NCBI GenBank assembly: GCA_041288095.1
Contig: JBGGMJ010000027.1
Location: forward strand, 1 to 64,000
Reading direction: 5' to 3'
Length of the DNA: 64,000 nt
Source: Myxococcota bacterium
GTDB lineage: Bacteria; Myxococcota; XYA12-FULL-58-9; JALHOP01
A program made the position numbers and the translations under genes. The notes beneath the pieces were generated by a model that searched no databases, was not told the DNA's origin, and worked only from the letters and a program-made list of their open reading frames with translations. Below are positions 1 to 64,000 of the stretch, in pieces; positions within the stretch are counted from its first letter, which is position 1, and every line of letters begins with the position of its first letter.

Positions 1-2
1 CG

Positions 3-1319
3 GTCATCGACCTCGAGAAGACCGAAAAGTTCGGTATTGCGACGAGCGCCGACCTCAACTGGAAGATGGTCCTCGACACCTACTCGTGCACCGAGTGCGG
101 TCGCTGCAACGTCTACTGCCCGACGATGCTCACCGGTAAGCCACTATCGCACCGTCAGGTGAACCTCGATCTCAAGAAGGCCCTCATCGACGACTACCCG
201 GCGCGCTTCGGCGGCACGAAGCCGGTCGGTGACGTCGAGAAGAAGGACTCGATGCCCGCCGAGGCGGCGGCGCCCACGTTGGCTGACTTGATCGGAGGCC
301 GCATCAGCCCCGAGACCATCTGGGCCTGCACCACCTGCGGCTCGTGCGAGCAAGAGTGCCCCGTCTTCATCGAGCAGGTGCCGCGCATCATCCAGATGCG
401 CATGAAGAAGGTGCTCATGGACGGCGACATGCCGCAGGAGCTGGCCCGCGCCTTCAAGGGCATGGAGAACAACTCGAACCCCTGGGGCATCGGCTTCGAC
501 AAGCGCGACGCCTGGGCCGAGGGGCTCGACGTCCCGCGCATGGAGTCGCTCGACGGCAAGGGCGGAGACGCTCCGCTGCTCTACTGGATCGGCTGCGCCG
601 GCTCGTTCGACGACCGCAACAAGAAGATCACGCTTGCGATGGTGAAGATCCTGCGCTCCGCGGGCGTCGAGTTCGCGATCCTGGGCAAAGAGGAAGGCTG
701 CACCGGTGACCCGGCGCGCCGCACCGGCAACGAGTACCTCTTCCAGATGTTGGCGGCGAACAACGTCGAGGTGCTCAACCGCTACAAGGTGAAGAAAATC
801 CTCACCCACTGCCCGCACTGCTACCACACGCTCAAGACCGAGTACCCGCAGTTCGGCGGCAACTTCGAGCTCGTGCATCACACCCAGCTCATCGAGTCGC
901 TGATCGCCGACGGCCGCTTGAAGCTAAGCAAGGAAGTGCGCGCCGACGTCGCCTGGCACGATTCCTGTTATCTCGGCCGCTATCACGACATCTACGATGC
1001 GCCGCGCAACGTCGTGAAAGCGATTCCGGGCGCGAAGCTCGTCGAGCTACCGCGTAACAAGTCGCGCTCCGTGTGTTGCGGCGCCGGTGGTGGCCGCTTC
1101 TGGATGGAAGAGCACATCGGCGAGCGCATCAACGAGCATCGCGCCAAGGAAGCCTTGTCCGCCAACACGGACACGGTCGGCAGCGCCTGCCCGTTCTGCC
1201 TCATCATGATGCGCGACGGCGTCGCCGCCCAGGGCAAAGAAGACGTGAAGACGCGGGACATCGCGGAGCTCGTGGCCGAGTCCATCGACGTGCCGGCGAG
1301 CATCGAGGCGCAAGCATAG
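3..1319 (+). CDS. Fe-S oxidoreductase (FadF/HdrD/GlpC-like, two 4Fe-4S motifs plus CCG domains); 5' partial
   Basis: CTECGRCNVYCP and CTTCGSCEQECP ferredoxin motifs; GCTG, HDSC and CCGAGGG motifs. The frame is open back to the window edge. Confidence 0.88.
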   Translation, partial: VIDLEKTEKFGIATSADLNWKMVLDTYSCTECGRCNVYCPTMLTGKPLSHRQVNLDLKKALIDDYPARFGGTKPVGDVEKKDSMPAEAAAPTLADLIGGRISPETIWACTTCGSCEQECPVFIEQVPRIIQMRMKKVLMDGDMPQELARAFKGMENNSNPWGIGFDKRDAWAEGLDVPRMESLDGKGGDAPLLYWIGCAGSFDDRNKKITLAMVKILRSAGVEFAILGKEEGCTGDPARRTGNEYLFQMLAANNVEVLNRYKVKKILTHCPHCYHTLKTEYPQFGGNFELVHHTQLIESLIADGRLKLSKEVRADVAWHDSCYLGRYHDIYDAPRNVVKAIPGAKLVELPRNKSRSVCCGAGGGRFWMEEHIGERINEHRAKEALSANTDTVGSACPFCLIMMRDGVAAQGKEDVKTRDIAELVAESIDVPASIEAQA

Positions 1320-1384
1320 CCCGCGTAACCTCTATGTCGACGCACAAGTGCATGTGAGCTAACCTGAACACTGGCTGAGGCGGC

Positions 1385-2818
1385 ATGGCCTTCAACCGGT
1401 TCCCGGCACGTTTTGGTAAGTACATCGTCCTCGACCGCGTCAGCGTCGGCGGGATGGCCGAAGTGTACCGCGCGAAGGAAGCCGCGGACGGGTTCTCCCG
1501 CATCATCGCCATCAAGCGCATGCTCGACACGGTCGCCATCGACGTGTCGATGGTGCCGATGTTCGTCGACGAGGCAAAGCTCGCATCGCGCCTCGTGCAT
1601 CCCAATATCGCGCAGATCTTCGAGCTCGGACGAACCGACGGCGCGCTCTACATCGCCATGGAGCTGGTCTGGGGCTACGACCTCAAGGCCATCGCCAAGG
1701 CGTGTGCGCAGAAGCGGATGCGCTTCCCGCCGCGCATAGGTTGTTACATCGTTGCCAAGGCCGCCGAGGCTCTGGACTTCGCGCACAACGCATCCGGGCC
1801 CGACGGCCGGCCCATGCGCTTGGTGCATCGCGACGTGAGTCCGCAAAACGTGATGCTGGATTACGACGGTGAAGTGAAGGTCATCGACTTCGGCATCGCC
1901 AAAGCGAACGCGAAGGAGGCCAAGACGGAGGCCGGCGTCATCAAGGGCAAGTTCAGCTACATGGCTCCCGAGCAGCTCGCCGGCAACGCCGTGGATGCTC
2001 GCACGGACGTCTTCGCTCTCGGGATTGTGCTCTACGAGATGCTCTCGGGTGAGCGGCTGTTCGACGGCAGCAGCGTCTTTTCGATCTACGAAAAGGTGGT
2101 GAATCAACCGGCACCGCGCCTCGCCGACGCCGCCGACATCCCCCCCGAGCTCGATGCGGTCGTCGCGCGCTGCCTCGCGCAGGACGTGGAGGAGCGCTAT
2201 GAGAGCGCCGCGCAGCTAGCCGATGCCCTGGCGCCTTTTCTCATTCAGGACCGGAGCATCGTCGGTCGGCGTGAAGCGCAGGCGTTCATGCGGGAGCTGT
2301 TTCCCGACGATGAAACGCAGGTCCGCGCCAAGATGCAGCGCTATCAGCAAGTCACCGAGGTGGAGTGCGTCGAGCCGAGCCACGAGGTCGATCCGGCGGA
2401 GCTGCGCCGCACCCAAGTCTTCCTGTCACATGACCTGCCCCTCGATCTGAATCGTCGCGGCAGTGGCTATGGCACCGAGGTGCTGACGCCGAACATCCCG
2501 CCCGAGGAAACTCAGAAGCAGCCCGCGCTCCGCACGACCGAGAAGGTCGAAGCCGAGGCGTCGAGCGCCTGGGTGGCGGTGGTCATCGCGGTGATCGCGT
2601 TGGTCGCTGCGTTGATCGTCGTGGTCGCGAGGTCGCGCGACTTGACCGCGATGGAGCTGTTCGAAGAAGCGCTGCGCGGCTCGTCGCAACCGAACACCGA
2701 GGTGTCGACCGCCCCGGCGGATGCCCCATCACCCGTCAAACCAGCGCCGCCGCCGGAGCCCACGAAGCGCAAAGGAGTGAAGGCCGTGCCCCGGCGGCCA
2801 GCCCCAAGTCCGCCATAG
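1385..2818 (+). CDS. Ser/Thr protein kinase with one C-terminal TM segment
   Basis: GGMAEVY, AIK, HRDVSPQN, DFG and YMAPE motifs; hydrophobic helix; Pro-rich tail. Confidence 0.93.
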   Translation: MAFNRFPARFGKYIVLDRVSVGGMAEVYRAKEAADGFSRIIAIKRMLDTVAIDVSMVPMFVDEAKLASRLVHPNIAQIFELGRTDGALYIAMELVWGYDLKAIAKACAQKRMRFPPRIGCYIVAKAAEALDFAHNASGPDGRPMRLVHRDVSPQNVMLDYDGEVKVIDFGIAKANAKEAKTEAGVIKGKFSYMAPEQLAGNAVDARTDVFALGIVLYEMLSGERLFDGSSVFSIYEKVVNQPAPRLADAADIPPELDAVVARCLAQDVEERYESAAQLADALAPFLIQDRSIVGRREAQAFMRELFPDDETQVRAKMQRYQQVTEVECVEPSHEVDPAELRRTQVFLSHDLPLDLNRRGSGYGTEVLTPNIPPEETQKQPALRTTEKVEAEASSAWVAVVIAVIALVAALIVVVARSRDLTAMELFEEALRGSSQPNTEVSTAPADAPSPVKPAPPPEPTKRKGVKAVPRRPAPSPP

Positions 2819-2830
2819 CACACACGATCT

Positions 2831-4501
2831 CTAGTTGCCCTTGCCGAAGAAACGCGCGAGGCGAGCCGTCTCGGTGAGGGACGGGTCGATATGGAACGCC
2901 CGCATCGCTTCCTGCACGCTGCGCCCCGGCTCATCGAAGGCCGGGGTAACATCGAGGGAGCTCTCGGCTTTGTGAAGGACGCTGGCGAACTCGGTCGAGA
3001 CTCCCGCGATGTGGAGCTTCGCGTCCTGCGCGGCTAGCTCGGCCTCGAGCTCCTCGAAGGCCACCAGCGCCGTGAACCGCATAGCGTGCGCGTGCGAGAG
3101 ATCGAGCACGACGTGTTTGGGCGACGCGGGCATGAGCTCGAAGATCTCGGTCAAGAACGCCTGCGCCGCCGCGAAGTGCAGCTCACCACTCACCTCGACG
3201 ATGATGATGTCGGCGGCCTCGCCCTTGACGTACGGGTTCAGGCGCATGCCGTACGCTGGAACGTACAAGCGGAGGCGGGGCGTCGCGCTGTCGGCCAAGT
3301 ATTGTACCAAGCTGAAGGCGACACCCAAAACGATAGCCCACTCGAGCTTGAACAGGAGCGCGGCGGTGAGGGTCACCGCGAGCACGAGCCGCGCCTTGCG
3401 CGACGCCAGCCAGATGCGACGTACCTTCACGCGGTCGACCATGTTGTAGGCGGTAGCGAACAAGACGCCGGCGAGGGTCGCCTGCGGCACGAATCCAAGG
3501 AGCGGCGCCGCGATGACCAGCGGGATCGTCGCTACCGCGGTGACGATTGGTGCGATGCGCGTCGTGTTGGGCATCTGCCGCAGCAGCGCCGAGCGCGTGA
3601 GGCTCACCGATGCCGGCTGCGCGCTAACCAAGCTGCCGACGATGTTCGCGAGAGCCTGGGCACGAATCTCGCGGCGCATGTCGACACGCAAGCCGTCGCT
3701 CCGGAGCACCGCCGTGAGCTCGAGCGTGCCGAGGAGCGCGATGGCCGCCGCGGGCGTGAGAAACGCTTCGACGATGTCGGGGTCGAGGCTCGGCAGCGCG
3801 TGTGGTGGAATGCCACGCGAGAGCGGCGTGCGATCGGAGACGATGGGCAAGCCGTTGGTCTCGTCGAGACCGAGCGCGTAGGCGAGCAAGCTCGAGCCCA
3901 CCATGACGATGAGCGCCATGGGTAAGCGAGGGTAACGCCGCTGCAGCGGCACGAGCATGGCGACGGTGACGATGGTGACCGCGATAGCAGTCCATTTCGG
4001 ATAGATGCCGGCCTGAAACGCGCGGGTCAGGCTCGCGGCCTCCGATGCAAGTCCGGTCCCGACGACGTGCGAGAGCCCCATGGCCTCGTCGAGCTGCATC
4101 ACCACGATGAGCACGGCGACGCCGCACATGAACCCGACGAGCACCGACTCGGGCAGGAAGCGCACCAGGGTCGAGCCGCCGATTCCAGAGAGCGCGAGAC
4201 GCAACACACCGGTGAGCAAGGTGAGTGTTCCCAGCGCCGCAAGGCCGCGAGCGTCGACGACGCCGTTGGCCGTCAGGTGCGGGAGCAAGGCCGCTAGCAC
4301 GAGGAGCGCGGTGGTATTCGTCGGGCCGGTCACCATGTTGTGACTGCGGCTGATGGCCGCGGCGATGAGCCCGGGCACGGCGGCGGACACCAGACCGTAG
4401 ACCGGCGGCAAGCCGGCCATCATAGCGTACGCGAGGCACTGCGGCGCGCCGACCGCCGCGACGGTCAAGCCCGCAACCAGATCTGTCTTCGTGAGCTTCA
4501 T
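2831..4501 (-). CDS. SulP family anion permease with STAS domain
   Basis: DLVAGLTVA..PQCLAYA..AGLPPVYGL signature; many TM helices; C-terminal STAS-like GELHFA..VVLDLS. Confidence 0.9.
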   Translation of the reverse strand: MKLTKTDLVAGLTVAAVGAPQCLAYAMMAGLPPVYGLVSAAVPGLIAAAISRSHNMVTGPTNTTALLVLAALLPHLTANGVVDARGLAALGTLTLLTGVLRLALSGIGGSTLVRFLPESVLVGFMCGVAVLIVVMQLDEAMGLSHVVGTGLASEAASLTRAFQAGIYPKWTAIAVTIVTVAMLVPLQRRYPRLPMALIVMVGSSLLAYALGLDETNGLPIVSDRTPLSRGIPPHALPSLDPDIVEAFLTPAAAIALLGTLELTAVLRSDGLRVDMRREIRAQALANIVGSLVSAQPASVSLTRSALLRQMPNTTRIAPIVTAVATIPLVIAAPLLGFVPQATLAGVLFATAYNMVDRVKVRRIWLASRKARLVLAVTLTAALLFKLEWAIVLGVAFSLVQYLADSATPRLRLYVPAYGMRLNPYVKGEAADIIIVEVSGELHFAAAQAFLTEIFELMPASPKHVVLDLSHAHAMRFTALVAFEELEAELAAQDAKLHIAGVSTEFASVLHKAESSLDVTPAFDEPGRSVQEAMRAFHIDPSLTETARLARFFGKGN

Positions 4502-4565
4502 CGACCGCCAAACCGATCATACCAGGCGTGGACCCGGGCGAGGTGCCGGCGTAAGGTCCCGCACC

Positions 4566-5051
4566 ATGAAAGTATTGGCTCTCTTGCCCCTCTTCGTCCT
4601 CGCCGCTTGCAACGACCACCAGAAGCCGCCGGAGGATGTGCCCCTCGGCAGGCGTCCGACTCCATCAACGACTACGGCTCCCGCCGCGGCGACTCCCGGT
4701 CAAGACATCATCACCGGTACCATCAAGGTCGCCGACGCCCTCAAGGATAAGACGCCCGCGAGCGCGACGCTCTTCATCATCGCCAAGACGGAAGGCGGTG
4801 GCGGTCCGCCGGTTCTGGTGAAGCGTGTAGCCGGCGTTGCCTTCCCCTACACCTTCACCCTCGCCTCCGACGACATCATGATGCAAGGCGCCCCACTGCC
4901 GGAAAAGCTCACTGTGTCCGCCCGCTATGACCAAGACGGTGATGCCATGTCGAAGAGCCCCGGCGACTTGACCGGTGTGGTGAAGGTGGCGGTGCCCAAG
5001 GGGACGAGCGGTGTCGAGCTGATGCTCGACCAGGTCATCGCGGCGCAGTGA
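4566..5051 (+). CDS. Lipoprotein resembling the C-terminal periplasmic domain of CcmI/CycH
   Basis: Lipobox LAAC; TLFIIAK..GPP..VKR..FPYTFTL..D..M..VSARYDQDGDAM..PGDL pattern. Confidence 0.65.
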   Translation: MKVLALLPLFVLAACNDHQKPPEDVPLGRRPTPSTTTAPAAATPGQDIITGTIKVADALKDKTPASATLFIIAKTEGGGGPPVLVKRVAGVAFPYTFTLASDDIMMQGAPLPEKLTVSARYDQDGDAMSKSPGDLTGVVKVAVPKGTSGVELMLDQVIAAQ

Positions 5052-5088
5052 CCTTGAAGATCGGCGGCGCGTCGATCACACTAACGGG

Positions 5089-5382
5089 GTGATTCGCGCC
5101 ACCGTTGCCATGGGCCTCGCCTTGTATGTCGCGCTCGCGATCGGCGAAGCGCCCGTGCTCGGCTCGACGGTTTGCGCGCAAGAATGCGCCGATGACGACG
5201 CCGACGGGCACTGCGCGCCGACGTGCAGCGATTGCGCCTGCTGCGCCCACATCCGCGTCATGACCGTTCCAGTCGCGATGAGAGCCATCGTGCCGGCGAC
5301 AGCCGCCCGTCTGCCACAGCGGACTGTCGACGCGCCGCCCATCCCCGAGCCCCGCGAGATCCTGCACGTACCCATAGCCTGA
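5089..5382 (+). CDS. Small Cys-rich exported leader protein upstream of the metal efflux operon
   Basis: Hydrophobic N-terminus, CAQEC..HCAPTCSDCACCAH, Pro-rich C-terminus; start codon uncertain. Confidence 0.65.
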   Translation: MIRATVAMGLALYVALAIGEAPVLGSTVCAQECADDDADGHCAPTCSDCACCAHIRVMTVPVAMRAIVPATAARLPQRTVDAPPIPEPREILHVPIA

Positions 5383-5433
5383 GCACGGAAGACCGTCAGA
5401 GCTGTTCTCGTGTTCTCTCAGGCGAGGTGTGTC

Positions 5434-6684
5434 TTGAGATCCAGTCTCAGGGCGGGAGCGTGCGCGCTCGCCGTCGTCGTGTTGCCTATCGCCGGCCAGG
5501 CGGAGGCCGATCCCTGCTCGCTCGGCATTCACCGCGCCAATGTCGCGGCCTGTGCGCTGCGCTGGAGTCCGACGCTTCAAGCGGAGCTCGCGACGCGTGA
5601 CGCGGCGGTCGGGCGCCGAGAAGCGGCCCGCCCGTTCCTGCCGGCGAACCCCGTCGTGTCCGGCTCGATCGCTTCGCGCCGCGCCGACATCGCGCGCGAC
5701 ACCAATTGGGCCGTGTCCATTGGGCAGCAGATCGAGGTCGGCGGCCAGCGTGGTCTGCGCATCGCGGCGGCCGAACGTGAGCTCGCCGCCCGTGGACATC
5801 AGGTGCTGGCGGCCCGCATGCAAGTCACCTCCGAGGCGTTCAGGGGCTACTTCGTCGTGCTCGGGATGCGAGAAAGAGTCGACCTGGCGCGACGCCTCGA
5901 GGCCGCGACGAACGACGTGGCAGGCACGGTGCGCGCCATGGCGGCGGGTGGCGTCGCCTCCGAGGTCGATGCCGACATCGCGGACGCCGCGGCAATCGGG
6001 GTCACGCAGGAGCGGCTGCGCCTCGAGGCAGCGCTCGAAGCAGCGCGCGCGGAGCTCGCCATCCACGTGGGAGGTTTTGTCAACGCGGTCGATGGGGAGC
6101 TCGAGCCAATCAAAGGCGTCGAGGCACCCGAGATTGTTCCAGTCCGGCCCGAGCTCTTGGCGCTGGACGAAGAGCACACGGCTCTCGAGAGCCGCGTGAG
6201 CTTGCTCGGCCGCGAGCGGGTCCCAAACCCGACACTCTCCCTCACGGCGCAAGACGATGGCTTCAACGAGCGGGTCCTGGGGATCGGCGTGAGTCTACCC
6301 ATTCCCCTGCCGCAGCCGATTGGTAGGACTCTCGCCGGCGAAATCTCCGAAATGACTGCTTTGGCGGATCGCTCGAGAGCGGAGAGGCAACGGCTCGAGC
6401 TCGAGCTGCGCGCGGAGGCGAATGCGGCGACGGCGGACCTGACCGCGGCGCGACAAGCTCGCGCTCTGCATCCGCCGGAGCGCACGGCGCGCGTCGAAGC
6501 GCGCCTCGCGAGCATCACCACTGAGGTCAAGGCAGGGCGTCTCGCGGTCCGTGACGCCCTGATCGCGCAACAGGCGCTCGTGAGCCAGCTCAAGTCGGCG
6601 ATCGATGCGCGAGAATGGCTGTGCGTCGCTTCGGTCCGCTTGGCGCGGGCTGTCGGGATCTCGCTCGAGGGAGACGACCGATGA
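5434..6684 (+). CDS. czcC: TolC-family outer membrane factor (CzcC-like)
   Basis: Two OEP-like repeats (NP..S..Q.IE.GGQR; P..TL..GVSLPIP). TTG at 5434 follows GAGG; GTG at 5410 is the alternative start. Confidence 0.8.
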   Translation: MRSSLRAGACALAVVVLPIAGQAEADPCSLGIHRANVAACALRWSPTLQAELATRDAAVGRREAARPFLPANPVVSGSIASRRADIARDTNWAVSIGQQIEVGGQRGLRIAAAERELAARGHQVLAARMQVTSEAFRGYFVVLGMRERVDLARRLEAATNDVAGTVRAMAAGGVASEVDADIADAAAIGVTQERLRLEAALEAARAELAIHVGGFVNAVDGELEPIKGVEAPEIVPVRPELLALDEEHTALESRVSLLGRERVPNPTLSLTAQDDGFNERVLGIGVSLPIPLPQPIGRTLAGEISEMTALADRSRAERQRLELELRAEANAATADLTAARQARALHPPERTARVEARLASITTEVKAGRLAVRDALIAQQALVSQLKSAIDAREWLCVASVRLARAVGISLEGDDR

Positions 6685-7850
6685 GGCATTGGCTCGTCAT
6701 CACCCTGCTGCTCGCCGGCTGCAATCGCGATAGCGGAGACCCCGAGCGCCCGGTCAGCGGGCCGGTGGACACCCACGAAGACGAAGAGCACCACGAGGCG
6801 TTACCGCGGCAGCTCCGTGTCACCCCGGAGGTCGCCCGTGACGCCGGTATCGCGACTCAAGCGGCCAAGCGCGGTCTCCTGACGGCGGTGGTGAGCCTGC
6901 CGGGCGAGATCACCTCCGAGCCCGACAAGACGGCGCGTGTCTCCGCGGTCACCGGTGGTCGGCTCGAGCAAGTGTCGTTCAACGAGGGCCAAAGTGTGAA
7001 GAAGGGCGACGTGCTCGCGGTGCTGCGCGTGCCGGACGTCGGTCGGCTTCGCGGGAGCCTCGCGGCCAGCGCCGCCAAGGCGAAGGCCTCACGGGCCAAC
7101 GCCGAGCGTCTGCGCTCTCTCCGCGAAAGTGGATTCGGAGCAGAACAAGCGGCGGTCGATGCCGAAGCCGAGGCGCGCGCGCAAGAGGCCGAGACGCGGG
7201 CGGTTGGCGAACAGCTCGCCGCCATTGGGGTCAACACCGATGCCGTCGGCGGCTACTTGGTCCCGCTCCGCGCTCCGATCACCGGCGTCGTCGTGGCGCG
7301 CGACGCCATCGTGGGTCAGCCGGTGAACGCGGAGCAGACCGTCGCTACCATCGTCGATTTCTCCGAGGTGTGGTTTTTGGGCCGCGTCTTCGAGAAGGAC
7401 TTGTCACGGCTGCGCGTCGGGGCGCGAGCCGACGTCCAGCTCAACGCGTTTGCCGATCAAAGCTTCGAGGGCTTCGTCGAATACATCGGTCAACGCACCG
7501 ATCCGGTGGCCCGTACGCTGACCGCCCGAATTCGCCTACGCAACGACAACGACCGCCTGCGCATCGGGCTGTTCGGCACGGCGCACGTCGAGCTCGCCGA
7601 GGCCACCGGTGCGTCACCGCGAATCATCGTGCCGCGCACCGCGGTCACGGAGGTCGGCGGCAAGGACATGGTCTTCGTAAAGGCTGCCGACGGTGACTTC
7701 ATCGTCCACGACGTGACGGTCGGGAGGTCGGCGCTTGCCCAGGTCGAGATCCTGTCCGGCCTCGATGAAGGCGAAGAGGTCGTCATCGGTGGTGTCTTCA
7801 CGTTGAAGAGCCTGCTGCTCAAGTCGACGCTCGGCGAGGACCAACACTGA
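6681..7850 (+). CDS. czcB: RND efflux periplasmic adaptor (CzcB/CusB-like)
   Basis: Lipobox LAGC, HEDEEHHE stretch, GQSVKKGDVL and LRAPITGVV lipoyl-like halves; ATGA overlap with the upstream gene. Confidence 0.88.
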   Translation: MRHWLVITLLLAGCNRDSGDPERPVSGPVDTHEDEEHHEALPRQLRVTPEVARDAGIATQAAKRGLLTAVVSLPGEITSEPDKTARVSAVTGGRLEQVSFNEGQSVKKGDVLAVLRVPDVGRLRGSLAASAAKAKASRANAERLRSLRESGFGAEQAAVDAEAEARAQEAETRAVGEQLAAIGVNTDAVGGYLVPLRAPITGVVVARDAIVGQPVNAEQTVATIVDFSEVWFLGRVFEKDLSRLRVGARADVQLNAFADQSFEGFVEYIGQRTDPVARTLTARIRLRNDNDRLRIGLFGTAHVELAEATGASPRIIVPRTAVTEVGGKDMVFVKAADGDFIVHDVTVGRSALAQVEILSGLDEGEEVVIGGVFTLKSLLLKSTLGEDQH

Positions 7851-10800
7851 TGCTGGCGCTGCTGTCAGGCATCGTCCGCTGGTCCCTGCGCAACCGACCC
7901 ATCGTGCTCGCCGCGACCCTCGTGTTCTTGGCCGTGGGAGTGCGCGCGGCGGTGCTGTTGCCGGTGGACGCGGTGCCCGACGTCACCAACATCCAGGTCC
8001 AGGTGATCACGGCGGCGCCGGCTCTTTCGCCCGTCGAGATCGAGCAATACGTCACCGTCCCCGTCGAGCGCGCCATGGCAGGCATCCCGCGAACATCGGA
8101 GATCCGCTCGATCTCGAAGTACGGCGTCTCGCTCGTCACTGTCGCTTTCGCGGACGGCACCGACATCTATTGGGCGCGCCAGCTGGTGAACGAGCGAATG
8201 GCCGAGGCACGCGAGGCGGTCGCCGGGCAATACGGCAAGCCCGAGATGGGCCCGATCTCGAGCGGCCTGGGCGAAGTCTACCAGTTCGTCCTGCGCAACG
8301 ACGCGCTGACGCTGATGCAGCTCGAGGAGCTGCTCGACTGGTACGTGGCGCCGCAGCTGCGCATGGTTCCGGGGATAGTCGAGGTCAACAGCTTCGGCGG
8401 CGAAGATCGCCAGTACCAGGTGATGCTCGACCCCGGCCGCTTGCAAGCGACGGGCATGTCGATCGCACGCGTCGTCGAGGCGCTGGCGAAGTCGAACGCC
8501 AACGCGGGTGGCGGCTACATCGAGCACGAGCGCGAGCACTTCGTCATCGGCACCGAAGGCCTCGTGACCAGCCTCGACGACCTGCGGAGCGTCGTCATCG
8601 ACGCTACGCCCCAGGGCGTGCCGATCACCATCGCGACCGTGGGCGACGTCCGCTTTGGCGCACGCTTGCGACGGGGCGCGGCGACCAAGGACGGCGAGGG
8701 TGAAGTCGTGGTCGGTGTCGCCTTGATGTTGATGGGCGAGAACTCGCGGACCGTCACCGAGGCCGTGAAAGCCAAGCTGGCGGCCATCGAGCCGACTTTG
8801 CCCGCGGGAACACGCTTCGAGACGTTCTATGACCGCTCGGAGCTGGTCAAGCGGACGTTCGGCACCGTTGGCAAGAATCTGCTCGAAGGGGCGGCGCTGG
8901 TCATCATCGTGCTGCTATTGCTGCTCGGCGACCTGCGCGCCGGTGTCGTCGTTGCCGTGACGATTCCGCTGTCGTTGCTGTTCGCGGTCGCGGTGATGAA
9001 CGCGACCGGCCTGTCGGGCAATCTCATGAGCCTCGGCGCCATCGACTTCGGCCTCCTGGTCGACGGCGCGGTGATCATCGTCGAGAACGCGACGCGGCGA
9101 CTCGCCGAGCGCCAGCGCTCAGCGACCCGACCATTGAGCGACGACGAGCGCATCGCCACCGTCGAAGAGGCGACCCTCGAGGTGCGCGCCGCCAGTGTCT
9201 TCGGCGAAGCCATCATCGCCATCGTCTATTTACCGGTGCTCGCGCTCTCCGGACTCGAGGGGAAGCTCTTCCGCCCCATGGCGACGACGGTCTTGCTCGC
9301 ACTGCTCGGCGCCTTCGTGTTGTCGCTGACGCTGGTGCCGGTGCTCACGACCTACTTGGTGCGCCCGCAAGCCGCGCATGGCGAAACCTGGCTGCTACGC
9401 AAGGCCAGCGCGCTGTACGCGCCGCTACTCGCCGGTGCCATGCGCCGTCGCGCCCTGACGGTCACGCTCGCCATCGTGGCGCTCGCCGTAAGCGTCGCGC
9501 TTTTTGGACGGCTTGGCGCGGAGTTCGTGCCGCAGCTCGACGAGGGCGATCTCCTCATCGAAGCACGGCGCATTCCGGGTGCCGCGCTCTCGGAGTCCGT
9601 TCGAACGGACCTGAACCTGGCGAAAGAGATTCGGAAGATTCCAGAGGTGGACCACGTGGTCTCGCGTATCGGGTCGCCCGAGGTGGCTACGGATCCCATG
9701 AGCATCGAGGCTTCCGACGTGTACGTCGGCTTGAAGCCTCGCGACACCTGGCGGTCCGGTGTCCGCAAAAGCGACATCGCCGAGGAGCTCGACGAGATCC
9801 TCGCGGCTTCACCAGAAGTTGGCGGCGCCATCTCGCAGCCCATCCAGATGCGCACCAACGAGCTGGTCGCGGGCATTCGTTCGGACATCGGCGTGCTCAT
9901 CTACGGGCCGGATCTCGAGACCTTGGCGCGGCTCGGTCGCGAGGTAGCGGCGGTGGTGCGAACGGTGCCCGGCGCCGTCGACACTCGCGTCGAGCAGACG
10001 CAGGGCCTCAAGTATCTGCGCGTGCGGCCGGACCGAAGTCGCTTGGCGCGCTACGGCCTCACGGTGGAGGACGTGAACCAAGTGACCGAGACGCTCGCGG
10101 TCGGGCATCGCGTCGGCGACGTCCTCGAGGGCGAGCGCCGCTTTGCCATCGTCGTGCGCGTCGATCACGGGTTTGCCGGCGACTTGGAGCCGTTGCGCGC
10201 CCTGCCGCTGCGGGCCGTCACCGGACAGGTCGTGCCTCTCGGCGACGTCGCGGAGCTCGAGCTCGTCACCGGCCCGGCGCAGGTCTCGCGCGAAGGGCTG
10301 TCGCGGCGTCTCACGGTGGAGCTGAATGTGCGAGGCCGCGACTTGCTGTCGGTGGTGGACGAGGCGCGCAGCGCGGTGGCGCGGGAGGTGAGTCTGCCGG
10401 TGGGCTATCGCATCGCCTGGGGCGGGCAGTTCGAGCATTACATCGAAGCGCGGGCGCGGCTGCTCCTGGTCGTGCCGCTGGCGCTCGGCTTGATCATCGG
10501 CATGCTCTATCTGACCTTCCGCTCACTACGGGCGGGGCTCATCATCTTCGCCAACGTGCCTTTCGCGGTGGTCGGCGGCGTCCTGGCGCTCTTGCTGCGG
10601 GGCATTCCGTTCTCGATCTCCGCCGGCGTCGGCTTCATCCCGCTCTTTGGAGTCGCGATGCTGAACGGCCTCGTCCTCGTCGCGTTCGCGCGCGAGCTCG
10701 AGGCGGGGGGGACGAGCCACGCCCACGCCATCGAGCAGGCCGCGCGGCTGCGCTTGAGGCCGGTGCTGACGACGGCGCTGGTGGCTTCGCTCGGCTTCAT

Positions 10801-10993
10801 TCCCATGGCGCTCTCGCTCGCGCCCGGCGCCGAGGTGCAGCGTCCTCTGGCGACGGTGGTCATCGGCGGCTTGATCTCGGCGACTCTGCTCACCCTGGTG
10901 GTGCTGCCCGTCCTCTATGCGCGCTTCGGCGCGCGAAAAAACACGTCGCAACTTGCGACACATGGGGATGACGAGGCTCCTTCTCCGGCGTGA
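7850..10993 (+). CDS. czcA: Heavy-metal RND efflux pump (CzcA/CusA family)
   Basis: 1047 aa; [42 protein letters not shown] and [15 protein letters not shown] motifs. Confidence 0.94.
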   Translation: [1047 protein letters not shown]

Positions 10994-11028
10994 AATCGCT
11001 GGCGCGGGAGTTGCTTTGGTTCTCCTGC

Positions 11029-12567
11029 ATGTTCACGCGCTGCACGACCGCGTCCATTCTCGGCATCGAAGCCCTGCCCGTCATCGCGGAGGTCTTCAAG
11101 GGCGGAGGCCTGCCGGGCATCCATATCGTTGGCCTCGCGCGCGGCGCGATGCGCGAGTCCTTGCCCCGCATCACGTCCGCCGTGAGTGGGTCGGGGCTCG
11201 CTCTCTCCAAGGTGAGGACCATCGTGAATCTGTTGCCGGCGGAGGTGCCCAAGACCGCGAGCGCGCTCGATCTCGCGGTCGTCATCGGCTTGCTCAAGGT
11301 CTATGGCGCGCTCGACGACGCGAGTCTCGAGGAGCGCATGTTCTATGGCGAGCTGTCGTTGAGCGGCGCGCTGCAAGCGGTGCGCGGCGCGCTGATGGTA
11401 GCTGACCTCGCGCGGCGCCGCGGTGATCGCGAGCTCATCCTGCCGGCGGCGAACGCCGACGAGGCGAGCCACATCAGCGGCATCGACGTCATCGGCGCGC
11501 ACTGCTTGGGCGACGTCGTCGCGCATCTCACGCGCAAGACCATCATCCCCCCGCACGTCACGGCGAGGAAATCGCGCTCTATCGTGCGCGGGCCTTGTCT
11601 CTCGGAGGTCTACGGCCAGCATCGCGCCAAGCGCGCACTCGAGATCGCCGCGGCGGGTGGCCACAACATGTTGATGATCGGCCCGCCCGGGAGCGGCAAG
11701 ACGATGCTCGCGCGACGCTTGCCCACCATCATGCCGCCGCTCACCGCGGAGGAGCATATCGAGGCGATGCGCGTGCGCTCGGCCGTCGGAGACTTCGACC
11801 ATGCGGACCACGCGCGGCCGTTTCGAGCTCCGCATCACACAGCGAGTGACGTCGCGCTCTGCGGGGGTGGCTCGCCACCGCGTCCGGGCGAGATCTCGCT
11901 CGCGCATTGCGGCGTGTTGTTCCTCGACGAGCTCCCGGAGTTTTCACGGCGGGCGCTCGAGGCGCTGCGTGAGCCGCTGGAAGACGGGATCATCCACGTC
12001 GCGCGGGCCGCTATGGCGGTCATCTACCCGGCACGGAGCCTGTTGGTCGCCGCGATGAACCCGTGTCCATGTGGCCACTTCAGCGACGCCATGACCGTTT
12101 CCGCCCGGCCGTGCTTGTGCGGCTTGGAGACGGTCCGTCGCTATCGCTCCCGCATCTCGGGGCCGCTCCTCGATCGCATCGATCTGCACGTCACCGTCGA
12201 CGCGGTCCCCTACCGGGAGCTCGCGCGTCGCGACGACACGGTGGAGAAGAGCGAAACCGTCCGCATCCGCGTCGAAGCGGCGCGCCACCGCCAAGAAGCC
12301 CGTTTGGGAAACGGCCGCAGCAACGCAACGATGACGGAAGCCGAGCTCGAGGCCCACGTGCATGTAAGCGCGGACATCCTCGCCCTGCTCGAGCAAGCCA
12401 TCGAAACGCACGGTCTGTCGACCCGGGCGGTGACGCGCGCGCTGAAGGTAGCGCGAACCATCGCCGATCTCGCTAACGTAGCCGATGTTCACATCGGGCA
12501 CGTGCGCGAGGCGCTGGGTTTTCGAGTGCTCGACAAAGAGCCGCTAGCTTGTGAGCTAGCGGCTTGA
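11029..12567 (+). CDS. comM: YifB/ComM Mg-chelatase-like AAA+ ATPase
   Basis: GPPGSGKT, RPFRAPHH, PGEISLAH.GVLFLDE, AMNPCPCG and ISGPLLDRID motifs. Confidence 0.92.
   Translation: MFTRCTTASILGIEALPVIAEVFKGGGLPGIHIVGLARGAMRESLPRITSAVSGSGLALSKVRTIVNLLPAEVPKTASALDLAVVIGLLKVYGALDDASLEERMFYGELSLSGALQAVRGALMVADLARRRGDRELILPAANADEASHISGIDVIGAHCLGDVVAHLTRKTIIPPHVTARKSRSIVRGPCLSEVYGQHRAKRALEIAAAGGHNMLMIGPPGSGKTMLARRLPTIMPPLTAEEHIEAMRVRSAVGDFDHADHARPFRAPHHTASDVALCGGGSPPRPGEISLAHCGVLFLDELPEFSRRALEALREPLEDGIIHVARAAMAVIYPARSLLVAAMNPCPCGHFSDAMTVSARPCLCGLETVRRYRSRISGPLLDRIDLHVTVDAVPYRELARRDDTVEKSETVRIRVEAARHRQEARLGNGRSNATMTEAELEAHVHVSADILALLEQAIETHGLSTRAVTRALKVARTIADLANVADVHIGHVREALGFRVLDKEPLACELAA
12539..12564. 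terminator. 11-bp hairpin at the end of comM, between the convergent comM and cold-shock genes
   Basis: AGCCGCTAGCT-TGTG-AGCTAGCGGCT; followed by CTTT on the minus strand. Confidence 0.45.
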
Positions 12568-12619
12568 TCTCGGCCGACGAGTGCCGCCTAGCGTGGCGGT
12601 CAACTAGCGGAGCGAAATA

Positions 12620-12847
12620 CTACGCGAGGGCGCGGACTGACTTGGCCTGCAGGCCTTTGTCGCCACGAACGACCTCGAACTCCACGCGCTGACCATCGGC
12701 AAGCGACTTGAAGCCGTCTGCCATGATCGCGGTGAAATGAACGAATACATCTTCGCCGCCGTCTGCGGGAGTAATGAAGCCGAAGCCCTTACTGTCGTTG
12801 AACCACTTGACCGTGCCGCTCGCCTTGTCCGTCTGCTCACTTGCCAT
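12620..12847 (-). CDS. cspA: Cold-shock protein (CspA family)
   Basis: [15 protein letters not shown] (RNP1) and DVFVHF (RNP2); 75 aa; GAGG upstream of the ATG. Confidence 0.95.
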
Positions 12848-12984
12848 ACCGCACCTCAGCTCTCTGTGACTTCGTCGGTCGACCAACCGACTAGGAAACC
12901 AAATGGGACCCGCTGTGAGGAGCACTCGAGCCGCGCGTCGGTGCGAGCACCGGACCTGCCCAACCACTTCCCACGTCTAACCAC

Positions 12985-13170
12985 AGGGTCATTTGTTTAT
13001 CGCGATCAAATTCGAGCTCGCAACAAGAATCACCCAAAAAAACCTGACACGGTCGTTTTTGTAATGTATAGCCCTACAAAATCGAGGTGTTAATCGTGTT
13101 AATTACGGTAATATGGTTTAAAAGTCGAGCAATAATGAACAAAAATGATCGGCATTCATGCTTCAAGGGG
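12985..13170. promoter_or_regulatory. AT-rich regulatory region upstream of the cold-shock gene
   Basis: Marked local AT enrichment; inverted repeat at 13054-13084; tandem GTGTTAAT at 13087-13103. Confidence 0.55.
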
Positions 13171-13286
13171 CTGCCCGCTATCGCGGCCACCGACAGAGCG
13201 GTGCCGGCCGCGCCGGGAAGGCCCGCGCGTCCCTCGAAGTCGAGGCAGCGAGAGAAGCATTCACGACTCAGCAATGAGCGGCCGAC

Positions 13287-14996
13287 TCAGCCGGCGAGTG
13301 TTGCCCCGTGGTCGCGCATCAGCTCCTCGAGCAGCTTCCTCGCCCTCGCCTCCGCGGCTTCCATCGTCTCGGCCGGCGCAACCGTCTCTCGCACCTCGTA
13401 GTAGCACTTGAGCTTCGGCTCGGTGCCCGAGGGTCTGACGATCACCCGCGAGTCGTCCTCGAGGAGATAGATCAACACGTCGCTCTTCGGCAGGTCGATT
13501 GGCTCCTTGGCGCCGCTCTTGGTCGTCGTCGTCGCGGTCGCGAAGTCCATGGTGCGAGCGACAGCGCGGCGGCCAATCTGCTTCGGCGGATTAGCGCGCA
13601 AGCTCGCGCCTACGGACACTCCCGGCTTGAGAGCCAGGCTCTTCTGGACGGTCAAGAACAGCCCGTGCTCTCGGTAGAGCTTCTCGAGGCGTTGCCAGAC
13701 GGTCTCGCCTCGCTCGGCACAGCTCGCGGCCAGCTCGGCGAAAGCGACAACCGCCGAGACGCCATCCTTGTCGCGCACCAGCTCGCCGACCGTGTAACCG
13801 AGGGCTTCCTCGTAGCCGAAGACGAAGTTCTGATTGCGGGCACGCCGGGTGATCGCGGCGTTGGCGATCCACTTGAAGCCGGTCAGGGTCTCGAAATAGT
13901 CGGCACCGCGCGCGCGTGCGATGTGGCCCAGCATGCGGGACGAGACGATCGAGCAGCCGACGACCGGGTTTCTGGGCTCCGCCGCGATCAGGTCATCGCC
14001 GAGCAGGACTCCGACTTGGTCACCGGTGAGCATGCGGTAGCCACCGCTCGCGTGCGGGAGGCCGACGGCGAGGCGATCGGCGTCGGGATCATTGGCCATC
14101 ACCAGGTCCGCTTTGACCTTGGTCGCGAGCGCCAGCGCCAGATCCATGGCTCCTGGCTCTTCGGGGTTGGGGAATTTCACGGTCGGGAAGTCACCGTCCG
14201 GCTCGCGTTGCTCCTTGACGGTGTGGACCTTGGTGAAGCCGGCCCGCGCCAGCGCTGCTTCGGTAACGCCGGCGCCGACTCCGTGCATGGGCGTGTAAGC
14301 GATGACGATGCCTTCGCGTTTCGGCGTCCGCGGGTGCACCGACAGGGCGCTCACCGCCCTGAGGTAAGCCTCGACGGTGTCATCGCCGAGCATGCGCACC
14401 ATGCCGTCCGCAATCGCGTGGTCGACGTCGCGCCAGAGGATCTCGCTCTTGGACGCCTTGTCGATGGCCAGCGCGATGCCTTCGTCGATGGGTGAGATGA
14501 TCTGGGCGCCGTTCTCCCAGTAGACCTTGTAGCCGTTGTAGTCCGGCGGATTGTGACTCGCGGTGACCATGACGCCGGCGGCGGCGCCGTACTCCTTGAC
14601 CGCGAAAGCGGTCAGCGGTGTCGGCAGCTCGCGATCGAACAGGTGAACGACGATGCCGTACCCGACGAGCACGGCCGCCGTATCACGCGCGAACTCACGC
14701 GATTGCTTCCGTCCGTCATAGCCAACAACGACGCCGCGGCGTCCGGCTTCTCTAATGTGCTCGAGCAGATAGGCGGCGAGGCCGCTGGTGGTCTCGCGCA
14801 CGACCAACCGATTCATGCGGTTGGGGCCGGCGCCGAACAAACCACGCAAGCCGGCCGTGCCGAACGCGAGGCGGGTACCAAAACGCTCACCGAGCGCGGC
14901 GCTGTCGTTGGTGGCGAGGAGCTTCTCGACCTCGGCGCGGGTGTTGGAGTCGGGATCGCGGGCGAGCCAGGAACGGGCGGTTTCTACGAGAGACAT
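13287..14996 (-). CDS. Phosphomannomutase/phosphoglucomutase
   Basis: FGTAGLRG, TASHNP, DPDADR, YEEA and RPSGTEPKLK motifs. Confidence 0.95.
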   Translation of the reverse strand: MSLVETARSWLARDPDSNTRAEVEKLLATNDSAALGERFGTRLAFGTAGLRGLFGAGPNRMNRLVVRETTSGLAAYLLEHIREAGRRGVVVGYDGRKQSREFARDTAAVLVGYGIVVHLFDRELPTPLTAFAVKEYGAAAGVMVTASHNPPDYNGYKVYWENGAQIISPIDEGIALAIDKASKSEILWRDVDHAIADGMVRMLGDDTVEAYLRAVSALSVHPRTPKREGIVIAYTPMHGVGAGVTEAALARAGFTKVHTVKEQREPDGDFPTVKFPNPEEPGAMDLALALATKVKADLVMANDPDADRLAVGLPHASGGYRMLTGDQVGVLLGDDLIAAEPRNPVVGCSIVSSRMLGHIARARGADYFETLTGFKWIANAAITRRARNQNFVFGYEEALGYTVGELVRDKDGVSAVVAFAELAASCAERGETVWQRLEKLYREHGLFLTVQKSLALKPGVSVGASLRANPPKQIGRRAVARTMDFATATTTTKSGAKEPIDLPKSDVLIYLLEDDSRVIVRPSGTEPKLKCYYEVRETVAPAETMEAAEARARKLLEELMRDHGATLAG

Positions 14997-15075
14997 TTGG
15001 TCTAGTTCCCCTCAAGACCGAAATATGTGGCGGATCGCCGAGGACTGCTTGCCGATGAGCGATGACCGATGGCCG

Positions 15076-15627
15076 CTACATGCTTCGCTTCACCAGATCC
15101 ACGAACTCGGTCGCCAGCAAGAACGTCATTTCGACATTACCGAAGCGAAGCCGCATCCCCGACTCGACGATGACCGGGCCGCCCTTGTTCTTGTCGGGCA
15201 CCTCTTCACCATCGACCGAAGTTCCGTTCTTCGAGCCCCCGTCTTGCAGGACGAACTCACCCTTGTCGGAGCGCCGGAAGAAGGCATGGAACTTCGACAC
15301 CGACTCATCCTCGATGATGACGTCGTTGCTCTTCGCTCGGCCGATGGAGATGAAGTTCGGGAACGGCGACCTGCCGGTCCGGCGGACGGGAAAGACCGCG
15401 AAGTTGAGCCTGATGGCCGGTGTTCCTGGCGAGCCGCCTTCGGCCATGGTGTCGATGGCGACCGTCGCCCTGGTGCGGGGCACCGGCTTCAAGGTCTGCA
15501 TGCCCGCTTCGTGCACCAGAAACGCCTCGCCGTGACGTTGGCGGAAGTCCTCGGCCCCTAGCAGGCGAGAATCAGCCACGTAGTTTGACAGGGTCTCGTG
15601 CTCACCCGGCGTCAACACGACGTTCAT
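15076..15627 (-). CDS. FHA domain protein
   Basis: IGR..SND......VSKFHA....D.GSKNGT. Confidence 0.88.
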   Translation of the reverse strand: MNVVLTPGEHETLSNYVADSRLLGAEDFRQRHGEAFLVHEAGMQTLKPVPRTRATVAIDTMAEGGSPGTPAIRLNFAVFPVRRTGRSPFPNFISIGRAKSNDVIIEDESVSKFHAFFRRSDKGEFVLQDGGSKNGTSVDGEEVPDKNKGGPVIVESGMRLRFGNVEMTFLLATEFVDLVKRSM

Positions 15628-15700
15628 GGATAAGGCACTATCTCCACGCAGGGTGCTGGCGATCAAGCCTCAAATGGCGGAGCGGTCGGGCAATGTGGGC

Positions 15701-18700
15701 CTAATTGGCTTCGTCGTCGTCGGTAGGCCCGCTGCACTGCAGGTCGGCCAGGTCGGTGGCACCGTCGAGCTCATTGTCGACGCCGTCTTCGCAGGCAAAA
15801 GCCTCGCTCGAATCGCCAGAGGACGAGCACGCCGGGTCGCCGCCGCTGGGCTTGAAGTCGATCAAGCCGTCAGTAGGCGTGTCATTATCGATGCCATCGT
15901 CGCAAAATAAAGCGGGATTGGTCTCGGTGGTGTCGGTCGGCCCGTCGCAACCGATGTCGCCGGTTCCGCCCTGCTCGAAGGCGGCTTCCCCGTCTCCGTC
16001 CTCGTCGGCCAAATCGTCGCAAACGGGTCCGCCAGCCTCGCGCTCATTCGTGTCGTTGGGTCCGACGCAACCGGGGTCGCGCGTCGGGTAGGAGGGGTGG
16101 CCCGCAACGCTGACAAAGTCCGACAAGCCATCGTTGTCGTTGTCGGAGCCGTCATCACAGACGCGCCCTGTCTCACGCTCGCTGCTATCGGTGAGCGACG
16201 TACAGCCGAGGTCGCCGCCCGACGAACGGAAGTTGTTGAGGCCGTCACCGTCATCGTCGGTGGTATTGTCACAAGCCAAGCCGGCGTTGGTCTCGTCGTT
16301 GTCTGTGACTGCGGTGCAGCCAGGATCGCGGCTCCCCGTTGCTCCGCCGGGATCGTAGGCAGCCTGGGAAAAGTCATTGCGATTGTCACTATCGTCGTCC
16401 ACTCCGTTATCGCAGAGTGAGCAGCCGCAGGTCGGACAGCCGCCAGGGATCGGCGTACCGGTGACACAACGCTCGCTGTTGTCATCGGCCGCCCAGCAGC
16501 CCGGATCGCCGGTGCCGTCGACACGGAAGTTCGACAGGCCGTCATTGTCGTCGTCGGACTCGTTGTCGCAGGCGGCGGTGCCGCGCTCGCTGGTGTCGTT
16601 GGCGTTCACGCACCCCGGATCGTTGCTGCCGCCCGAGTCGATGAGGCCGTCACCGTCGTTGTCGATCAAGTCCTGGCACGCGATCGTCAGCGTGTTCTCC
16701 GAGTTATCCCTGCCGTCCGAGCAGCCGGGGTCAGCCATATCGGTGGTGCCGTCGGGCTCGTTGTCGACCCCGTCGTCGCAGGCGGCGCACACACCGCTTT
16801 CGCAGATCTCGGAGTCGTCGGCGGGCGTGGCGCAGCCCAAATCGGTCGAGGTGCTCGACAAGGTGTTGACGTCGGTGAACGAGTCGCCGTCGTTGTCCTG
16901 ACCATCGTCACAACGTGGGCAACCCGCGCCTGGATCGCACTTCTCACTGCCGTCCGCCGGGCCCCCGCAACCGGGGTCATGGAGCCCGGCGTTCTGATTG
17001 AAGTCGGTGCGGCCGTCGTTGTCGTTGTCGGTGCCGTCGTCACAGGCGATGCCGTTTTGCTTCTCGCTGGCGTCGGCAGGACCGTCGCACCCCGGGTCCG
17101 AGGTCGCCGGATTGACGGCCCCACCGGCGGTCACGCGATAGTCGGTGCGGCCGTCGTTGTCGTTGTCGGTGCCGTCGTCGCATTCGTTGTTGCCGGTTTC
17201 GGAGTCGTCGCTGGGATTGGCGCAGCCCGGATCACTGAGCGCGGCGTTGACGTTGAAGTCGACGCGACCGTCACCATCGTTGTCGATACCGTCGTCGCAG
17301 CGAGGGCAGCCGACGCCCGCGTCGCACTTCTCGCTGGGGTCTGTCGGCGACGAGCAGCCGGGATCGCCGCTGGCACCGCCACCGAGGAGGCCATCGTTGT
17401 CGTCGTCGACACCGTTATCGCAGACGAGCGACGCCTCGCGCTCGCTGGTGTCGATCGAGCTGGTGCAACCCGGATCGCCGGTGCCGTCGACCTTGTAGTC
17501 AGCGCGGCCGTCGCCGTCGTTGTCGAGACCGTCGGCGCAGGCAGTGTTACCTGTTTCCGCGTCATCCGTGGCGCTCGTGCACTGTACGTCGCCGGTACCG
17601 TCGAGGCGGAAGTCGGTGGCGCCGTCGGGCTCGTTGTCGGCGCCGTCGTCGCAAGCGGCGCAGCCCGCGCCTTGGGGACAATGTTCACCGGAGTCGGTCG
17701 GGCCGCTGCAACCGAGGTCACCAGTGCCGTCGAGGCGGAAGTCGGTGCCGGCGTCGTTGTCGTCGTCGGCGCCGTTGTCGCAAGCGGCACAGGCGCCGCC
17801 GCTGCAGCGCTCGCTGGTCGCCGCTAGCGTCGTGCAGCCCGGGTCGCCGCCGCTTACGCGGAAGTCCTTCAACCCGTCGTTGTCGTTGTCGAGATCGTCG
17901 TCGCAAACCGACGTGCCGATCTCGCTGGTATCGGAGAGGCTCGCGCAACCGGGATCACTCGAGGTCCCCGCCACGGTGTAGTCGGCGCGGCCGTCGTTGT
18001 CGTTGTCAGCGCCGTCATCGCAAGGCGCGACGCCGCGCTCGCCGTTACCAGCGGGGGAATTGTCGCCAGGCGCGGTACAGCCCGGGTCGCCGCCGCCATC
18101 GCTCTTGTAGTCGATGCGGGCGTCGCCGTCGTTGTCCAGGCCGTCGTCGCAGTGGCCACCGCCGAGCTCGGAGACGTCGCGCGCCGAGGCGCAACCGGGG
18201 TCGCTCGCCGACGAGACGCTGCCGAGGTCATCGAGCACGTAGTCCGCGAGGCCGTCGCCGTCGTTGTCCATACCGTCGTCGCAGGCGAGCGTGCCGCGCT
18301 CACTGCCGTCGGCGGTAGTAGCGCAACCCGGGTCATTTCCTCCCGAGGCGCCAAAGTCGATGAGGCCGTCGTTGTCGTTGTCGATGCCGTCGCTGCACGC
18401 GGGGCTACCGGTCTCGTCGTTGTCCGAGGGACTACCGCACGACGGATCGCCCAGGGCATCGAGGCGCGCGTCGGCCAGAAAGTCGCCGTCGTCGTCATCA
18501 CCGTTATCGCAGACAGGGCAACCGACCTCAGCGGAATCACACTTCTCGCTGGTATCGCCGGAGCTCGAGCAACCAGGGTCGGTCGCCAGCGGATTCAAGT
18601 TGAAGTCGGCGCGCCCATCGTTGTCGGCATCGATGCCGTCGTCACACTGCGAGGCACCACGCTCGGAGAGATCGAGGGGTGAGTCACAGCCCGGGTCTCC

Positions 18701-19879
18701 CAAGCCACCGCTGTGGAAGTCCTTGACGCCGTCGTTGTCGTTGTCGTTGTCATCGTCACAAGGACGCGAGCCGCGCTCGTTGGTGTCGAGAGACGAATCG
18801 CAGCCAGGATCGGAGAGCAACGGATCCAAGCTGAAGTCAGTGCGGCCGTCGACGTCGTCGTCGAGTCCGTTGTCGCAGGCGCTGCTGCCGCGCTCCGAGG
18901 CGTCCGTCGGCGAGCCGCAGCCGGTGTCGCCGTTGCCGTCGACCGAGAAGTCGCCGCGACCGTCGTTGTCGTCGTCCGCGCCGTTATCGCAGGCGAGCGT
19001 ACCGCGTTCGCTGCCGTCGATGGGGCTGCTGCAGCCGGGATCGTTGGTGGCTCCCGGGCCGGCGTCCATCAGCCCGTCGCCGTCGTTGTCGACGCCGTCG
19101 TCGCAGTCGTTGATGCCGCGCTCGGAGAAATCGAAGACGTCGGCGCAGCCTGGATCACCGCGACTGTCGATACGGTAGTCGAGCGTACCGTCGCCGTCGT
19201 CGTCCTCGCCGTCGTCGCAGGGTGGACCGCTGGCGTCGCCGCGCTCACTGCCGTCATTGCCGTTGGCGCAGCCCGGATCCTGGAGGTCCGAGAGCCCGTC
19301 GCCGTCGTCGTCGACGGTGTTGGCGCACGCCGGGGTATTGCTCGACACGCAGGTGGACTGCGAACCAATGATGAAACAGGTGAAGCCACTCTCGGCGAAG
19401 CAGTACTGATCGCAGCCGTCACCTTGGTTTTCGTTGCCGTCGTCGCACTCTTCGATGCCGAAGGCGGTGATGTTGTCGCCGCAGGTGACCGCGGTGCCGA
19501 GCTCGACGCTGGTTTCGATGAGGCGTCGGCGGCTGAGGGTGACGGGCACGATGCCGGAGCCGACGATGGCGCCGGCGCTGATGCCGTCGACACGCAGGAA
19601 CATGGCGCGGCCCGCGTATTCGTCGGGGAAGACGATGACGACGCTGGTGCTCGTCCCCTCGAGAGCCGCGGGAGTGTCGGGGCGCACGACCAGCGGCAAG
19701 ATGTTACCGCCGCCCTCGGCGAAGTTGGCGTAGACGCGGATCTGATCGAGGCCGCTTGCATCACCGAACTCGACGGTGAGCTTCACCGCGGTCACGACGG
19801 CGGTACCGCCGCCGCCGCAGGCGGCAACGAACAACAACAGGGCCGCGGCCCAGGCTTTGGCGAGACGGTGATATGTCAT
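15701..19879 (-). CDS. Giant Cys/Asp-rich repeat lipoprotein (about 30 repeats plus one myxococcal Cys-rich repeat)
   Basis: Lipobox VAAC; CGD..EECDDGN..GDGC motif; tandem CDDGxDNDxDGxxD..DPGC..DxSE units; ATGA overlap with the TPR gene. Confidence 0.85.
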   Translation of the reverse strand: MTYHRLAKAWAAALLLFVAACGGGGTAVVTAVKLTVEFGDASGLDQIRVYANFAEGGGNILPLVVRPDTPAALEGTSTSVVIVFPDEYAGRAMFLRVDGISAGAIVGSGIVPVTLSRRRLIETSVELGTAVTCGDNITAFGIEECDDGNENQGDGCDQYCFAESGFTCFIIGSQSTCVSSNTPACANTVDDDGDGLSDLQDPGCANGNDGSERGDASGPPCDDGEDDDGDGTLDYRIDSRGDPGCADVFDFSERGINDCDDGVDNDGDGLMDAGPGATNDPGCSSPIDGSERGTLACDNGADDDNDGRGDFSVDGNGDTGCGSPTDASERGSSACDNGLDDDVDGRTDFSLDPLLSDPGCDSSLDTNERGSRPCDDDNDNDNDGVKDFHSGGLGDPGCDSPLDLSERGASQCDDGIDADNDGRADFNLNPLATDPGCSSSGDTSEKCDSAEVGCPVCDNGDDDDGDFLADARLDALGDPSCGSPSDNDETGSPACSDGIDNDNDGLIDFGASGGNDPGCATTADGSERGTLACDDGMDNDGDGLADYVLDDLGSVSSASDPGCASARDVSELGGGHCDDGLDNDGDARIDYKSDGGGDPGCTAPGDNSPAGNGERGVAPCDDGADNDNDGRADYTVAGTSSDPGCASLSDTSEIGTSVCDDDLDNDNDGLKDFRVSGGDPGCTTLAATSERCSGGACAACDNGADDDNDAGTDFRLDGTGDLGCSGPTDSGEHCPQGAGCAACDDGADNEPDGATDFRLDGTGDVQCTSATDDAETGNTACADGLDNDGDGRADYKVDGTGDPGCTSSIDTSEREASLVCDNGVDDDNDGLLGGGASGDPGCSSPTDPSEKCDAGVGCPRCDDGIDNDGDGRVDFNVNAALSDPGCANPSDDSETGNNECDDGTDNDNDGRTDYRVTAGGAVNPATSDPGCDGPADASEKQNGIACDDGTDNDNDGRTDFNQNAGLHDPGCGGPADGSEKCDPGAGCPRCDDGQDNDGDSFTDVNTLSSTSTDLGCATPADDSEICESGVCAACDDGVDNEPDGTTDMADPGCSDGRDNSENTLTIACQDLIDNDGDGLIDSGGSNDPGCVNANDTSERGTAACDNESDDDNDGLSNFRVDGTGDPGCWAADDNSERCVTGTPIPGGCPTCGCSLCDNGVDDDSDNRNDFSQAAYDPGGATGSRDPGCTAVTDNDETNAGLACDNTTDDDGDGLNNFRSSGGDLGCTSLTDSSERETGRVCDDGSDNDNDGLSDFVSVAGHPSYPTRDPGCVGPNDTNEREAGGPVCDDLADEDGDGEAAFEQGGTGDIGCDGPTDTTETNPALFCDDGIDNDTPTDGLIDFKPSGGDPACSSSGDSSEAFACEDGVDNELDGATDLADLQCSGPTDDDEAN

Positions 19880-20535
19880 AGCGGATCCCGCGCGTCGATC
19901 GTCGGCAGCTCCCCACTCGGCAACCGGTCTTCGCCGCCGCCGGTGGCGAGGATGATGCTCGTCGCCGTGATCGCCACGACTCCGGCCGCCGCGGCCCAGA
20001 ACCACCATTTCTTGTAGATGGGTGGCGCCGTCGTCTCTTCGGTGATGCGAAGGCGCTGCGCATCGAGCTCGGCTTGCTTCATGGCGGCAACGTGGGCCTG
20101 CTCTTGTGCGCGCATCGCCAGCTCCTGACGTTCGCGCTCGTTGGCCTCTTCACGCTGGCGTTTTTCTTCGGCCGCCGCGTAGGCGACCTTGGCTTCCTGA
20201 AGGCGTTTGTTGGCGAGCTGGCGCTTTTTTGTGTCGACGTCGCCACGCAGGAATTGCTCGTAGAAGAAGATGGCGCGCTCGAAGTTGGCGAGCTCGAAGT
20301 GGCACTGGCCGATGTTGAAGAGCATCGCCGGCAGGGGCTTGGCCTCGTAGGCCATGGAATAGCCCTCGAGCGCTTCCTGGAAGCGGCCAAGCGCGAAGTC
20401 GGTCTCCGCGGCCTTGAAGAGGGTCTTGGCCTTCTTGGTGGCCTCGTCTTCGACGGGCTCTTTCTTGGACGCGGCCGAGGCGCTCGCCGAGAAGAGCGCG
20501 CCTACCAACACCACCGCCAGGAGTCGCCGAAGCAT
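19876..20535 (-). CDS. TPR protein with signal peptide and C-terminal hydrophobic segment
   Basis: AK.LF..A...F..GRF.EAL..Y..AY...P...LFNIGQC; PIYKKWWFW followed by a TM helix. Confidence 0.85.
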   Translation of the reverse strand: MLRRLLAVVLVGALFSASASAASKKEPVEDEATKKAKTLFKAAETDFALGRFQEALEGYSMAYEAKPLPAMLFNIGQCHFELANFERAIFFYEQFLRGDVDTKKRQLANKRLQEAKVAYAAAEEKRQREEANERERQELAMRAQEQAHVAAMKQAELDAQRLRITEETTAPPIYKKWWFWAAAAGVVAITATSIILATGGGEDRLPSGELPTIDARDPL

Positions 20536-20590
20536 CTCCGAAACTCTCCCACCCCGTTCACGCATCGTCAAAATACCATTCTCGGGTCAA

Positions 20591-22162
20591 TCAATCGGCA
20601 AACGGGTCGATGGTCCCGCGACTCGACGGATCGCGCTCCGTTTTGCCGTCTTCGGTTTTCCGGCGGGGCTTTCCGGAGTCGAGCTTGGCGAGGGTCGTGC
20701 TGACGTGGTGGTCGCTACTGAAGGCGACGGTTTCGCGGCTCGAGCGGTAACCGCTACGCCGGAACTCGAGGACCTGGGCGACATCCGAGCGCTCGGCGCT
20801 CAAGATGAACGGGGTGACGCCGAGCGGGGCTTCGACCCCGTCGCGATAGACCTCGGCACCAGAAGGCGTCGAATCGAGATGGATTTGCACCTTGGGAATC
20901 GCCGCGGGCTGCTTCGGCAGGGCCTCGAGCGCCAAGGCGGCGTCTTGGGGGGAAACCTCGGTGGGCGGCACGACGAGGTCACCAACCGGCAGCTGCGCCG
21001 GAGCGACCGCGAGCTCCGCCGACGGTGTCATGCCTTCGTTCTGTGCTTGGCCGTGCGACGACCGCAGCATCATGACGCCGACCCCGGCCACTATGCAGAG
21101 AGAAAGACCAGCCGCGATAGCGTAGCGCGTGTTGCGCGCGCGGCGCACGGGCGACTCGATGCCCGCCACGGCCCCGGCGATCTCCGCCGCGATCGGCGTC
21201 AAACGCTCGGTGATCTCGCCGACGTTCTGCGGCCGCTTGAGCGGATCCTTCTGCAAGCACTGCATGATCAGCTGCTCGAGATCGCGCGAGGGCATGTGCG
21301 GCAGGTCTTTGAGCTTCGACGGCTTGGGCGGCGTCACGGTGAGATGTTTGATGGCCATCTCGCCCAGGGACTTGGCCGTGAACGGCTGCCGGCCGGTGAC
21401 GACTTCGTAGAAGATGATGCCGAGCGCGTAAATGTCCGAGCGGTGATCGACGGTCTTGCCGCTCATCTGCTCGGGCGACATGTATTCGGGCGTGCCGACG
21501 AGCGCGCCGACGCCGGTGCGGCCCATCTGCTGACTCGCGGACAAGTCGGTGAACTTCGCGACACCGAAGTCGAGGAGCTTCACGAAGTCCGTTTTACCGG
21601 CCTTCTCGATCAGGAAGATGTTGTCGGGCTTCAGATCGCGGTGGACGATGCCGGCCTCGTGAACGGAAGCGAGGGCGCTGCACACTTGCATCATGATCGG
21701 CATTGTCCGTTGTAGCGGAAGAATGCCTTCGGTCTTCTGAAGGTCGCCGAGGGAGCGGCCCCTCAGAAGCTCCATGATGTAGTACTTTTCGGCGGGCTTG
21801 CCTTCGGCGTCGACGTCGTTCTCGATGAAGTCGGTGATCTCGACGATGTTGTCGTGGCTGATCTGATTGACGGCGCGGGCCTCTCCGAAGAAGCGCTGCA
21901 CCGCCTTGGTGTGACGCGCGTATTCGGGACGCAGGAGCTTCAAAGCCACCTTGCGGCCGAGCCGAGTGTGCTCGCCGAGATAGACCTGGCCCATGCCGCC
22001 TTCGCCGAGGAGTTGCAGCAAGCGGTACGAGCCGAGAACGCGACCGATATTGGGGTTCTGCGGGCTATCGCTGGAGTCGAGCGTGGACAGACGGGTGCCG
22101 TCGCCCTCGCAATAAGCGACACCGTCAGCGTATTGCTTGCCGCATTGCGGACAGGTTCTCAT
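20591..22162 (-). CDS. Ser/Thr protein kinase with N-terminal zinc ribbon, TM segment and PEGA-like domain
   Basis: CPQC..CEGDG, GEGGMG, HRDLKPDN, DFG, GTPEYMSPE; STPSGAEV..LGVTP. Confidence 0.93.
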   Translation of the reverse strand: MRTCPQCGKQYADGVAYCEGDGTRLSTLDSSDSPQNPNIGRVLGSYRLLQLLGEGGMGQVYLGEHTRLGRKVALKLLRPEYARHTKAVQRFFGEARAVNQISHDNIVEITDFIENDVDAEGKPAEKYYIMELLRGRSLGDLQKTEGILPLQRTMPIMMQVCSALASVHEAGIVHRDLKPDNIFLIEKAGKTDFVKLLDFGVAKFTDLSASQQMGRTGVGALVGTPEYMSPEQMSGKTVDHRSDIYALGIIFYEVVTGRQPFTAKSLGEMAIKHLTVTPPKPSKLKDLPHMPSRDLEQLIMQCLQKDPLKRPQNVGEITERLTPIAAEIAGAVAGIESPVRRARNTRYAIAAGLSLCIVAGVGVMMLRSSHGQAQNEGMTPSAELAVAPAQLPVGDLVVPPTEVSPQDAALALEALPKQPAAIPKVQIHLDSTPSGAEVYRDGVEAPLGVTPFILSAERSDVAQVLEFRRSGYRSSRETVAFSSDHHVSTTLAKLDSGKPRRKTEDGKTERDPSSRGTIDPFAD

Positions 22163-22354
22163 GACTCGATCTGCGCGTCCCGCTGCCTCCGTCACGGACG
22201 TGACGTCGTAGGTAGCAGCGAGAACCCCGGCACACATCATACCCCTTGCGACAAAGATCGTCCAAGTGCACGACGTGCCGGCTGTTAATATTGGTGCCCG
22301 GAACCAACACCGCACTTCTTGGTTTGGCCTCCCACACCGGGTAGCCTTTGCGCC

Positions 22355-23002
22355 GTGCTGGTTCGCCTCGTTGACGTCTCCAAGCGTTATGGCGGCCGTT
22401 GGGCCTTGGCGCGCGTCTCGCTCGAGCTCGACCGGCCCGCCGTCATCCTCCTTACCGGCGAAAACGGCGCGGGGAAGACGACCCTTCTCAAGATTATCGC
22501 GACCCTGCAGCGGCCTACCTCGGGGGAGGTCGAGCTCTTTGGACTCCGAGTCGTGGATAACCTCAAATCCGTCCGACGCCGACTCGGGCTCATCACCCAC
22601 CAGGCGCACCTCTATTTCGATCTCACGGCCCGCGAGAATTTGCTGCTCGTGGCGCGCCTCACGGGGGGCGACACCCGCGTCGTCGATGGGTTGCTCGATC
22701 GCGTCGGCTTGAGCGACCGCCGGGAGCAGCTCGTGCGCACCATGTCCGCGGGCCAGAAGCGGCGCGTGAGTGTCGCGAAGCTTCTCCTGCAACGCCCGCG
22801 GATCGCCCTCCTCGACGAGCCCTTCACTCAGCTCGATCCGGGCGGCGTCGAGCTCATGGAAGAAGTCGTGCGCGAGCTCCGTGCCGCTGGCTCCCTCATC
22901 GTCCTCGCGACCCATGACATCGATCGCGGCAAGGCCCTCGCCGACGCGCATCTGACTCTCGCTCTGGGCTCGGCCGAATCACTCACCAAGGTGGCAGCGT
23001 GA
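22355..23002 (+). CDS. ccmA: Heme exporter ATP-binding subunit
   Basis: GENGAGKTT, MSAGQKRR, LLDEPF; ccm gene context. Confidence 0.88.
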   Translation: MLVRLVDVSKRYGGRWALARVSLELDRPAVILLTGENGAGKTTLLKIIATLQRPTSGEVELFGLRVVDNLKSVRRRLGLITHQAHLYFDLTARENLLLVARLTGGDTRVVDGLLDRVGLSDRREQLVRTMSAGQKRRVSVAKLLLQRPRIALLDEPFTQLDPGGVELMEEVVRELRAAGSLIVLATHDIDRGKALADAHLTLALGSAESLTKVAA

Positions 23003-23676
23003 GCTTCGTCCGTGAGGTCGTCACCCTGGTCGCCAAAGATCTGCGTCTCGAGTGGCGCAGCCGCACCCGCATCAACGCGACCCTCTTCTTCGCCCTGCTC
23101 ACGCTGCTGCTCTTCTCGTTCGCCGCCGGGCCGGCGCAGGCGCTGCAGGCCGCCAACGCCCCAGGTTATCTCTGGCTCGCCTTGCTGCTCTCGAGCGTCC
23201 TCTTGCTCGGCGAATCACTGCGCATCGAGCTCGAAAACGACAGCCTCGAAGCCTTGCGTGCGATGGCGGTCGACGCGCGCGCGCTCTTCGTGTCGAAGGC
23301 GCTGACCAACGCGCTGTTTTGCTTCTTGCTCGGCGTCGTCCTCGTGCCGGTCGCGGTTGGTCTCTATGGCGCCGAGGTCAAGCTCGGCTTTCCGCGGCTC
23401 GTCGGCGTCGTCGCCCTGGGGACGCTCGCCATCGCCGCCCCGGGGACGCTCTACGCGACCATCGCGGTGCAGATTCGCGCCCGCGACGTCTTGCTCCCGC
23501 TGCTTCTCTTCCCCGTTTTGGTACCAGGCCTTTTGGCGTCGGTGCGCGCGAGCAGCCTCATCATGCAGGGCGACCCCATGGGCCAGACGGGGAGCTGGTT
23601 GCTTTTGCTCGCGGTCTTCGACGCCCTCTACTGGATCTTGTGTACACTCATGTACGGTCGAGTCATCGAGGACTAG
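22999..23676 (+). CDS. ccmB: Heme exporter permease
   Basis: KDLRLEWRSR, LLPLLLFP; about six TM helices. Confidence 0.9.
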   Translation: MSFVREVVTLVAKDLRLEWRSRTRINATLFFALLTLLLFSFAAGPAQALQAANAPGYLWLALLLSSVLLLGESLRIELENDSLEALRAMAVDARALFVSKALTNALFCFLLGVVLVPVAVGLYGAEVKLGFPRLVGVVALGTLAIAAPGTLYATIAVQIRARDVLLPLLLFPVLVPGLLASVRASSLIMQGDPMGQTGSWLLLLAVFDALYWILCTLMYGRVIED

Positions 23677-23680
23677 AACA

Positions 23681-24373
23681 ATGAAGCGCGCGTTGAACAT
23701 TGGCCTCCCCGTCGTCGCGCTCATCCTCGTGGTGCTCGGCGCCTATCAAGGCCTCGTGGTCGCACCAACCGAGCGCATGATGGGCGAGGTCTACCGCATC
23801 ATGTACGTGCACGTGCCGACCGCGATGATGTCGCTGCTCGCGCCGACGATCGTTTGCGTCGCAAGTCTCGTGTACCTCGTGAAGAGCTCGCGGCAAGCCG
23901 ATGCCCTCGCCGAGGCCGGCGCCGAAGTAACGGTGTTGTTCGCGACACTCTGCTTGGTGACCGGCAGCATCTTCGGGCGTCCGACCTGGGGTGTGTGGTG
24001 GACGTGGGATCCGCGGCTCACCAGCGTCGCCATCTTGTGGATCGCTTTCATCGGTTATCTGGCGCTGCGCCGCTTCGTGGACGATCCGGACAAGCGCGCC
24101 ACCTGGAGCGCGGTCACCGCGATCATCATCTCCGTCGACGTGCCAATCGTTTACTTCTCGGTGAAGTGGTGGAACAGCCTGCATCAGATGCAGTCGAGCC
24201 CGAACACGGTCGACCCGAGCATCGCGGCGCCGTTGCGCCTCAACATCACTGCTTGGTTCGTCGTCTTTCTGGCACTGTTGTGGACGCGCTACCGTATCGG
24301 CCGCGCCGAGCGAGACCGCGAAGAGAGCACGCCCGTGGGGGAACCCAAGGCCGTGTTGCGGATGAGCCCATGA
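23681..24373 (+). CDS. ccmC: Heme exporter / heme delivery protein
   Basis: YVHVP, WGVWWTWDPRLTS (WWD domain), WWNSLHQ. Confidence 0.95.
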   Translation: MKRALNIGLPVVALILVVLGAYQGLVVAPTERMMGEVYRIMYVHVPTAMMSLLAPTIVCVASLVYLVKSSRQADALAEAGAEVTVLFATLCLVTGSIFGRPTWGVWWTWDPRLTSVAILWIAFIGYLALRRFVDDPDKRATWSAVTAIIISVDVPIVYFSVKWWNSLHQMQSSPNTVDPSIAAPLRLNITAWFVVFLALLWTRYRIGRAERDREESTPVGEPKAVLRMSP

Positions 24374-24468
24374 TCCAGGGTGGCTGGGAATTCGTTTGGG
24401 CGGCCTACGGGTTCGCTTGGCTCGCGGCAGGCGGTTACGCGGTGTCGCTATGGCGGAGAAGCAAATGA
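24370..24468 (+). CDS. ccmD: Small membrane protein CcmD (32 aa)
   Basis: MIQGGWEFVWAAYG.. (FVW.AY pattern); ATGA overlaps with both ccmC and ccmE. Confidence 0.75.
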   Translation: MIQGGWEFVWAAYGFAWLAAGGYAVSLWRRSK

Positions 24469-24917
24469 CCAGCGCCGCGAAGAAACGCCTCGTTGCCCTG
24501 ATCGCCGTGCTCGTCGCGGGCGGCGCGCTCTCCTTCATCGCGCTCGGCGGGCTCGAGCAGAACCTGGTGTACTACTGGAACGCTCAAGAGCTGCTCGACC
24601 GAGGCGACAAAGCGCACGGGGCCACCGTCCGCTTAGGCGGAGTCGTGAAGAATGGAAGCGTCAAGTGGGACGCGGGGACACTGAAGCTCGACTTCGCCGT
24701 CGGCATCGCGCCCGAAGCGGGCGGTCCAGCCGTCACCGTGCACGCCACGGGTGCGCCACCGCAGATGTTCCGCGAAGGCATGGGTGTGGTCGTCGAAGGA
24801 CGCTATGACGGACAAGTATTCACCGCTGATCGCGTGCTGGTGAAACACTCGAACGAATATCGGCCGCCCGCGCCTGGTGAAAAGGCGAGCGAGATTTACA
24901 GCACTCTGGTCGAGTGA
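24465..24917 (+). CDS. ccmE: Heme chaperone CcmE
   Basis: NLVYY, VRLGGVV..GS, P.MFREG.GVVVEG, KHSNEY (HxxxY). Confidence 0.93.
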   Translation: MTSAAKKRLVALIAVLVAGGALSFIALGGLEQNLVYYWNAQELLDRGDKAHGATVRLGGVVKNGSVKWDAGTLKLDFAVGIAPEAGGPAVTVHATGAPPQMFREGMGVVVEGRYDGQVFTADRVLVKHSNEYRPPAPGEKASEIYSTLVE

Positions 24918-24919
24918 GA

Positions 24920-24942
24920 GGCCGGCGGTGTTCGCGCCGGCC
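24920..24942. terminator. GC hairpin after ccmE
   Basis: GGCCGGCG-N7-CGCCGGCC between convergent genes; no clear U tract. Confidence 0.4.
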
Positions 24943-24963
24943 CCTCGCTTGCGTGGTCGAAAA

Positions 24964-25293
24964 CTACTGCGACCGGCGCGTGTTCACACCGCTGTTGCCG
25001 AGCGGAATCAGCCCGCGAACGCCGAGCGTCGCGCCGAGGCCGAGGCCGTAGCCACGCTCGCCACGGAGGGTCGAGGCCGAGCCCGCAATGCCGAGGCCAC
25101 CGTAGAGACGGCCTTCGACGTCCACGCTGTCGCGCGAGACGGGGGTGTCATTGCGGAAGTAGTAGAGGCCACCGTTCGGGCCGATACCGGCGCCGACGTC
25201 GAGGTAGGTATTACCCGCCTCGTCTTTGCACTTACCGACGCGAACATCGATACCCAAACCGATTTGCACACCTTCACAACGAACGCTGGTCAT
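24964..25293 (-). CDS. Hypothetical Gly-rich beta-strand protein
   Basis: 109-aa ORF with GGGAG upstream and GC3-rich codons. Confidence 0.55.
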   Translation of the reverse strand: MTSVRCEGVQIGLGIDVRVGKCKDEAGNTYLDVGAGIGPNGGLYYFRNDTPVSRDSVDVEGRLYGGLGIAGSASTLRGERGYGLGLGATLGVRGLIPLGNSGVNTRRSQ

Positions 25294-25400
25294 AGCGAAG
25301 CTCCCAAGTTTGCGGCCCGTAGCTTTTGCCCAAATGCTGGCCTAGTTTCGGCGCGCCTTGGGTGGAGTTGCGCGCAGCGCCAGGATGTCGGTGTGCCGCG

Positions 25401-26717
25401 CTAGTCAGCGGCGACGAAGGTCGCTGACCAGTCGGCGCTGATGACGACGGCGCCGAACGTGGTCGCCGTATTGCCGACCAAGACGACGTAGCGGGATGTC
25501 GCTGGGATGCCCGTGGTGTAAACGAACGGCGCACCGACGAGTGGCGTGGCCGTGATGGCGGTCACCGCGGCCGGGTCGGCGATGAGGGTGCCACTGCTCG
25601 GCGAGGCGGCGCCCACGACGAGGTCGCTACCGAGGACCGGAGCGGGCGACAAGGCGATGTCACGAGAGCCCGAACCGATGGTCGCGTTGATGGCGCGGAT
25701 ACGCGTCTCGGCGCTGTCGGCTAGAGTGTCGCGATAGGCGAACAACGTGATGCCGCCGGCGGCCGTGTTCGGCGCGATGACGACCAGGTAGGTCGTGGCA
25801 GGGTCGAGCGCACCGCCGAGAGTCGCTGGCTCGCCGTCGAGCCTGATGCTCGGATTGCTGGAGACCTGCACCCGCGGTGAGACGCCAGAGAACAACAGCG
25901 TCGGCTGATCGACGCCGTCAATAGTGAGCAAGCCTGCGCCACCAGGGACGCCGTTCACGAAGACCGCGAAGGGATTCTGCGCGATGGTGGTGGCCGGGGT
26001 CGTGTTGCTGATGCCGACGGCGGGGACGTTGAGCAAGCGCAGAGCGCGGACGTCGCCGTCGTCGGACCCTCTCGAGCCAATTACCACGATGGTGACGTCG
26101 GTCGCGGGAGGCAGCGGGGGCGTGGTGAACGCCTTCGCATCCGCCGTGATTTGCACAGGGACGCCGGCATCGACGGTGGTGAGCACCTCTTCGTTCGCGG
26201 GCGGGCTAACGAGGGCTTGGTCGGCAACCCCGATAGGAAAGCTCTCGCCCTCGACAGTCGCGTTGACGATGCGGAGCTGTGTCTTGCCGGGAGGTGGATC
26301 CACCCGCGCGTCGTCGAATGCCTTGATGCTGATGGGTTGCTCGCCGGGACCGGGAGTGCGGGCCCCGGAGACGATGAGCAGGGTGCGCGCCGATATGTCG
26401 AGCCCGACATCAAGCTGCGCGAGGATATCCGGATCTCCAGGCTGACGGACGATGAACTGATAGTTGCCCGTGTCGAGGCCGACATAGCCGGTGGCGCTAC
26501 CGCTCGCGAGGTTCGGGAAGGCGGGCAGGCGCGCCGACGCGAGCACGTAGACATCGAGCGCCGGAGCGTCGACCACCGCTTGGACCACCCGCACCTGAGC
26601 GCGGAGGGCGGTATCGTCGAGGCCGTCATCGGTGTCGCCGCCACAGGCCGACAAGAAGGTCGCGCAAAGAGCGAAGATTGCGATCGAGCCACGCATTACC
26701 GCCGTCGTAAACCTCAT
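25401..26717 (-). CDS. DUF4397-like lipoprotein
   Basis: Lipobox LSAC; repeated VRVVQA..DAPALDVY / LRIVNA / IRAINA units; start could be the second Met. Confidence 0.75.
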   Translation of the reverse strand: MRFTTAVMRGSIAIFALCATFLSACGGDTDDGLDDTALRAQVRVVQAVVDAPALDVYVLASARLPAFPNLASGSATGYVGLDTGNYQFIVRQPGDPDILAQLDVGLDISARTLLIVSGARTPGPGEQPISIKAFDDARVDPPPGKTQLRIVNATVEGESFPIGVADQALVSPPANEEVLTTVDAGVPVQITADAKAFTTPPLPPATDVTIVVIGSRGSDDGDVRALRLLNVPAVGISNTTPATTIAQNPFAVFVNGVPGGAGLLTIDGVDQPTLLFSGVSPRVQVSSNPSIRLDGEPATLGGALDPATTYLVVIAPNTAAGGITLFAYRDTLADSAETRIRAINATIGSGSRDIALSPAPVLGSDLVVGAASPSSGTLIADPAAVTAITATPLVGAPFVYTTGIPATSRYVVLVGNTATTFGAVVISADWSATFVAAD

Positions 26718-26758
26718 TTGCGGGAGAAGCGCCAGTCATGCGAAAGCCCTCCCACACC

Positions 26759-28078
26759 ATGGGCGACGTGACGGAAATCGTCAGCTCGGTCAAAACCCGG
26801 CGCTTCGTGCGCTGCCTCGAAGCAGCCATGCTGGTGATCGTGTTCGCGTGCGTCGCGATCATCGGCATCAAGAGCCGCGTCGGCGTTCACCCCGACGAGC
26901 CCCTGCACATCGACAGCGCCCGCTACTTCCAGGACCACTGGTTGCCGCCGCGCGCCAATGACGAGTTCATACCCTACCTCGACCCGGCCTACGGCGTGTC
27001 GTACGCGCTGTCGGTACCCCCGGAAGCCGTCTACTTCGTCTACGGCAAGGTCGGGGCGATCGTGACCGCGGCCGGCGGTAGCTTCTCGGACGGCTGCCGC
27101 TACGCCGCACTGCTGCTCTTTGCCCTGCTGTGCGGCTGGCTCGTGGTGAAGCGACCCGAGCATCCGGCGCACGCCTTCGTGCTGCTCGCGACACCGCAGG
27201 TCTGGTACGTTTTCGCGTACGTGAACGGCGACGCCTTCGGCATGTTCGCGTCGTTCTGGGTGGTATGGCAGCTCGGAAACCACCAGGCGCTCGGCCGGCG
27301 CTACATCGAATCGGCGTCCTCGCGCTGGGGCATTCTGACGCTGGGGCTCGCGTTCGCGGCGCTGGCGCTGTGCAAGCGCAACTACGTGCCCTTCTTCATG
27401 TACGCTTTAGCATACGGAACGCTCATCACCTTCCGCGACCGGGGCCGCCTGCAGCGCTGGGCCTTGTCGCTCGGCATTGGCGCGCTCATCGCCGGGTCGG
27501 TCCTGGTGTTCGACGAGGCGCGCAACGGCTTCGACAAGGAAGGCCGAGCGCTGGCGCTGCGTGAAGCTCATGCCATGCAGCCCTGGAAGCAAAGCTCAAT
27601 CGACAACGGCACGGCGATGAACGGCCTGGGGCTCAGGCAAAAAGGCGTGCCGCTCATGGACGTCGTCGGTAAGCCCTGGAACTGGGCCGAGGGCGTCTAC
27701 AAGACCTTCCTCGGCGTCTACGGGCCCATGTCGATCTGGTTCCCGCCCTGGGAATACGTGCTGCGCGGCCTTGCCTTCCTGGCTCTCGCGCTGCTCGCCT
27801 TGTGGGGAGCGCGCGGCAGTCCGCTATCGCTGGCGGCAGCGCTGGCGATGGGCTGCGGCGTCATCGTCGCGGCGCTCAACTTCGCCTGGACCTACGACTT
27901 CCAACCGCAGGGCCGGTACATCTTCGCCATCATCCCGATCATCGCGCTCGCATGGACGCACGACACCCGTCCGCCAAAGCGGTTGGCGTGGGCGTTGCTC
28001 TTCATTGCTTTCCTGCTGGGATACCGATCGATGTTGACGCTCGGTATCCCGGAGCTGTTAGGCGCGCACTTCGTTTAG
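26759..28078 (+). CDS. Polytopic membrane protein, GT-C/DUF2142-like putative glycosyltransferase
   Basis: HPDEPLH after the first TM, YVNGD, QPQGRY; about ten TM helices; start uncertain. Confidence 0.6.
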   Translation: MGDVTEIVSSVKTRRFVRCLEAAMLVIVFACVAIIGIKSRVGVHPDEPLHIDSARYFQDHWLPPRANDEFIPYLDPAYGVSYALSVPPEAVYFVYGKVGAIVTAAGGSFSDGCRYAALLLFALLCGWLVVKRPEHPAHAFVLLATPQVWYVFAYVNGDAFGMFASFWVVWQLGNHQALGRRYIESASSRWGILTLGLAFAALALCKRNYVPFFMYALAYGTLITFRDRGRLQRWALSLGIGALIAGSVLVFDEARNGFDKEGRALALREAHAMQPWKQSSIDNGTAMNGLGLRQKGVPLMDVVGKPWNWAEGVYKTFLGVYGPMSIWFPPWEYVLRGLAFLALALLALWGARGSPLSLAAALAMGCGVIVAALNFAWTYDFQPQGRYIFAIIPIIALAWTHDTRPPKRLAWALLFIAFLLGYRSMLTLGIPELLGAHFV

Positions 28079-28092
28079 AACGTCGTGCGGTC

Positions 28093-29490
28093 CTAGAACG
28101 GCGTGCGGTAGGAAGCCCGCGGCAAGCGGCTCGCCGGCACGTACGGCGCCGGACCCGCGGTGTTCGCGGTGCCGAAGCGCTGCACGAACAAGCGGTAAGC
28201 GGCCATGATGCGCAGGTCACCCGCGCCCTCGTGGTTCGACGCCACATTGGGATTGTCGAGCGCCGCCTCGGCGACGATGCGCTGGAACTCGCCGGTCTTC
28301 ACCAGCTCGCGCGGATCGACGCGCAGCTCGCCGCGCCGATACATCGCGAGCAAGCCCTGGCCGAGCGCGAGGACGGCGCCGCCGGTGATGGGCGAAGACA
28401 TCGAGGTGCCGCTCATGCCGCCATAGGCGTCACCCGGCAAGGTCGAGCGCACGTTCACACCGCGCGCCGTAAGCGTCGGCTTCGGTCCGCCTTCGCGGTC
28501 ACGCGAGGAGAAGCGCGCCACGACGTCGTCCGAGGTCGCCGGGGTATTGCGGTGATCCATGGCGCCGACGGTGATGGCGCTGGGCGCGATGCCGGGCGAG
28601 CCGACGGTGCCGAGCCCCGGTCCGCTGTTGCCGGCGGAGATGGTGAACAAGATGCCGTGCTCACGCGTTGCGCGCTCGATGGCTTGGACCATCGGGTTGT
28701 CGGCGATGTCGCCGCGGGCCGGGCCGCCGAGCGACATGTTCACGACCACGAAGCCATCGTGGGCGCGCGCGAACTCGACTGCGCGCTCGATACCGCGAAG
28801 GATCGCGGACGAAGTGCCGCGGCCGTTGTCTTGCAGCACCTGGACACCGGCGAGGCTGGCGCGCGGGGCCATGCCGCGAGTGCCACCGGCATCGGGATTC
28901 CCACGGGCTACGGCCGAGCCACTGACGTGCGTGCCGTGGCGGCGAACGTCCGCCTGCGGATCTTCGGGCTGCTCGGTGTAGACGTTATCGAAGCGGACGG
29001 TCGGCGGCAGGTCGCGATGCGGTGCGACGCCGGTGTCCACCGTGATGAACAGTCCGCCTTCGCCCTCGAACTCCGGGCCAAGCGCGTTGAGCTCGTTCAC
29101 CTCGTGAATGTCGCGACCGAAGACGTTGTTGGCTTCGAAGTCGGACGACGGCTGCGGCTCGGGAACACTGACCTCGACATCTTCGACCACGCGTACGCCG
29201 CGCTCTTGCAGGGCGCGCGCTTGACCGCTGGTCAGACGCGCCGTGGTCCAGGCCTCGCCGGTGGGCGAGGTGCCGCGCATCGTGAAGCCCTGCGGAGCCT
29301 GCAGCTCCATGACGCCCGGGTCGCCGAAAACGATGTAGCCGCGTTGGCGGAGATCGATGAGGTCGGTGAAGCGCCGGATGATCGAGGTCGCGGGCGCGGG
29401 GGTGGCGGGCTCGTTGGCAGGTGCAGCGGCAGTGGTACCCGGCGCGACGGCAGTGGTGGACTGCGTCGCACGGACGATGGCGTCGCCCAT
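28093..29490 (-). CDS. S8 subtilisin-like serine peptidase
   Basis: VDTG, HGTHVSG, NMSLG, SAGNSG and SGTSMS motifs. Confidence 0.92.
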   Translation of the reverse strand: MGDAIVRATQSTTAVAPGTTAAAPANEPATPAPATSIIRRFTDLIDLRQRGYIVFGDPGVMELQAPQGFTMRGTSPTGEAWTTARLTSGQARALQERGVRVVEDVEVSVPEPQPSSDFEANNVFGRDIHEVNELNALGPEFEGEGGLFITVDTGVAPHRDLPPTVRFDNVYTEQPEDPQADVRRHGTHVSGSAVARGNPDAGGTRGMAPRASLAGVQVLQDNGRGTSSAILRGIERAVEFARAHDGFVVVNMSLGGPARGDIADNPMVQAIERATREHGILFTISAGNSGPGLGTVGSPGIAPSAITVGAMDHRNTPATSDDVVARFSSRDREGGPKPTLTARGVNVRSTLPGDAYGGMSGTSMSSPITGGAVLALGQGLLAMYRRGELRVDPRELVKTGEFQRIVAEAALDNPNVASNHEGAGDLRIMAAYRLFVQRFGTANTAGPAPYVPASRLPRASYRTPF

Positions 29491-29611
29491 GAGAAAATAC
29501 TCCGAAAATGTGGTTGGACCCCGCGCCCGGAGAGACCCGTGGGGGGGCATGACATATCGGCAGGGTGGGCTAAGTTGTTGCGCTATGAGGCGGTGCCGCG
29601 GCTTGGAAAAT

Positions 29612-29905
29612 CTAGAGGGCGAGGCACTCGTGCGTCAGCTCTGTCATCGTGCGAGCCGACTCAACACAAACATGCGCCCCCTTCGGGGCCCGGCGCCCGA
29701 CGCAGCGCTGCAGCTCGGAAGCAAGGTCGCGTCGCAGCTCGATGCGCCGCCGCTCGCCGAGCTCGTTGTCATGGATGTTCATCGCCGCGAGCTCGAGATC
29801 CACGATGCGGTCCATGATCGACTCGCAAAGATGGAGGTCGGCGCGCTCGTGCCGCCGGCAGCCGCCAAGAGCGGCAAGTAGCGTGAGGAGGGCGAGGGCT
29901 CTCAT
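29612..29905 (-). CDS. Small lipoprotein
   Basis: LGGC lipobox; four further Cys; ATGA overlap with tonB. Confidence 0.6.
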   Translation of the reverse strand: MRALALLTLLAALGGCRRHERADLHLCESIMDRIVDLELAAMNIHDNELGERRRIELRRDLASELQRCVGRRAPKGAHVCVESARTMTELTHECLAL

Positions 29906-30684
29906 CGGCTGAAGGTCACTCGAATGGGCGCCGATTCGGCGCGAACAGGGTTGCCCGCCGCGTCGCGGGCGCCGGCGTACTGCTCACGCATGGCGCAGGC
30001 CGCGGCTGCCGCCCCGAACCCGAAGCCCGGGTCGCGGACGATGCGTACCGACAGCGGCTTGCCGTCGCCATCGACGGTCACCCGCACCGTGGCTGCTTCC
30101 TCGTTGACGTCGGCGCGCTCGGCTTCCTTGGGCCAAGGACATGCCCAGTCGGCATTGGTCGGCTCGACCGCTTTGGCGTACGAGCGGGCTTCCTGCGCCA
30201 CCCGCGTTCCAGGGGGTACCGCCGTGGTGCTGGTCCCCGAGCTCGTGGTGACGCCGCCGGCGTAGACCGATGCCTTGCCGGTGACGATGGTCGTGCCGGT
30301 GAAGTCCGCTGGAGCGTCATCCATGGCGACGACCTCGGCGGCCTGCGCCGGCGCGGCGGCTGGAGTTGCCTCGGCTGGTGCCGACGGTGCATCCGTTTTC
30401 GCGGCGGGTGGTGGCGCTTTCGGCGTCGGTGGCGGAGGAGTTGGCGGTTGCTGAGGTGGCGGCGGCACGTCCGGCTCGAGCGGCGCTTCGTGGAGTCGCG
30501 AGAGCTCGTGATGGATGCGGGTCGCGAGATCGCTCGCCCAGAACTCGAGTGTCGGCTCGCTCTCGAGAGCCGCGATGAGGATGCCGACGTGGACGACGAC
30601 GGCGAACAGGCCACCGAGCAACCAGCGCTGCTGCGGAGCCGGCGGCGTTCCCTCGTAGATGACCTCGGCGATGCTCCTGCTCAC
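29902..30684 (-). CDS. tonB: TonB-family energy transducer
   Basis: TM helix with His, Pro-rich linker, WPKEA..VRVTVD.DG..V..DPGFGFG C-terminal domain. Confidence 0.85.
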   Translation of the reverse strand: MSRSIAEVIYEGTPPAPQQRWLLGGLFAVVVHVGILIAALESEPTLEFWASDLATRIHHELSRLHEAPLEPDVPPPPQQPPTPPPPTPKAPPPAAKTDAPSAPAEATPAAAPAQAAEVVAMDDAPADFTGTTIVTGKASVYAGGVTTSSGTSTTAVPPGTRVAQEARSYAKAVEPTNADWACPWPKEAERADVNEEAATVRVTVDGDGKPLSVRIVRDPGFGFGAAAAACAMREQYAGARDAAGNPVRAESAPIRVTFSR

Positions 30685-31097
30685 GGCGTGGTCTCGAGCG
30701 GCCGCGCCGCGAACGCGATGGCCGAGAAGCCCGACTGCTTGAGCAGATCGAGCACGTGCAGCATGGTCCGGTGCGGCACGTCACCGTCGGCGGAAATGAC
30801 CGCTCGCGCGGACGGGTCGGCATCGTGCACGGCGCGCGCCGCGCCCATGAGGGCTTCGTCGCCGGCCACGGTAACTCCGTTCACCAGCGTTGGTCCCTCC
30901 TTGGGGATGATGATCGACAGCACGACTTCGTGCTCCTCGGTGCTCTTGGCCGCCGGGAGGTCGAGATGCACGGCGGGCGTCACGATGATCTTGGCGGTAA
31001 CGATGAAAATGACCAGCAGCACGAGCGTGATGTCGACGAGCGGCGTTACGTTGATGCCGCTGATGATCCCGCTGTCGCGTTGCTGGGTGCCGGCCAT
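30681..31097 (-). CDS. exbD: ExbD/TolR
   Basis: INVTPLVDITLVLLVIF; ISADGDVPH. Confidence 0.9.
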   Translation of the reverse strand: MAGTQQRDSGIISGINVTPLVDITLVLLVIFIVTAKIIVTPAVHLDLPAAKSTEEHEVVLSIIIPKEGPTLVNGVTVAGDEALMGAARAVHDADPSARAVISADGDVPHRTMLHVLDLLKQSGFSAIAFAARPLETTP

Positions 31098-31102
31098 GCT
31101 CG

Positions 31103-31771
31103 TCAGGCTCCCTTGCGCTCGCCGTCGCCGATGTAGGCGAGCACGAGGCTCGAGAGCGCTTCCGATTCGCCCAAGATCGCGGTCACGCGCCGCTGGAAGT
31201 AGTTGTAGAAAGCGACGGCTGGGAGGGCAACGAGGATGCCGACCGCGGTAGCGACGAGCGCTTCCGCCACCGCCGCCATGACCGCCTGTGAAGCGACCTG
31301 CGAAGCGCTCGCCGCCGCCTCTTGGCCGGTGCTGCGGCCGAGCTCTTCGAAGGCATGAATGACGCCGATGACCGTGCCGAACAAGCCGACGAATGGCGCG
31401 TTGTTGCCGACGGTGCCGAGGTAAGCGAGCCAGCGCTCGAGGCGCGCGCGCTCGAGCGCGGTCGCGCTGCGCATGCCGTGCTCGGCGGCGGCGGCTCCGC
31501 GGTCCGACAGGCGAATACCGGCGACCGCGATCGACGCGGCCACCGAGTCCGACTTGGAGAGCTCCGCCATCGCGGTCGCGCGGTCGCCTTTGGCGAGCCA
31601 ACCATCCACTTCGACCACGAGAGTGCGCAGATCCGCGCTCACGGCGCGGTAGAAGATGATGCGCTCGACCACCAGCGCCACGGTGATGGCGGACAAAATG
31701 CCGAGGAACCACAGCACCCAGGCCGCGCCCGACTCGAGGAGCAGGTGTTTGACCGCATCGACGGCGTTCAT
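31103..31771 (-). CDS. exbB: ExbB/TolQ/MotA proton channel
   Basis: LGTVGNNAPFVGLFGTVIG; AEALVATAVG..VALPA. Confidence 0.92.
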   Translation of the reverse strand: MNAVDAVKHLLLESGAAWVLWFLGILSAITVALVVERIIFYRAVSADLRTLVVEVDGWLAKGDRATAMAELSKSDSVAASIAVAGIRLSDRGAAAAEHGMRSATALERARLERWLAYLGTVGNNAPFVGLFGTVIGVIHAFEELGRSTGQEAAASASQVASQAVMAAVAEALVATAVGILVALPAVAFYNYFQRRVTAILGESEALSSLVLAYIGDGERKGA

Positions 31772-31774
31772 CGC

Positions 31775-32722
31775 TTACTCCAAGACCTCGCGGGTCGGGC
31801 ACTCGCCCTCGCCTTGGTAGTCGCCGAGCGTGTGTGCCTGCGCCTCGAGGAAGGTGAGGCCGTTGGTGACCGGTGTGAGCGTGCCCGAGAGGTTGTAGCC
31901 GAGCGACGCCGGGAAGAAGGCGCCGGCGGTCGAGGCTTGGAGCTCCGCGATGGTCACGAGGCCGTCGCTCGTATGACCGGCGTTGCTGCGGTCGGCGTCC
32001 GCGATCCACTGCGCCTGGCGCTCCGTGATCTCGGCGCCCTGCGTGATGTTGTCGAAGAACCAGTGGTCGCCGTGAATGGTCGGCTTCACCTGCACCGTGC
32101 CGCCGGAGGGCACCGCGAAGCCCGGCACGTCGTCCTCGTCGGAGCAGTCGTCGTACGAGGTGCCGCTCGAGAGCCCAAAGACGAAGGAGATCTCCGGAGC
32201 CGCCACGCAATCGCTCGTCCCGCCACCCGCGGCGCGCAAGCAGGACTCACCATCCGGCTTCGTCAGAGTCGCGGCGAAGTACACCGAGAAGTGGTGAGTG
32301 CGCATGAAGTCGCAATCATCCGCTGAAACGGACGGAGCACACGGCGTGTCCGCGGCGGCTCGAGGCATGTCGAAGCCAACGCGATCCCAACGCGCGGCCT
32401 CGATGTCGTCGAACTCGGCGATGGTGAAGCCGTTGGTCGGCAGGCTCTTCATGTCGACGATGTAGACGTCGTTCGAGATGCGCTGGTCGCCGCTCCCTTG
32501 GCGCGCCGCGCGGAAGTTGCCGATGACCGCGAGAAAGCTGTCGTAGGTCACCGTCCAGCCGTCCTGGATGTTCTCGAGACCGTCGCCGGGAGTCAGGCCT
32601 TCGGGAATGGTCTCCTCGGCCACCACGAACGCTTGCACGCTGCCGCTGCCGCCGCCACCACCGCCCTCGTCACCGCATGCCGCGAGAAACAACGCGGCGA
32701 GCACCCAAGTCATCTTCTTCAT
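31775..32722 (-). CDS. Lipoprotein in the TonB uptake operon
   Basis: LAAC lipobox; HGDHWFFD motif; paired Cys. Confidence 0.75.
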   Translation of the reverse strand: MKKMTWVLAALFLAACGDEGGGGGGSGSVQAFVVAEETIPEGLTPGDGLENIQDGWTVTYDSFLAVIGNFRAARQGSGDQRISNDVYIVDMKSLPTNGFTIAEFDDIEAARWDRVGFDMPRAAADTPCAPSVSADDCDFMRTHHFSVYFAATLTKPDGESCLRAAGGGTSDCVAAPEISFVFGLSSGTSYDDCSDEDDVPGFAVPSGGTVQVKPTIHGDHWFFDNITQGAEITERQAQWIADADRSNAGHTSDGLVTIAELQASTAGAFFPASLGYNLSGTLTPVTNGLTFLEAQAHTLGDYQGEGECPTREVLE

Positions 32723-32726
32723 GATC

Positions 32727-33422
32727 TCACTCCCAAGTGAAAGTCAGCGGTACGTTGGCGGTCATGCCGATGCGCACCGTGTTGCCGGCGACCGAGTCGC
32801 TCGTGATCTCGACCGAGGTAGCGTCCGCCGGAGCGGCGGCGTCGAAGTCGACGGCCGCGAACCACAGGTCGGGCCGCGCCGTAAGCGTGAGGCTCGTCGT
32901 CGACGGCGCGATGGTGGCCGCGGCGCGGGCGCCTTGCACCGCGTAGGTTCCTTGAAGCTGCGGCGTGATGTCGATGACCGCGGTGAAGGCGAGCGAGCGG
33001 CCCGTGGTGGTCGCGACGCCGGCGAAGCGCGCGGAGCTGCCGTCGACCGAACCGGAGGTCGGCGTGGGCTGATTCTGCGTCGCAAGCCAGGAGATCCCGT
33101 AGTCGTAGACGGCGGAGCGCACCTCGCCGGTGACACCGTCGGCCGTGCCGATGAGCTGCGCATCCGGCGCGAGCCCGTCGACGGTGGCGCTCTGGGTAAG
33201 CTCGAAGGTCGCCGCGGGACACAAGTCCGCTGAAGCGGCTGCGGTAGCGCACCAGTAGATGGGACCGACGGCGACCAGGGCTTCGCTGAGGGTCACGTCC
33301 CACAAGCCGGCGGTGAACGTCGCGGGACCACCCCGCGCCGCGACGGCGACAGAGAGGCGCTCCTGGCCGGTCTCGCCGCAAGCCGCGAGGAGCAGCGCCA
33401 ACATCAGAGCGTAACGCCTCAT
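32727..33422 (-). CDS. Lipoprotein in the TonB uptake operon
   Basis: LAAC lipobox; beta-rich; ATGA overlap with the receptor gene. Confidence 0.72.
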   Translation of the reverse strand: MRRYALMLALLLAACGETGQERLSVAVAARGGPATFTAGLWDVTLSEALVAVGPIYWCATAAASADLCPAATFELTQSATVDGLAPDAQLIGTADGVTGEVRSAVYDYGISWLATQNQPTPTSGSVDGSSARFAGVATTTGRSLAFTAVIDITPQLQGTYAVQGARAAATIAPSTTSLTLTARPDLWFAAVDFDAAAPADATSVEITSDSVAGNTVRIGMTANVPLTFTWE

Positions 33423-35866
33423 GGGAACCTCAATGTGAGCGTGGCGAAGGCGGTGCGTGGCGCGCCCGCGGACAAGTGCCGCGCCGGCACGCGCGACGGC
33501 AGCTCTTGGCTGCGCCAGTCCGAAACGAACGAGTACTCGCTCGCGGCGTATTGCCGATCGAGCAGGTTGTAGAGCTCGGCGCCGAGCTCGACGAAGCGAT
33601 AAGTGAGCGCCGCCGAGGCATCCCAGAGCGCCACGGTCTGGCCGAATTGGCCATAGGGTAGCGGACGCCTGGACAGGAAGGAGAACCCGCTGCCGACGCG
33701 AAAACCGAGCGGGGCGTCGGCGATCGTGACGATGGGCCGCGAGATGCTGGCGTCGGCGCGCACCACGAGCGGCGGCACATACGGGAGCAGCTCGCCTTCG
33801 CTGAACGCGGGGGTTGGATTCTCAGCGCTGGCCGGCGGCGGCGCGTCGAGGGTCGCGTGCACGTAGGTCGCGGACAGCGACGCGATCGCCCAGGGGCGCG
33901 GCTGCGCCACGAGATGGACCACGGCGCCCTTGCGGGTCGTCGGGCCAATCCGCTCGAGCGCACCTTCACCGGCGTCGAAGGCGAGATCTTCGCTGAGCGT
34001 CGTGCGATACGCGGCGACACTCGCGTTCAGCCACTCGGCGCCCGGCGGCTGATACGCGACCCCGATCTCGGCGCCGCGCACCTTGGCGTAGGGCGCGTTT
34101 TCACCCTCCGTGAGCAGGCGTGCTTGCGGCGAGCGGTAGCCTTCGCCGTACGAGGCGATGAGGCGCAGGCCTTTGAGCGGCCGTGCCTCGATGGTCGCGC
34201 GGGGCCCGCTCGCGACACCGAGCGCGGTGCGGCGAAAGCCGGTGATGAAGCTCGCGCGCTGGAAGACGGGGATGAAGTTACCGAGGGAGTCGTCGACGTC
34301 GTAGTAGAGGACGTCGGCGCGGAAGCCCGCGCGGGCCGTGAGCCATGTCGAATACGTGAGCGTCGCGTCGGCATAGGCGCCGATATCGCTGCCGCGGATG
34401 CGCGCGTCGACGCGGCGATCCCAGGTTTGATTCTCGGGCGCCTGCAAGAGGTTCTGCTCTTGCTCGACACCGTCGGTGCGGAACGCGAGCCCGAGCTCGA
34501 GGCTGCCCGACAGGTCGCCGACGAGTGTCCGCGTTCGCGTACGGTGGCTCGCTTGCGCGCCGAGGCCGAAGTCGTCGTTCGATTGCTCGATGAGATCGCC
34601 GCGGCCGACCCAGTCGGGGTTGTGCTGCGAGCGTTGCATGTAGCCGGTGAAGTTCTGGCGCGAGCGGTAGTTGGCTTGCATGAGCCAGACCGAGAAGAGC
34701 GTACGCGCGCCCTCGTCACCGCGATGCTCGAGCGTCATCGCCGCCTGCACGCGCGAGGTGAGCGCCGACTGCGCGTTGGCGGTGGGGTCGGGATAACTGT
34801 CGTAGAAGCCGACGCGCCCGGCGGCGACGTCGTCGCGGCGCAAGACACCGGCGAGGTTCGCGCGCGCCCCGTAGGCGGCGACATGGAAGAGGATCGACGT
34901 GCTGTCGGAGAGACGCAGCTGATATTGCGCGATACCGCTGCCGCTGCGCGAGCCACGGTTCATGCCGAAGCCATCAGTCTCGCGTAGAGAGACGGCACCG
35001 AAGGTCTCCTCGGCTTCACCCTCGGGGGCCCAGACCAGGACTTGGCGCTTGGTGTGGAAGGAGCCGTACGAAGTCCGCGATAAAATACCGCGTGTGGTGA
35101 CGCCGAGGTCGAAGCCGACGCTGCCGGCGACGGCGAAGTCGCCTTGGCGGGGATCGTAGACGCCTTCGGTGACGCGCAGCGAGCGCACCACCTCTGGGAT
35201 CACGAAATTGGTGTCGGCGTAGCCTTGCCCATGGATATGCGAGGGTTGATTGAGCGGCACCACTCCGACGGACAGCTCGATGTCCTGGCCGTGCGAGGCG
35301 TCGAAACCGCGCAAGAAGATCTCTTGGGCAACGGCGTCGCCTTCGGGACGGCTGACGTAGACACCGGGCGCGCTGGACAAGAGATCGGCGGCGTTTTGCC
35401 GCGGCATGGCGGCGAGAATGTCGTGGTCGAGGACGAAGTCGCTGACAGCGCGCTGCGGCGGGCGTCGCTTGCCGCGGACCGAAACGTCGATGATCTCTGG
35501 CTCCTTCTCCAGAGGTGCTGGAGATGCCTCGACAGGTTTGACCTCTTCGACGACCTCCACCGCCGGCGGCTCGAAGCGAAACGGCACCCGTATCCGCGCC
35601 GCAATCGCCGTCTCATCCCGCATCGCTGGCGCGAACTTCCACTTCAGCACCGCCTCGATCGCCGCCGCCGCCATCTCCGGCCGATCAGCGGACACCACCG
35701 CCACTTCACCCACGCTGCCGTCGGCAAGCACCGTCACGGCGAGCTCCACGGAGCCCGCGATGCGCTCCGCGAGCAGCGCCTCCGGGTAAGTCGCCGGCGG
35801 CGTGACTGTCGGAACAGGCGGTGTAACCGCCGCGATAGCGGTCACCAACGGAATCAGAAAGCGCAC
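33419..35866 (-). CDS. TonB-dependent receptor with N-terminal TonB-C-like domain
   Basis: YPE..G.V.L...V..DG.V...WKF.PA domain; plug LRGFDASHGQD..HIHGQGYAD; NLLDRQY..GAPRT..LTLRF C-terminus. Confidence 0.9.
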   Translation of the reverse strand: MRFLIPLVTAIAAVTPPVPTVTPPATYPEALLAERIAGSVELAVTVLADGSVGEVAVVSADRPEMAAAAIEAVLKWKFAPAMRDETAIAARIRVPFRFEPPAVEVVEEVKPVEASPAPLEKEPEIIDVSVRGKRRPPQRAVSDFVLDHDILAAMPRQNAADLLSSAPGVYVSRPEGDAVAQEIFLRGFDASHGQDIELSVGVVPLNQPSHIHGQGYADTNFVIPEVVRSLRVTEGVYDPRQGDFAVAGSVGFDLGVTTRGILSRTSYGSFHTKRQVLVWAPEGEAEETFGAVSLRETDGFGMNRGSRSGSGIAQYQLRLSDSTSILFHVAAYGARANLAGVLRRDDVAAGRVGFYDSYPDPTANAQSALTSRVQAAMTLEHRGDEGARTLFSVWLMQANYRSRQNFTGYMQRSQHNPDWVGRGDLIEQSNDDFGLGAQASHRTRTRTLVGDLSGSLELGLAFRTDGVEQEQNLLQAPENQTWDRRVDARIRGSDIGAYADATLTYSTWLTARAGFRADVLYYDVDDSLGNFIPVFQRASFITGFRRTALGVASGPRATIEARPLKGLRLIASYGEGYRSPQARLLTEGENAPYAKVRGAEIGVAYQPPGAEWLNASVAAYRTTLSEDLAFDAGEGALERIGPTTRKGAVVHLVAQPRPWAIASLSATYVHATLDAPPPASAENPTPAFSEGELLPYVPPLVVRADASISRPIVTIADAPLGFRVGSGFSFLSRRPLPYGQFGQTVALWDASAALTYRFVELGAELYNLLDRQYAASEYSFVSDWRSQELPSRVPARHLSAGAPRTAFATLTLRFP

Positions 35867-35921
35867 ACGCGCTCCACGAAGAGGAGGGTCGAGACACCAG
35901 CACCCAAAACGACGAGCGTCG

Positions 35922-36287
35922 TTAGGCTGGTGGACCCATCTTCGGCGCGAGGCGATAGGTGTCGCCGCTATCGGCGACCCGCCGACAGAAGATCGGCATC
36001 GGGCTGATCACGGTGCCGAAGGTGCTGACCGCTTGAGCAGGCGTTGGCACCTGATACGCCTGACGCTGCAACGCCGACACCGCGCAGCTCGTGCTCGGCA
36101 GGCGCGTGATCGTCGTATCCGCCGAGACGCTGTTGGGCGCCTCCGCCGCGTCGGCGACGCCTTCGGTGAGGTGCACGAGGACCCCACCGTCCGCTACGGC
36201 ATGCTGGACCAGCGCGTAGTGCAGCGCCGACCCGACGTGAGTCAGGGCGAGCAACGCAACGAGGAGCACTGACGAAAGCGATCGCAT
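35922..36287 (-). CDS. Small His-containing exported leader protein (DUF2946-like architecture)
   Basis: Signal/TM segment, four spaced His, C-terminal RLAPKMGPPA; directly upstream of the receptor. Confidence 0.65.
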   Translation of the reverse strand: MRSLSSVLLVALLALTHVGSALHYALVQHAVADGGVLVHLTEGVADAAEAPNSVSADTTITRLPSTSCAVSALQRQAYQVPTPAQAVSTFGTVISPMPIFCRRVADSGDTYRLAPKMGPPA

Positions 36288-36329
36288 GGTCGGCGGGGGC
36301 AAGCCTGTAACGGAGGCGCGCCGACCTGT

Positions 36330-37433
36330 CTAGAGAGCTCCGCAGGTCGACATGTCATCCCCCATCGCCATGTCGCAATCAGCGTCCGTGTCGATGTCCG
36401 AGAGCTGGTCCGTCGGGTCGCCGTCGTCGTCAGGGTCGCCTATGTCGTCGTCGGGGTCACCATCGACGTCGATGATGCCGTCGGCGTCCGGGCCGCCCTC
36501 TTGCTGCACGCAGGCCAACGCGTCGCTGGTGCCCGGATCGCAGTCATCGTCGGCGCCGTTGCAGATCTCAGGCCGGTCGGGCGCTCGGGTTGCCGTCGTG
36601 TCGTCACAGTCCGGTCCGAGACAGCCGGGCCCGCCACGGCCGTAGCCATCGCGGTCGTCGTCGAGACAGGTGTCACGGCAGTCCGGCGTGCCGTCGGCAT
36701 CCACGTCGGTCAGGCAATCGAGCCCGCACGCCGCGCTCGACTCGTCGCAGTCGGCGGCGCAATCGAGGCCGTCCTTGTCGACGTCGACCCCGACCGTGCA
36801 CACGCCGAAGAACAAGGTCTGGGTCACCGCCGCGCCCTGCCCCACGGTCAGCACGGGCTCATTGACCAGCCCGAGCGTCAGACCGCCGTCACTGAGGGCG
36901 CTGGTGAGGACGCGATAGCTGCCGGCCGGCACCACGAGACGCTCACCCTGACTGGTCGCGAACGTCGCAACCAGCGGGTCACGCGGCGCAACCGCCTCGA
37001 GCTCGACGCGAAACCCTGGTGGCACGACACCGCCGTCGATGCGTTGGATGTCGACGAGGAGCTCACCGGCGGCGTACGCGGAAATGACGACTTCGGCGCG
37101 GCTGCGCGGCACCGGCGTCGCCCGCGCCAAGCCCCAGTAATTCGCGACGCACCTGCCGGCGACCGAGATGCAGGTCTGCGCCTCGAGGAGCAACGGCACC
37201 CCCGAGGGCACGTCGATCTCGAAGCGCAGCGACTCGACGTCGACCGGCCGAGCGACGGCGCCGACCAATCGATCGGAGGTGACCGCGACGGTCGCTTCGT
37301 CGACCCGCTGGCCAGCGGCAACCGCGCGTTCGCGCAATACCCCGAGCTCGAGGGTGAACGCGGCATCACCTTCGCCGTCGAAGCACCCCGACGCGCAGAC
37401 TGCGGCAAGCGTTAGCGCCATCTGGAGACGCAT
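36330..37433 (-). CDS. Lipoprotein with C-terminal Asp/Cys-rich putative Ca/metal-binding repeats
   Basis: ASGC lipobox; DxDxDG, DCDD..PEICNGADDDCD motifs. Confidence 0.75.
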   Translation of the reverse strand: MRLQMALTLAAVCASGCFDGEGDAAFTLELGVLRERAVAAGQRVDEATVAVTSDRLVGAVARPVDVESLRFEIDVPSGVPLLLEAQTCISVAGRCVANYWGLARATPVPRSRAEVVISAYAAGELLVDIQRIDGGVVPPGFRVELEAVAPRDPLVATFATSQGERLVVPAGSYRVLTSALSDGGLTLGLVNEPVLTVGQGAAVTQTLFFGVCTVGVDVDKDGLDCAADCDESSAACGLDCLTDVDADGTPDCRDTCLDDDRDGYGRGGPGCLGPDCDDTTATRAPDRPEICNGADDDCDPGTSDALACVQQEGGPDADGIIDVDGDPDDDIGDPDDDGDPTDQLSDIDTDADCDMAMGDDMSTCGAL

Positions 37434-37536
37434 GACCCGAGCTCCCCACCCAAACGACCGGCAATAGCTTCGCCCCCTGAGAATAGCCGGTGCGCCTTGA
37501 AAAAACCACGCGCACCTGGGATTACGCCGCCAAGTC

Positions 37537-39408
37537 ATGACGAGCATCGTGGTGCCCGCAGCGCGCGAGCCAAAGACCTCGCAATCCCTCCTGCACTGGG
37601 GCGCCTGGCAGATCGTCATGGCGATCTACGGCCTGCTCTGGGTCGTGATTCTCGGCCTCATTCACGAGATCAGGAAGGGCTTGTTCCGCTGGGGCGCGTT
37701 CGTACTCGGCACACTGCTGATGTTGGCGGGAGTCACCGCCACGACGATGGCCATTCAAGTCGACCCCAACCGGTTTGGTGACGACGCGGTCATCCTCACC
37801 TGGGCCGCGGCGCTCTTGATCTCCATGCTGGTCGGCGCCGTCATCGGCCGACTCGGGAAGCGCATCGGCTACTGGGAGAGCTACGCGGCGATGCTGGTGA
37901 GCGGCGCGACCTCGTACGTGCACCTGCGTTACGGGTTCCACAACCTCTGGGCCAAAGTCGCGGGCGAACACACCTCGTACCTCGACATGCTCGGTGTCCT
38001 CGCGCCCGGCCAGCGGATGCTCGGCGACCTGTGGCTCGCGCTCTGGGGGCTCTGGTTGTTCATCGGCTTCGTGCTGATGATCTTTGGCGGCTCGCTCGTG
38101 TTTCTGGTGTACGGCGACGACGGCGTCCGCGATCTGAAGATGGGTTACGAGCGCTTCATTGGCCTTCGTCAGCTCGTGACGCAGCGCCGCGGCCTCGTCT
38201 CGGTGACCGCCATGGTAGCCATCACCGGCGTCGCTGTCGGCGTCGCCGCGCTGGTCGCGGTGACCGCGGTGATGAGCGGATATCAGAGCGACATCCAGGC
38301 GCGCATCCTCTCCACCAACGCGCATCTCGTGGTGCAGAAGTATGGCGTCGACTTCAGCGAGCACGCGAAGATCGCCGAGACCGCTCGTGACGTGCCCGAG
38401 GTCCTCGCGACCACGCCGTTCGTCTTCAACGAGGCGTCGTTCAGCTTCGGCGACCGCGGCCTGGGCGTGCTCCTCAAGGGGGTCGTGCCCGAGACCGCTG
38501 GAGCGGTCACCGAGGTGACGCATAACCTCTGTGAGCGTGTCGAAGCCGGACGTTGCATCCCGTACGCCAGCGATCCCGACGCGCAGTTCGCGAAGATGTT
38601 GCGACCAGCCATCGGTGTGCCCGGCATCGTCGTGGGCCTCGAGCTCTTCAAACGGCAGGGTCTCGCCGTCGGCGATCTCATCACCCTGACGACACCCGTC
38701 TCGCTCGCCAGCGTCCGCAACACGGCGCCCAAGCGCATGCAGTTTCAAGTTACCGGCGTGTTCCGCTCCGGCATGCACGAGTTCGATTCGCGGCTCACTT
38801 ACCTCGAGCTCGGCGCCGCCCAGGAGCTCTTGGGGCTCGGCTCCTCGGTGTCGGGCGTCGAGCTCAAGCTCAGCGATCCGCAGCGCGTCGAAGCGATCGC
38901 CACCAAGGTGCTACGCGCCGTCGGCCGCTATCCCTACCGCACCCTCGACTGGCGCGAGCTCAACCAAGGCATCTTCCGCGCGCTCTTCCTGCAGAAGGCT
39001 GTCTTCTATAGCATCCTCGTCATGATCATCGTGGTCGCCGCCTTCAACATCGCGTCGACCTTGTTCATGACGGTCATCGAGAAGGCACGCGAGATCGGCG
39101 TGCTCAAATCCATGGGCGCGCGTGACGGCAGCATCATGAAGATCTTCGTGCTCGAGGGCTGGATTGTCGGCCTCGTCGGCACCGGCGTTGGCCTCGCGCT
39201 CGGCATCGGGGTCGCCATCGCCTTGTCCCAGCTCAAGCTGCAAATCGCCGCCGACGTTTACATGGTGGACTCGCTCACCGTGCGCATCCGGCCCCTCGAG
39301 ATCATCTTGACCGCCGTAGCGGCCTTCGTCATCTCGCACCTCGCGACCATCTATCCGGCCATGCGCGCGGCCAAGCAGCGCCCGGTCGATGCGATGCGCT
39401 ATGACTGA
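37537..39408 (+). CDS. LolC/E-like (MacB/FtsX) ABC permease with extra N-terminal membrane region
   Basis: GVAVGVAALV.VTAVMSG, GVF.SGMHEFD, DWRELN, VAAFNIASTL..EK.REIGVLKSMGA, YPA.RAA..PVDAMRYD. Confidence 0.88.
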   Translation: MTSIVVPAAREPKTSQSLLHWGAWQIVMAIYGLLWVVILGLIHEIRKGLFRWGAFVLGTLLMLAGVTATTMAIQVDPNRFGDDAVILTWAAALLISMLVGAVIGRLGKRIGYWESYAAMLVSGATSYVHLRYGFHNLWAKVAGEHTSYLDMLGVLAPGQRMLGDLWLALWGLWLFIGFVLMIFGGSLVFLVYGDDGVRDLKMGYERFIGLRQLVTQRRGLVSVTAMVAITGVAVGVAALVAVTAVMSGYQSDIQARILSTNAHLVVQKYGVDFSEHAKIAETARDVPEVLATTPFVFNEASFSFGDRGLGVLLKGVVPETAGAVTEVTHNLCERVEAGRCIPYASDPDAQFAKMLRPAIGVPGIVVGLELFKRQGLAVGDLITLTTPVSLASVRNTAPKRMQFQVTGVFRSGMHEFDSRLTYLELGAAQELLGLGSSVSGVELKLSDPQRVEAIATKVLRAVGRYPYRTLDWRELNQGIFRALFLQKAVFYSILVMIIVVAAFNIASTLFMTVIEKAREIGVLKSMGARDGSIMKIFVLEGWIVGLVGTGVGLALGIGVAIALSQLKLQIAADVYMVDSLTVRIRPLEIILTAVAAFVISHLATIYPAMRAAKQRPVDAMRYD

Positions 39409-40153
39409 AGCGATCGCTGGGCGTCATGGCAGTCGCGGCCAAATCTTGGTCGAGGCGGCCATCGCGCTGCCGATCGCCATCTTCGTCGTGCTGGGTGCCT
39501 TGCAGATCATGCTGGTCCAGCACGGCCGCGCCATCGCCGAGTACGCCGCGTATTGCGCCGCGCGTGCCGGGATCGTTCACGACGCCGACCACGCGGTGAT
39601 GCGCAACGCGGCGCTGGTCGCCGCCCTGCCGCTCTATGGCCGGACCGACACATTGGCTACGTTCCGAGACACGTGGGCGCTCGCGCGGACCAACGCGCTC
39701 CTCGGCTCGTCCCTCTCCGGCGTCCCGCTCGTCGACGTCGAGGTCACGAGCCCGGACGCCAACGCCTTTGCCGCGGCCCAGGCCTGGCAATACCAGCACG
39801 AGCTCGATGCGCTCAGCGCCGACCCGCAGGGCCCGCTCGCCTATCAGCGCCTGGAGATCGACTTCGACGACGGAGCGCTAATGGCCGCGCATCCCGAGGC
39901 CGGACGTCTGGCGCTCACCGTCCGCGTCCTCTACCCCCTGCGCATTCCGGTCATCGGGCGGCTCATCTTCGAAGTCTGGCTGCTCGGGGCCTATCTCGGC
40001 GGCACACCCTGGGCGGCGGAGCTGCCGGCATTGCACGCCATCGCGGACGCGTCCGGGGTCTACCTCGTGCCGCTGCGCGCCTCCTACGCCATGCAGATGC
40101 AATCGAACCCGTTCGCAGCCAACGTCGCGAGCGCGACATGGTTCGGGCCATGA
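39401..40153 (+). CDS. TadE-like minor pilin
   Basis: RG|QILVEAAI prepilin motif, hydrophobic helix, YAAYCAARAG. Confidence 0.82.
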   Translation: MTEAIAGRHGSRGQILVEAAIALPIAIFVVLGALQIMLVQHGRAIAEYAAYCAARAGIVHDADHAVMRNAALVAALPLYGRTDTLATFRDTWALARTNALLGSSLSGVPLVDVEVTSPDANAFAAAQAWQYQHELDALSADPQGPLAYQRLEIDFDDGALMAAHPEAGRLALTVRVLYPLRIPVIGRLIFEVWLLGAYLGGTPWAAELPALHAIADASGVYLVPLRASYAMQMQSNPFAANVASATWFGP

Positions 40154-41727
40154 GCTCACAGCGCGGCCAGGTATCGCTGGTGCTCGTCGTGGGTCTCGTG
40201 GTGCTCGCCTTGGGCATGTACACGACGTTTACGCTATCGCGGACGATCTACGAGAAGATCCGCCTGCAGAACGCGGCCGATGCCACGGCGTATTCGATCG
40301 CCACGCGCGAAGCCCGCGCCTTCAACTTCACCGCCTTCGCGAACCGCACGCAGGTCGCGAGCTACGTGCAGCTTCTGGAAGAGCACGGCGACTATTCGCG
40401 CGCGCTCTACGCCGCGGCCATGCTCGGCTTCTGGGGCGACTTTCTGCAATCGTTCGGCAACGCCTTCCCTGCCCAGGCGAGGTTCGTCGTGGCCTTCGGC
40501 CAGACGTTCACGTCGCTCTACGACGCCTACATGCAGATCATTCACTTCTGGATGAAGCCCAAGCTCATCGCCAAGGCGACCGCGGTGCGGCTCACCAACA
40601 CGGGTTACTTCGCCTTGAGCGCGGCCATGGTGCTCTCCGCCGCGGCCCAGGCCGCGAACGGCGACTTCGAGATCGCGCGGCGCAACGATCCGCGTGTCGT
40701 CACCAACGAGCTGAGCAGTGCCTTGAACGCGCTCAATACATTGCGTTTCGCCGTGGCCATCGACGCCGCGAGCTTCGCTCCCGAGCTCGTCGACGAAACC
40801 TCGAAGCTGCGCGCGCAGCGCCTCATCACCGAGCTGGTGAACGCGTCGCGCTACGGCACACGCTCACCCAACGCCATCGTCGATCGCCTGCGCGACGAGT
40901 CGGTCGACAGCATCTTGAACGCGATCATCGCGCCCGGTTTCGCCGACGCGATGATGAAGCTCAACGATACGCTCATCGGTGGCGGCGGTGGCGTGTACGT
41001 CGGCACCAGCAAGATGGTGCGCGACATCGGCGTGCCGCCCCAGCGGCCTCCGCTGGAGCAAACCGGCTACGCCAATCCCGACTGGAGCTACCTCAACCCC
41101 GGCCCCGTGATGATGTCGAAGGACACGGTCACGCCGAGCCGCTTGTCGGACACCGGCGTCGCGAGTCTAACCTCGTCGAGCAACGGCTCGACCGTCTGCT
41201 ACTACGACCGCCAACAAGTGCCGGGGTACGGTACGGCCCGCCACTTCTTCGAATTGATCGCGGATCCTACCGCGCACGGCTTCGTCTGCGAGCAAGACGA
41301 TTGGATCCGCATCGGCGGCATCGGGCGCTATGTCGGCTATGGCGCACCGCGGAACCCATTCGGTACGACGACCGGCACCGCCTTCAACCAACCCGACGTC
41401 TGGATCTTCCTCGGCAAACAGAACGCCACCGGTTTTCCAGGCGGCACGGACCTACGCTTCACCATCGCGCGGGGCTCCGAACGCGCCGACTTCGACGCGA
41501 CCCCGGACGGCGTCTTCAGCGGCTTCGTCCACGGCATGACGGCGCTCTCGCGGGCCCAGGTGTACTACCACCGCCCCGGCGCCTGGCAGGAGCCGCCCAA
41601 CCTCTTCAATCCCTACTGGAACGCCCGGCTCGCGCCCAAGGCGGACGCTCTCGCCGGGCTCGCCGGTGACGTCGGCCTTTCGGGCGCCTTTCTCGACCTG
41701 CTTGCCGATAATGTGACGATGTTCTGA
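40150..41727 (+). CDS. TadG-like large pilin / tip protein
   Basis: RG|QVSLV, KIRLQNAADATAYS..AR.FN..A..NR; C-terminal YYHRPG.W.EPPNLFNPYW.ARL. Confidence 0.82.
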   Translation: MSSQRGQVSLVLVVGLVVLALGMYTTFTLSRTIYEKIRLQNAADATAYSIATREARAFNFTAFANRTQVASYVQLLEEHGDYSRALYAAAMLGFWGDFLQSFGNAFPAQARFVVAFGQTFTSLYDAYMQIIHFWMKPKLIAKATAVRLTNTGYFALSAAMVLSAAAQAANGDFEIARRNDPRVVTNELSSALNALNTLRFAVAIDAASFAPELVDETSKLRAQRLITELVNASRYGTRSPNAIVDRLRDESVDSILNAIIAPGFADAMMKLNDTLIGGGGGVYVGTSKMVRDIGVPPQRPPLEQTGYANPDWSYLNPGPVMMSKDTVTPSRLSDTGVASLTSSSNGSTVCYYDRQQVPGYGTARHFFELIADPTAHGFVCEQDDWIRIGGIGRYVGYGAPRNPFGTTTGTAFNQPDVWIFLGKQNATGFPGGTDLRFTIARGSERADFDATPDGVFSGFVHGMTALSRAQVYYHRPGAWQEPPNLFNPYWNARLAPKADALAGLAGDVGLSGAFLDLLADNVTMF

Positions 41728-42831
41728 ATGGTTGCGCGAGCCAAACAGGAGCGCGGCAGCGCGCTGGTCGAAATGACCGTCATCATGCCGCTGGTCGTGG
41801 CGGTCATTTACGGATCGATCTATCTCGCGGACTTAGGGCTCCTGCGTCTCAAGGCCCTCGAGGTATCGCGCTATGCCGCCTGGGGGCTCGCGACCAGGCC
41901 GCTCTCCGAGAATCTCCATGGCAACCACTCGTCCGCTTTTGCGTACATGCGCAACACCGTGCGCGATGAAGTGCACGCCCTCTACATCGACCTCGACGCC
42001 GCGCATCAGTGGCCCGAGATTGGCGTCTCGCGCCTCACCGCCGGTGGCCAGCTCATCGCCCTCACCGACTACGATCTGACGAGCACCGCGGCACCGACCG
42101 TGCCCGTCATCGGCGACATCGGTTACGCCCATCAGCTCAGCATCCTGGGGCAGGTGGCGCGCTTTCTCGGCGTCGGGCCCGACATCGACAGCCTGGTCGC
42201 GTCGTTCTTCGACCGCCTTGGCTTCAACGGCGACGGCATGGTCGCCGGGAGCGCCGGCATCCTCGCGTCATTGCCGTGGGTCGCGAGCGATGCCTCGCGC
42301 GCGCTCTTGCTGGCGGCGGAAGGCGCGCCCCGCGGCGCCGATCTCACCGCCTGGTCTCCCACCTACGGCTTCGTCCTCGGCAACGAAGCCGGTCTGCCGG
42401 TCATGACGACGCTCCTCGCCGATAGCTGGCGCCTGCAAGAAGGCTACAGCGCGCTGCCCACGCGTCCGGCGACGTTCCACGCGGTCGTCCGCCGTCTCCA
42501 TGGCAGCGCCCTGCGCGCCCTCCCCGCCATCGGTCCGGTCGCCGCGTTCTTCGCCGGCGTGAACGACATGCAAGTGGTCTCGCGCCCGTATCTCGGCTAT
42601 CGCGACCCTTGGCAGTCTGGGAACGCCCTCTTCACGGAGACCGGACAAATCAACGTGTTCGAAATGACCGGCACGTCGATCGACGAAGCGAGCCCGGTGC
42701 AGCTCTTCGAGACCGGTGCCCTCTTCGACGATCCGAACGACAAGGCATCGAGCCCCTATCTGCGCGAGCTCAACAGCCGTGGCGGCAACTTCATGGGCTG
42801 CCCTTGGCCCGAGCGCAGGGGGTGCCGGTGA
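41728..42831 (+). CDS. TadE-like minor pilin
   Basis: RG|SALVEM..P, hydrophobic helix, SRYAAW. Confidence 0.8.
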   Translation: MVARAKQERGSALVEMTVIMPLVVAVIYGSIYLADLGLLRLKALEVSRYAAWGLATRPLSENLHGNHSSAFAYMRNTVRDEVHALYIDLDAAHQWPEIGVSRLTAGGQLIALTDYDLTSTAAPTVPVIGDIGYAHQLSILGQVARFLGVGPDIDSLVASFFDRLGFNGDGMVAGSAGILASLPWVASDASRALLLAAEGAPRGADLTAWSPTYGFVLGNEAGLPVMTTLLADSWRLQEGYSALPTRPATFHAVVRRLHGSALRALPAIGPVAAFFAGVNDMQVVSRPYLGYRDPWQSGNALFTETGQINVFEMTGTSIDEASPVQLFETGALFDDPNDKASSPYLRELNSRGGNFMGCPWPERRGCR

Positions 42832-43526
42832 AGCACCGCATCGCCCTCATGGCCGGCTTGTTCGTTCTGTCCGCTCTAGCGGGCGTGCTCACGGCGACGT
42901 CGCCCGCACGCGGCGACAGTGAAGCCGAAGTGCCCTTGCCGCGTGACTTCCAGCGGCTCATCCCACCTTACCCCGGGGCCGCATACCGCGCGGCCGGTGA
43001 CCAGCTCGCGGTCGAAGGCATACGCCGCAAGCTCGCTTACTCCGAAACCGACGACGCGCCGCCCACGGTGCTCCGTCGCTATCGTGACGCGCTCGAGGGT
43101 CGAGGTCTCACGGTGCGCGACTATGGTGACGGTCTCACCGCTGGTGGCGACGGCTGGCTGCGCACCATCGTCGTGACCGGGCGCGCAGAGGGCAGCCTCA
43201 TCGTCGCGAGCCTCCGGCGCGAGGACACGAGCGTGAGAGGCGCGCTGTTGCCGATACCCGCGACCTGCGCCCGACGCGACGACGCCAGCTCCCGCGACGG
43301 TACGACCGGGCGGAGCGTCACCAACCTAGTCTGTGACGGCTACGTCGCGGAGCTGCGCGCGTATTACGAGAGCCTCATGGGCAAAGAGGCTGCGTTCGTC
43401 CACGATGACGGACTGGCGCACGTCTTGCGCTTCGAGCGCGATGGCGAGGAGCTGACGGTCACCATGGCTCAGCTTCCTGGAGATCCGCCACGCGTGGCCG
43501 CGAGCCTCTACTGGGAGGCCCGATGA
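42828..43526 (+). CDS. Exported hypothetical protein in the Tad cluster
   Basis: Signal peptide; two related halves (PPYPGA.. / PIPAT..); GTGA and ATGA overlaps. Confidence 0.7.
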   Translation: MKHRIALMAGLFVLSALAGVLTATSPARGDSEAEVPLPRDFQRLIPPYPGAAYRAAGDQLAVEGIRRKLAYSETDDAPPTVLRRYRDALEGRGLTVRDYGDGLTAGGDGWLRTIVVTGRAEGSLIVASLRREDTSVRGALLPIPATCARRDDASSRDGTTGRSVTNLVCDGYVAELRAYYESLMGKEAAFVHDDGLAHVLRFERDGEELTVTMAQLPGDPPRVAASLYWEAR

Positions 43527-43714
43527 GACGCTCGCAACGTGGTCAGGCCATCACCGAATACGCGCTGCTGGGCGCCCTGCTGGTCGGCGCTTTCTTCGTG
43601 CCGTTTTTCCCCGGACCGAACGGCGGCTTCGTCTCGGTCTTCGAGCTGTCCATCAGCGTCATCGACATCTACATCGCCGGTTTCCATTCCGCGATCATGC
43701 TCCCCGTCCCCTAA
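43523..43714 (+). CDS. Small Flp/TadE-like pilin (63 aa)
   Basis: RG|QAITEYALL prepilin motif. Confidence 0.78.
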   Translation: MRRSQRGQAITEYALLGALLVGAFFVPFFPGPNGGFVSVFELSISVIDIYIAGFHSAIMLPVP

Positions 43715-43726
43715 GCGAGGCCCATC

Positions 43727-44551
43727 GTGCTGCAAGGTAGAGCCCCCCTTCTCATCGCCGCCATCTTCGCCGTGCTCGCTGGCCTCGTCGCCTACGTCTT
43801 GGTGCGGAGTGAACGCCGGGACATCCAGCGCGGTTGGGAGCCGGTCGAGGTCGTCGTCGCGGCGCACGACATGGCACCCGGCGATACGCTGACCCGCGAG
43901 AGCCTCGCCAAGAGCACCCTGCCCTCGAAGTCGGTGACCCGCTCGGTGGTCACGGTCGAGGACATGAACAGCGCGCCCATCCTGGGTCGCCGGCTCGCGG
44001 TGCCGATGCTCGCCGGCGACGTGCTGCTGTACTCGCACGTGCATAGCGCGACGCGCGATCAACAGCTCTCCGAAGCGGTGCAGACCAAGGGTCGCGCTCT
44101 CGCCATCCGCGTGACACCCGAGAGCTCGGTGCACAACTGGATCGAGCCGGGCGACCGCGTCGACATCATCGGCATCTTCCGCGACCCGAAGCGCAACGAG
44201 ACAGTGGCGACCACCATGCTCCAGAACGTCATCGTGCTGGCCACCGGCCGCATCGGCGGACGGACCAACAAGCGTCTGCTGAGCGAAAACGAGCGCTCCT
44301 ACAACACGGTCACCGTCCACGTCCTCCCCGAAGCCGCCGAGATGCTCGTGCTCGGCCAAGAGCTCGGGTCGCTGCATCTCACTTTGCGCAGCCTCGACGA
44401 CAACGAGATCCACGACCTCGGCGACGGCCGCACCACGATGACGACGCTGCTCACCGGCGAGCGCGCGAAGGAGCTGTCGCGCACCCAGTCGAAGATCTTC
44501 AAGGTCGAGATCATTCGTGGCAGGCAATCGGAGATGCAAACGGTACCGTGA
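43727..44551 (+). CDS. cpaB: Flp pilus assembly protein CpaB/RcpC
   Basis: VVVAAHD..PG (SAF domain), RALAI.V, IEPGDRVDI, LQNV.VLA. Confidence 0.92.
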   Translation: MLQGRAPLLIAAIFAVLAGLVAYVLVRSERRDIQRGWEPVEVVVAAHDMAPGDTLTRESLAKSTLPSKSVTRSVVTVEDMNSAPILGRRLAVPMLAGDVLLYSHVHSATRDQQLSEAVQTKGRALAIRVTPESSVHNWIEPGDRVDIIGIFRDPKRNETVATTMLQNVIVLATGRIGGRTNKRLLSENERSYNTVTVHVLPEAAEMLVLGQELGSLHLTLRSLDDNEIHDLGDGRTTMTTLLTGERAKELSRTQSKIFKVEIIRGRQSEMQTVP

Positions 44552-45390
44552 ACGTCGTCGTCCTCATATCGGCCGCTTTAGCGGTCTTCTTCTTGATGCT
44601 CGTCGTCGTCAACGTCTTGTCGCGCGCGCTCGATCAGTACGCCGCCGAATACGTGGCGAAGCGCGTCTCGGACCTCTCCGAGATGTTCTTCTTCGTGGGG
44701 CGCGAGCAGCTCATGTTGCTCACGGTCGCGCTCACCGCCGCGGCGGCGATTGTCGGCCTGCTCGTCGCCGGACCGGTGCTCACGGTCGTGCTCGTGGTGG
44801 CGGGCCTCGCGAGCCCGACGGTCTTGGTGCGCTTCTATCGCGCGCGTCGCATCAAGCTCTTCGACCGGCAGCTCGTCGACGCGCTCGCGGGCATGGCGAG
44901 CGCCTTTCGCGCCGGCATGACGCTCTACCAGGCGATGGAAGAGGTAGCGCGCTCCGCGCCGGCACCGCTCTCGCAGGAGCTCGCGCTCACCGTTCGCGAG
45001 ATCCGCGTCGGCACCAGCACCGACGACGCTCTCGAGAACCTGGCCAACCGCGTCGGCAGCGACGACCTGCGCCTCGTGGTCACGAGCATCAACACGGCGC
45101 GCAGCTTCGGCGGCAACATGGCCGAGATGCTCGACACCATCGCGGCGACTATCCGCGAGCGCTTCCGCATCGAGGGTCGCGTGCGCGCGCTCACCGCCCA
45201 GGGCCGCCTGCAGGGGGTCATCATCGGCCTCATGCCGATCTTCGTCTGGGTCGCGTTCGACTTCATCCGACCCGATCTCACGCGGCCCATGATGAGCCAC
45301 TGGTTCGGCGTCGCCGTCGTCGGCTTGGTCATCAGCATGGAGGTCATCGGCGCGCTGCTTATCCGGCGCGTGGTGACGATTCGCGTATGA
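44548..45390 (+). CDS. tadB: TadB inner-membrane platform protein
   Basis: QLVDAL..MASAFRAG, PLSQE, GGNMAE.L..IA.TIRER, RALTAQGRL. Confidence 0.9.
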   Translation: MNVVVLISAALAVFFLMLVVVNVLSRALDQYAAEYVAKRVSDLSEMFFFVGREQLMLLTVALTAAAAIVGLLVAGPVLTVVLVVAGLASPTVLVRFYRARRIKLFDRQLVDALAGMASAFRAGMTLYQAMEEVARSAPAPLSQELALTVREIRVGTSTDDALENLANRVGSDDLRLVVTSINTARSFGGNMAEMLDTIAATIRERFRIEGRVRALTAQGRLQGVIIGLMPIFVWVAFDFIRPDLTRPMMSHWFGVAVVGLVISMEVIGALLIRRVVTIRV

Positions 45391-46268
45391 CCCCCATGCT
45401 CGCCATCCTCGTCGCGGTGTTGGTCGGCTCCGCCGGCTTCCTCGCCGCCTACTACGTGAGCACGCGTCTTGTGCGCGAGCTCGCCGCGGTCAAAGCAGCA
45501 CCTCGCGAGCGTCGCAGCGACGTGCCGCGGAGCCCATTCGTCGCGGCCTGGGTCCGGCGCGTCGAGCCGCTGGTCCCTACGAGCCTCGAGGGGCGCATCG
45601 AGCGTCGCATCGTTCAGGCGGGTGGTCTCGAAGGGCTGACGCCGGCGGAGCTCTTCCTCTACGTCGTCATCACCACACTGGTCGGAGTCGCCCTATCGAT
45701 CTGGATTGCCATGGCGACTGGCTGGACACTTTGGCTCGTGCTCGCCGGCGTCATCCTCGGCGTCGTCTACCCGTTCGTTTGGCTCCGCGATCGCGTACGC
45801 CTGCGCCACCTCGAGATCCAGCGCGAGCTGCCCTTCCACATCGACTTGCTTACCTTGTGCGTCGAGGCCGGCCTCGACTTCGCCGCGGGCGTCGCGAAGA
45901 CCTGTGAGAAGGGTAAGCCGGGTGCCCTTCGGGACGAGCTCACGCGGTTTCTCGGCGAGGTCCGCGTCGGCAAGACCCGCGCCGAAGCGCTCGAGGCGAT
46001 GGGCGCGAGAGTCGGCTTGATGGCGCTCACCAACTTCGTGTCGGCGCTGGTGCAAGCCGAGCGCATGGGTAGCGGCGTCGGCAAGACGTTGCGGGCACAA
46101 GCCGAGCAACTCCGTAGCGAGCGCTCGCAGCGCGCCGAAAAAGCGGCGGGCGAAGCTCCGGTGAAGATCCTCATCCCACTCGTGCTCTTCGTCTTCCCCA
46201 CCATCTGGATCGTGCTCGCGGCCCCACTCGTGTTCGAATGGGTCTTCGGCGGTGGGCTTGCGCCATGA
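45387..46268 (+). CDS. tadC: TadC inner-membrane platform protein
   Basis: ELP..IDLL.LCVEAGLDF, G..R.EAL, QAERMG, RAEK.A...PVKI..PLVLF.FP. Confidence 0.9.
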   Translation: MTPMLAILVAVLVGSAGFLAAYYVSTRLVRELAAVKAAPRERRSDVPRSPFVAAWVRRVEPLVPTSLEGRIERRIVQAGGLEGLTPAELFLYVVITTLVGVALSIWIAMATGWTLWLVLAGVILGVVYPFVWLRDRVRLRHLEIQRELPFHIDLLTLCVEAGLDFAAGVAKTCEKGKPGALRDELTRFLGEVRVGKTRAEALEAMGARVGLMALTNFVSALVQAERMGSGVGKTLRAQAEQLRSERSQRAEKAAGEAPVKILIPLVLFVFPTIWIVLAAPLVFEWVFGGGLAP

Positions 46269-47602
46269 AGCTCCGACTCAAGATCGTCAAAGGCTCGGGC
46301 GAAGGGAAATCATTCGTCTTCACCAAGGCGCCGGTACGCATCGGACGCGCCCCCGAAAGCGACCTGGTGCTCAACGACGACGGCATCTCACGCTTGCAGT
46401 GCGAGCTGCTCGTCGAGCCGGCTGGCGTCATGCTGCGGGACCTGACGAGCGCCAACGGCACCAAGGTGAACGACGTCATCGCCACCGAAACCGAGCTCAA
46501 GGTCGGCGACAGCATCGGCATGGGACCCGTGATCTTCGAGGTGCTCGAGATCGATGCCCACGCCGAGATCCGCGCCAGCGGCATTCAAGCCGCTAAAGCG
46601 GACAGAGTCGTACCCAAGCCCATGGGCGAAGGCGACCCGGGCACCAAGCCCTCGGCCCCGCCACAGAAGCGCAGCGAGCTCGTCACCAAGGTGGCCGGCA
46701 AGCTCACCGGCATCTTCAAGAGCCACCAGGTCGTGCAAAGCCCCCGCGCTCAATCGTCACAGCGCCGCATCGTGCGCTTGGCGGCGTTGACCGCGCTCGT
46801 CATCGCGGTGTGCACCGCGTACTACATCGCCAAGCACAGGAAGCCGGACGAATCGTTCAGAGTTTTTCCCATCGACAAGACGGCGCTGGCCACCTCGTAC
46901 GGCAAAGGCAACGTCGACGTCGTCGCAAGTGACCGTGCTACCTTCACTTTCGACAGTCAGGGCGGGCGCGTCGTCATCGCTTATGCGGCCGCGTCCATCG
47001 ACCGCGGCGACCAGGTAGAGATTGTGGTGAATGGTGAGCGCGTCGGCTACGCTCCGCAAACCGCAAGTGGATGGACGACCGGCTTCCGCATCAACGTGCC
47101 GCGACGGCTGCTCAAGGCGGAACGTAATATCGTGATATTCGATAACCTCGACATTCCGGCCCGGGCCGGCAAAGAAGACGACCGCTGGGCGATCGGACAG
47201 GTAACTGTCACCGAGACGGTGCTGCCCGCTCCCGACACCGCCAAAGCCAAACAGCTCCACGATCTCGGCAAGGTGGCCTTCGACAGCCGCTCGGTGGCGC
47301 CGCAGAACCTCACGCGTGCTCTCGCCTATCTCGAGGAAGCGGAGCTTTTCACCGCCGCCGAGGCCAGCCCATCGCCGGTTGCCCAGGACATCGAGAAACT
47401 GCTCACAAAAGTGCGAGCCGAGCTGCAGACGACGTTCGAAGCGCATATCTTCTCGGCCGAGCAAGCGCTGCGCTTCGGTGATACGGAGCGTGCGCGAGAT
47501 GCTCTGCGCGACATCTTGCGCTACTTTCCCGATGCCAATGATCCACGCCACCAAGCCGCCAAGGAGCGCCTAGCCGAGCTCGGCATAGGTAGCGCTCACT
47601 AA
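46265..47602 (+). CDS. FHA domain membrane protein closing the Tad cluster
   Basis: IGR..SD.VL.D.GISR...D..SANGT; TM helix; periplasmic beta domain and TPR-like helices. Confidence 0.85.
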   Translation: MKLRLKIVKGSGEGKSFVFTKAPVRIGRAPESDLVLNDDGISRLQCELLVEPAGVMLRDLTSANGTKVNDVIATETELKVGDSIGMGPVIFEVLEIDAHAEIRASGIQAAKADRVVPKPMGEGDPGTKPSAPPQKRSELVTKVAGKLTGIFKSHQVVQSPRAQSSQRRIVRLAALTALVIAVCTAYYIAKHRKPDESFRVFPIDKTALATSYGKGNVDVVASDRATFTFDSQGGRVVIAYAAASIDRGDQVEIVVNGERVGYAPQTASGWTTGFRINVPRRLLKAERNIVIFDNLDIPARAGKEDDRWAIGQVTVTETVLPAPDTAKAKQLHDLGKVAFDSRSVAPQNLTRALAYLEEAELFTAAEASPSPVAQDIEKLLTKVRAELQTTFEAHIFSAEQALRFGDTERARDALRDILRYFPDANDPRHQAAKERLAELGIGSAH

Positions 47603-47638
47603 CCGTTCGTACGTCGTCGTTCCGTTCCAGAGGACTGC

Positions 47639-49648
47639 ATGGATCCCATTCGTTTGCAGGTGGTCATTCCGTTTCACCAGCCGTTAGCCGCCGAGGGCGA
47701 TGCCATCGAGCACGCCGTCGCGGTCTGTTACGAGCCCATTCTCGTGGCGCTAGAGGAAGCCGCGCAGGCGCGCGTCGCCGTGCACTTCTCGGGTCATCTG
47801 CTCGACCACTTGTCGCGCAAGCGTGAGGACTTCCTCATGCGCTTGAAGGCGCTTGCCCGGGCTGGTCGCGTCGAGATTCTCGGCGGCTTGTTCTACGGCA
47901 GCATTCCGACCTTGCTCCCCGAAGCCGACGTCCGCGCTCAGGTGCAGATGACCGCCGAATACTGGGAGTCGTTCATCGGGCGCGCCCCATCCGGCTTCTG
48001 GCTCCCCGAGCTCGCCTGGACCGCCGAGCTGCCGCGCATGCTCGACGAGACCGGCCTCGACTACGGCTTCATCTCGGCCTCGCAGATCGCCATCGACTCG
48101 AGCTCGCAGCACGGGGTCGTTACCATCGAGCGTGGCGGCGCCGCCGCGCATGCGTTCGTTTTGGCGGACCAGCTATCCAAGGCCGCGCTCGGCAGCGATG
48201 CCCGCGAGTGGGCGGATGGCGCGGTCGACAACATGCAACGCGCGAGAAATCAGGTGCACACCATCTGGTTGCGCGCCGAGAGCCTGGGACTCGAGGGCAG
48301 CTCGCAGGAGTGGGCCCGCGAGTGGTTGCCGGAGTGGCTCGAGGCCGTCAGCGGCGGCCGCGACGAGCTGTCGACCGTCCTCCCTAGCGAGGCCTACGCC
48401 GGTGCACGGCCGGCGCGACCGGTGAAGCTCCTGCATCGCTGCGCCGACGTGGTGCTCGACGGCAAGCCGAGCGAAGGCGTCGACTGGCCGGACTTCGCGC
48501 TGCAGTTTCCCGAGGTCGATGCTCTGCATCGCCGCATGCTGCGCGCCTCGGACAAGCTGCGCGAAGCCATCGCCACCATGGAAGAAGAGAGCATGGAGGA
48601 CGAGTGGTCGAGCGACCTCGCGACCGCCCAACGTTGCATCTTCGCGGCGCAGGCGCCCGACGCCTACTGGCGCGGCCGCGGCAAAGGCTTCGCCGATCCC
48701 AAGTTGCGCGACGCCGTCATGACCCGCCTGACCCGCGCGGAACGCTTGATCGACGCGCTGGTGCAAGGTGAAGACGATTGGATCAGCGCCGAAGAAGAAG
48801 ACCGCGACGGCGACCTCGTCGACGAAGTGTTCGTGTCGAGCCGGCATCTCGCCGCCTGGATCGTGCCCGGCGAAGGCGCGCGCGTGCGCACCCTCGATGA
48901 CCGCTTGAGCGGACGCAACGTCTTCGACGTCGGCAGCATCGAGCGCGAGCGGGCAACGACGCAGGGCCTGCGTGAGCTGGTGCTCGATCTCGAGACCTCG
49001 CCGGAGGAGCTGTTTTCGGGGGGCACGAAGGAGCTCGCGACCGGCAGCTACGTGCAGCAGGAGAGCGCCATCGATGAAGCCGGCGACCTCACGTATCGGC
49101 TCGAGGTCACTGGGACGGTCACGACCGGCGGCCACACCGCGAGCAACGTCGAGATCCAGAAGAGCCTAGGCATCCCCATCGACAAGGCCGAGGTGACTCT
49201 CGCAACGACGGCGCGCGTCACCGAGGGCAAGGGCGTGCTGCTAGCGACCCGCATTCCGATTCGCCTGGGCGCCGCGGACACCAAGCTCACGGTGAACGGC
49301 TCATCGGCGAAGGCCGGCATTGCCCGACATGACGAGGTGTCGAGCGTCCGCATCGAGGCTGCCGACGGCGGCGCCGTCGAGCTCTCGCTGGTACCCGCGC
49401 TCGAGGTCTGGACCGCTCCCGCCTCGCGTGAAGATGCCTCGCAGGGATTCATCATCGTGCCCATTCTTCGCGCCGAGGGTGAAGCCACGGCTCGCCTCAC
49501 GGTTCAGCTCATCCCGGCGCCGCATCACGTCGAGCAAATCGTCGCGGAGAGCGAGAGCCACGACGAGGAAGACGAGCTTGACGAGGATAACGAGGATGAG
49601 AGCACCCACGAGGATGCGACCATCGTCCCGGGTGATTCTGACCCCTGA
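47639..49648 (+). CDS. GH57 4-alpha-glucanotransferase-like protein with degenerate motifs
   Basis: HQP, VHFSG.LL, GFWLPE, AQ..DAYW.G, D.DGD..DEV; acidic tail. Confidence 0.78.
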   Translation: MDPIRLQVVIPFHQPLAAEGDAIEHAVAVCYEPILVALEEAAQARVAVHFSGHLLDHLSRKREDFLMRLKALARAGRVEILGGLFYGSIPTLLPEADVRAQVQMTAEYWESFIGRAPSGFWLPELAWTAELPRMLDETGLDYGFISASQIAIDSSSQHGVVTIERGGAAAHAFVLADQLSKAALGSDAREWADGAVDNMQRARNQVHTIWLRAESLGLEGSSQEWAREWLPEWLEAVSGGRDELSTVLPSEAYAGARPARPVKLLHRCADVVLDGKPSEGVDWPDFALQFPEVDALHRRMLRASDKLREAIATMEEESMEDEWSSDLATAQRCIFAAQAPDAYWRGRGKGFADPKLRDAVMTRLTRAERLIDALVQGEDDWISAEEEDRDGDLVDEVFVSSRHLAAWIVPGEGARVRTLDDRLSGRNVFDVGSIERERATTQGLRELVLDLETSPEELFSGGTKELATGSYVQQESAIDEAGDLTYRLEVTGTVTTGGHTASNVEIQKSLGIPIDKAEVTLATTARVTEGKGVLLATRIPIRLGAADTKLTVNGSSAKAGIARHDEVSSVRIEAADGGAVELSLVPALEVWTAPASREDASQGFIIVPILRAEGEATARLTVQLIPAPHHVEQIVAESESHDEEDELDEDNEDESTHEDATIVPGDSDP

Positions 49649-49689
49649 TACGTCCGAGCAAAACGTGACACCGTCCGGGGCGAAGCACG

Positions 49690-50865
49690 ATGTCGCGCCC
49701 CTGGACGATTTTTCTCCTGCTGGTCATCAGCTGCTCGTATAGCCCGCGGCCCTCCGGTGATCTGGAGTCCGTGTGCATCGACTGCTGCAATGTGGTCACC
49801 CTCGCGGGCGGTGAAACCTGCGAGAAGTGCCACGACAGCGAGGGCACCGTCACCGGCACCAATTGCCCGGCCGGCTGCGGCCTGTGCGTGAACCCGACGT
49901 GCGGCCCCAACGAGCGCTTGGTGAGCCTGTCGGGACAGTGCTGCCCCATCTGCGTTCCGGCTAACGACTGCGGCGGCGCGACCTGCGTCATCGTCGACTC
50001 GATTGATTGCCCGAGCGGACAGCACGTCGAGCGTGACGCCACCGACTGCTGCAAACAAGTGTGCGTCTTCGATGCGTGCACCGGTTCTTGTTCCGCCGCC
50101 GAAGCCGCGCAATGTCCCGCCCACTATCGTCTCGATCCGACGGCGCCGCCGTGCTGTTCGGTTTGCGTGCCCGACGGCTCGGGCGGTTGCGACGGCAACG
50201 AAGATTGCGATGCGAGCTCCGAGTGTGTCGCCGGCGTCTGCGAAACTCCCGCGGGCGTCACGTGCCCCGCGCTGGACAAGCCGGACCCGACCGCGTGTCC
50301 CGGTTATTGGCGGGTCGACGCCGACGCGCAGGGCTGCCCGCTGCCGCCGCTCTGCATCTGTCCCGATCTCTATCCGGCGACCAACAGCACGTTCTGCGCG
50401 GACCACTGCGCGCTCGAGCCGATCATCTGCATCCTCGATCTGTTCTGCGACAACGGCGACACGGTGACCCGCAACACCTGCAATCCGTGCTGTCCGCAGC
50501 CGAACGCCGTCTGCTCGCCGCCTCCCCTCGCCTGCGACGCCGACAGCGACTGCACGAACCAACCCATCTCCGGCTCGACGTGCATTGGCGGCTATTGCGG
50601 AAAACGCCTGTCCGGCCTCGACGGCCTCGGCGTCACCTACAACGGCGAGACAGCCTGCATTCAGGCGAACTGCCGACCTGATCAGGTGATCGACTTCGGC
50701 TCGGGTTGCTGTCCCATTTGCCGCGACACCTGCTCAACGAGCGCGGACTGCACCGTCACCCAGACTTGCAGCCGCCACGCCTTGTCGACCTGCGCCGTCG
50801 AAGCCTGTCACCTGCCCGATGGTGCCTGTGACGACATGACGGGGTGCTTCGGAGTCTGTCAGTAG
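49690..50865 (+). CDS. Extremely Cys-rich putative lipoprotein
   Basis: Signal with VISC lipobox; repeated C..CC..C units along the whole length. Confidence 0.7.
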   Translation: MSRPWTIFLLLVISCSYSPRPSGDLESVCIDCCNVVTLAGGETCEKCHDSEGTVTGTNCPAGCGLCVNPTCGPNERLVSLSGQCCPICVPANDCGGATCVIVDSIDCPSGQHVERDATDCCKQVCVFDACTGSCSAAEAAQCPAHYRLDPTAPPCCSVCVPDGSGGCDGNEDCDASSECVAGVCETPAGVTCPALDKPDPTACPGYWRVDADAQGCPLPPLCICPDLYPATNSTFCADHCALEPIICILDLFCDNGDTVTRNTCNPCCPQPNAVCSPPPLACDADSDCTNQPISGSTCIGGYCGKRLSGLDGLGVTYNGETACIQANCRPDQVIDFGSGCCPICRDTCSTSADCTVTQTCSRHALSTCAVEACHLPDGACDDMTGCFGVCQ

Positions 50866-50881
50866 TTACGATGGCGCGGTC

Positions 50882-52519
50882 ATGCGTCTCGTCGCTTGCC
50901 TCGCCGCCTTACTGACCGCCGCCCCGGCCAAACCGGAGGCCACCGGCGCCTTGGCGCTCACGCGTTTCGGCTACGGTCCGCGCGGTAGCGAGCGTGCGGC
51001 TGTCGAGAAGGCGCGCTGGGCGGACGTCATCGAGCGTCAGCTCGCTTACGAGCGCATCGACGACGGTCAGAGCGACAAGGCGCTAAGAGAGCTCGACGAT
51101 CTGCCGACGACCGCCGGCGAGCTCATCGCCCGCTTCCCCAAGCCCAACATGCTGCAGAAGGGCATGGAGCGCATGGGTATCACCCGCGAGCCACCGCCCG
51201 ACGTCGACAAGCCGGGTGAGCTCATTCAGGCATTGCAAGCGCGGCGCCTGGTGCGCGCCGTGACCACCGAACGCCAGCTCTACGAAGCCATGGTCGAGCT
51301 CTGGCTCGATCACTTCAACGTCTTTGCGCGCAAACGCGGCGTCATGTATGCCATAGCGGACTACGAACGAATAATCCGCGAGCACGCGCTCGGCTCGTTC
51401 GAGAGCTTGCTCATCGGGGTGGCCGAGAGCGCCGCCATGGCGATGTACCTCGACAACGACGACAACGTGCGACCCAACGCGCCGTGGCCCATGCAAGCCA
51501 TCCCCGACGAAGTCGACCTGCGCGCCTGCAAATATCTGCCGCGGGAGCGCGTCGAGAAACTGACGCGACGCGCCTCGAAGAACAAATGGCCCAAGGGCAA
51601 GGAGCCCAAGCGCGAGCGCGGTATCAACGAGAACTACGCGCGCGAGCTCCTCGAGCTGCACACGCTGGGGGTCGAGGGCGGCTACACGCAGAACGACGTC
51701 ACCGAGGTCGCGCGCGTCTTTACCGGCTGGACGGTGTTCGACCCCGAAGGGTCACTCGGCTGCGCGGACTCCGGACGCGCGGTGTTCGTGCCGGAGCTCC
51801 ACGATCCCGGCGACAAGGTCGTCTTGGGGCAGACGATAGCGAGCGCTGGACGCGAAGAAGGACTGCAGGTGCTGCGCCTCCTTGCGCGTCATGCGTCGAC
51901 CGCGCGGTTCATCGCGACGAAGCTCGTGCACCGGTTCGTCGCGGATGCACCACCGGCCGCTTTGGTAGACAAGGTCGCGGCGACCTTCACGACATCGAAG
52001 GGCGATCTGCGCGCGGTCATGCGGGTGCTCGCGCTCGATGAGGCGACCATCGCGGCGGCGCTACAACGCTCCAAGGTAAAGCGGCCCTTCGATCTGGTGG
52101 TCAGCAGCCTGCGAGCCGTCGACGCCCAGACCGACGGCGACGTGGTGACGCGCCGTTACCTGCGCGCGCTCAATCACATGCCCTATGCCTGGCAGACACC
52201 GAACGGCTATCCCGACGACGCGGTACGCTGGACCAACGTCGGCGCGCTCACCCAGCGCTTGCGCTTCGGCATCGCCCTCGCGGGGAACGGCATTCAAGGC
52301 ACGCGCGTCGAGCTTCAAAAGATCGTCGGCGACGAGATCGCGAACGGTGGCAAGCCCATCGCCGCCGCCGAGCTCGTCGATGCCATCGCCACCCGACTGC
52401 TCGGCAAGGACCTCTCGAAGAGCACCCGCGACACCGCGATTGCGGCGCTGGGTGATGATCCCAACGCCGCGCGGGCCGTCGGTCTGCTCTTGGGCTCACC
52501 GGAGTTTCAACACCGATGA
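50882..52519 (+). CDS. DUF1800 family protein
   Basis: QL.E.M...W.DHFNV, AM..YLDN..N, NENYARELLELHTLG, DV.E.AR.FTGW, PNGYPD. Confidence 0.92.
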   Translation: MRLVACLAALLTAAPAKPEATGALALTRFGYGPRGSERAAVEKARWADVIERQLAYERIDDGQSDKALRELDDLPTTAGELIARFPKPNMLQKGMERMGITREPPPDVDKPGELIQALQARRLVRAVTTERQLYEAMVELWLDHFNVFARKRGVMYAIADYERIIREHALGSFESLLIGVAESAAMAMYLDNDDNVRPNAPWPMQAIPDEVDLRACKYLPRERVEKLTRRASKNKWPKGKEPKRERGINENYARELLELHTLGVEGGYTQNDVTEVARVFTGWTVFDPEGSLGCADSGRAVFVPELHDPGDKVVLGQTIASAGREEGLQVLRLLARHASTARFIATKLVHRFVADAPPAALVDKVAATFTTSKGDLRAVMRVLALDEATIAAALQRSKVKRPFDLVVSSLRAVDAQTDGDVVTRRYLRALNHMPYAWQTPNGYPDDAVRWTNVGALTQRLRFGIALAGNGIQGTRVELQKIVGDEIANGGKPIAAAELVDAIATRLLGKDLSKSTRDTAIAALGDDPNAARAVGLLLGSPEFQHR

Positions 52520-53757
52520 TCGACCGACGCACGCTCTTGCAGGCCGGCTTGTGCGGTATCGCGGCGCCGAGTCTCCTCGGCCGCCTGGCTTTCGCCGCGC
52601 CCGACACCAAGAAGGTGCTCGTCGTCGTGATGTTACGCGGCGCGGTGGACGGCTTGTCGGTGGTCGCGCCATGCGCCGACGACTCGTATTACGCCGCGCG
52701 TCCGACCATCGCGGTGGCGCGCCCCGATGACACCGCCAAGCCGGAAGCGGAGCGCCTGCTGCGTCTCGACGATCGCTTTGGTCTCCATCCCGCGATGCAA
52801 CCCCTGCACCGTGCCTTCAGCGAGCGACGGCTCGCGTTCGTGCACGCCGCGGGCTCGCCGGCCGCGACACGCTCGCACTTCGACGCCCAGGACTACATGG
52901 AGAGCGGCACACCCGATCGCAAAGCCACCGAGGACGGCTTCTTGAATCGCCTACTCGCGAGCTCGGCGAAGGCCGCCGACACCGAGCTGCGTGCTATCGC
53001 GGTCACCAACGCGATGCCGCGCATCATGAGCGGTCAAGCGCGCGCCGTGGTCTTCTCGACGCTGGGCGACCTCTCGCTCGGACAAGGCAAGGGCGCTGCG
53101 AGCACCGGCGCGAGCTTCGAGGCGATGTACGCCGCTGCGGTCCACGACGTGTTGCACGGGCCGACACAAGAGGTCTTCGACGTCGCCCGGCAAATCGAGA
53201 AGGCCGGTGTCACCAAGATGAAACCGGAGAACGGCGCGGTCTACCCCAAGGACGCCTTTGGCCGCTCGCTCTCCGAGATCGCGGCGCTCATCAGGGCGAA
53301 TCTCGGTGTTCAGATTGCCTTCACCGATATCGGTGGCTGGGACACGCACGCGTCCCAGGGAGGTGCGACGGGGCAGCTCGCCAAACGCCTCGACGTCCTC
53401 GCCAAGAGCCTCGATGCCTTCGCCATCGACCTGGGCAAGCGCATGGACGATGTCGTCGTCGTCGCCATGTCGGAGTTCGGCCGCACCGTGCGCGAAAACG
53501 GATCACGCGGCACCGACCACGGCCATGGCAACGTCATGCTCGTCGCTCACGGTGGGGTGCGTGGCGGCAAGGTTTACGGCACCTGGCCGGGCCTCGGCGA
53601 AGGGCAGCGCTTCGAAGGGCGCGATCTCGCGGTGACGACCGACTTTCGCGAGGTGCTCTGGCAAGTCGCGGCGAAACATCTGCGGGCGACGAACCGGGAT
53701 GTCGTTTTTCCGGGGTTTACGCCGGTGGCCGATGCATCCGCGCTAGCGTTGTTCTAG
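52516..53757 (+). CDS. DUF1501 family protein (Tat signal)
   Basis: DRRTLL signal; LRGAVDGL, RSHFDAQ, GGWDTH, SEFGRT..NG..GTDHG, TTDFR. Confidence 0.93.
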   Translation: MIDRRTLLQAGLCGIAAPSLLGRLAFAAPDTKKVLVVVMLRGAVDGLSVVAPCADDSYYAARPTIAVARPDDTAKPEAERLLRLDDRFGLHPAMQPLHRAFSERRLAFVHAAGSPAATRSHFDAQDYMESGTPDRKATEDGFLNRLLASSAKAADTELRAIAVTNAMPRIMSGQARAVVFSTLGDLSLGQGKGAASTGASFEAMYAAAVHDVLHGPTQEVFDVARQIEKAGVTKMKPENGAVYPKDAFGRSLSEIAALIRANLGVQIAFTDIGGWDTHASQGGATGQLAKRLDVLAKSLDAFAIDLGKRMDDVVVVAMSEFGRTVRENGSRGTDHGHGNVMLVAHGGVRGGKVYGTWPGLGEGQRFEGRDLAVTTDFREVLWQVAAKHLRATNRDVVFPGFTPVADASALALF

Positions 53758-53783
53758 TCTCTTGCGAGGCCGTGACGTCGGCG

Positions 53784-53965
53784 CTTGCGAGCCGTTTTAG
53801 CGTCTGCTGTTTGGGGCCTCGGTGGATCTGCACCGAGGGGGCGGAGGAGACCCGGGGGCCTTCGCCGGCTTTGGGGTCGGGGTTCTGCATGAGCCGGAGG
53901 GGTTGTGCTTCGCTGCCTATGTCGGTGTGTCCGCTGTGGCGGAATGCGCGTCAACGCGCATTTTG
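53784..53965 (+). repeat. Left arm of the long imperfect inverted repeat around the HNH gene
   Basis: 53784-53858 equals the reverse complement of 55305-55379 at 73/75; further shared blocks extend to 53965; internal hairpin CCTCGGTG-N6-CACCGAGG. Confidence 0.92.
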
Positions 53966-54975
53966 GTGAAGTTGCGGGCTTGGTTATGGGCGCGGCAGTA
54001 GAGGCGTAGATTCGAAGTCCTGGTTTCGCCTCCGTCGGCGAACGTGATCTTGTGATCGAACTCGATCCAGGCGGTCGCGCTGCAGCGCTTGCCTGTGGCG
54101 CTGACGAAGGCACAGCGGTCGCCGTCGCGCTCCGAGACTTCGCGTCGGGTCGGGGCTCCTGGGGCACGTGACTTGTCGGGGGCGCGCTCTTCGCGGACCT
54201 CGCCGAGAGGGAGCTGCTTCGGCTTGTCGCTGCGCCCTAGCTTGCGCTTCTCCACAGCCTTGCGTTGATCCCTGATGGCCTTGCTGATGACCTTGGCGAT
54301 CTCGCCGTCTGGAACGCTGTGGCGCACGAGGTCGCGCAAGCGCATGAGCTCCTCGTAGGTCTCGGCGTCGATGGTGAGCTTCAGCTTGTAGTGGCCGGCG
54401 TCGAGGGGCTCGGGTTGGGGCGCGCGCGGCGGAGGAGGAAGCTCGAGCCGCGGAGCTTCCGCTGGCCGTTCAGCGACCCGCGCATGTTCCTGTGCCCGCC
54501 GCTCCTCGACCTTCGCCGCAAACAGGCCCGGCCGCTCATCGACCTTCACTCTGAAGACCGTCGTCGGAACGTGCGGCTTCGGTTCCCAGGTCGCTACCAA
54601 CAGCTTAATCTGCGCGCAGGTCTTGCCCGCAGCCGCTTTGAGCCGCTCACCGTAGTTGCCGGCGTCGAGCACTGGGCCGAGGAGCAGCAGCCCAGACAGA
54701 TGCAGCTGGCGCGCTCGCAACATGTCCAGCACGACCGGATAGTCGACGATGAGATACGCCGCGGTAACGCGCCGCCCGGCCTCATCCCAAGAGTAGCCGA
54801 GCTCTTCGACGCAGTAGGTGCGAAGACTCGTACACGCCTCGCTGAGATGGAGCTTTCTGCGCGCAACCTCCGCGAGATGCGCGATGACGTGGACACATTC
54901 TCCATGCTCCCGCGCGGCGCAAGCCTTCAAGGACACCAAGAGTTCATCGGGTGCTAAAGCGGACAAGTCGTTCAT
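53917..54975 (-). CDS. HNH endonuclease with long N-terminal helical (DUF222-like) region
   Basis: RREV.ERDG.RC....G.RC.....EFDH.....GG....NLRLYCRAHN; N-terminal HLAEV..R.L....SL..YC...LGYS. Confidence 0.88.
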   Translation of the reverse strand: MNDLSALAPDELLVSLKACAAREHGECVHVIAHLAEVARRKLHLSEACTSLRTYCVEELGYSWDEAGRRVTAAYLIVDYPVVLDMLRARQLHLSGLLLLGPVLDAGNYGERLKAAAGKTCAQIKLLVATWEPKPHVPTTVFRVKVDERPGLFAAKVEERRAQEHARVAERPAEAPRLELPPPPRAPQPEPLDAGHYKLKLTIDAETYEELMRLRDLVRHSVPDGEIAKVISKAIRDQRKAVEKRKLGRSDKPKQLPLGEVREERAPDKSRAPGAPTRREVSERDGDRCAFVSATGKRCSATAWIEFDHKITFADGGETRTSNLRLYCRAHNQARNFTKMRVDAHSATADTPT

Positions 54976-55192
54976 GACTCATCCTAACACGGTAATTTTT
55001 TGCCCCTTTGCAGCCCCGTGGTGCCCCGCAAATGCCCGCGGATGCGAAAATCAGGGAAGCCGCCGCGAAAACGCAACAGCGCGCACACCAACGCGCGCCA
55101 AGGCCATTCCTGGGCACGCCGGAAGCGCTAAGGCGCCGACACCGAAACGCGACGTCAATACAAAAGTTAAATTTTTTATGCGCCCGCGTACG

Positions 55193-55379
55193 CAAAATAC
55201 GCGTTAACGCGCATTTCCAAAACGTCCGCTATAGCGGCACGATCCCATGCGAAGCACAACCCTCCGGCCCCGCGCAGCAAGCAGACGCCAAGGTAACCGC
55301 CCGCCCCCCGGGTCTCCTCCACCCCCTCGGTGCAGATCCACCGAGGCCTCAAACAGCAGACGCTAAAACGGCTCGCAAG
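55193..55379 (-). repeat. Right arm of the long imperfect inverted repeat around the HNH gene
   Basis: Reverse complement of the left arm; same hairpin at 55325-55346. Confidence 0.92.
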
Positions 55380-55395
55380 TGACCACAAAACAAGC

Positions 55396-55854
55396 TCAGC
55401 GCAGCCCCAACAAAATCTCGAAGTACGCCATCACCTCGGGGTCGCACGTAGGTCGCGTGGCATAGACCAGAAAAGCCCGGCTCGCTCCCACCTGCGGGTC
55501 GTCGGGCACCGCGGCGAGCGCTTCCTCGAGGTGCGTACGCAGGCGAACGAGGGCGGGGTTGTCGCGCAACGCCGCCTCGAGGTGTCCATGCACCTTCTGC
55601 GAGAACGGACGCGGATCTTCGGCGTAAGCCGACTCGATGGCCTGCATGAACTGGCCGATGATCTCGGTGGTCTGGCCGTCGACCTCGCCCATCACGGCGC
55701 GCATCCACATGCTCAAGATGCCGATGGTCTCGAAGAGCTGCTCGTCGTTGAGCTGGCCGCGGCTCACCATCAGCGGCACGTCGATGTTCAGGAGCTCGTC
55801 GATACGCGCGCGTACGGTCGCGAGCGGATCGTCACCTTGCGGGACGTCGCTCAA
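55396..55854 (-). CDS. Hypothetical helical protein
   Basis: 152-aa ORF, GC3-rich codons, TTGA overlap with the upstream gene. Confidence 0.65.
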   Translation of the reverse strand: MSDVPQGDDPLATVRARIDELLNIDVPLMVSRGQLNDEQLFETIGILSMWMRAVMGEVDGQTTEIIGQFMQAIESAYAEDPRPFSQKVHGHLEAALRDNPALVRLRTHLEEALAAVPDDPQVGASRAFLVYATRPTCDPEVMAYFEILLGLR

Positions 55855-56354
55855 ACCTTGCCGCCCGAGGCGATCCAGCGCCGCGTGAAGTCGGCCGCCT
55901 GCTCGTAGCTCTTCTCGATGTCGGCGACGATGAAACGCTCGATGACGCCGCCGACGCCGAACACCTTCACCTTGATGTCGCCCTCGATGATGCGCTTGAC
56001 GCCGTCACCAGCCTGCTCCAACCGGAAGATGCCGGAGGACTCGACCTTGTCCGTCATGACGGAGGAGATCGATTTCCAGGTGCCTTTGTAGGTGCCGAAG
56101 TCGTATTCGACCTGCTCGGTGTATTCGATGCGTGAGGAGCCCAGCACCTTGACCAGCGGGCCCGGGATCTCCCGGTCGCGCGGCGAGACCTTCACCGAGC
56201 GCGACAGGTGTTTATCCTTCTCCTCGCGCTTGACCACCGTACGGTCGAGGTTCACCGCCTTGCAGAGGGCGATGTTGAAGTCCTCGTCGAAGTACAGCTT
56301 CTCGTAGTCGACGAGAGAGATGCCGCGGAAGGTGTGGGAGGCCTCGAATTTCAT
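55851..56354 (-). CDS. DUF2505-like (START/SRPBCC-type) protein
   Basis: MKFE..HTF, G.IKVKVFGVGG.IE.FIV.DI..SY pattern. Confidence 0.7.
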   Translation of the reverse strand: MKFEASHTFRGISLVDYEKLYFDEDFNIALCKAVNLDRTVVKREEKDKHLSRSVKVSPRDREIPGPLVKVLGSSRIEYTEQVEYDFGTYKGTWKSISSVMTDKVESSGIFRLEQAGDGVKRIIEGDIKVKVFGVGGVIERFIVADIEKSYEQAADFTRRWIASGGKV

Positions 56355-56365
56355 CGCGCCCGCGA

Positions 56366-57700
56366 CTATCCGCCAAGCTCGGTACGAAAGTCCACGACCT
56401 CGATGGTGGCCGCTGGGAGCTTCGTAGCGAGCTCCGCGCGAATGTCGGCTGCCGTGGAAACCATGGCAACCGTGAGATTCGCCGGCTGCAAGTGCTTGAT
56501 CAGCGCGGCGCGGACCTGGGCATCATCGAGGCTCTCGATCTTCGTCGGGGTCGTGAAGATTTCGGTGGCCGGCTCGCCGAGCAGCTCGCAGCGCAGCACT
56601 GGGTTGAGCATGTCGGCCGCGGTGGCCACTTCGAACGGATAGCGGCCGAGCATGTAGGATCGCGCTCGTTCGAGGACCGCCTGCGGGAGCTGGCCCTGCG
56701 CGAGCTTGTCCAAGAGCTCGAGCTCGAGCACCAAGCAATCGACGGCGTTGTCCTTCGGCGGCACGCTGCGCAGCACGATGGGTGATGGCAGCACCTGACG
56801 ACGCGAGAAGTCGGCGTGCGCGACATACGACCAGCCGCGCACGTCACGCACCTCTTGGGTAAGCGGCGAGGTGAACGTGCCACCGAACGCGACGATGCCG
56901 AGCCAGAGCGCGAGTGTGTCGCCGTGCACGCCGGGCAGGCCGGGGTTGGCGACGCGGAGTTGGACTTGCGCGCGGTCCGGCTTGTCGGCCACGACGATGC
57001 GCAAGCCCTGCGGGGCCGGGAGCGCCGGCAAGGCCGCGGTGAGGGACGGCTGCGCCATGCCGCTGGGCAGCTTTTCGACGATGATGTTCGCCGCCTGGAG
57101 CGACTCCGCGGGCGTGATGTCACCGGCGAAGGCGATGATCATGTCGCTGGTGACGACGCGGGTGCCGTGCAGGCAGCGCAACGCCTCGATGTCGAGCTTG
57201 GCGACCTGCGGCGCTTCACCCAAGGGACTCCGCTGGAGCGGATGGCCCTTGTAGAAGCTCCGGCGCAGGAAGAGCTCGGCGACCGTGTCGTCGTCGTCGC
57301 GGTCGGATGCCAGGGCTTGCACCATCTCGTCGATCAACGCGGCGTGCTCTTCGGCGTCGAAGGCAGGCGTGCTGAGCGCCTCGGCGATGAGGGCCACGGT
57401 CGCGCTCAAGTTCCTCTTGAGTGCCACCCCTCGGAAATAGGCGGCCTCGCTGCCGGGGACCGCGTTGAAGCTCGAGCCAAGCTCCTCGAGCTCGGCGTTG
57501 AAGCGCTCGCGGTTCTTGCCCTGGGTGCCGCGCAGCATCAGCTCCATCATGGCGCGGAGCGCGCCCGATTGGCCGTCGGGATCGACGGCACTGCCTCGCC
57601 GCAGGGCGATGACGAAGCGGACCACCGGCAAGCTGTGCTCTTCGACGGTCAGGACGGCGGCGCCGCGCAAGGTTTCGCGCGACACTGTTGGGGCGTTCAA
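56366..57700 (-). CDS. M16 peptidase, non-catalytic subunit
   Basis: LPVV...I..GS..DP, M..GT, GG.FTS.L..EVR..RGWSY; no HxxEH. Confidence 0.85.
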   Translation of the reverse strand: MNAPTVSRETLRGAAVLTVEEHSLPVVRFVIALRRGSAVDPDGQSGALRAMMELMLRGTQGKNRERFNAELEELGSSFNAVPGSEAAYFRGVALKRNLSATVALIAEALSTPAFDAEEHAALIDEMVQALASDRDDDDTVAELFLRRSFYKGHPLQRSPLGEAPQVAKLDIEALRCLHGTRVVTSDMIIAFAGDITPAESLQAANIIVEKLPSGMAQPSLTAALPALPAPQGLRIVVADKPDRAQVQLRVANPGLPGVHGDTLALWLGIVAFGGTFTSPLTQEVRDVRGWSYVAHADFSRRQVLPSPIVLRSVPPKDNAVDCLVLELELLDKLAQGQLPQAVLERARSYMLGRYPFEVATAADMLNPVLRCELLGEPATEIFTTPTKIESLDDAQVRAALIKHLQPANLTVAMVSTAADIRAELATKLPAATIEVVDFRTELGG

Positions 57701-59052
57701 GTGGACTCCGGCTGATTGATGACGACGGTGCGGCGGCTCGGATCGAAGTACGTTTTAGCGGCCGCCGCGACTTCCAAGCGTTGCACGTTCTCCCAGCGGC
57801 GAATCGCCTCGAAGGTCTTCTCGAAGGCGCGCGTGTTGGTCTCGTGATGGCCGAGCTGCTCGGCTAGGCCCTCGGCGTCCTTCAAGCTATCGAGCGCCGA
57901 CAGGGTGAGGCCATTCTGAGCCTTGCGCCACTCGCCGTCGGTGAGTCCGTCGGCGACGCGCGAGAGCTCTTCTTGCACGATGGCGATGGCCTGCTGTGCA
58001 TCGGCGCCGGGTCGCAAGGTGAGCAGCACCTCGTAGATGCCGGGCTCGGCGAACGGCGAGAGGAAGCCGTCGATCTCGGTGGCGAGCTCTTCCTCGGTGA
58101 CCAGTCGCTTGTAGAGGCGGGCGTTGTCACCGGTGAGCAGGGCCTCGCTCGCGATCTCCAGCGCCGCATGCATCGGATCGTTCTGCCCGGGGGCGCGGTA
58201 GCCGATGGCGACGTGAGCGCTCACGGCGGGGAGCTTCAAGCGCGCCTCGCGGGCTTCCTTCTGCTCGGGCTCGGCGGCGCGGCGGCGCTCGGGCAGCTTC
58301 GACGACGGGATGGGGCCGTACGCCTTGGCGATGGTGGTGATCGCCTCGACCGGGTCGAGCGCGCCGACCACCACGACGGTCGCGTTATTGGGCGCGTAAT
58401 ACGTGTCGTAGAAATTGCGCGCGTGCTCGAGCTGCATGGTCTCGAGATGCGCGAGATGACCGATGGTCGGCCAGCGATACGAGTGCTGCGTGAAGCTGGT
58501 CGCGAACATGGTCTCGCTGATGCGACCCATGACCGAGTCGTCGACGCTCATACGGCGCTCGTTCTTCACGACGTCGAGCTCGCTGGCGAAGACGTCTTGA
58601 GTGAGAGCGAGGCCGCGAATGCGATCGGACTCGAAATCCACGACGGTCGCGAGGTTGCCCGGCCTGACCGCTAAAGCGCAGGTGTAGTAGGTCCAGTCGA
58701 CCCAAGTCGCGGCGTTGGTCTGCGAGCCACGCGACTCGAGCTCACGGTCGAGCTCGCCGACCGGGTGCTTCGCGGTGCCTTTGAACATCAAGTGCTCGAA
58801 CAGGTGCGCGAGGCCCGTGCGGTCGGGGCTCTCGTCCTTGCTGCCGACGCGGTACCAGGTCTGGTAGGCGAAGACCGGAGCGCGCTCGTCGGGGAGCAAG
58901 ACGATGGTGAGTCCATTGTCGAGCTGGAAACGCGCGGCGGCGAGCTGTGCGTTATAGCGTGCAAAGCCCGTGAGCTTGATTGCATGGCCCGAGGCTCTGG
59001 CTGCGTCGGCGGCGACGCGCTCCATGGCTTTGCTGTCGTCGGTTTGGCTCAT
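57697..59052 (-). CDS. M16 zinc peptidase, catalytic subunit
   Basis: GLAHLFEHLMFKGT, NAAT..D.T.Y, VV.NERR, YY.PNNA. Confidence 0.93.
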   Translation of the reverse strand: MSQTDDSKAMERVAADAARASGHAIKLTGFARYNAQLAAARFQLDNGLTIVLLPDERAPVFAYQTWYRVGSKDESPDRTGLAHLFEHLMFKGTAKHPVGELDRELESRGSQTNAATWVDWTYYTCALAVRPGNLATVVDFESDRIRGLALTQDVFASELDVVKNERRMSVDDSVMGRISETMFATSFTQHSYRWPTIGHLAHLETMQLEHARNFYDTYYAPNNATVVVVGALDPVEAITTIAKAYGPIPSSKLPERRRAAEPEQKEAREARLKLPAVSAHVAIGYRAPGQNDPMHAALEIASEALLTGDNARLYKRLVTEEELATEIDGFLSPFAEPGIYEVLLTLRPGADAQQAIAIVQEELSRVADGLTDGEWRKAQNGLTLSALDSLKDAEGLAEQLGHHETNTRAFEKTFEAIRRWENVQRLEVAAAAKTYFDPSRRTVVINQPEST

Positions 59053-59161
59053 CTTAAAAAAACGCCCCCAAAAATTGACCAGTTGCAGGCGTGTCCTACA
59101 ATTGACCCCATCGACGCACATCGGGCGGGCTTCTACAAGACGCTTCGCTTCGGTGTGCTAG

Positions 59162-59274
59162 GCTTAGGAATGTGCTTGTCGCCGAAAGGCGGAAGCAAGT
59201 CATCAACCGGGGGCGCCCCTCCGACTTCCGGGATGGCTAAGCGACGGGCGGGCGCGCACCCGCCCGTTGCTTCT
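59162..59274 (+). ncRNA. Candidate structured small RNA or leader
   Basis: CGCC-GAAA-GGCG tetraloop stem, a second stem, and a 14-bp terminal hairpin, in a divergent intergenic region. Confidence 0.35.
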
Positions 59275-59345
59275 CCCTAAGGGGGGGCGGCCTGCAACGG
59301 GTCGCGGATACCCATCGCTTGACTCGCGGTCGAACGCTGACGACC

Positions 59346-59975
59346 ATGAGCAGGCACATGCACGAAAAAGAAGACGTCAAGGACATCCTAGACGCTATGG
59401 CGGAATGGATCGACCTGACCGCCCGCAGCGGCATGGTCAGCTACGGCGATCTAATCGAGCAGATCCACGACCGCACCGAGGACGAGCTCGGCGGCGTCGA
59501 CGAGCCGATGATGCAAAAGTTCGCCGACCGGGCCCGGGCGGCCGTCGATGCCCGCGAAAAGCTCGAGTCCGGCTGGCCGGCCGTCACCACCAACGACAAG
59601 ATCGACGCCGCCTTCAAGGAGCTCAACGAGGCCGGCATCATCGCCCTGCAAGGCGCCGGCTACACCATGAGCGACGGCTGGGACGAAGCCAACGACATCG
59701 CAGCGACGCTCGCGACCCCACCGCGCGGCGCGGTCTTCTACCACTGGCAAGACCTCGAGCGTGGCGTGAAGGGCGAGGGCCTGTGGCTCGCGTACGGCGC
59801 TTACGTCGAGGGGGAAGGGCACGAGCAGGCTTCCTTGGCGATCGCCGCCGAGGCCTGTGAAGCCCTGCGAAGACACGGGGTTGCGGTGACGTTCCGCGGC
59901 AACATCGAGGAGCGCATCTTCATCGAGCCGTTCAGCTGGCAACGCCGCTTTCGGGCCGAAGACCCGGAGGCTTAA
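59346..59975 (+). CDS. DUF6891-like hypothetical protein
   Basis: W...T..D.ID.AF.EL...GI.A....G.T.SDG, G.VFYH.QD..R, L.LAYG. Confidence 0.7.
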   Translation: MSRHMHEKEDVKDILDAMAEWIDLTARSGMVSYGDLIEQIHDRTEDELGGVDEPMMQKFADRARAAVDAREKLESGWPAVTTNDKIDAAFKELNEAGIIALQGAGYTMSDGWDEANDIAATLATPPRGAVFYHWQDLERGVKGEGLWLAYGAYVEGEGHEQASLAIAAEACEALRRHGVAVTFRGNIEERIFIEPFSWQRRFRAEDPEA

Positions 59976-60018
59976 CGCCTTTACAACCGCGGGTTCTTTG
60001 GGGTAGCTCCCGCGCGCC

Positions 60019-60408
60019 ATGAACGACCCGCGCTTACTGCGCTTGGCCAATCTCTATCAGCTCGTCTCCGCGGGCGTCCTTGCTGTCGTCATGGTGTTCA
60101 CCCTGCCTCACCTGGCGCTCGCCGTGTTCATCGGCGGGACCGTGATGGCCGCGAACTTCTGGGCGATCCGCCTGCTGGTCACGCGCACCCTGCAGCCCGG
60201 CGGCATGCGCGCGCTCTACGCTGTTGGCCTCATGTTCAAGTTCTTCCTGATCATGGGCGTCATGGCGGCCCTGTTGCTCGGCTTGAAGCTCGACCCGGTC
60301 GGCTTCGCCATCGGCCTCGGCTCGCTCCTTACCGGCACCATGATGGCGATGGCCCATCAAGCCCTGCTCGAAAAACCCTCGACCGCTAAAGCGAACACAG
60401 GAATCTAG
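60019..60408 (+). CDS. atpI: ATP synthase protein I
   Basis: Four-TM protein with G.....NF and KF motifs, immediately before atpB. Confidence 0.75.
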   Translation: MNDPRLLRLANLYQLVSAGVLAVVMVFTLPHLALAVFIGGTVMAANFWAIRLLVTRTLQPGGMRALYAVGLMFKFFLIMGVMAALLLGLKLDPVGFAIGLGSLLTGTMMAMAHQALLEKPSTAKANTGI

Positions 60409-60414
60409 GCTCCA

Positions 60415-61242
60415 ATGGAACACGGCTCTACCTGGCTCAATTTCCTCCCCGGCTTCGCGCAGATTCAGCACTACCTGCAGACCCAGCAGAAGGGCGTGCT
60501 CTTCGGTAACGCCGCCGCCTTCCAGCACGTCGCCGCCGCCATGGTGGTCGCGGTGATCGTCTTGTGGCTGGGTATGACGACACGGGGCGACATCAAGAAG
60601 GCCAAGGACGGCGGCATCGTCCCCGAGCCGCGCATCAGCATCCGCAATTTGATCGAGATGGCCCTGGAAGCGCTGTACGGCCAGATGCAGACGATCATCG
60701 GCAAGGAAGCGCGCCGCTACTTCCCGGTCATCTCGATGCTGGCGCTCTTCATCTTCACGTCGAACGTGATCGGCCTGTTCCCCGGCATGTCCTCTCCGAC
60801 GGACAACTGGAACACCACCTTCGCCTGCTCGATCTTCGTGTTCCTCTATTACAACTTCCACGGTCTGCGCGTGAACGGCATGGCGCACATCGCGCACATG
60901 GCGAACCCGACCGGCATGTGGTGGGGCTGGTTCCTGGCGCCCTTGATGTTCCCGATCGAGCTGGTCTCGCACATCGCGCGTCCGTTCTCGCTCGGTGTTC
61001 GTCTCGCGGCGAACATGATGGGTGACCACGCCGTCCTCACGGCGTTCCTCGGCCTCGTGCCGATCCTGGTGCCGCTGCCCTTCATGGTGCTGGGCCTCAT
61101 GGTCTGCAGCATTCAGACGCTCGTCTTCTGCTTGTTGTCGATGATCTACATCGGCCTCGCGGTGCAGGAAGCGCATCACGGCGATGATCACGCACATGAT
61201 CATCACCCCGAAGGCGCGGCCCACGCGGCCGCGGCGCACTAA
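60415..61242 (+). CDS. atpB: F0 ATP synthase subunit a
   Basis: SN.IGL.PG..SPT, PIELVSH.ARP.SL.VRL.ANM..DH, IQ.LVF..L...Y. Confidence 0.96.
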   Translation: MEHGSTWLNFLPGFAQIQHYLQTQQKGVLFGNAAAFQHVAAAMVVAVIVLWLGMTTRGDIKKAKDGGIVPEPRISIRNLIEMALEALYGQMQTIIGKEARRYFPVISMLALFIFTSNVIGLFPGMSSPTDNWNTTFACSIFVFLYYNFHGLRVNGMAHIAHMANPTGMWWGWFLAPLMFPIELVSHIARPFSLGVRLAANMMGDHAVLTAFLGLVPILVPLPFMVLGLMVCSIQTLVFCLLSMIYIGLAVQEAHHGDDHAHDHHPEGAAHAAAAH

Positions 61243-61381
61243 TCGGAAAAGCTTCGTCTCTCATGTGGAGAGGCGATCAAAAGAGCACGCATCAGTTCGC
61301 GCGCGGCAATGGCGATGGGTCGGGAGAGAGAGAAGAGAACGCCAAGCGTGGACACGGTGCGGGCATAAGGTTGAGAAGAAA

Positions 61382-61702
61382 ATGAACAAGATTTTTTCGG
61401 CGCTCGCGGCTTTCGCGGCGGTGATGATGGTTTCGGTCTCGGCGTTCGCGCAGACGGGCGCTCAGGCCTACGGTGACAACGTCGGCTTCATGGCCCTCGC
61501 GGTGGCGTTCGGTATCGGCGCCGCGGCTCTCGGTGGCGCGCTCGGTCAAGGCCGTGCTTCGTCGGCGGCTCTCGAAGGCATCTCGCGCAACCCGAACGCC
61601 TCGGACAAGGTCTTCGTTCCGATGATCCTTGGTCTCGCGTTCATCGAGTCCCTCGTACTCTTTACGTGGGTTCTCATGCTGTTGCTCTTGCAGAAGTTCT
61701 AA
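61382..61702 (+). CDS. atpE: F0 ATP synthase subunit c with N-terminal signal-like extension
   Basis: GxGxxxxGxxxGQG, RNP loop, LAFIESL. Confidence 0.95.
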   Translation: MNKIFSALAAFAAVMMVSVSAFAQTGAQAYGDNVGFMALAVAFGIGAAALGGALGQGRASSAALEGISRNPNASDKVFVPMILGLAFIESLVLFTWVLMLLLLQKF

Positions 61703-61786
61703 AACTTTGCGCATGGGGCTCGGAGTCGTACGCGACTTCGAGCCCTGTGTTTCGTCGGGCACACTTCACGCCTAGGAGCGAGCCCA

Positions 61787-62140
61787 ATGCCACCACGCAA
61801 GACCACGAACTACGGTGCGCTCTTCGAATCGCTCGTCGACGACCTGCGCATCGAGATCGCCGCGGCGTTGGATCAATCGCTCGCCGAGCTCGAAAAGCGT
61901 CTCGGCCGCATCGAGCGCCGTCTCGATCAGCTGGCACCCGAGAGCTCGGGTCCCAAGCAGGCGCCCACCAAGCGCGCTTGCGCCGTGTGTGGTCGCTCCG
62001 CCGTCGCCCGTGGCCTGTGCAGCGCCCACTACCAGCAGTGGCGCTATCGCTCGCGCAAGTCGACCGCCGAGAAGATGGACAAGGCTGGTGAGCCGGTGAT
62101 GCTCACGCCGATGCTCAACGAGATCTCTGGCGATAACTGA
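61787..62140 (+). CDS. Small coiled-coil plus CxxC..CxxH zinc-ribbon protein
   Basis: AGGAG RBS; heptad region; CAVCGR...ARGLCSAHYQQWR. Confidence 0.75.
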   Translation: MPPRKTTNYGALFESLVDDLRIEIAAALDQSLAELEKRLGRIERRLDQLAPESSGPKQAPTKRACAVCGRSAVARGLCSAHYQQWRYRSRKSTAEKMDKAGEPVMLTPMLNEISGDN

Positions 62141-63548
62141 CGGCGCCGATCTCGAACGCGGCGCGACGGCCCGATTCGAAGGCGCCGTGCACGGTGCCGT
62201 AGAACCCATCATGGGTGCCCTCGCCGGCGAAGAACACGCGGTCGTCGATCGACGCCGCGAAGATGCTTCGGTCGCCTGGCCGCACGCTGACGGTGTCCGC
62301 CGAGTAGGAGCCGCGGGCGAACTCGTCCTGGCCCCAGCGCGTGACGAGAGTGGCGCGAGGGTTGGGCACGCGGCTGCCGTAGGCGAGGCGTAGCGCGGAG
62401 AGGGCGCGCTCCACCGTGGCGTTGTCGCTCAGCGCCTCGAGCGCGCGAGCTTGATCACCGGCAACGAGGGCGGTGAGCGTCGGTTTGCCGGTCGTCTTCG
62501 CGGCGTTGACGAAGAACCAGCGCTGGTCGCCGCTGTCGATGCCGATGACGGTCTTGTCGGGCCAGAACGGCTGGTCGAAGGCGAGCGTGACACGATTGAG
62601 CAGGCCGACCCCGAGGCGCTGCATGGCCGCGGTCTTGGCGGCGGGCAGCGCGGGGGTGAACGCGAGCCCGCCCTGCTTGAGCACGCCGAGTGGCGTCGTG
62701 ACGACGACGTACGACGCGGTGAGCTTGCCGCTGTCGGTGGTGACCACGACATCGGCTCCACTATGATCGACGCCGCGCACCGGCTGTAACAGACGCACAT
62801 CGAGGCCTTTGCCTAGATCGTCCACGATAGCGGAGTATCCGAGAGGCAGCGCCACGTCACCGCCGGGGTACGACTTGGAGCCACGGGAGGCGCGGATGCC
62901 GATGCGGTCGATCTCCTCGGCGAGGTCGCTCGTGACCGACGCGTCGATGTACCAGTCGGCGACCTGGCGCTGCGCCGGCGTGAGCTTGCCCGCGCGAACG
63001 TCGGCATCGAGTGCTGCCCGTAACGCGGGGCCGAGGGTGGTGTGGAGAAAGCTGGGTGTGCGGACGATCGTCGTGATGTGCGCATCGACGCGCTCCGACG
63101 CGGCCTTGTAATCGGCCTCCGGCCACCGGCTGCCGTCGCCGGCGAAGAGCTCGACATCATCCCAGTCCGTCGTCACCGTGGCGTGGCCCTGGTTGCGCGC
63201 GAAGACGGCGACCGGGTTGCCGGTGACCCCGTGGATCCAGCCGGCGCCGCGTTCGACGCTTTGACCGCTCAAGCGGACAGTATGCACACGGCCACCGATC
63301 CGGTCCCGAGCCTCGAGGACGATGACGCTGTGGCCGAGGGCTCTGAGCTCTTGGGCGGCCTTGAGCCCCGCGATGCCGGCGCCGATGACGATCACATCGG
63401 CATGCCGCTTCGCCGCGCCCCGAGGGGGATTTCGGCCGTTGAGCGTCGGCGCCGTCCGGTCGGACCGAAAAGCGGCGGCGAGCGCGGGCGCGGCCGAGGC
63501 GGCTAGACACGCGGCGCCGCCCAAGAAATGTCGCCGAGTGACCTGCAT
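62115..63548 (-). CDS. Flavin amine oxidase family protein (Tat-exported)
   Basis: TRRHFL signal; VIGAGIAGL, EARDRIGGR, GAGWIHG, W..D.F.RGSY, FFAGE, VHGA..SG. Confidence 0.92.
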   Translation of the reverse strand: MQVTRRHFLGGAACLAASAAPALAAAFRSDRTAPTLNGRNPPRGAAKRHADVIVIGAGIAGLKAAQELRALGHSVIVLEARDRIGGRVHTVRLSGQSVERGAGWIHGVTGNPVAVFARNQGHATVTTDWDDVELFAGDGSRWPEADYKAASERVDAHITTIVRTPSFLHTTLGPALRAALDADVRAGKLTPAQRQVADWYIDASVTSDLAEEIDRIGIRASRGSKSYPGGDVALPLGYSAIVDDLGKGLDVRLLQPVRGVDHSGADVVVTTDSGKLTASYVVVTTPLGVLKQGGLAFTPALPAAKTAAMQRLGVGLLNRVTLAFDQPFWPDKTVIGIDSGDQRWFFVNAAKTTGKPTLTALVAGDQARALEALSDNATVERALSALRLAYGSRVPNPRATLVTRWGQDEFARGSYSADTVSVRPGDRSIFAASIDDRVFFAGEGTHDGFYGTVHGAFESGRRAAFEIGAVSYRQRSR

Positions 63549-63670
63549 GGGGCGAGTCGGTATCGGTAGTGATTTCAGCCGGTTGTGTGCCGGCCTGGCA
63601 CTCGGTGACGCGGTCTTTTCGCTATTGAAGACGTCTTGAGTAGCCGGCTGGTCTAGGGGAGAGTTCGTTC

Positions 63671-64000
63671 ATGCAGCCACGCGCACCGCGTTACCGTGTC
63701 GGCGGACTCAACTTCATCTACGACACCGGCGATTCCTCTTGGGCGGCCCCCATCGTCGATGTCTCGGAATCTGGGATTTTCCTGAGTACCTCCCACCAGC
63801 TGCCGGCGGGTACACGGGTCAAGCTGGTGCCCGACGTTCCGGAGCACGAGAAGCTGGCGTTCGAGATCATCGGCGAGGTGGTCCGGGTCAACGAGCTCGA
63901 CAACGATGCGACCTTCACGCGGCCGCCCGGCATCGGTTTTCGCCTGCTGAACCTGCAGCCGCCGCAGTACACGGAGCTCAAGCGTTTCCTCGAGGCGCGT
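63671..64000 (+). CDS. PilZ domain protein; 3' partial
   Basis: MQPRAPRY..DVSESGIFL.T...LP.GT.V.L..GEVVR...PPGIGFR; runs off the window edge, so it is absent from the ORF track. Confidence 0.75.
   Translation, partial: MQPRAPRYRVGGLNFIYDTGDSSWAAPIVDVSESGIFLSTSHQLPAGTRVKLVPDVPEHEKLAFEIIGEVVRVNELDNDATFTRPPGIGFRLLNLQPPQYTELKRFLEAR

Follow-up and report, generated by a model that had tools for sequence, protein, structure and literature searches.

A repeated HNH gene with long inverted ends between convergent genes of a Myxococcota genome: a putative IS-like mobile element

The window analysed here, a 64,000-nt stretch of DNA from a Myxococcota bacterium, carries at 53758-55395 a unit of ~1.64 kb made of a single gene, coding for an HNH protein, and of two modular terminal inverted repeats of ~190-210 bp. 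From sequence comparisons we propose, with a probability of roughly 0.6, that this unit is an autonomous IS-like mobile element moved by its own HNH protein. A preliminary description of the locus had suggested a selfish element spread by this protein. The repeated and selfish character is borne out, the 1.64-kb element being present in ~10 copies in this genome, while the HNH protein as the mover is what we infer.

Architecture of the element

A repeat search over 3.2 kb retrieved the inverted arms as 53777-53858 and 55305-55386, i.e. 82 nt that are 94% complementary and 1446 nt apart. The remaining inverted pairs in the same 3.2 kb are all at most 28 nt long, so that the arm match is far beyond chance; those of at least 18 nt are 72-81% complementary and those of 12-14 nt reach 92-100%. 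The search also gave an inner pair (53943-53965 and 55193-55215; 23 nt, 91% complementary), and two other inner blocks, 53893-53913 with 55249-55268 and 53931-53943 with 55225-55237, were read directly in the sequence. Thus the inverted arms around the HNH gene (~185 bp in the preliminary description) and the three inner inverted blocks reported with them are all present.

The ends of the unit had been placed 27 and 17 nt from the stop codons of the two flanking genes, which are convergent. They lie further out, at ~53758-53761 (left) and 55395 (right). The unit common to other copies includes at the left a degenerate copy of the terminus (23 nt, 53761-53783) and continues at the right to 55395, and contigs of public runs branch into different flanks at 53761-53767 and 55382-55395. 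Because this shared unit reaches past 53784 and 55379, the distances to the stop codons are in fact 3 nt (left) and 0 nt (right), and the element spans from stop to stop. The degenerate terminus, or “stutter” unit, is found 1-4 times in other copies; for the C81 copy TRF gives a period of 22, 3.3 copies and 90% matches.

The HNH gene is the sole long frame conserved between copies, and its 3' end is overlapped by the left arm (53917-53965). No second conserved ORF was found in the element, copies differing by indels across 55219-55304; the first reading of the HNH gene as the only gene between the arms was right. A search of its leader for a sigma-70 consensus promoter gave none. The left inner palindrome with its T-run looks like a plus-strand terminator for transcription entering from the left, and the right one (55193-55215) is terminator-like on the minus strand for incoming transcription. 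The tip motif CTTGCGAGCC is a near-palindromic 8-mer.

Table 1. Features of the element and of its two neighbouring genes (window coordinates)
Feature	Position	Strand	Remark
Left host gene, DUF1501	52516..53757	+	PF07394, 138.8 bits
TAG stop of the DUF1501 gene	53755-53757	+	3 nt from the element
Left outer extension: 3 nt, then one 23-nt “stutter” unit (53761-53783)	53758..53783	.	degenerate tandem terminus copy
Left arm, terminal module	53784..53858	.	tip motif CTTGCGAGCC, conserved motif GGTGGATCTGCACCGAGGGGG..GAGGAGACCCGGG
Left arm, conserved inner block	53893..53913	.	GCCGGAGGGGTTGTGCTTCGC
Left arm, inner modules	53931..53966	+	small hairpin 53931-53942, then palindrome AATGCGCGT/ACGCGCATT and T-run
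HNH gene, 352 aa	53917..54975	-	sole gene; C-terminal tail coded within the left arm
Leader, probable promoter region of the HNH gene	54976..55192	-	
Terminator-like hairpin	55077-55100		in the HNH gene leader
AT-rich stretch with TTGACG	55153-55158	-	in the HNH gene leader
Right arm, inner modules	55193..55268	-	palindrome and T-run 55193-55215, small hairpin 55225-55237, conserved block 55249-55268
Right arm, terminal module	55305..55379	.	inverted copy of 53784-53858
Right outer extension	55380..55395	.	TGACCAC + AAAACAAGC; common to other copies; abuts the stop of the right-hand gene
Stop codon of the 152-aa gene (TCA on the + strand)	55396-55398		touches the element
Right host gene, 152 aa	55396..55854	-	without Pfam family

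Copies in this genome and in relatives

The genome is a bin of 212 contigs, 90% complete, in which the 194-nt arm has 22 matches. By blastn with the whole element, C29 carries a second full-length copy (92.5% over 1527 nt) and C10 an intact but diverged one (67%); three others (C175, C190 and C100) are internally deleted and have both arms. Many element fragments sit at contig ends. The deletion copies of C190 (~540 nt) and C100 (~650 nt) are single, differing deletion products, and deletion derivatives retain scraps of the ORF. Each copy has unrelated flanks, with at least 10 different sites occupied. On contigs of public runs the read depth within the element is several-fold above that of the flanks; the contigs of four such runs contain no joint skipping the whole element and no circle junction. 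A remnant was also seen on C135.

All arms accessible to examination in this genome are linked either to HNH sequence or to its deletion remnant. The exact terminus 13-mer is followed by a full arm in 16 of 16 occurrences, and the search with this 13-mer for solo termini or footprints gave none. The arm is thus not a dispersed repeat independent of HNH genes. Nor is it plausible that the inverted repeat arose by chance or by faulty assembly, a reading to which we give a negligible probability: a join across a repeat may have produced the window contig, but the same arm pair is found on C175, C190, C100 and C10, in the congener G030 and on contigs that stem from independent public runs.

In the phylum, 62 genomes out of 301 have a match, and in most of these the gene is multicopy. 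G133 has 11 copies of a 2-kb single-ORF unit (91-94% identity) and G085 five copies of a single-ORF unit (88-94% identity); such single-ORF multicopy units recur in several genomes, closed ones included. Some homologues of the HNH gene also have flanking arms. The 55%-identical proteins of G030 and of a second, diverged subfamily in the window genome lie between homologous arms (~75% identity), and in two distant genomes, G129 and G085, there are arms of ~200 nt whose sequence is not homologous to that of the window arms. Among 27 homologue loci, taken from different genomes, only 4 have clear long arms, which are therefore characteristic of a lineage and not of the family as a whole. A possible decayed arm in G066 was rejected, its score not exceeding the highest among 100 shuffles.

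Conservation of the arms

Over 7 nt plus the terminal 80 nt of 19 arms, the identity is 93% between left arms, 95% between right arms and 89% between left and right arms. The terminal 80 nt are conserved above synonymous sites. The variant CTCCCAGG occurs in 5 of the 19 arms, both left and right. In 11/11 arms, compensatory changes maintain the inner palindrome. For the largest arm hairpin (hairpin 1), 4-7 of the 8 pairs are kept in other subfamilies, with no compensatory change. The arms are conserved mainly by their sequence, with compensatory upkeep at the inner palindrome only.

These data bear on another proposal made at first, that of a structured RNA: the arms would provide the HNH protein with an OMEGA-like guide or scaffold RNA, or would pair as 5' and 3' ends in an intron-like manner. 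Transcripts from either convergent gene would indeed carry the same arm sequence, ending at the inner hairpin, and the compensatory changes of the inner palindrome fit an RNA, as do the best, very weak, matches of the HNH domain, which are to IscB and Cas9. But hairpin 1 is not kept as a structure, and the left and right arm RNAs adopt different folds (z-scores -3.4 and only -1.4, respectively). Rfam at E≤1, HEARO included, gave nothing beyond two chance-level matches for the window element, and at the gathering threshold no match for seven related loci. The protein has no RuvC domain and the element is intergenic. Pairing of the ends meets a further difficulty, the inward terminator-like hairpins being expected to halt a full-length transcript that enters from outside, and a guide RNA leaves insertion at new sites unexplained. 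We therefore regard a structured RNA as highly improbable.

The HNH protein

Pfam, NCBIfam and PHROGs give only HNH: no transposase, recombinase or reverse transcriptase family is matched by the element, in agreement with the first impression that it fits no known transposase type. For the window protein the Pfam HNH match is weak (18.3 bits for a cut-off of 21.4) and the PHROGs HNH match is clear (E-value of 2.6e-7); the Pfam HNH model is matched by 51 of 74 relatives. From its N-terminus the protein has a DUF222-like helical domain, then a linker, a middle domain and, at the C-terminus, an HNH nuclease (beta-beta-alpha-metal) with a Zn-finger. R283, C288, C298, H308, C327 and H330 are invariant in alignments of 31 and 74 rows, the catalytic residues and those of the Cys/His zinc site among them; at least 90% of the rows retain D284, N322 and N331, D284 being invariant in the first alignment.

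Pfam DUF222 (PF02720) does not match the window protein and has no match at E≤0.01 in its own genome; among relatives it matches 1/31 and 8/74, with a best E-value of 1.8e-6. Of 30 Atlas neighbours of residues 1-140, 22 fall in the DUF222-carrying cluster set, and in the Atlas cluster shown 21% of members have DUF222. That the helical N-domain binds DNA is a guess. At E≤1e-30 the family comprises 10,341 protein clusters. A related-locus search returned no conserved stretch with an alignment as query and no relative among the genome contigs with the single protein; neither plasmids nor phages yielded a tblastn match.

The dN/dS ratio is 0.127 between the C27 and C29 copies (dS 0.18) and 0.152 between the C10 copy and a copy of G030. 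These values indicate that the HNH gene is under purifying selection between copies, which counts against a cargo role. Another possibility to consider is that the element is a non-autonomous carrier that moves through the action of an unlinked transposase on its arms, with the HNH gene as a passenger (a selfish or defensive nuclease). HNH enzymes are not among the known transposases, the deletion copies show that arms alone can persist, and an unlinked transposase could be missed in an incomplete bin (90%, 212 contigs). However, no arm is attached to anything but HNH sequence, single-ORF multicopy units exist in several genomes, some of them closed, and a PADLOC search had no match. Together with the selection on the ORF, this makes a carrier quite unlikely.

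Insertion sites

In congeners, the empty sites reveal insertion into 0 to ~22 nt between convergent stop codons, or shared by them. The C10 copy of G000 has an empty site in G030 and G086, the C126+C29 copy in G030 and G066 (junctions CTAG/CTAA), the C211+C13 copy in G030, G066 and G086, and the C81+C212 copy in G030, with CTAG at both sides. Conversely, the copies of G030 have empty sites in G066, G086 and G000. CTAG is often found within the insertion spacers and is at the junctions of 9 of the 18 ends. There is no target-site duplication of fixed length, and none at all in the two cleanest cases, the C10 copies of G000 and of G030. For the copy of C190 no matching flanks were found in congeners, that of C175 has a match on one side only, and the two flanks of a G133 copy are never together in any relative.

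At 14 of the 18 ends a high-GC3 ORF reads toward the element and stops 8-60 nt from the core; with a crude gene model, convergent junctions make up only 687 of 3219. The loci of G133 and G085 were left out, the orientation of flanking genes being too noisy in these very GC-rich sequences. Selection after insertion, rather than targeting, could be a partial cause of the bias for convergent junctions.

The clean insertions are also compatible with a homing-type spread, in which the HNH protein would break targets or copies, and recombinational repair (gene conversion) would copy the element with the arms as homology. Variants shared by left and right arms and by different copies, such as CTCCCAGG, point the same way. 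Passages of a recent report place the related REP13E12 loci among those most frequently gene-converted in M. tuberculosis (PMC13061034). Yet the empty sites of congeners contain no arm-like homology to template a repair, the occupied sites are numerous and unrelated, and the deletion copies, with their scraps of ORF, are derived forms and not ancestral empty palindromes. Homing is in our view an unlikely explanation.

Comparison with known elements

The closest likeness is to the REP13E12 (DUF222 + HNH) family of Actinobacteria, e.g. 13E12 of M. tuberculosis. Both have a helical N-domain of DUF222 or DUF222-like type and a C-terminal HNH with a Zn-finger, and both are dispersed repeats (~1.4-2 kb) with one gene and no known function. 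Pfam DUF222 is matched by 8 of the 74 family representatives, but not by the window protein itself. The mycobacterial repeats were reportedly noted as early as 1999 and are still without a function. We know of no description, for REP13E12, of long modular inverted arms, of arm-only deletion copies or of stop-to-stop insertion between convergent genes. As of 2026, passages of the report cited above state that these loci “lack defined biological function” (PMC13061034).

With IS and MITEs the element shares terminal inverted repeats, multiple copies with unrelated flanks, internally deleted non-autonomous copies, shielding from outside transcription, and a size of 1.4-2 kb with one gene. It differs by having no DDE, HUH, Ser, Tyr or Cas1 enzyme, by its modular arms of ~200 bp (tens of bp in IS) and by the absence of a regular target duplication. 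Unlike MITE- or REP-type repeats, its full copies encode a protein and its short forms are single, different deletions. In the case of IscB/ISC (OMEGA), the HNH of Cas9/IscB type is the nearest solved relative, weakly (E 0.07), and a long non-coding stretch likewise lies upstream of the gene. But the NCBIfam IscB model covers only the HNH part of the window protein (residues 271-340; 17.7 bits for a cut-off of 175), the element lacks a RuvC domain, an omega-RNA match and a TnpA partner, and its ends are true inverted repeats, not of the IS200/605 type.

Free-standing HNH homing endonuclease genes are also selfish HNH genes that spread with flanking DNA; here, however, the gene is outside any intron, intein or phage gene and does not adjoin a conserved cleavage site within a gene, and the element, which bears inverted ends of its own and has given rise to non-autonomous derivatives, has ~10 unrelated intergenic targets. 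Elements directed to gene ends or terminators (group IIC introns, REP/BIME-targeting IS, IS630) resemble it by insertion just past genes and by CTAG-rich junctions, but they have a reverse transcriptase or a DDE transposase, which it lacks, and its insertion is between two convergent stops and not after a hairpin. IS630 inserts at CTAG and typically duplicates TA, a duplication not seen here. In the literature searched, there was no paper on an HNH-only element with inverted ends.

A model for mobility

We thus favour an autonomous element whose HNH protein would be its own mobility enzyme. The helical domains would bind the conserved arm motifs, and the HNH domain would cleave the target as well as the near-palindromic CTYGCGAG tips or their close vicinity. 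HNH nucleases act by hydrolysis and, to our knowledge, are known neither for strand transfer nor as transposases, so a joining step by the host has to be assumed: host ligation, end-joining or repair synthesis could take the place of DDE-type strand transfer. Ku is present, which only permits the idea of host end-joining. The inner palindrome and T-run of each arm would block read-through from the two host genes, and a host gene deprived of its own stop codon could find one in the tip.

More tentatively, the DUF222-like/HNH protein may be a new kind of transposase, a His-Me-finger nuclease acting alone, recognizing modular inverted ends of ~200 bp and inserting between convergent stops without DDE, HUH or recombinase chemistry. 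A less likely variant is that read-through arm RNAs from the two host genes guide the nuclease. DUF222-type/HNH proteins form a large family annotated simply as “HNH endonuclease” and whose role is not known. The present locus and its sister copies give this family the anatomy of a mobile element, with inverted ends, non-autonomous derivatives, empty sites in relatives and a striking target, the few bases that separate two convergent stop codons; this anatomy makes the spread of HNH genes directly testable. If the HNH protein is sufficient, its transposase chemistry would be new to the known IS families, and it would be a compact, site-selective DNA-insertion enzyme. The family of more than 10,000 clusters carrying the “HNH endonuclease signature motif”, REP13E12 included, would in that case represent a superfamily of bacterial transposons that has gone unrecognized.

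Flanks of the window copy

The window copy itself yielded no empty site, its two flanks being on different contigs in G066 and G086. Since these flanks belong to different ancestral loci, the window contig arose either by recombination between two copies or by a join that the assembly made through the repeat. In practice such elements break short-read assemblies and mark points of rearrangement, as at the window.

Copies of the element

The arm-flanked HNH unit proposed in the preliminary description is real and more general than was seen there: it is a multicopy element, with relatives elsewhere. In the genome of the window (G000, a bin of 212 contigs, 90% complete; copies are named by contig, C27 being the window copy) a search with the 194-nt left arm gives 22 matches. 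A blastn search with the whole unit recovered one further full copy (C29, 92.5% over 1527 nt), one that is intact but diverged (C10, 67% over 1197 nt) and three internally deleted copies that retain both arms: C175 is without element positions 904-1414, and C190 (~540 nt) and C100 (~650 nt) keep interior scraps that differ between them. It also returned numerous fragments at contig ends, a hallmark of repeats at which short-read assembly breaks. The count of ends is 9 left (plus one fragment) and 10 right; synteny with congeners pairs the contig halves C126 and C29, C211 and C13, C81 and C212. All 16 exact 13-mers of the terminus continue into a complete arm; solo arms are thus absent from G000. 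In contigs from public runs the depth in the element is several times higher than in the flanks, and these contigs switch to other flanks at 53761-53767 and 55382-55395. Among 22 genomes of the order, arm DNA occurs only in G000 (21 places) and its congener G030 (5 places).

Anatomy of the arms

The long inverted arms (sequence and repeat search), the inner pair (repeat search), two further inner blocks (read from the sequence) and the open reading frame between convergent genes were all found as first described. The remaining inverted pairs within the same 3.2 kb do not exceed 28 nt. The ends, which had been set at 53784 and 55379, were too far inward: in an alignment of 19 arms, sequence common to the copies reaches further out. 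On the left outer side every copy of the element repeats its terminus in 1-4 degenerate tandem units of 22-23 nt (in C81, period 22, 3.3 copies, 90% matches by TRF); on the right, TGACCRC and ~9-15 more nt are common to the copies. Clear genome matches to the 22-23-nt outer unit adjoin element ends, the remainder being 2-mismatch matches on other contigs. The window element thus runs from stop codon to stop codon.

Coordinates of the window copy and its flanking genes
Feature	Position	Strand	Description
Left flanking gene	52516-53757	+	DUF1501
Element	~53758-53761 to 55395
Inverted arms	53777-53858 / 55305-55386		82 nt, 94% complementary
HNH gene	53917-54975	-	352 aa
Inner pair	53943-53965 / 55193-55215		23 nt, 91% complementary
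Leader hairpin	55077-55100	-	terminator-like, with T-run
Right flanking gene	55396-55854	-	152 aa

Five parts make up each arm: (1) the tip, which contains the near-palindromic 8-mer CTYGCGAG; (2) a conserved motif, GGTGGWTYTGGCACCGAGGGGG..GAGGAGACCCGGG; (3) a middle part specific to the left (L) or right (R) arm; (4) a conserved block with a small hairpin; (5) an inner palindrome with a T-run after it. The same modules are found across subfamilies (C27-type, C10-type and three G030 types). Over 7 nt plus the terminal 80 nt, identity among copies is 93% for L-L, 95% for R-R and 89% for L-R; by comparison, the synonymous sites of the gene differ by 0.16-0.18.

A two-base variant, CACCGAGG to CTCCCAGG, disrupts the arm hairpin in 5 of 19 arms, both L and R, among those of C175, C100, C29 and C92; its state may differ between the two arms of a single copy. 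This distribution suggests exchange between arms or copies. Separately, the R arms of one G030 subfamily have, in their outer extension and before the tip, a perfect hairpin AAATGGTGAC-A-GTCACCATTT (L058:620-676, L061:680-750), common to copies at different loci.

Insertion sites

At 14 of 18 element ends in G000 there is a high-GC3 ORF that points at the element and stops 8-60 nt short of the arm core; under a looser filter this holds for 18/18, and an outward ORF alone was found at none of the 18. The stop is TAG at 13/18 ends, versus 36% genome-wide (one-sided binomial p 0.002, a crude test), and CTAG is present at 9/18. With a crude gene model, 687 of 3219 junctions are convergent, with a median stop-to-stop spacer of 21 nt.

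Insertion sites in G000 and its congener G030
Copy	Empty site	Filled site	Remark
G000:C10 (intact)	TAG-CGCC-TCA	element inside 4-nt spacer	no duplication, at most 1 nt changed
C81+C212	overlapping stops in CTAG	CTAG both sides
C126+C29	overlapping CTAG stops (G030)	tips touch TAG and CTA	right-hand gene 7 codons longer
C211+C13	spacer ~22 nt (congener G066)	tips touch TGA and CTA
G030:C10		directly after shared CTAG	no duplication; tip gives TGA to gene deprived of its stop; one arm internally deleted
G030:C3		in 17-nt convergent spacer
G030:C5		replaces gene's last codons, supplies its stop
G030:C7		directly after TAA

Across the filled and empty sites compared with congeners there is no regular target duplication, and by the same comparison every insertion examined lies at the extreme ends of genes.

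The reading that we prefer (probability about 0.6) is that of an autonomous element whose HNH protein would bind the arm motifs and make the breaks, host functions performing the joining. Ku is encoded in G000, which is permissive only for host joining. There is a substantial chance that the element represents a new transposase type. Homing by recombinational repair, which we consider unlikely, would account for the arm variants common to copies and for the gene-conversion record of REP13E12, regions that PMC13061034 presents as gene-conversion hotspots without defined function; but it leaves unexplained the entry into sites without homology.

Two sites in G000 may be mentioned here. At C171:4094-4320, four tandem 38-nt repeats occupy an intergenic site where G030 has an HNH element. 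At C129 ~15240-15270 (reverse strand), where G030 also carries an element, a possibly tip-like sequence ending in GGCTCGCGAG directly follows a TAA stop.

Junctions of the window copy

In congeners the gene opposite DUF1501 is a different one, 3-9 nt away in G030 and G086 and ~30 nt away in G066. The two window flanks (53757/55396 junctions) are not neighbours there (G066:C11, G086:C113), and the 152-aa gene adjoins the gene flanking the left end on contig C208 of G000. The window contig therefore arose either by recombination between two copies or by an assembly mis-join through the repeat. At a second DUF1501 3' end (G000:C135:1-290, 91.5% identical over 282 nt to window 53510-53790), all that is present of the element is its 23-nt outer unit together with 7 nt from the start of the arm core; 2 nt further on, the gene found next to DUF1501 in G066 has its stop codon. 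C135 thus seems to preserve what was left when an element was lost, either in a paralogue or in a co-binned strain. The anatomy is confirmed by other copies and does not depend on the origin of the window contig or of this remnant.

In G066 the orthologous site of the C208/window-right copy is a 210-nt spacer (C11 200802-201013, L140) with pieces that resemble an arm: CTTGCGAGG, and 23 nt that match the inner hairpin and palindrome. Their score equals the best of 100 shuffles. This is possibly a decayed element.

Structure and transcription signals

In nine arms from other subfamilies the 3' half of the large arm hairpin is near-invariant and the 5' half drifts, 4-7 of 8 pairs forming; the hairpin is not maintained as a structure. 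The inner palindrome is kept in 11/11 arms with three different sequences, i.e. by compensatory change, which is as compatible with a dimeric protein site as with a hairpin. Folding z-scores of the two arms are modest (DNA -3.0 and -1.75; RNA -3.35 and -1.42), their global folds differ, and Rfam gave nothing for the window element or seven related loci. An RNA-based reading is very improbable, and less likely than the autonomous element.

The palindrome and T-run are directed inward in both arms, and would terminate transcription arriving from host genes. A promoter search of the HNH-gene leader found no consensus promoter; an AT-rich TTGACG region just inside the R arm is likely the gene's promoter. 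The leader hairpin may be an attenuator limiting HNH expression.

The HNH protein and its family

The window protein scores below threshold for HNH in Pfam and matches HNH families in PHROGs (best E 2.6e-7). The NCBIfam IscB model touches the HNH part only (17.7 bits, cut-off 175), and a PDB profile search gave only weak HNH matches (IscB E 0.07, Cas9, McrA). Alignments of 31 and 74 relatives share one plan, i.e. a helical N-domain, a Pro-rich linker, a middle domain and HNH, with R40, L103, R278, R283, C288, C298, H308, G316, C327 and H330 invariant in both. Pfam DUF222 matches 1/31 and 8/74 relatives, and neither the window protein nor any other in G000; in a protein-language-model comparison, most neighbours of residues 1-140 are DUF222-carrying clusters. 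We thus assign the protein to a distant branch within the DUF222-HNH superfamily.

This is a very large family: a search at E<=1e-3 yields 45,041 representatives and one at E<=1e-30 still yields 10,341, full length for most. It is present in at least 62/301 genomes of the phylum, usually in several copies, and in at least 38/40 genomes of one family-level group, both floors since the first look used a stricter criterion. With a dN/dS of 0.127 between two G000 copies (0.15-0.36 in other pairs), selection thus acts on the protein at the element level. That the HNH gene is cargo of an unseen transposase is quite improbable, and less likely than the autonomous element.

Full-text literature searches found no publication about an element that has inverted ends and an HNH gene alone. 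DIVE (PMC10589994) lists REP13E12/HNH/DUF222 among repetitive elements and Xu et al. (PMC3592412) mention DUF222 merely as an accessory domain. The element is best classed with the DUF222-HNH repeat elements, which are poorly understood, as a new and well-delimited variant.

Related elements in other genomes

Congener G030 has ~10 copies with homologous arms, some nested or truncated. The closed genome G133 has 11 copies (91-94% identity) of a 2-kb single-ORF unit whose inverted terminus is 13 bp long and which is bordered on each side by (GGGGTC)n arrays; the array pattern has 481 matches there and zero in two of its congeners. G085 has 5 copies (88-94% identity) with arms of ~110-230 nt, and in G129 arms of ~200 nt surround a perfect palindrome. 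These relatives likewise act as mobile units. By a crude test across different genomes, long inverted flanks are clear at 4/27 loci, the window's own included, and marginal at 2; long arms are thus recurrent, not universal.

Around the 2-kb element of G133 (L070-L075, e.g. C1 1911232-1911481) the (GGGGTC/GAGGTC)n arrays are of variable length and in direct orientation on both sides. Nested or adjacent partial copies were seen in G030 on C5 (L025:2880-3006) and C7 (L063:2550-2793), with the inverted fragment of a second element beside a full one and a whole-arm tandem duplication (83.6% over ~120 nt).
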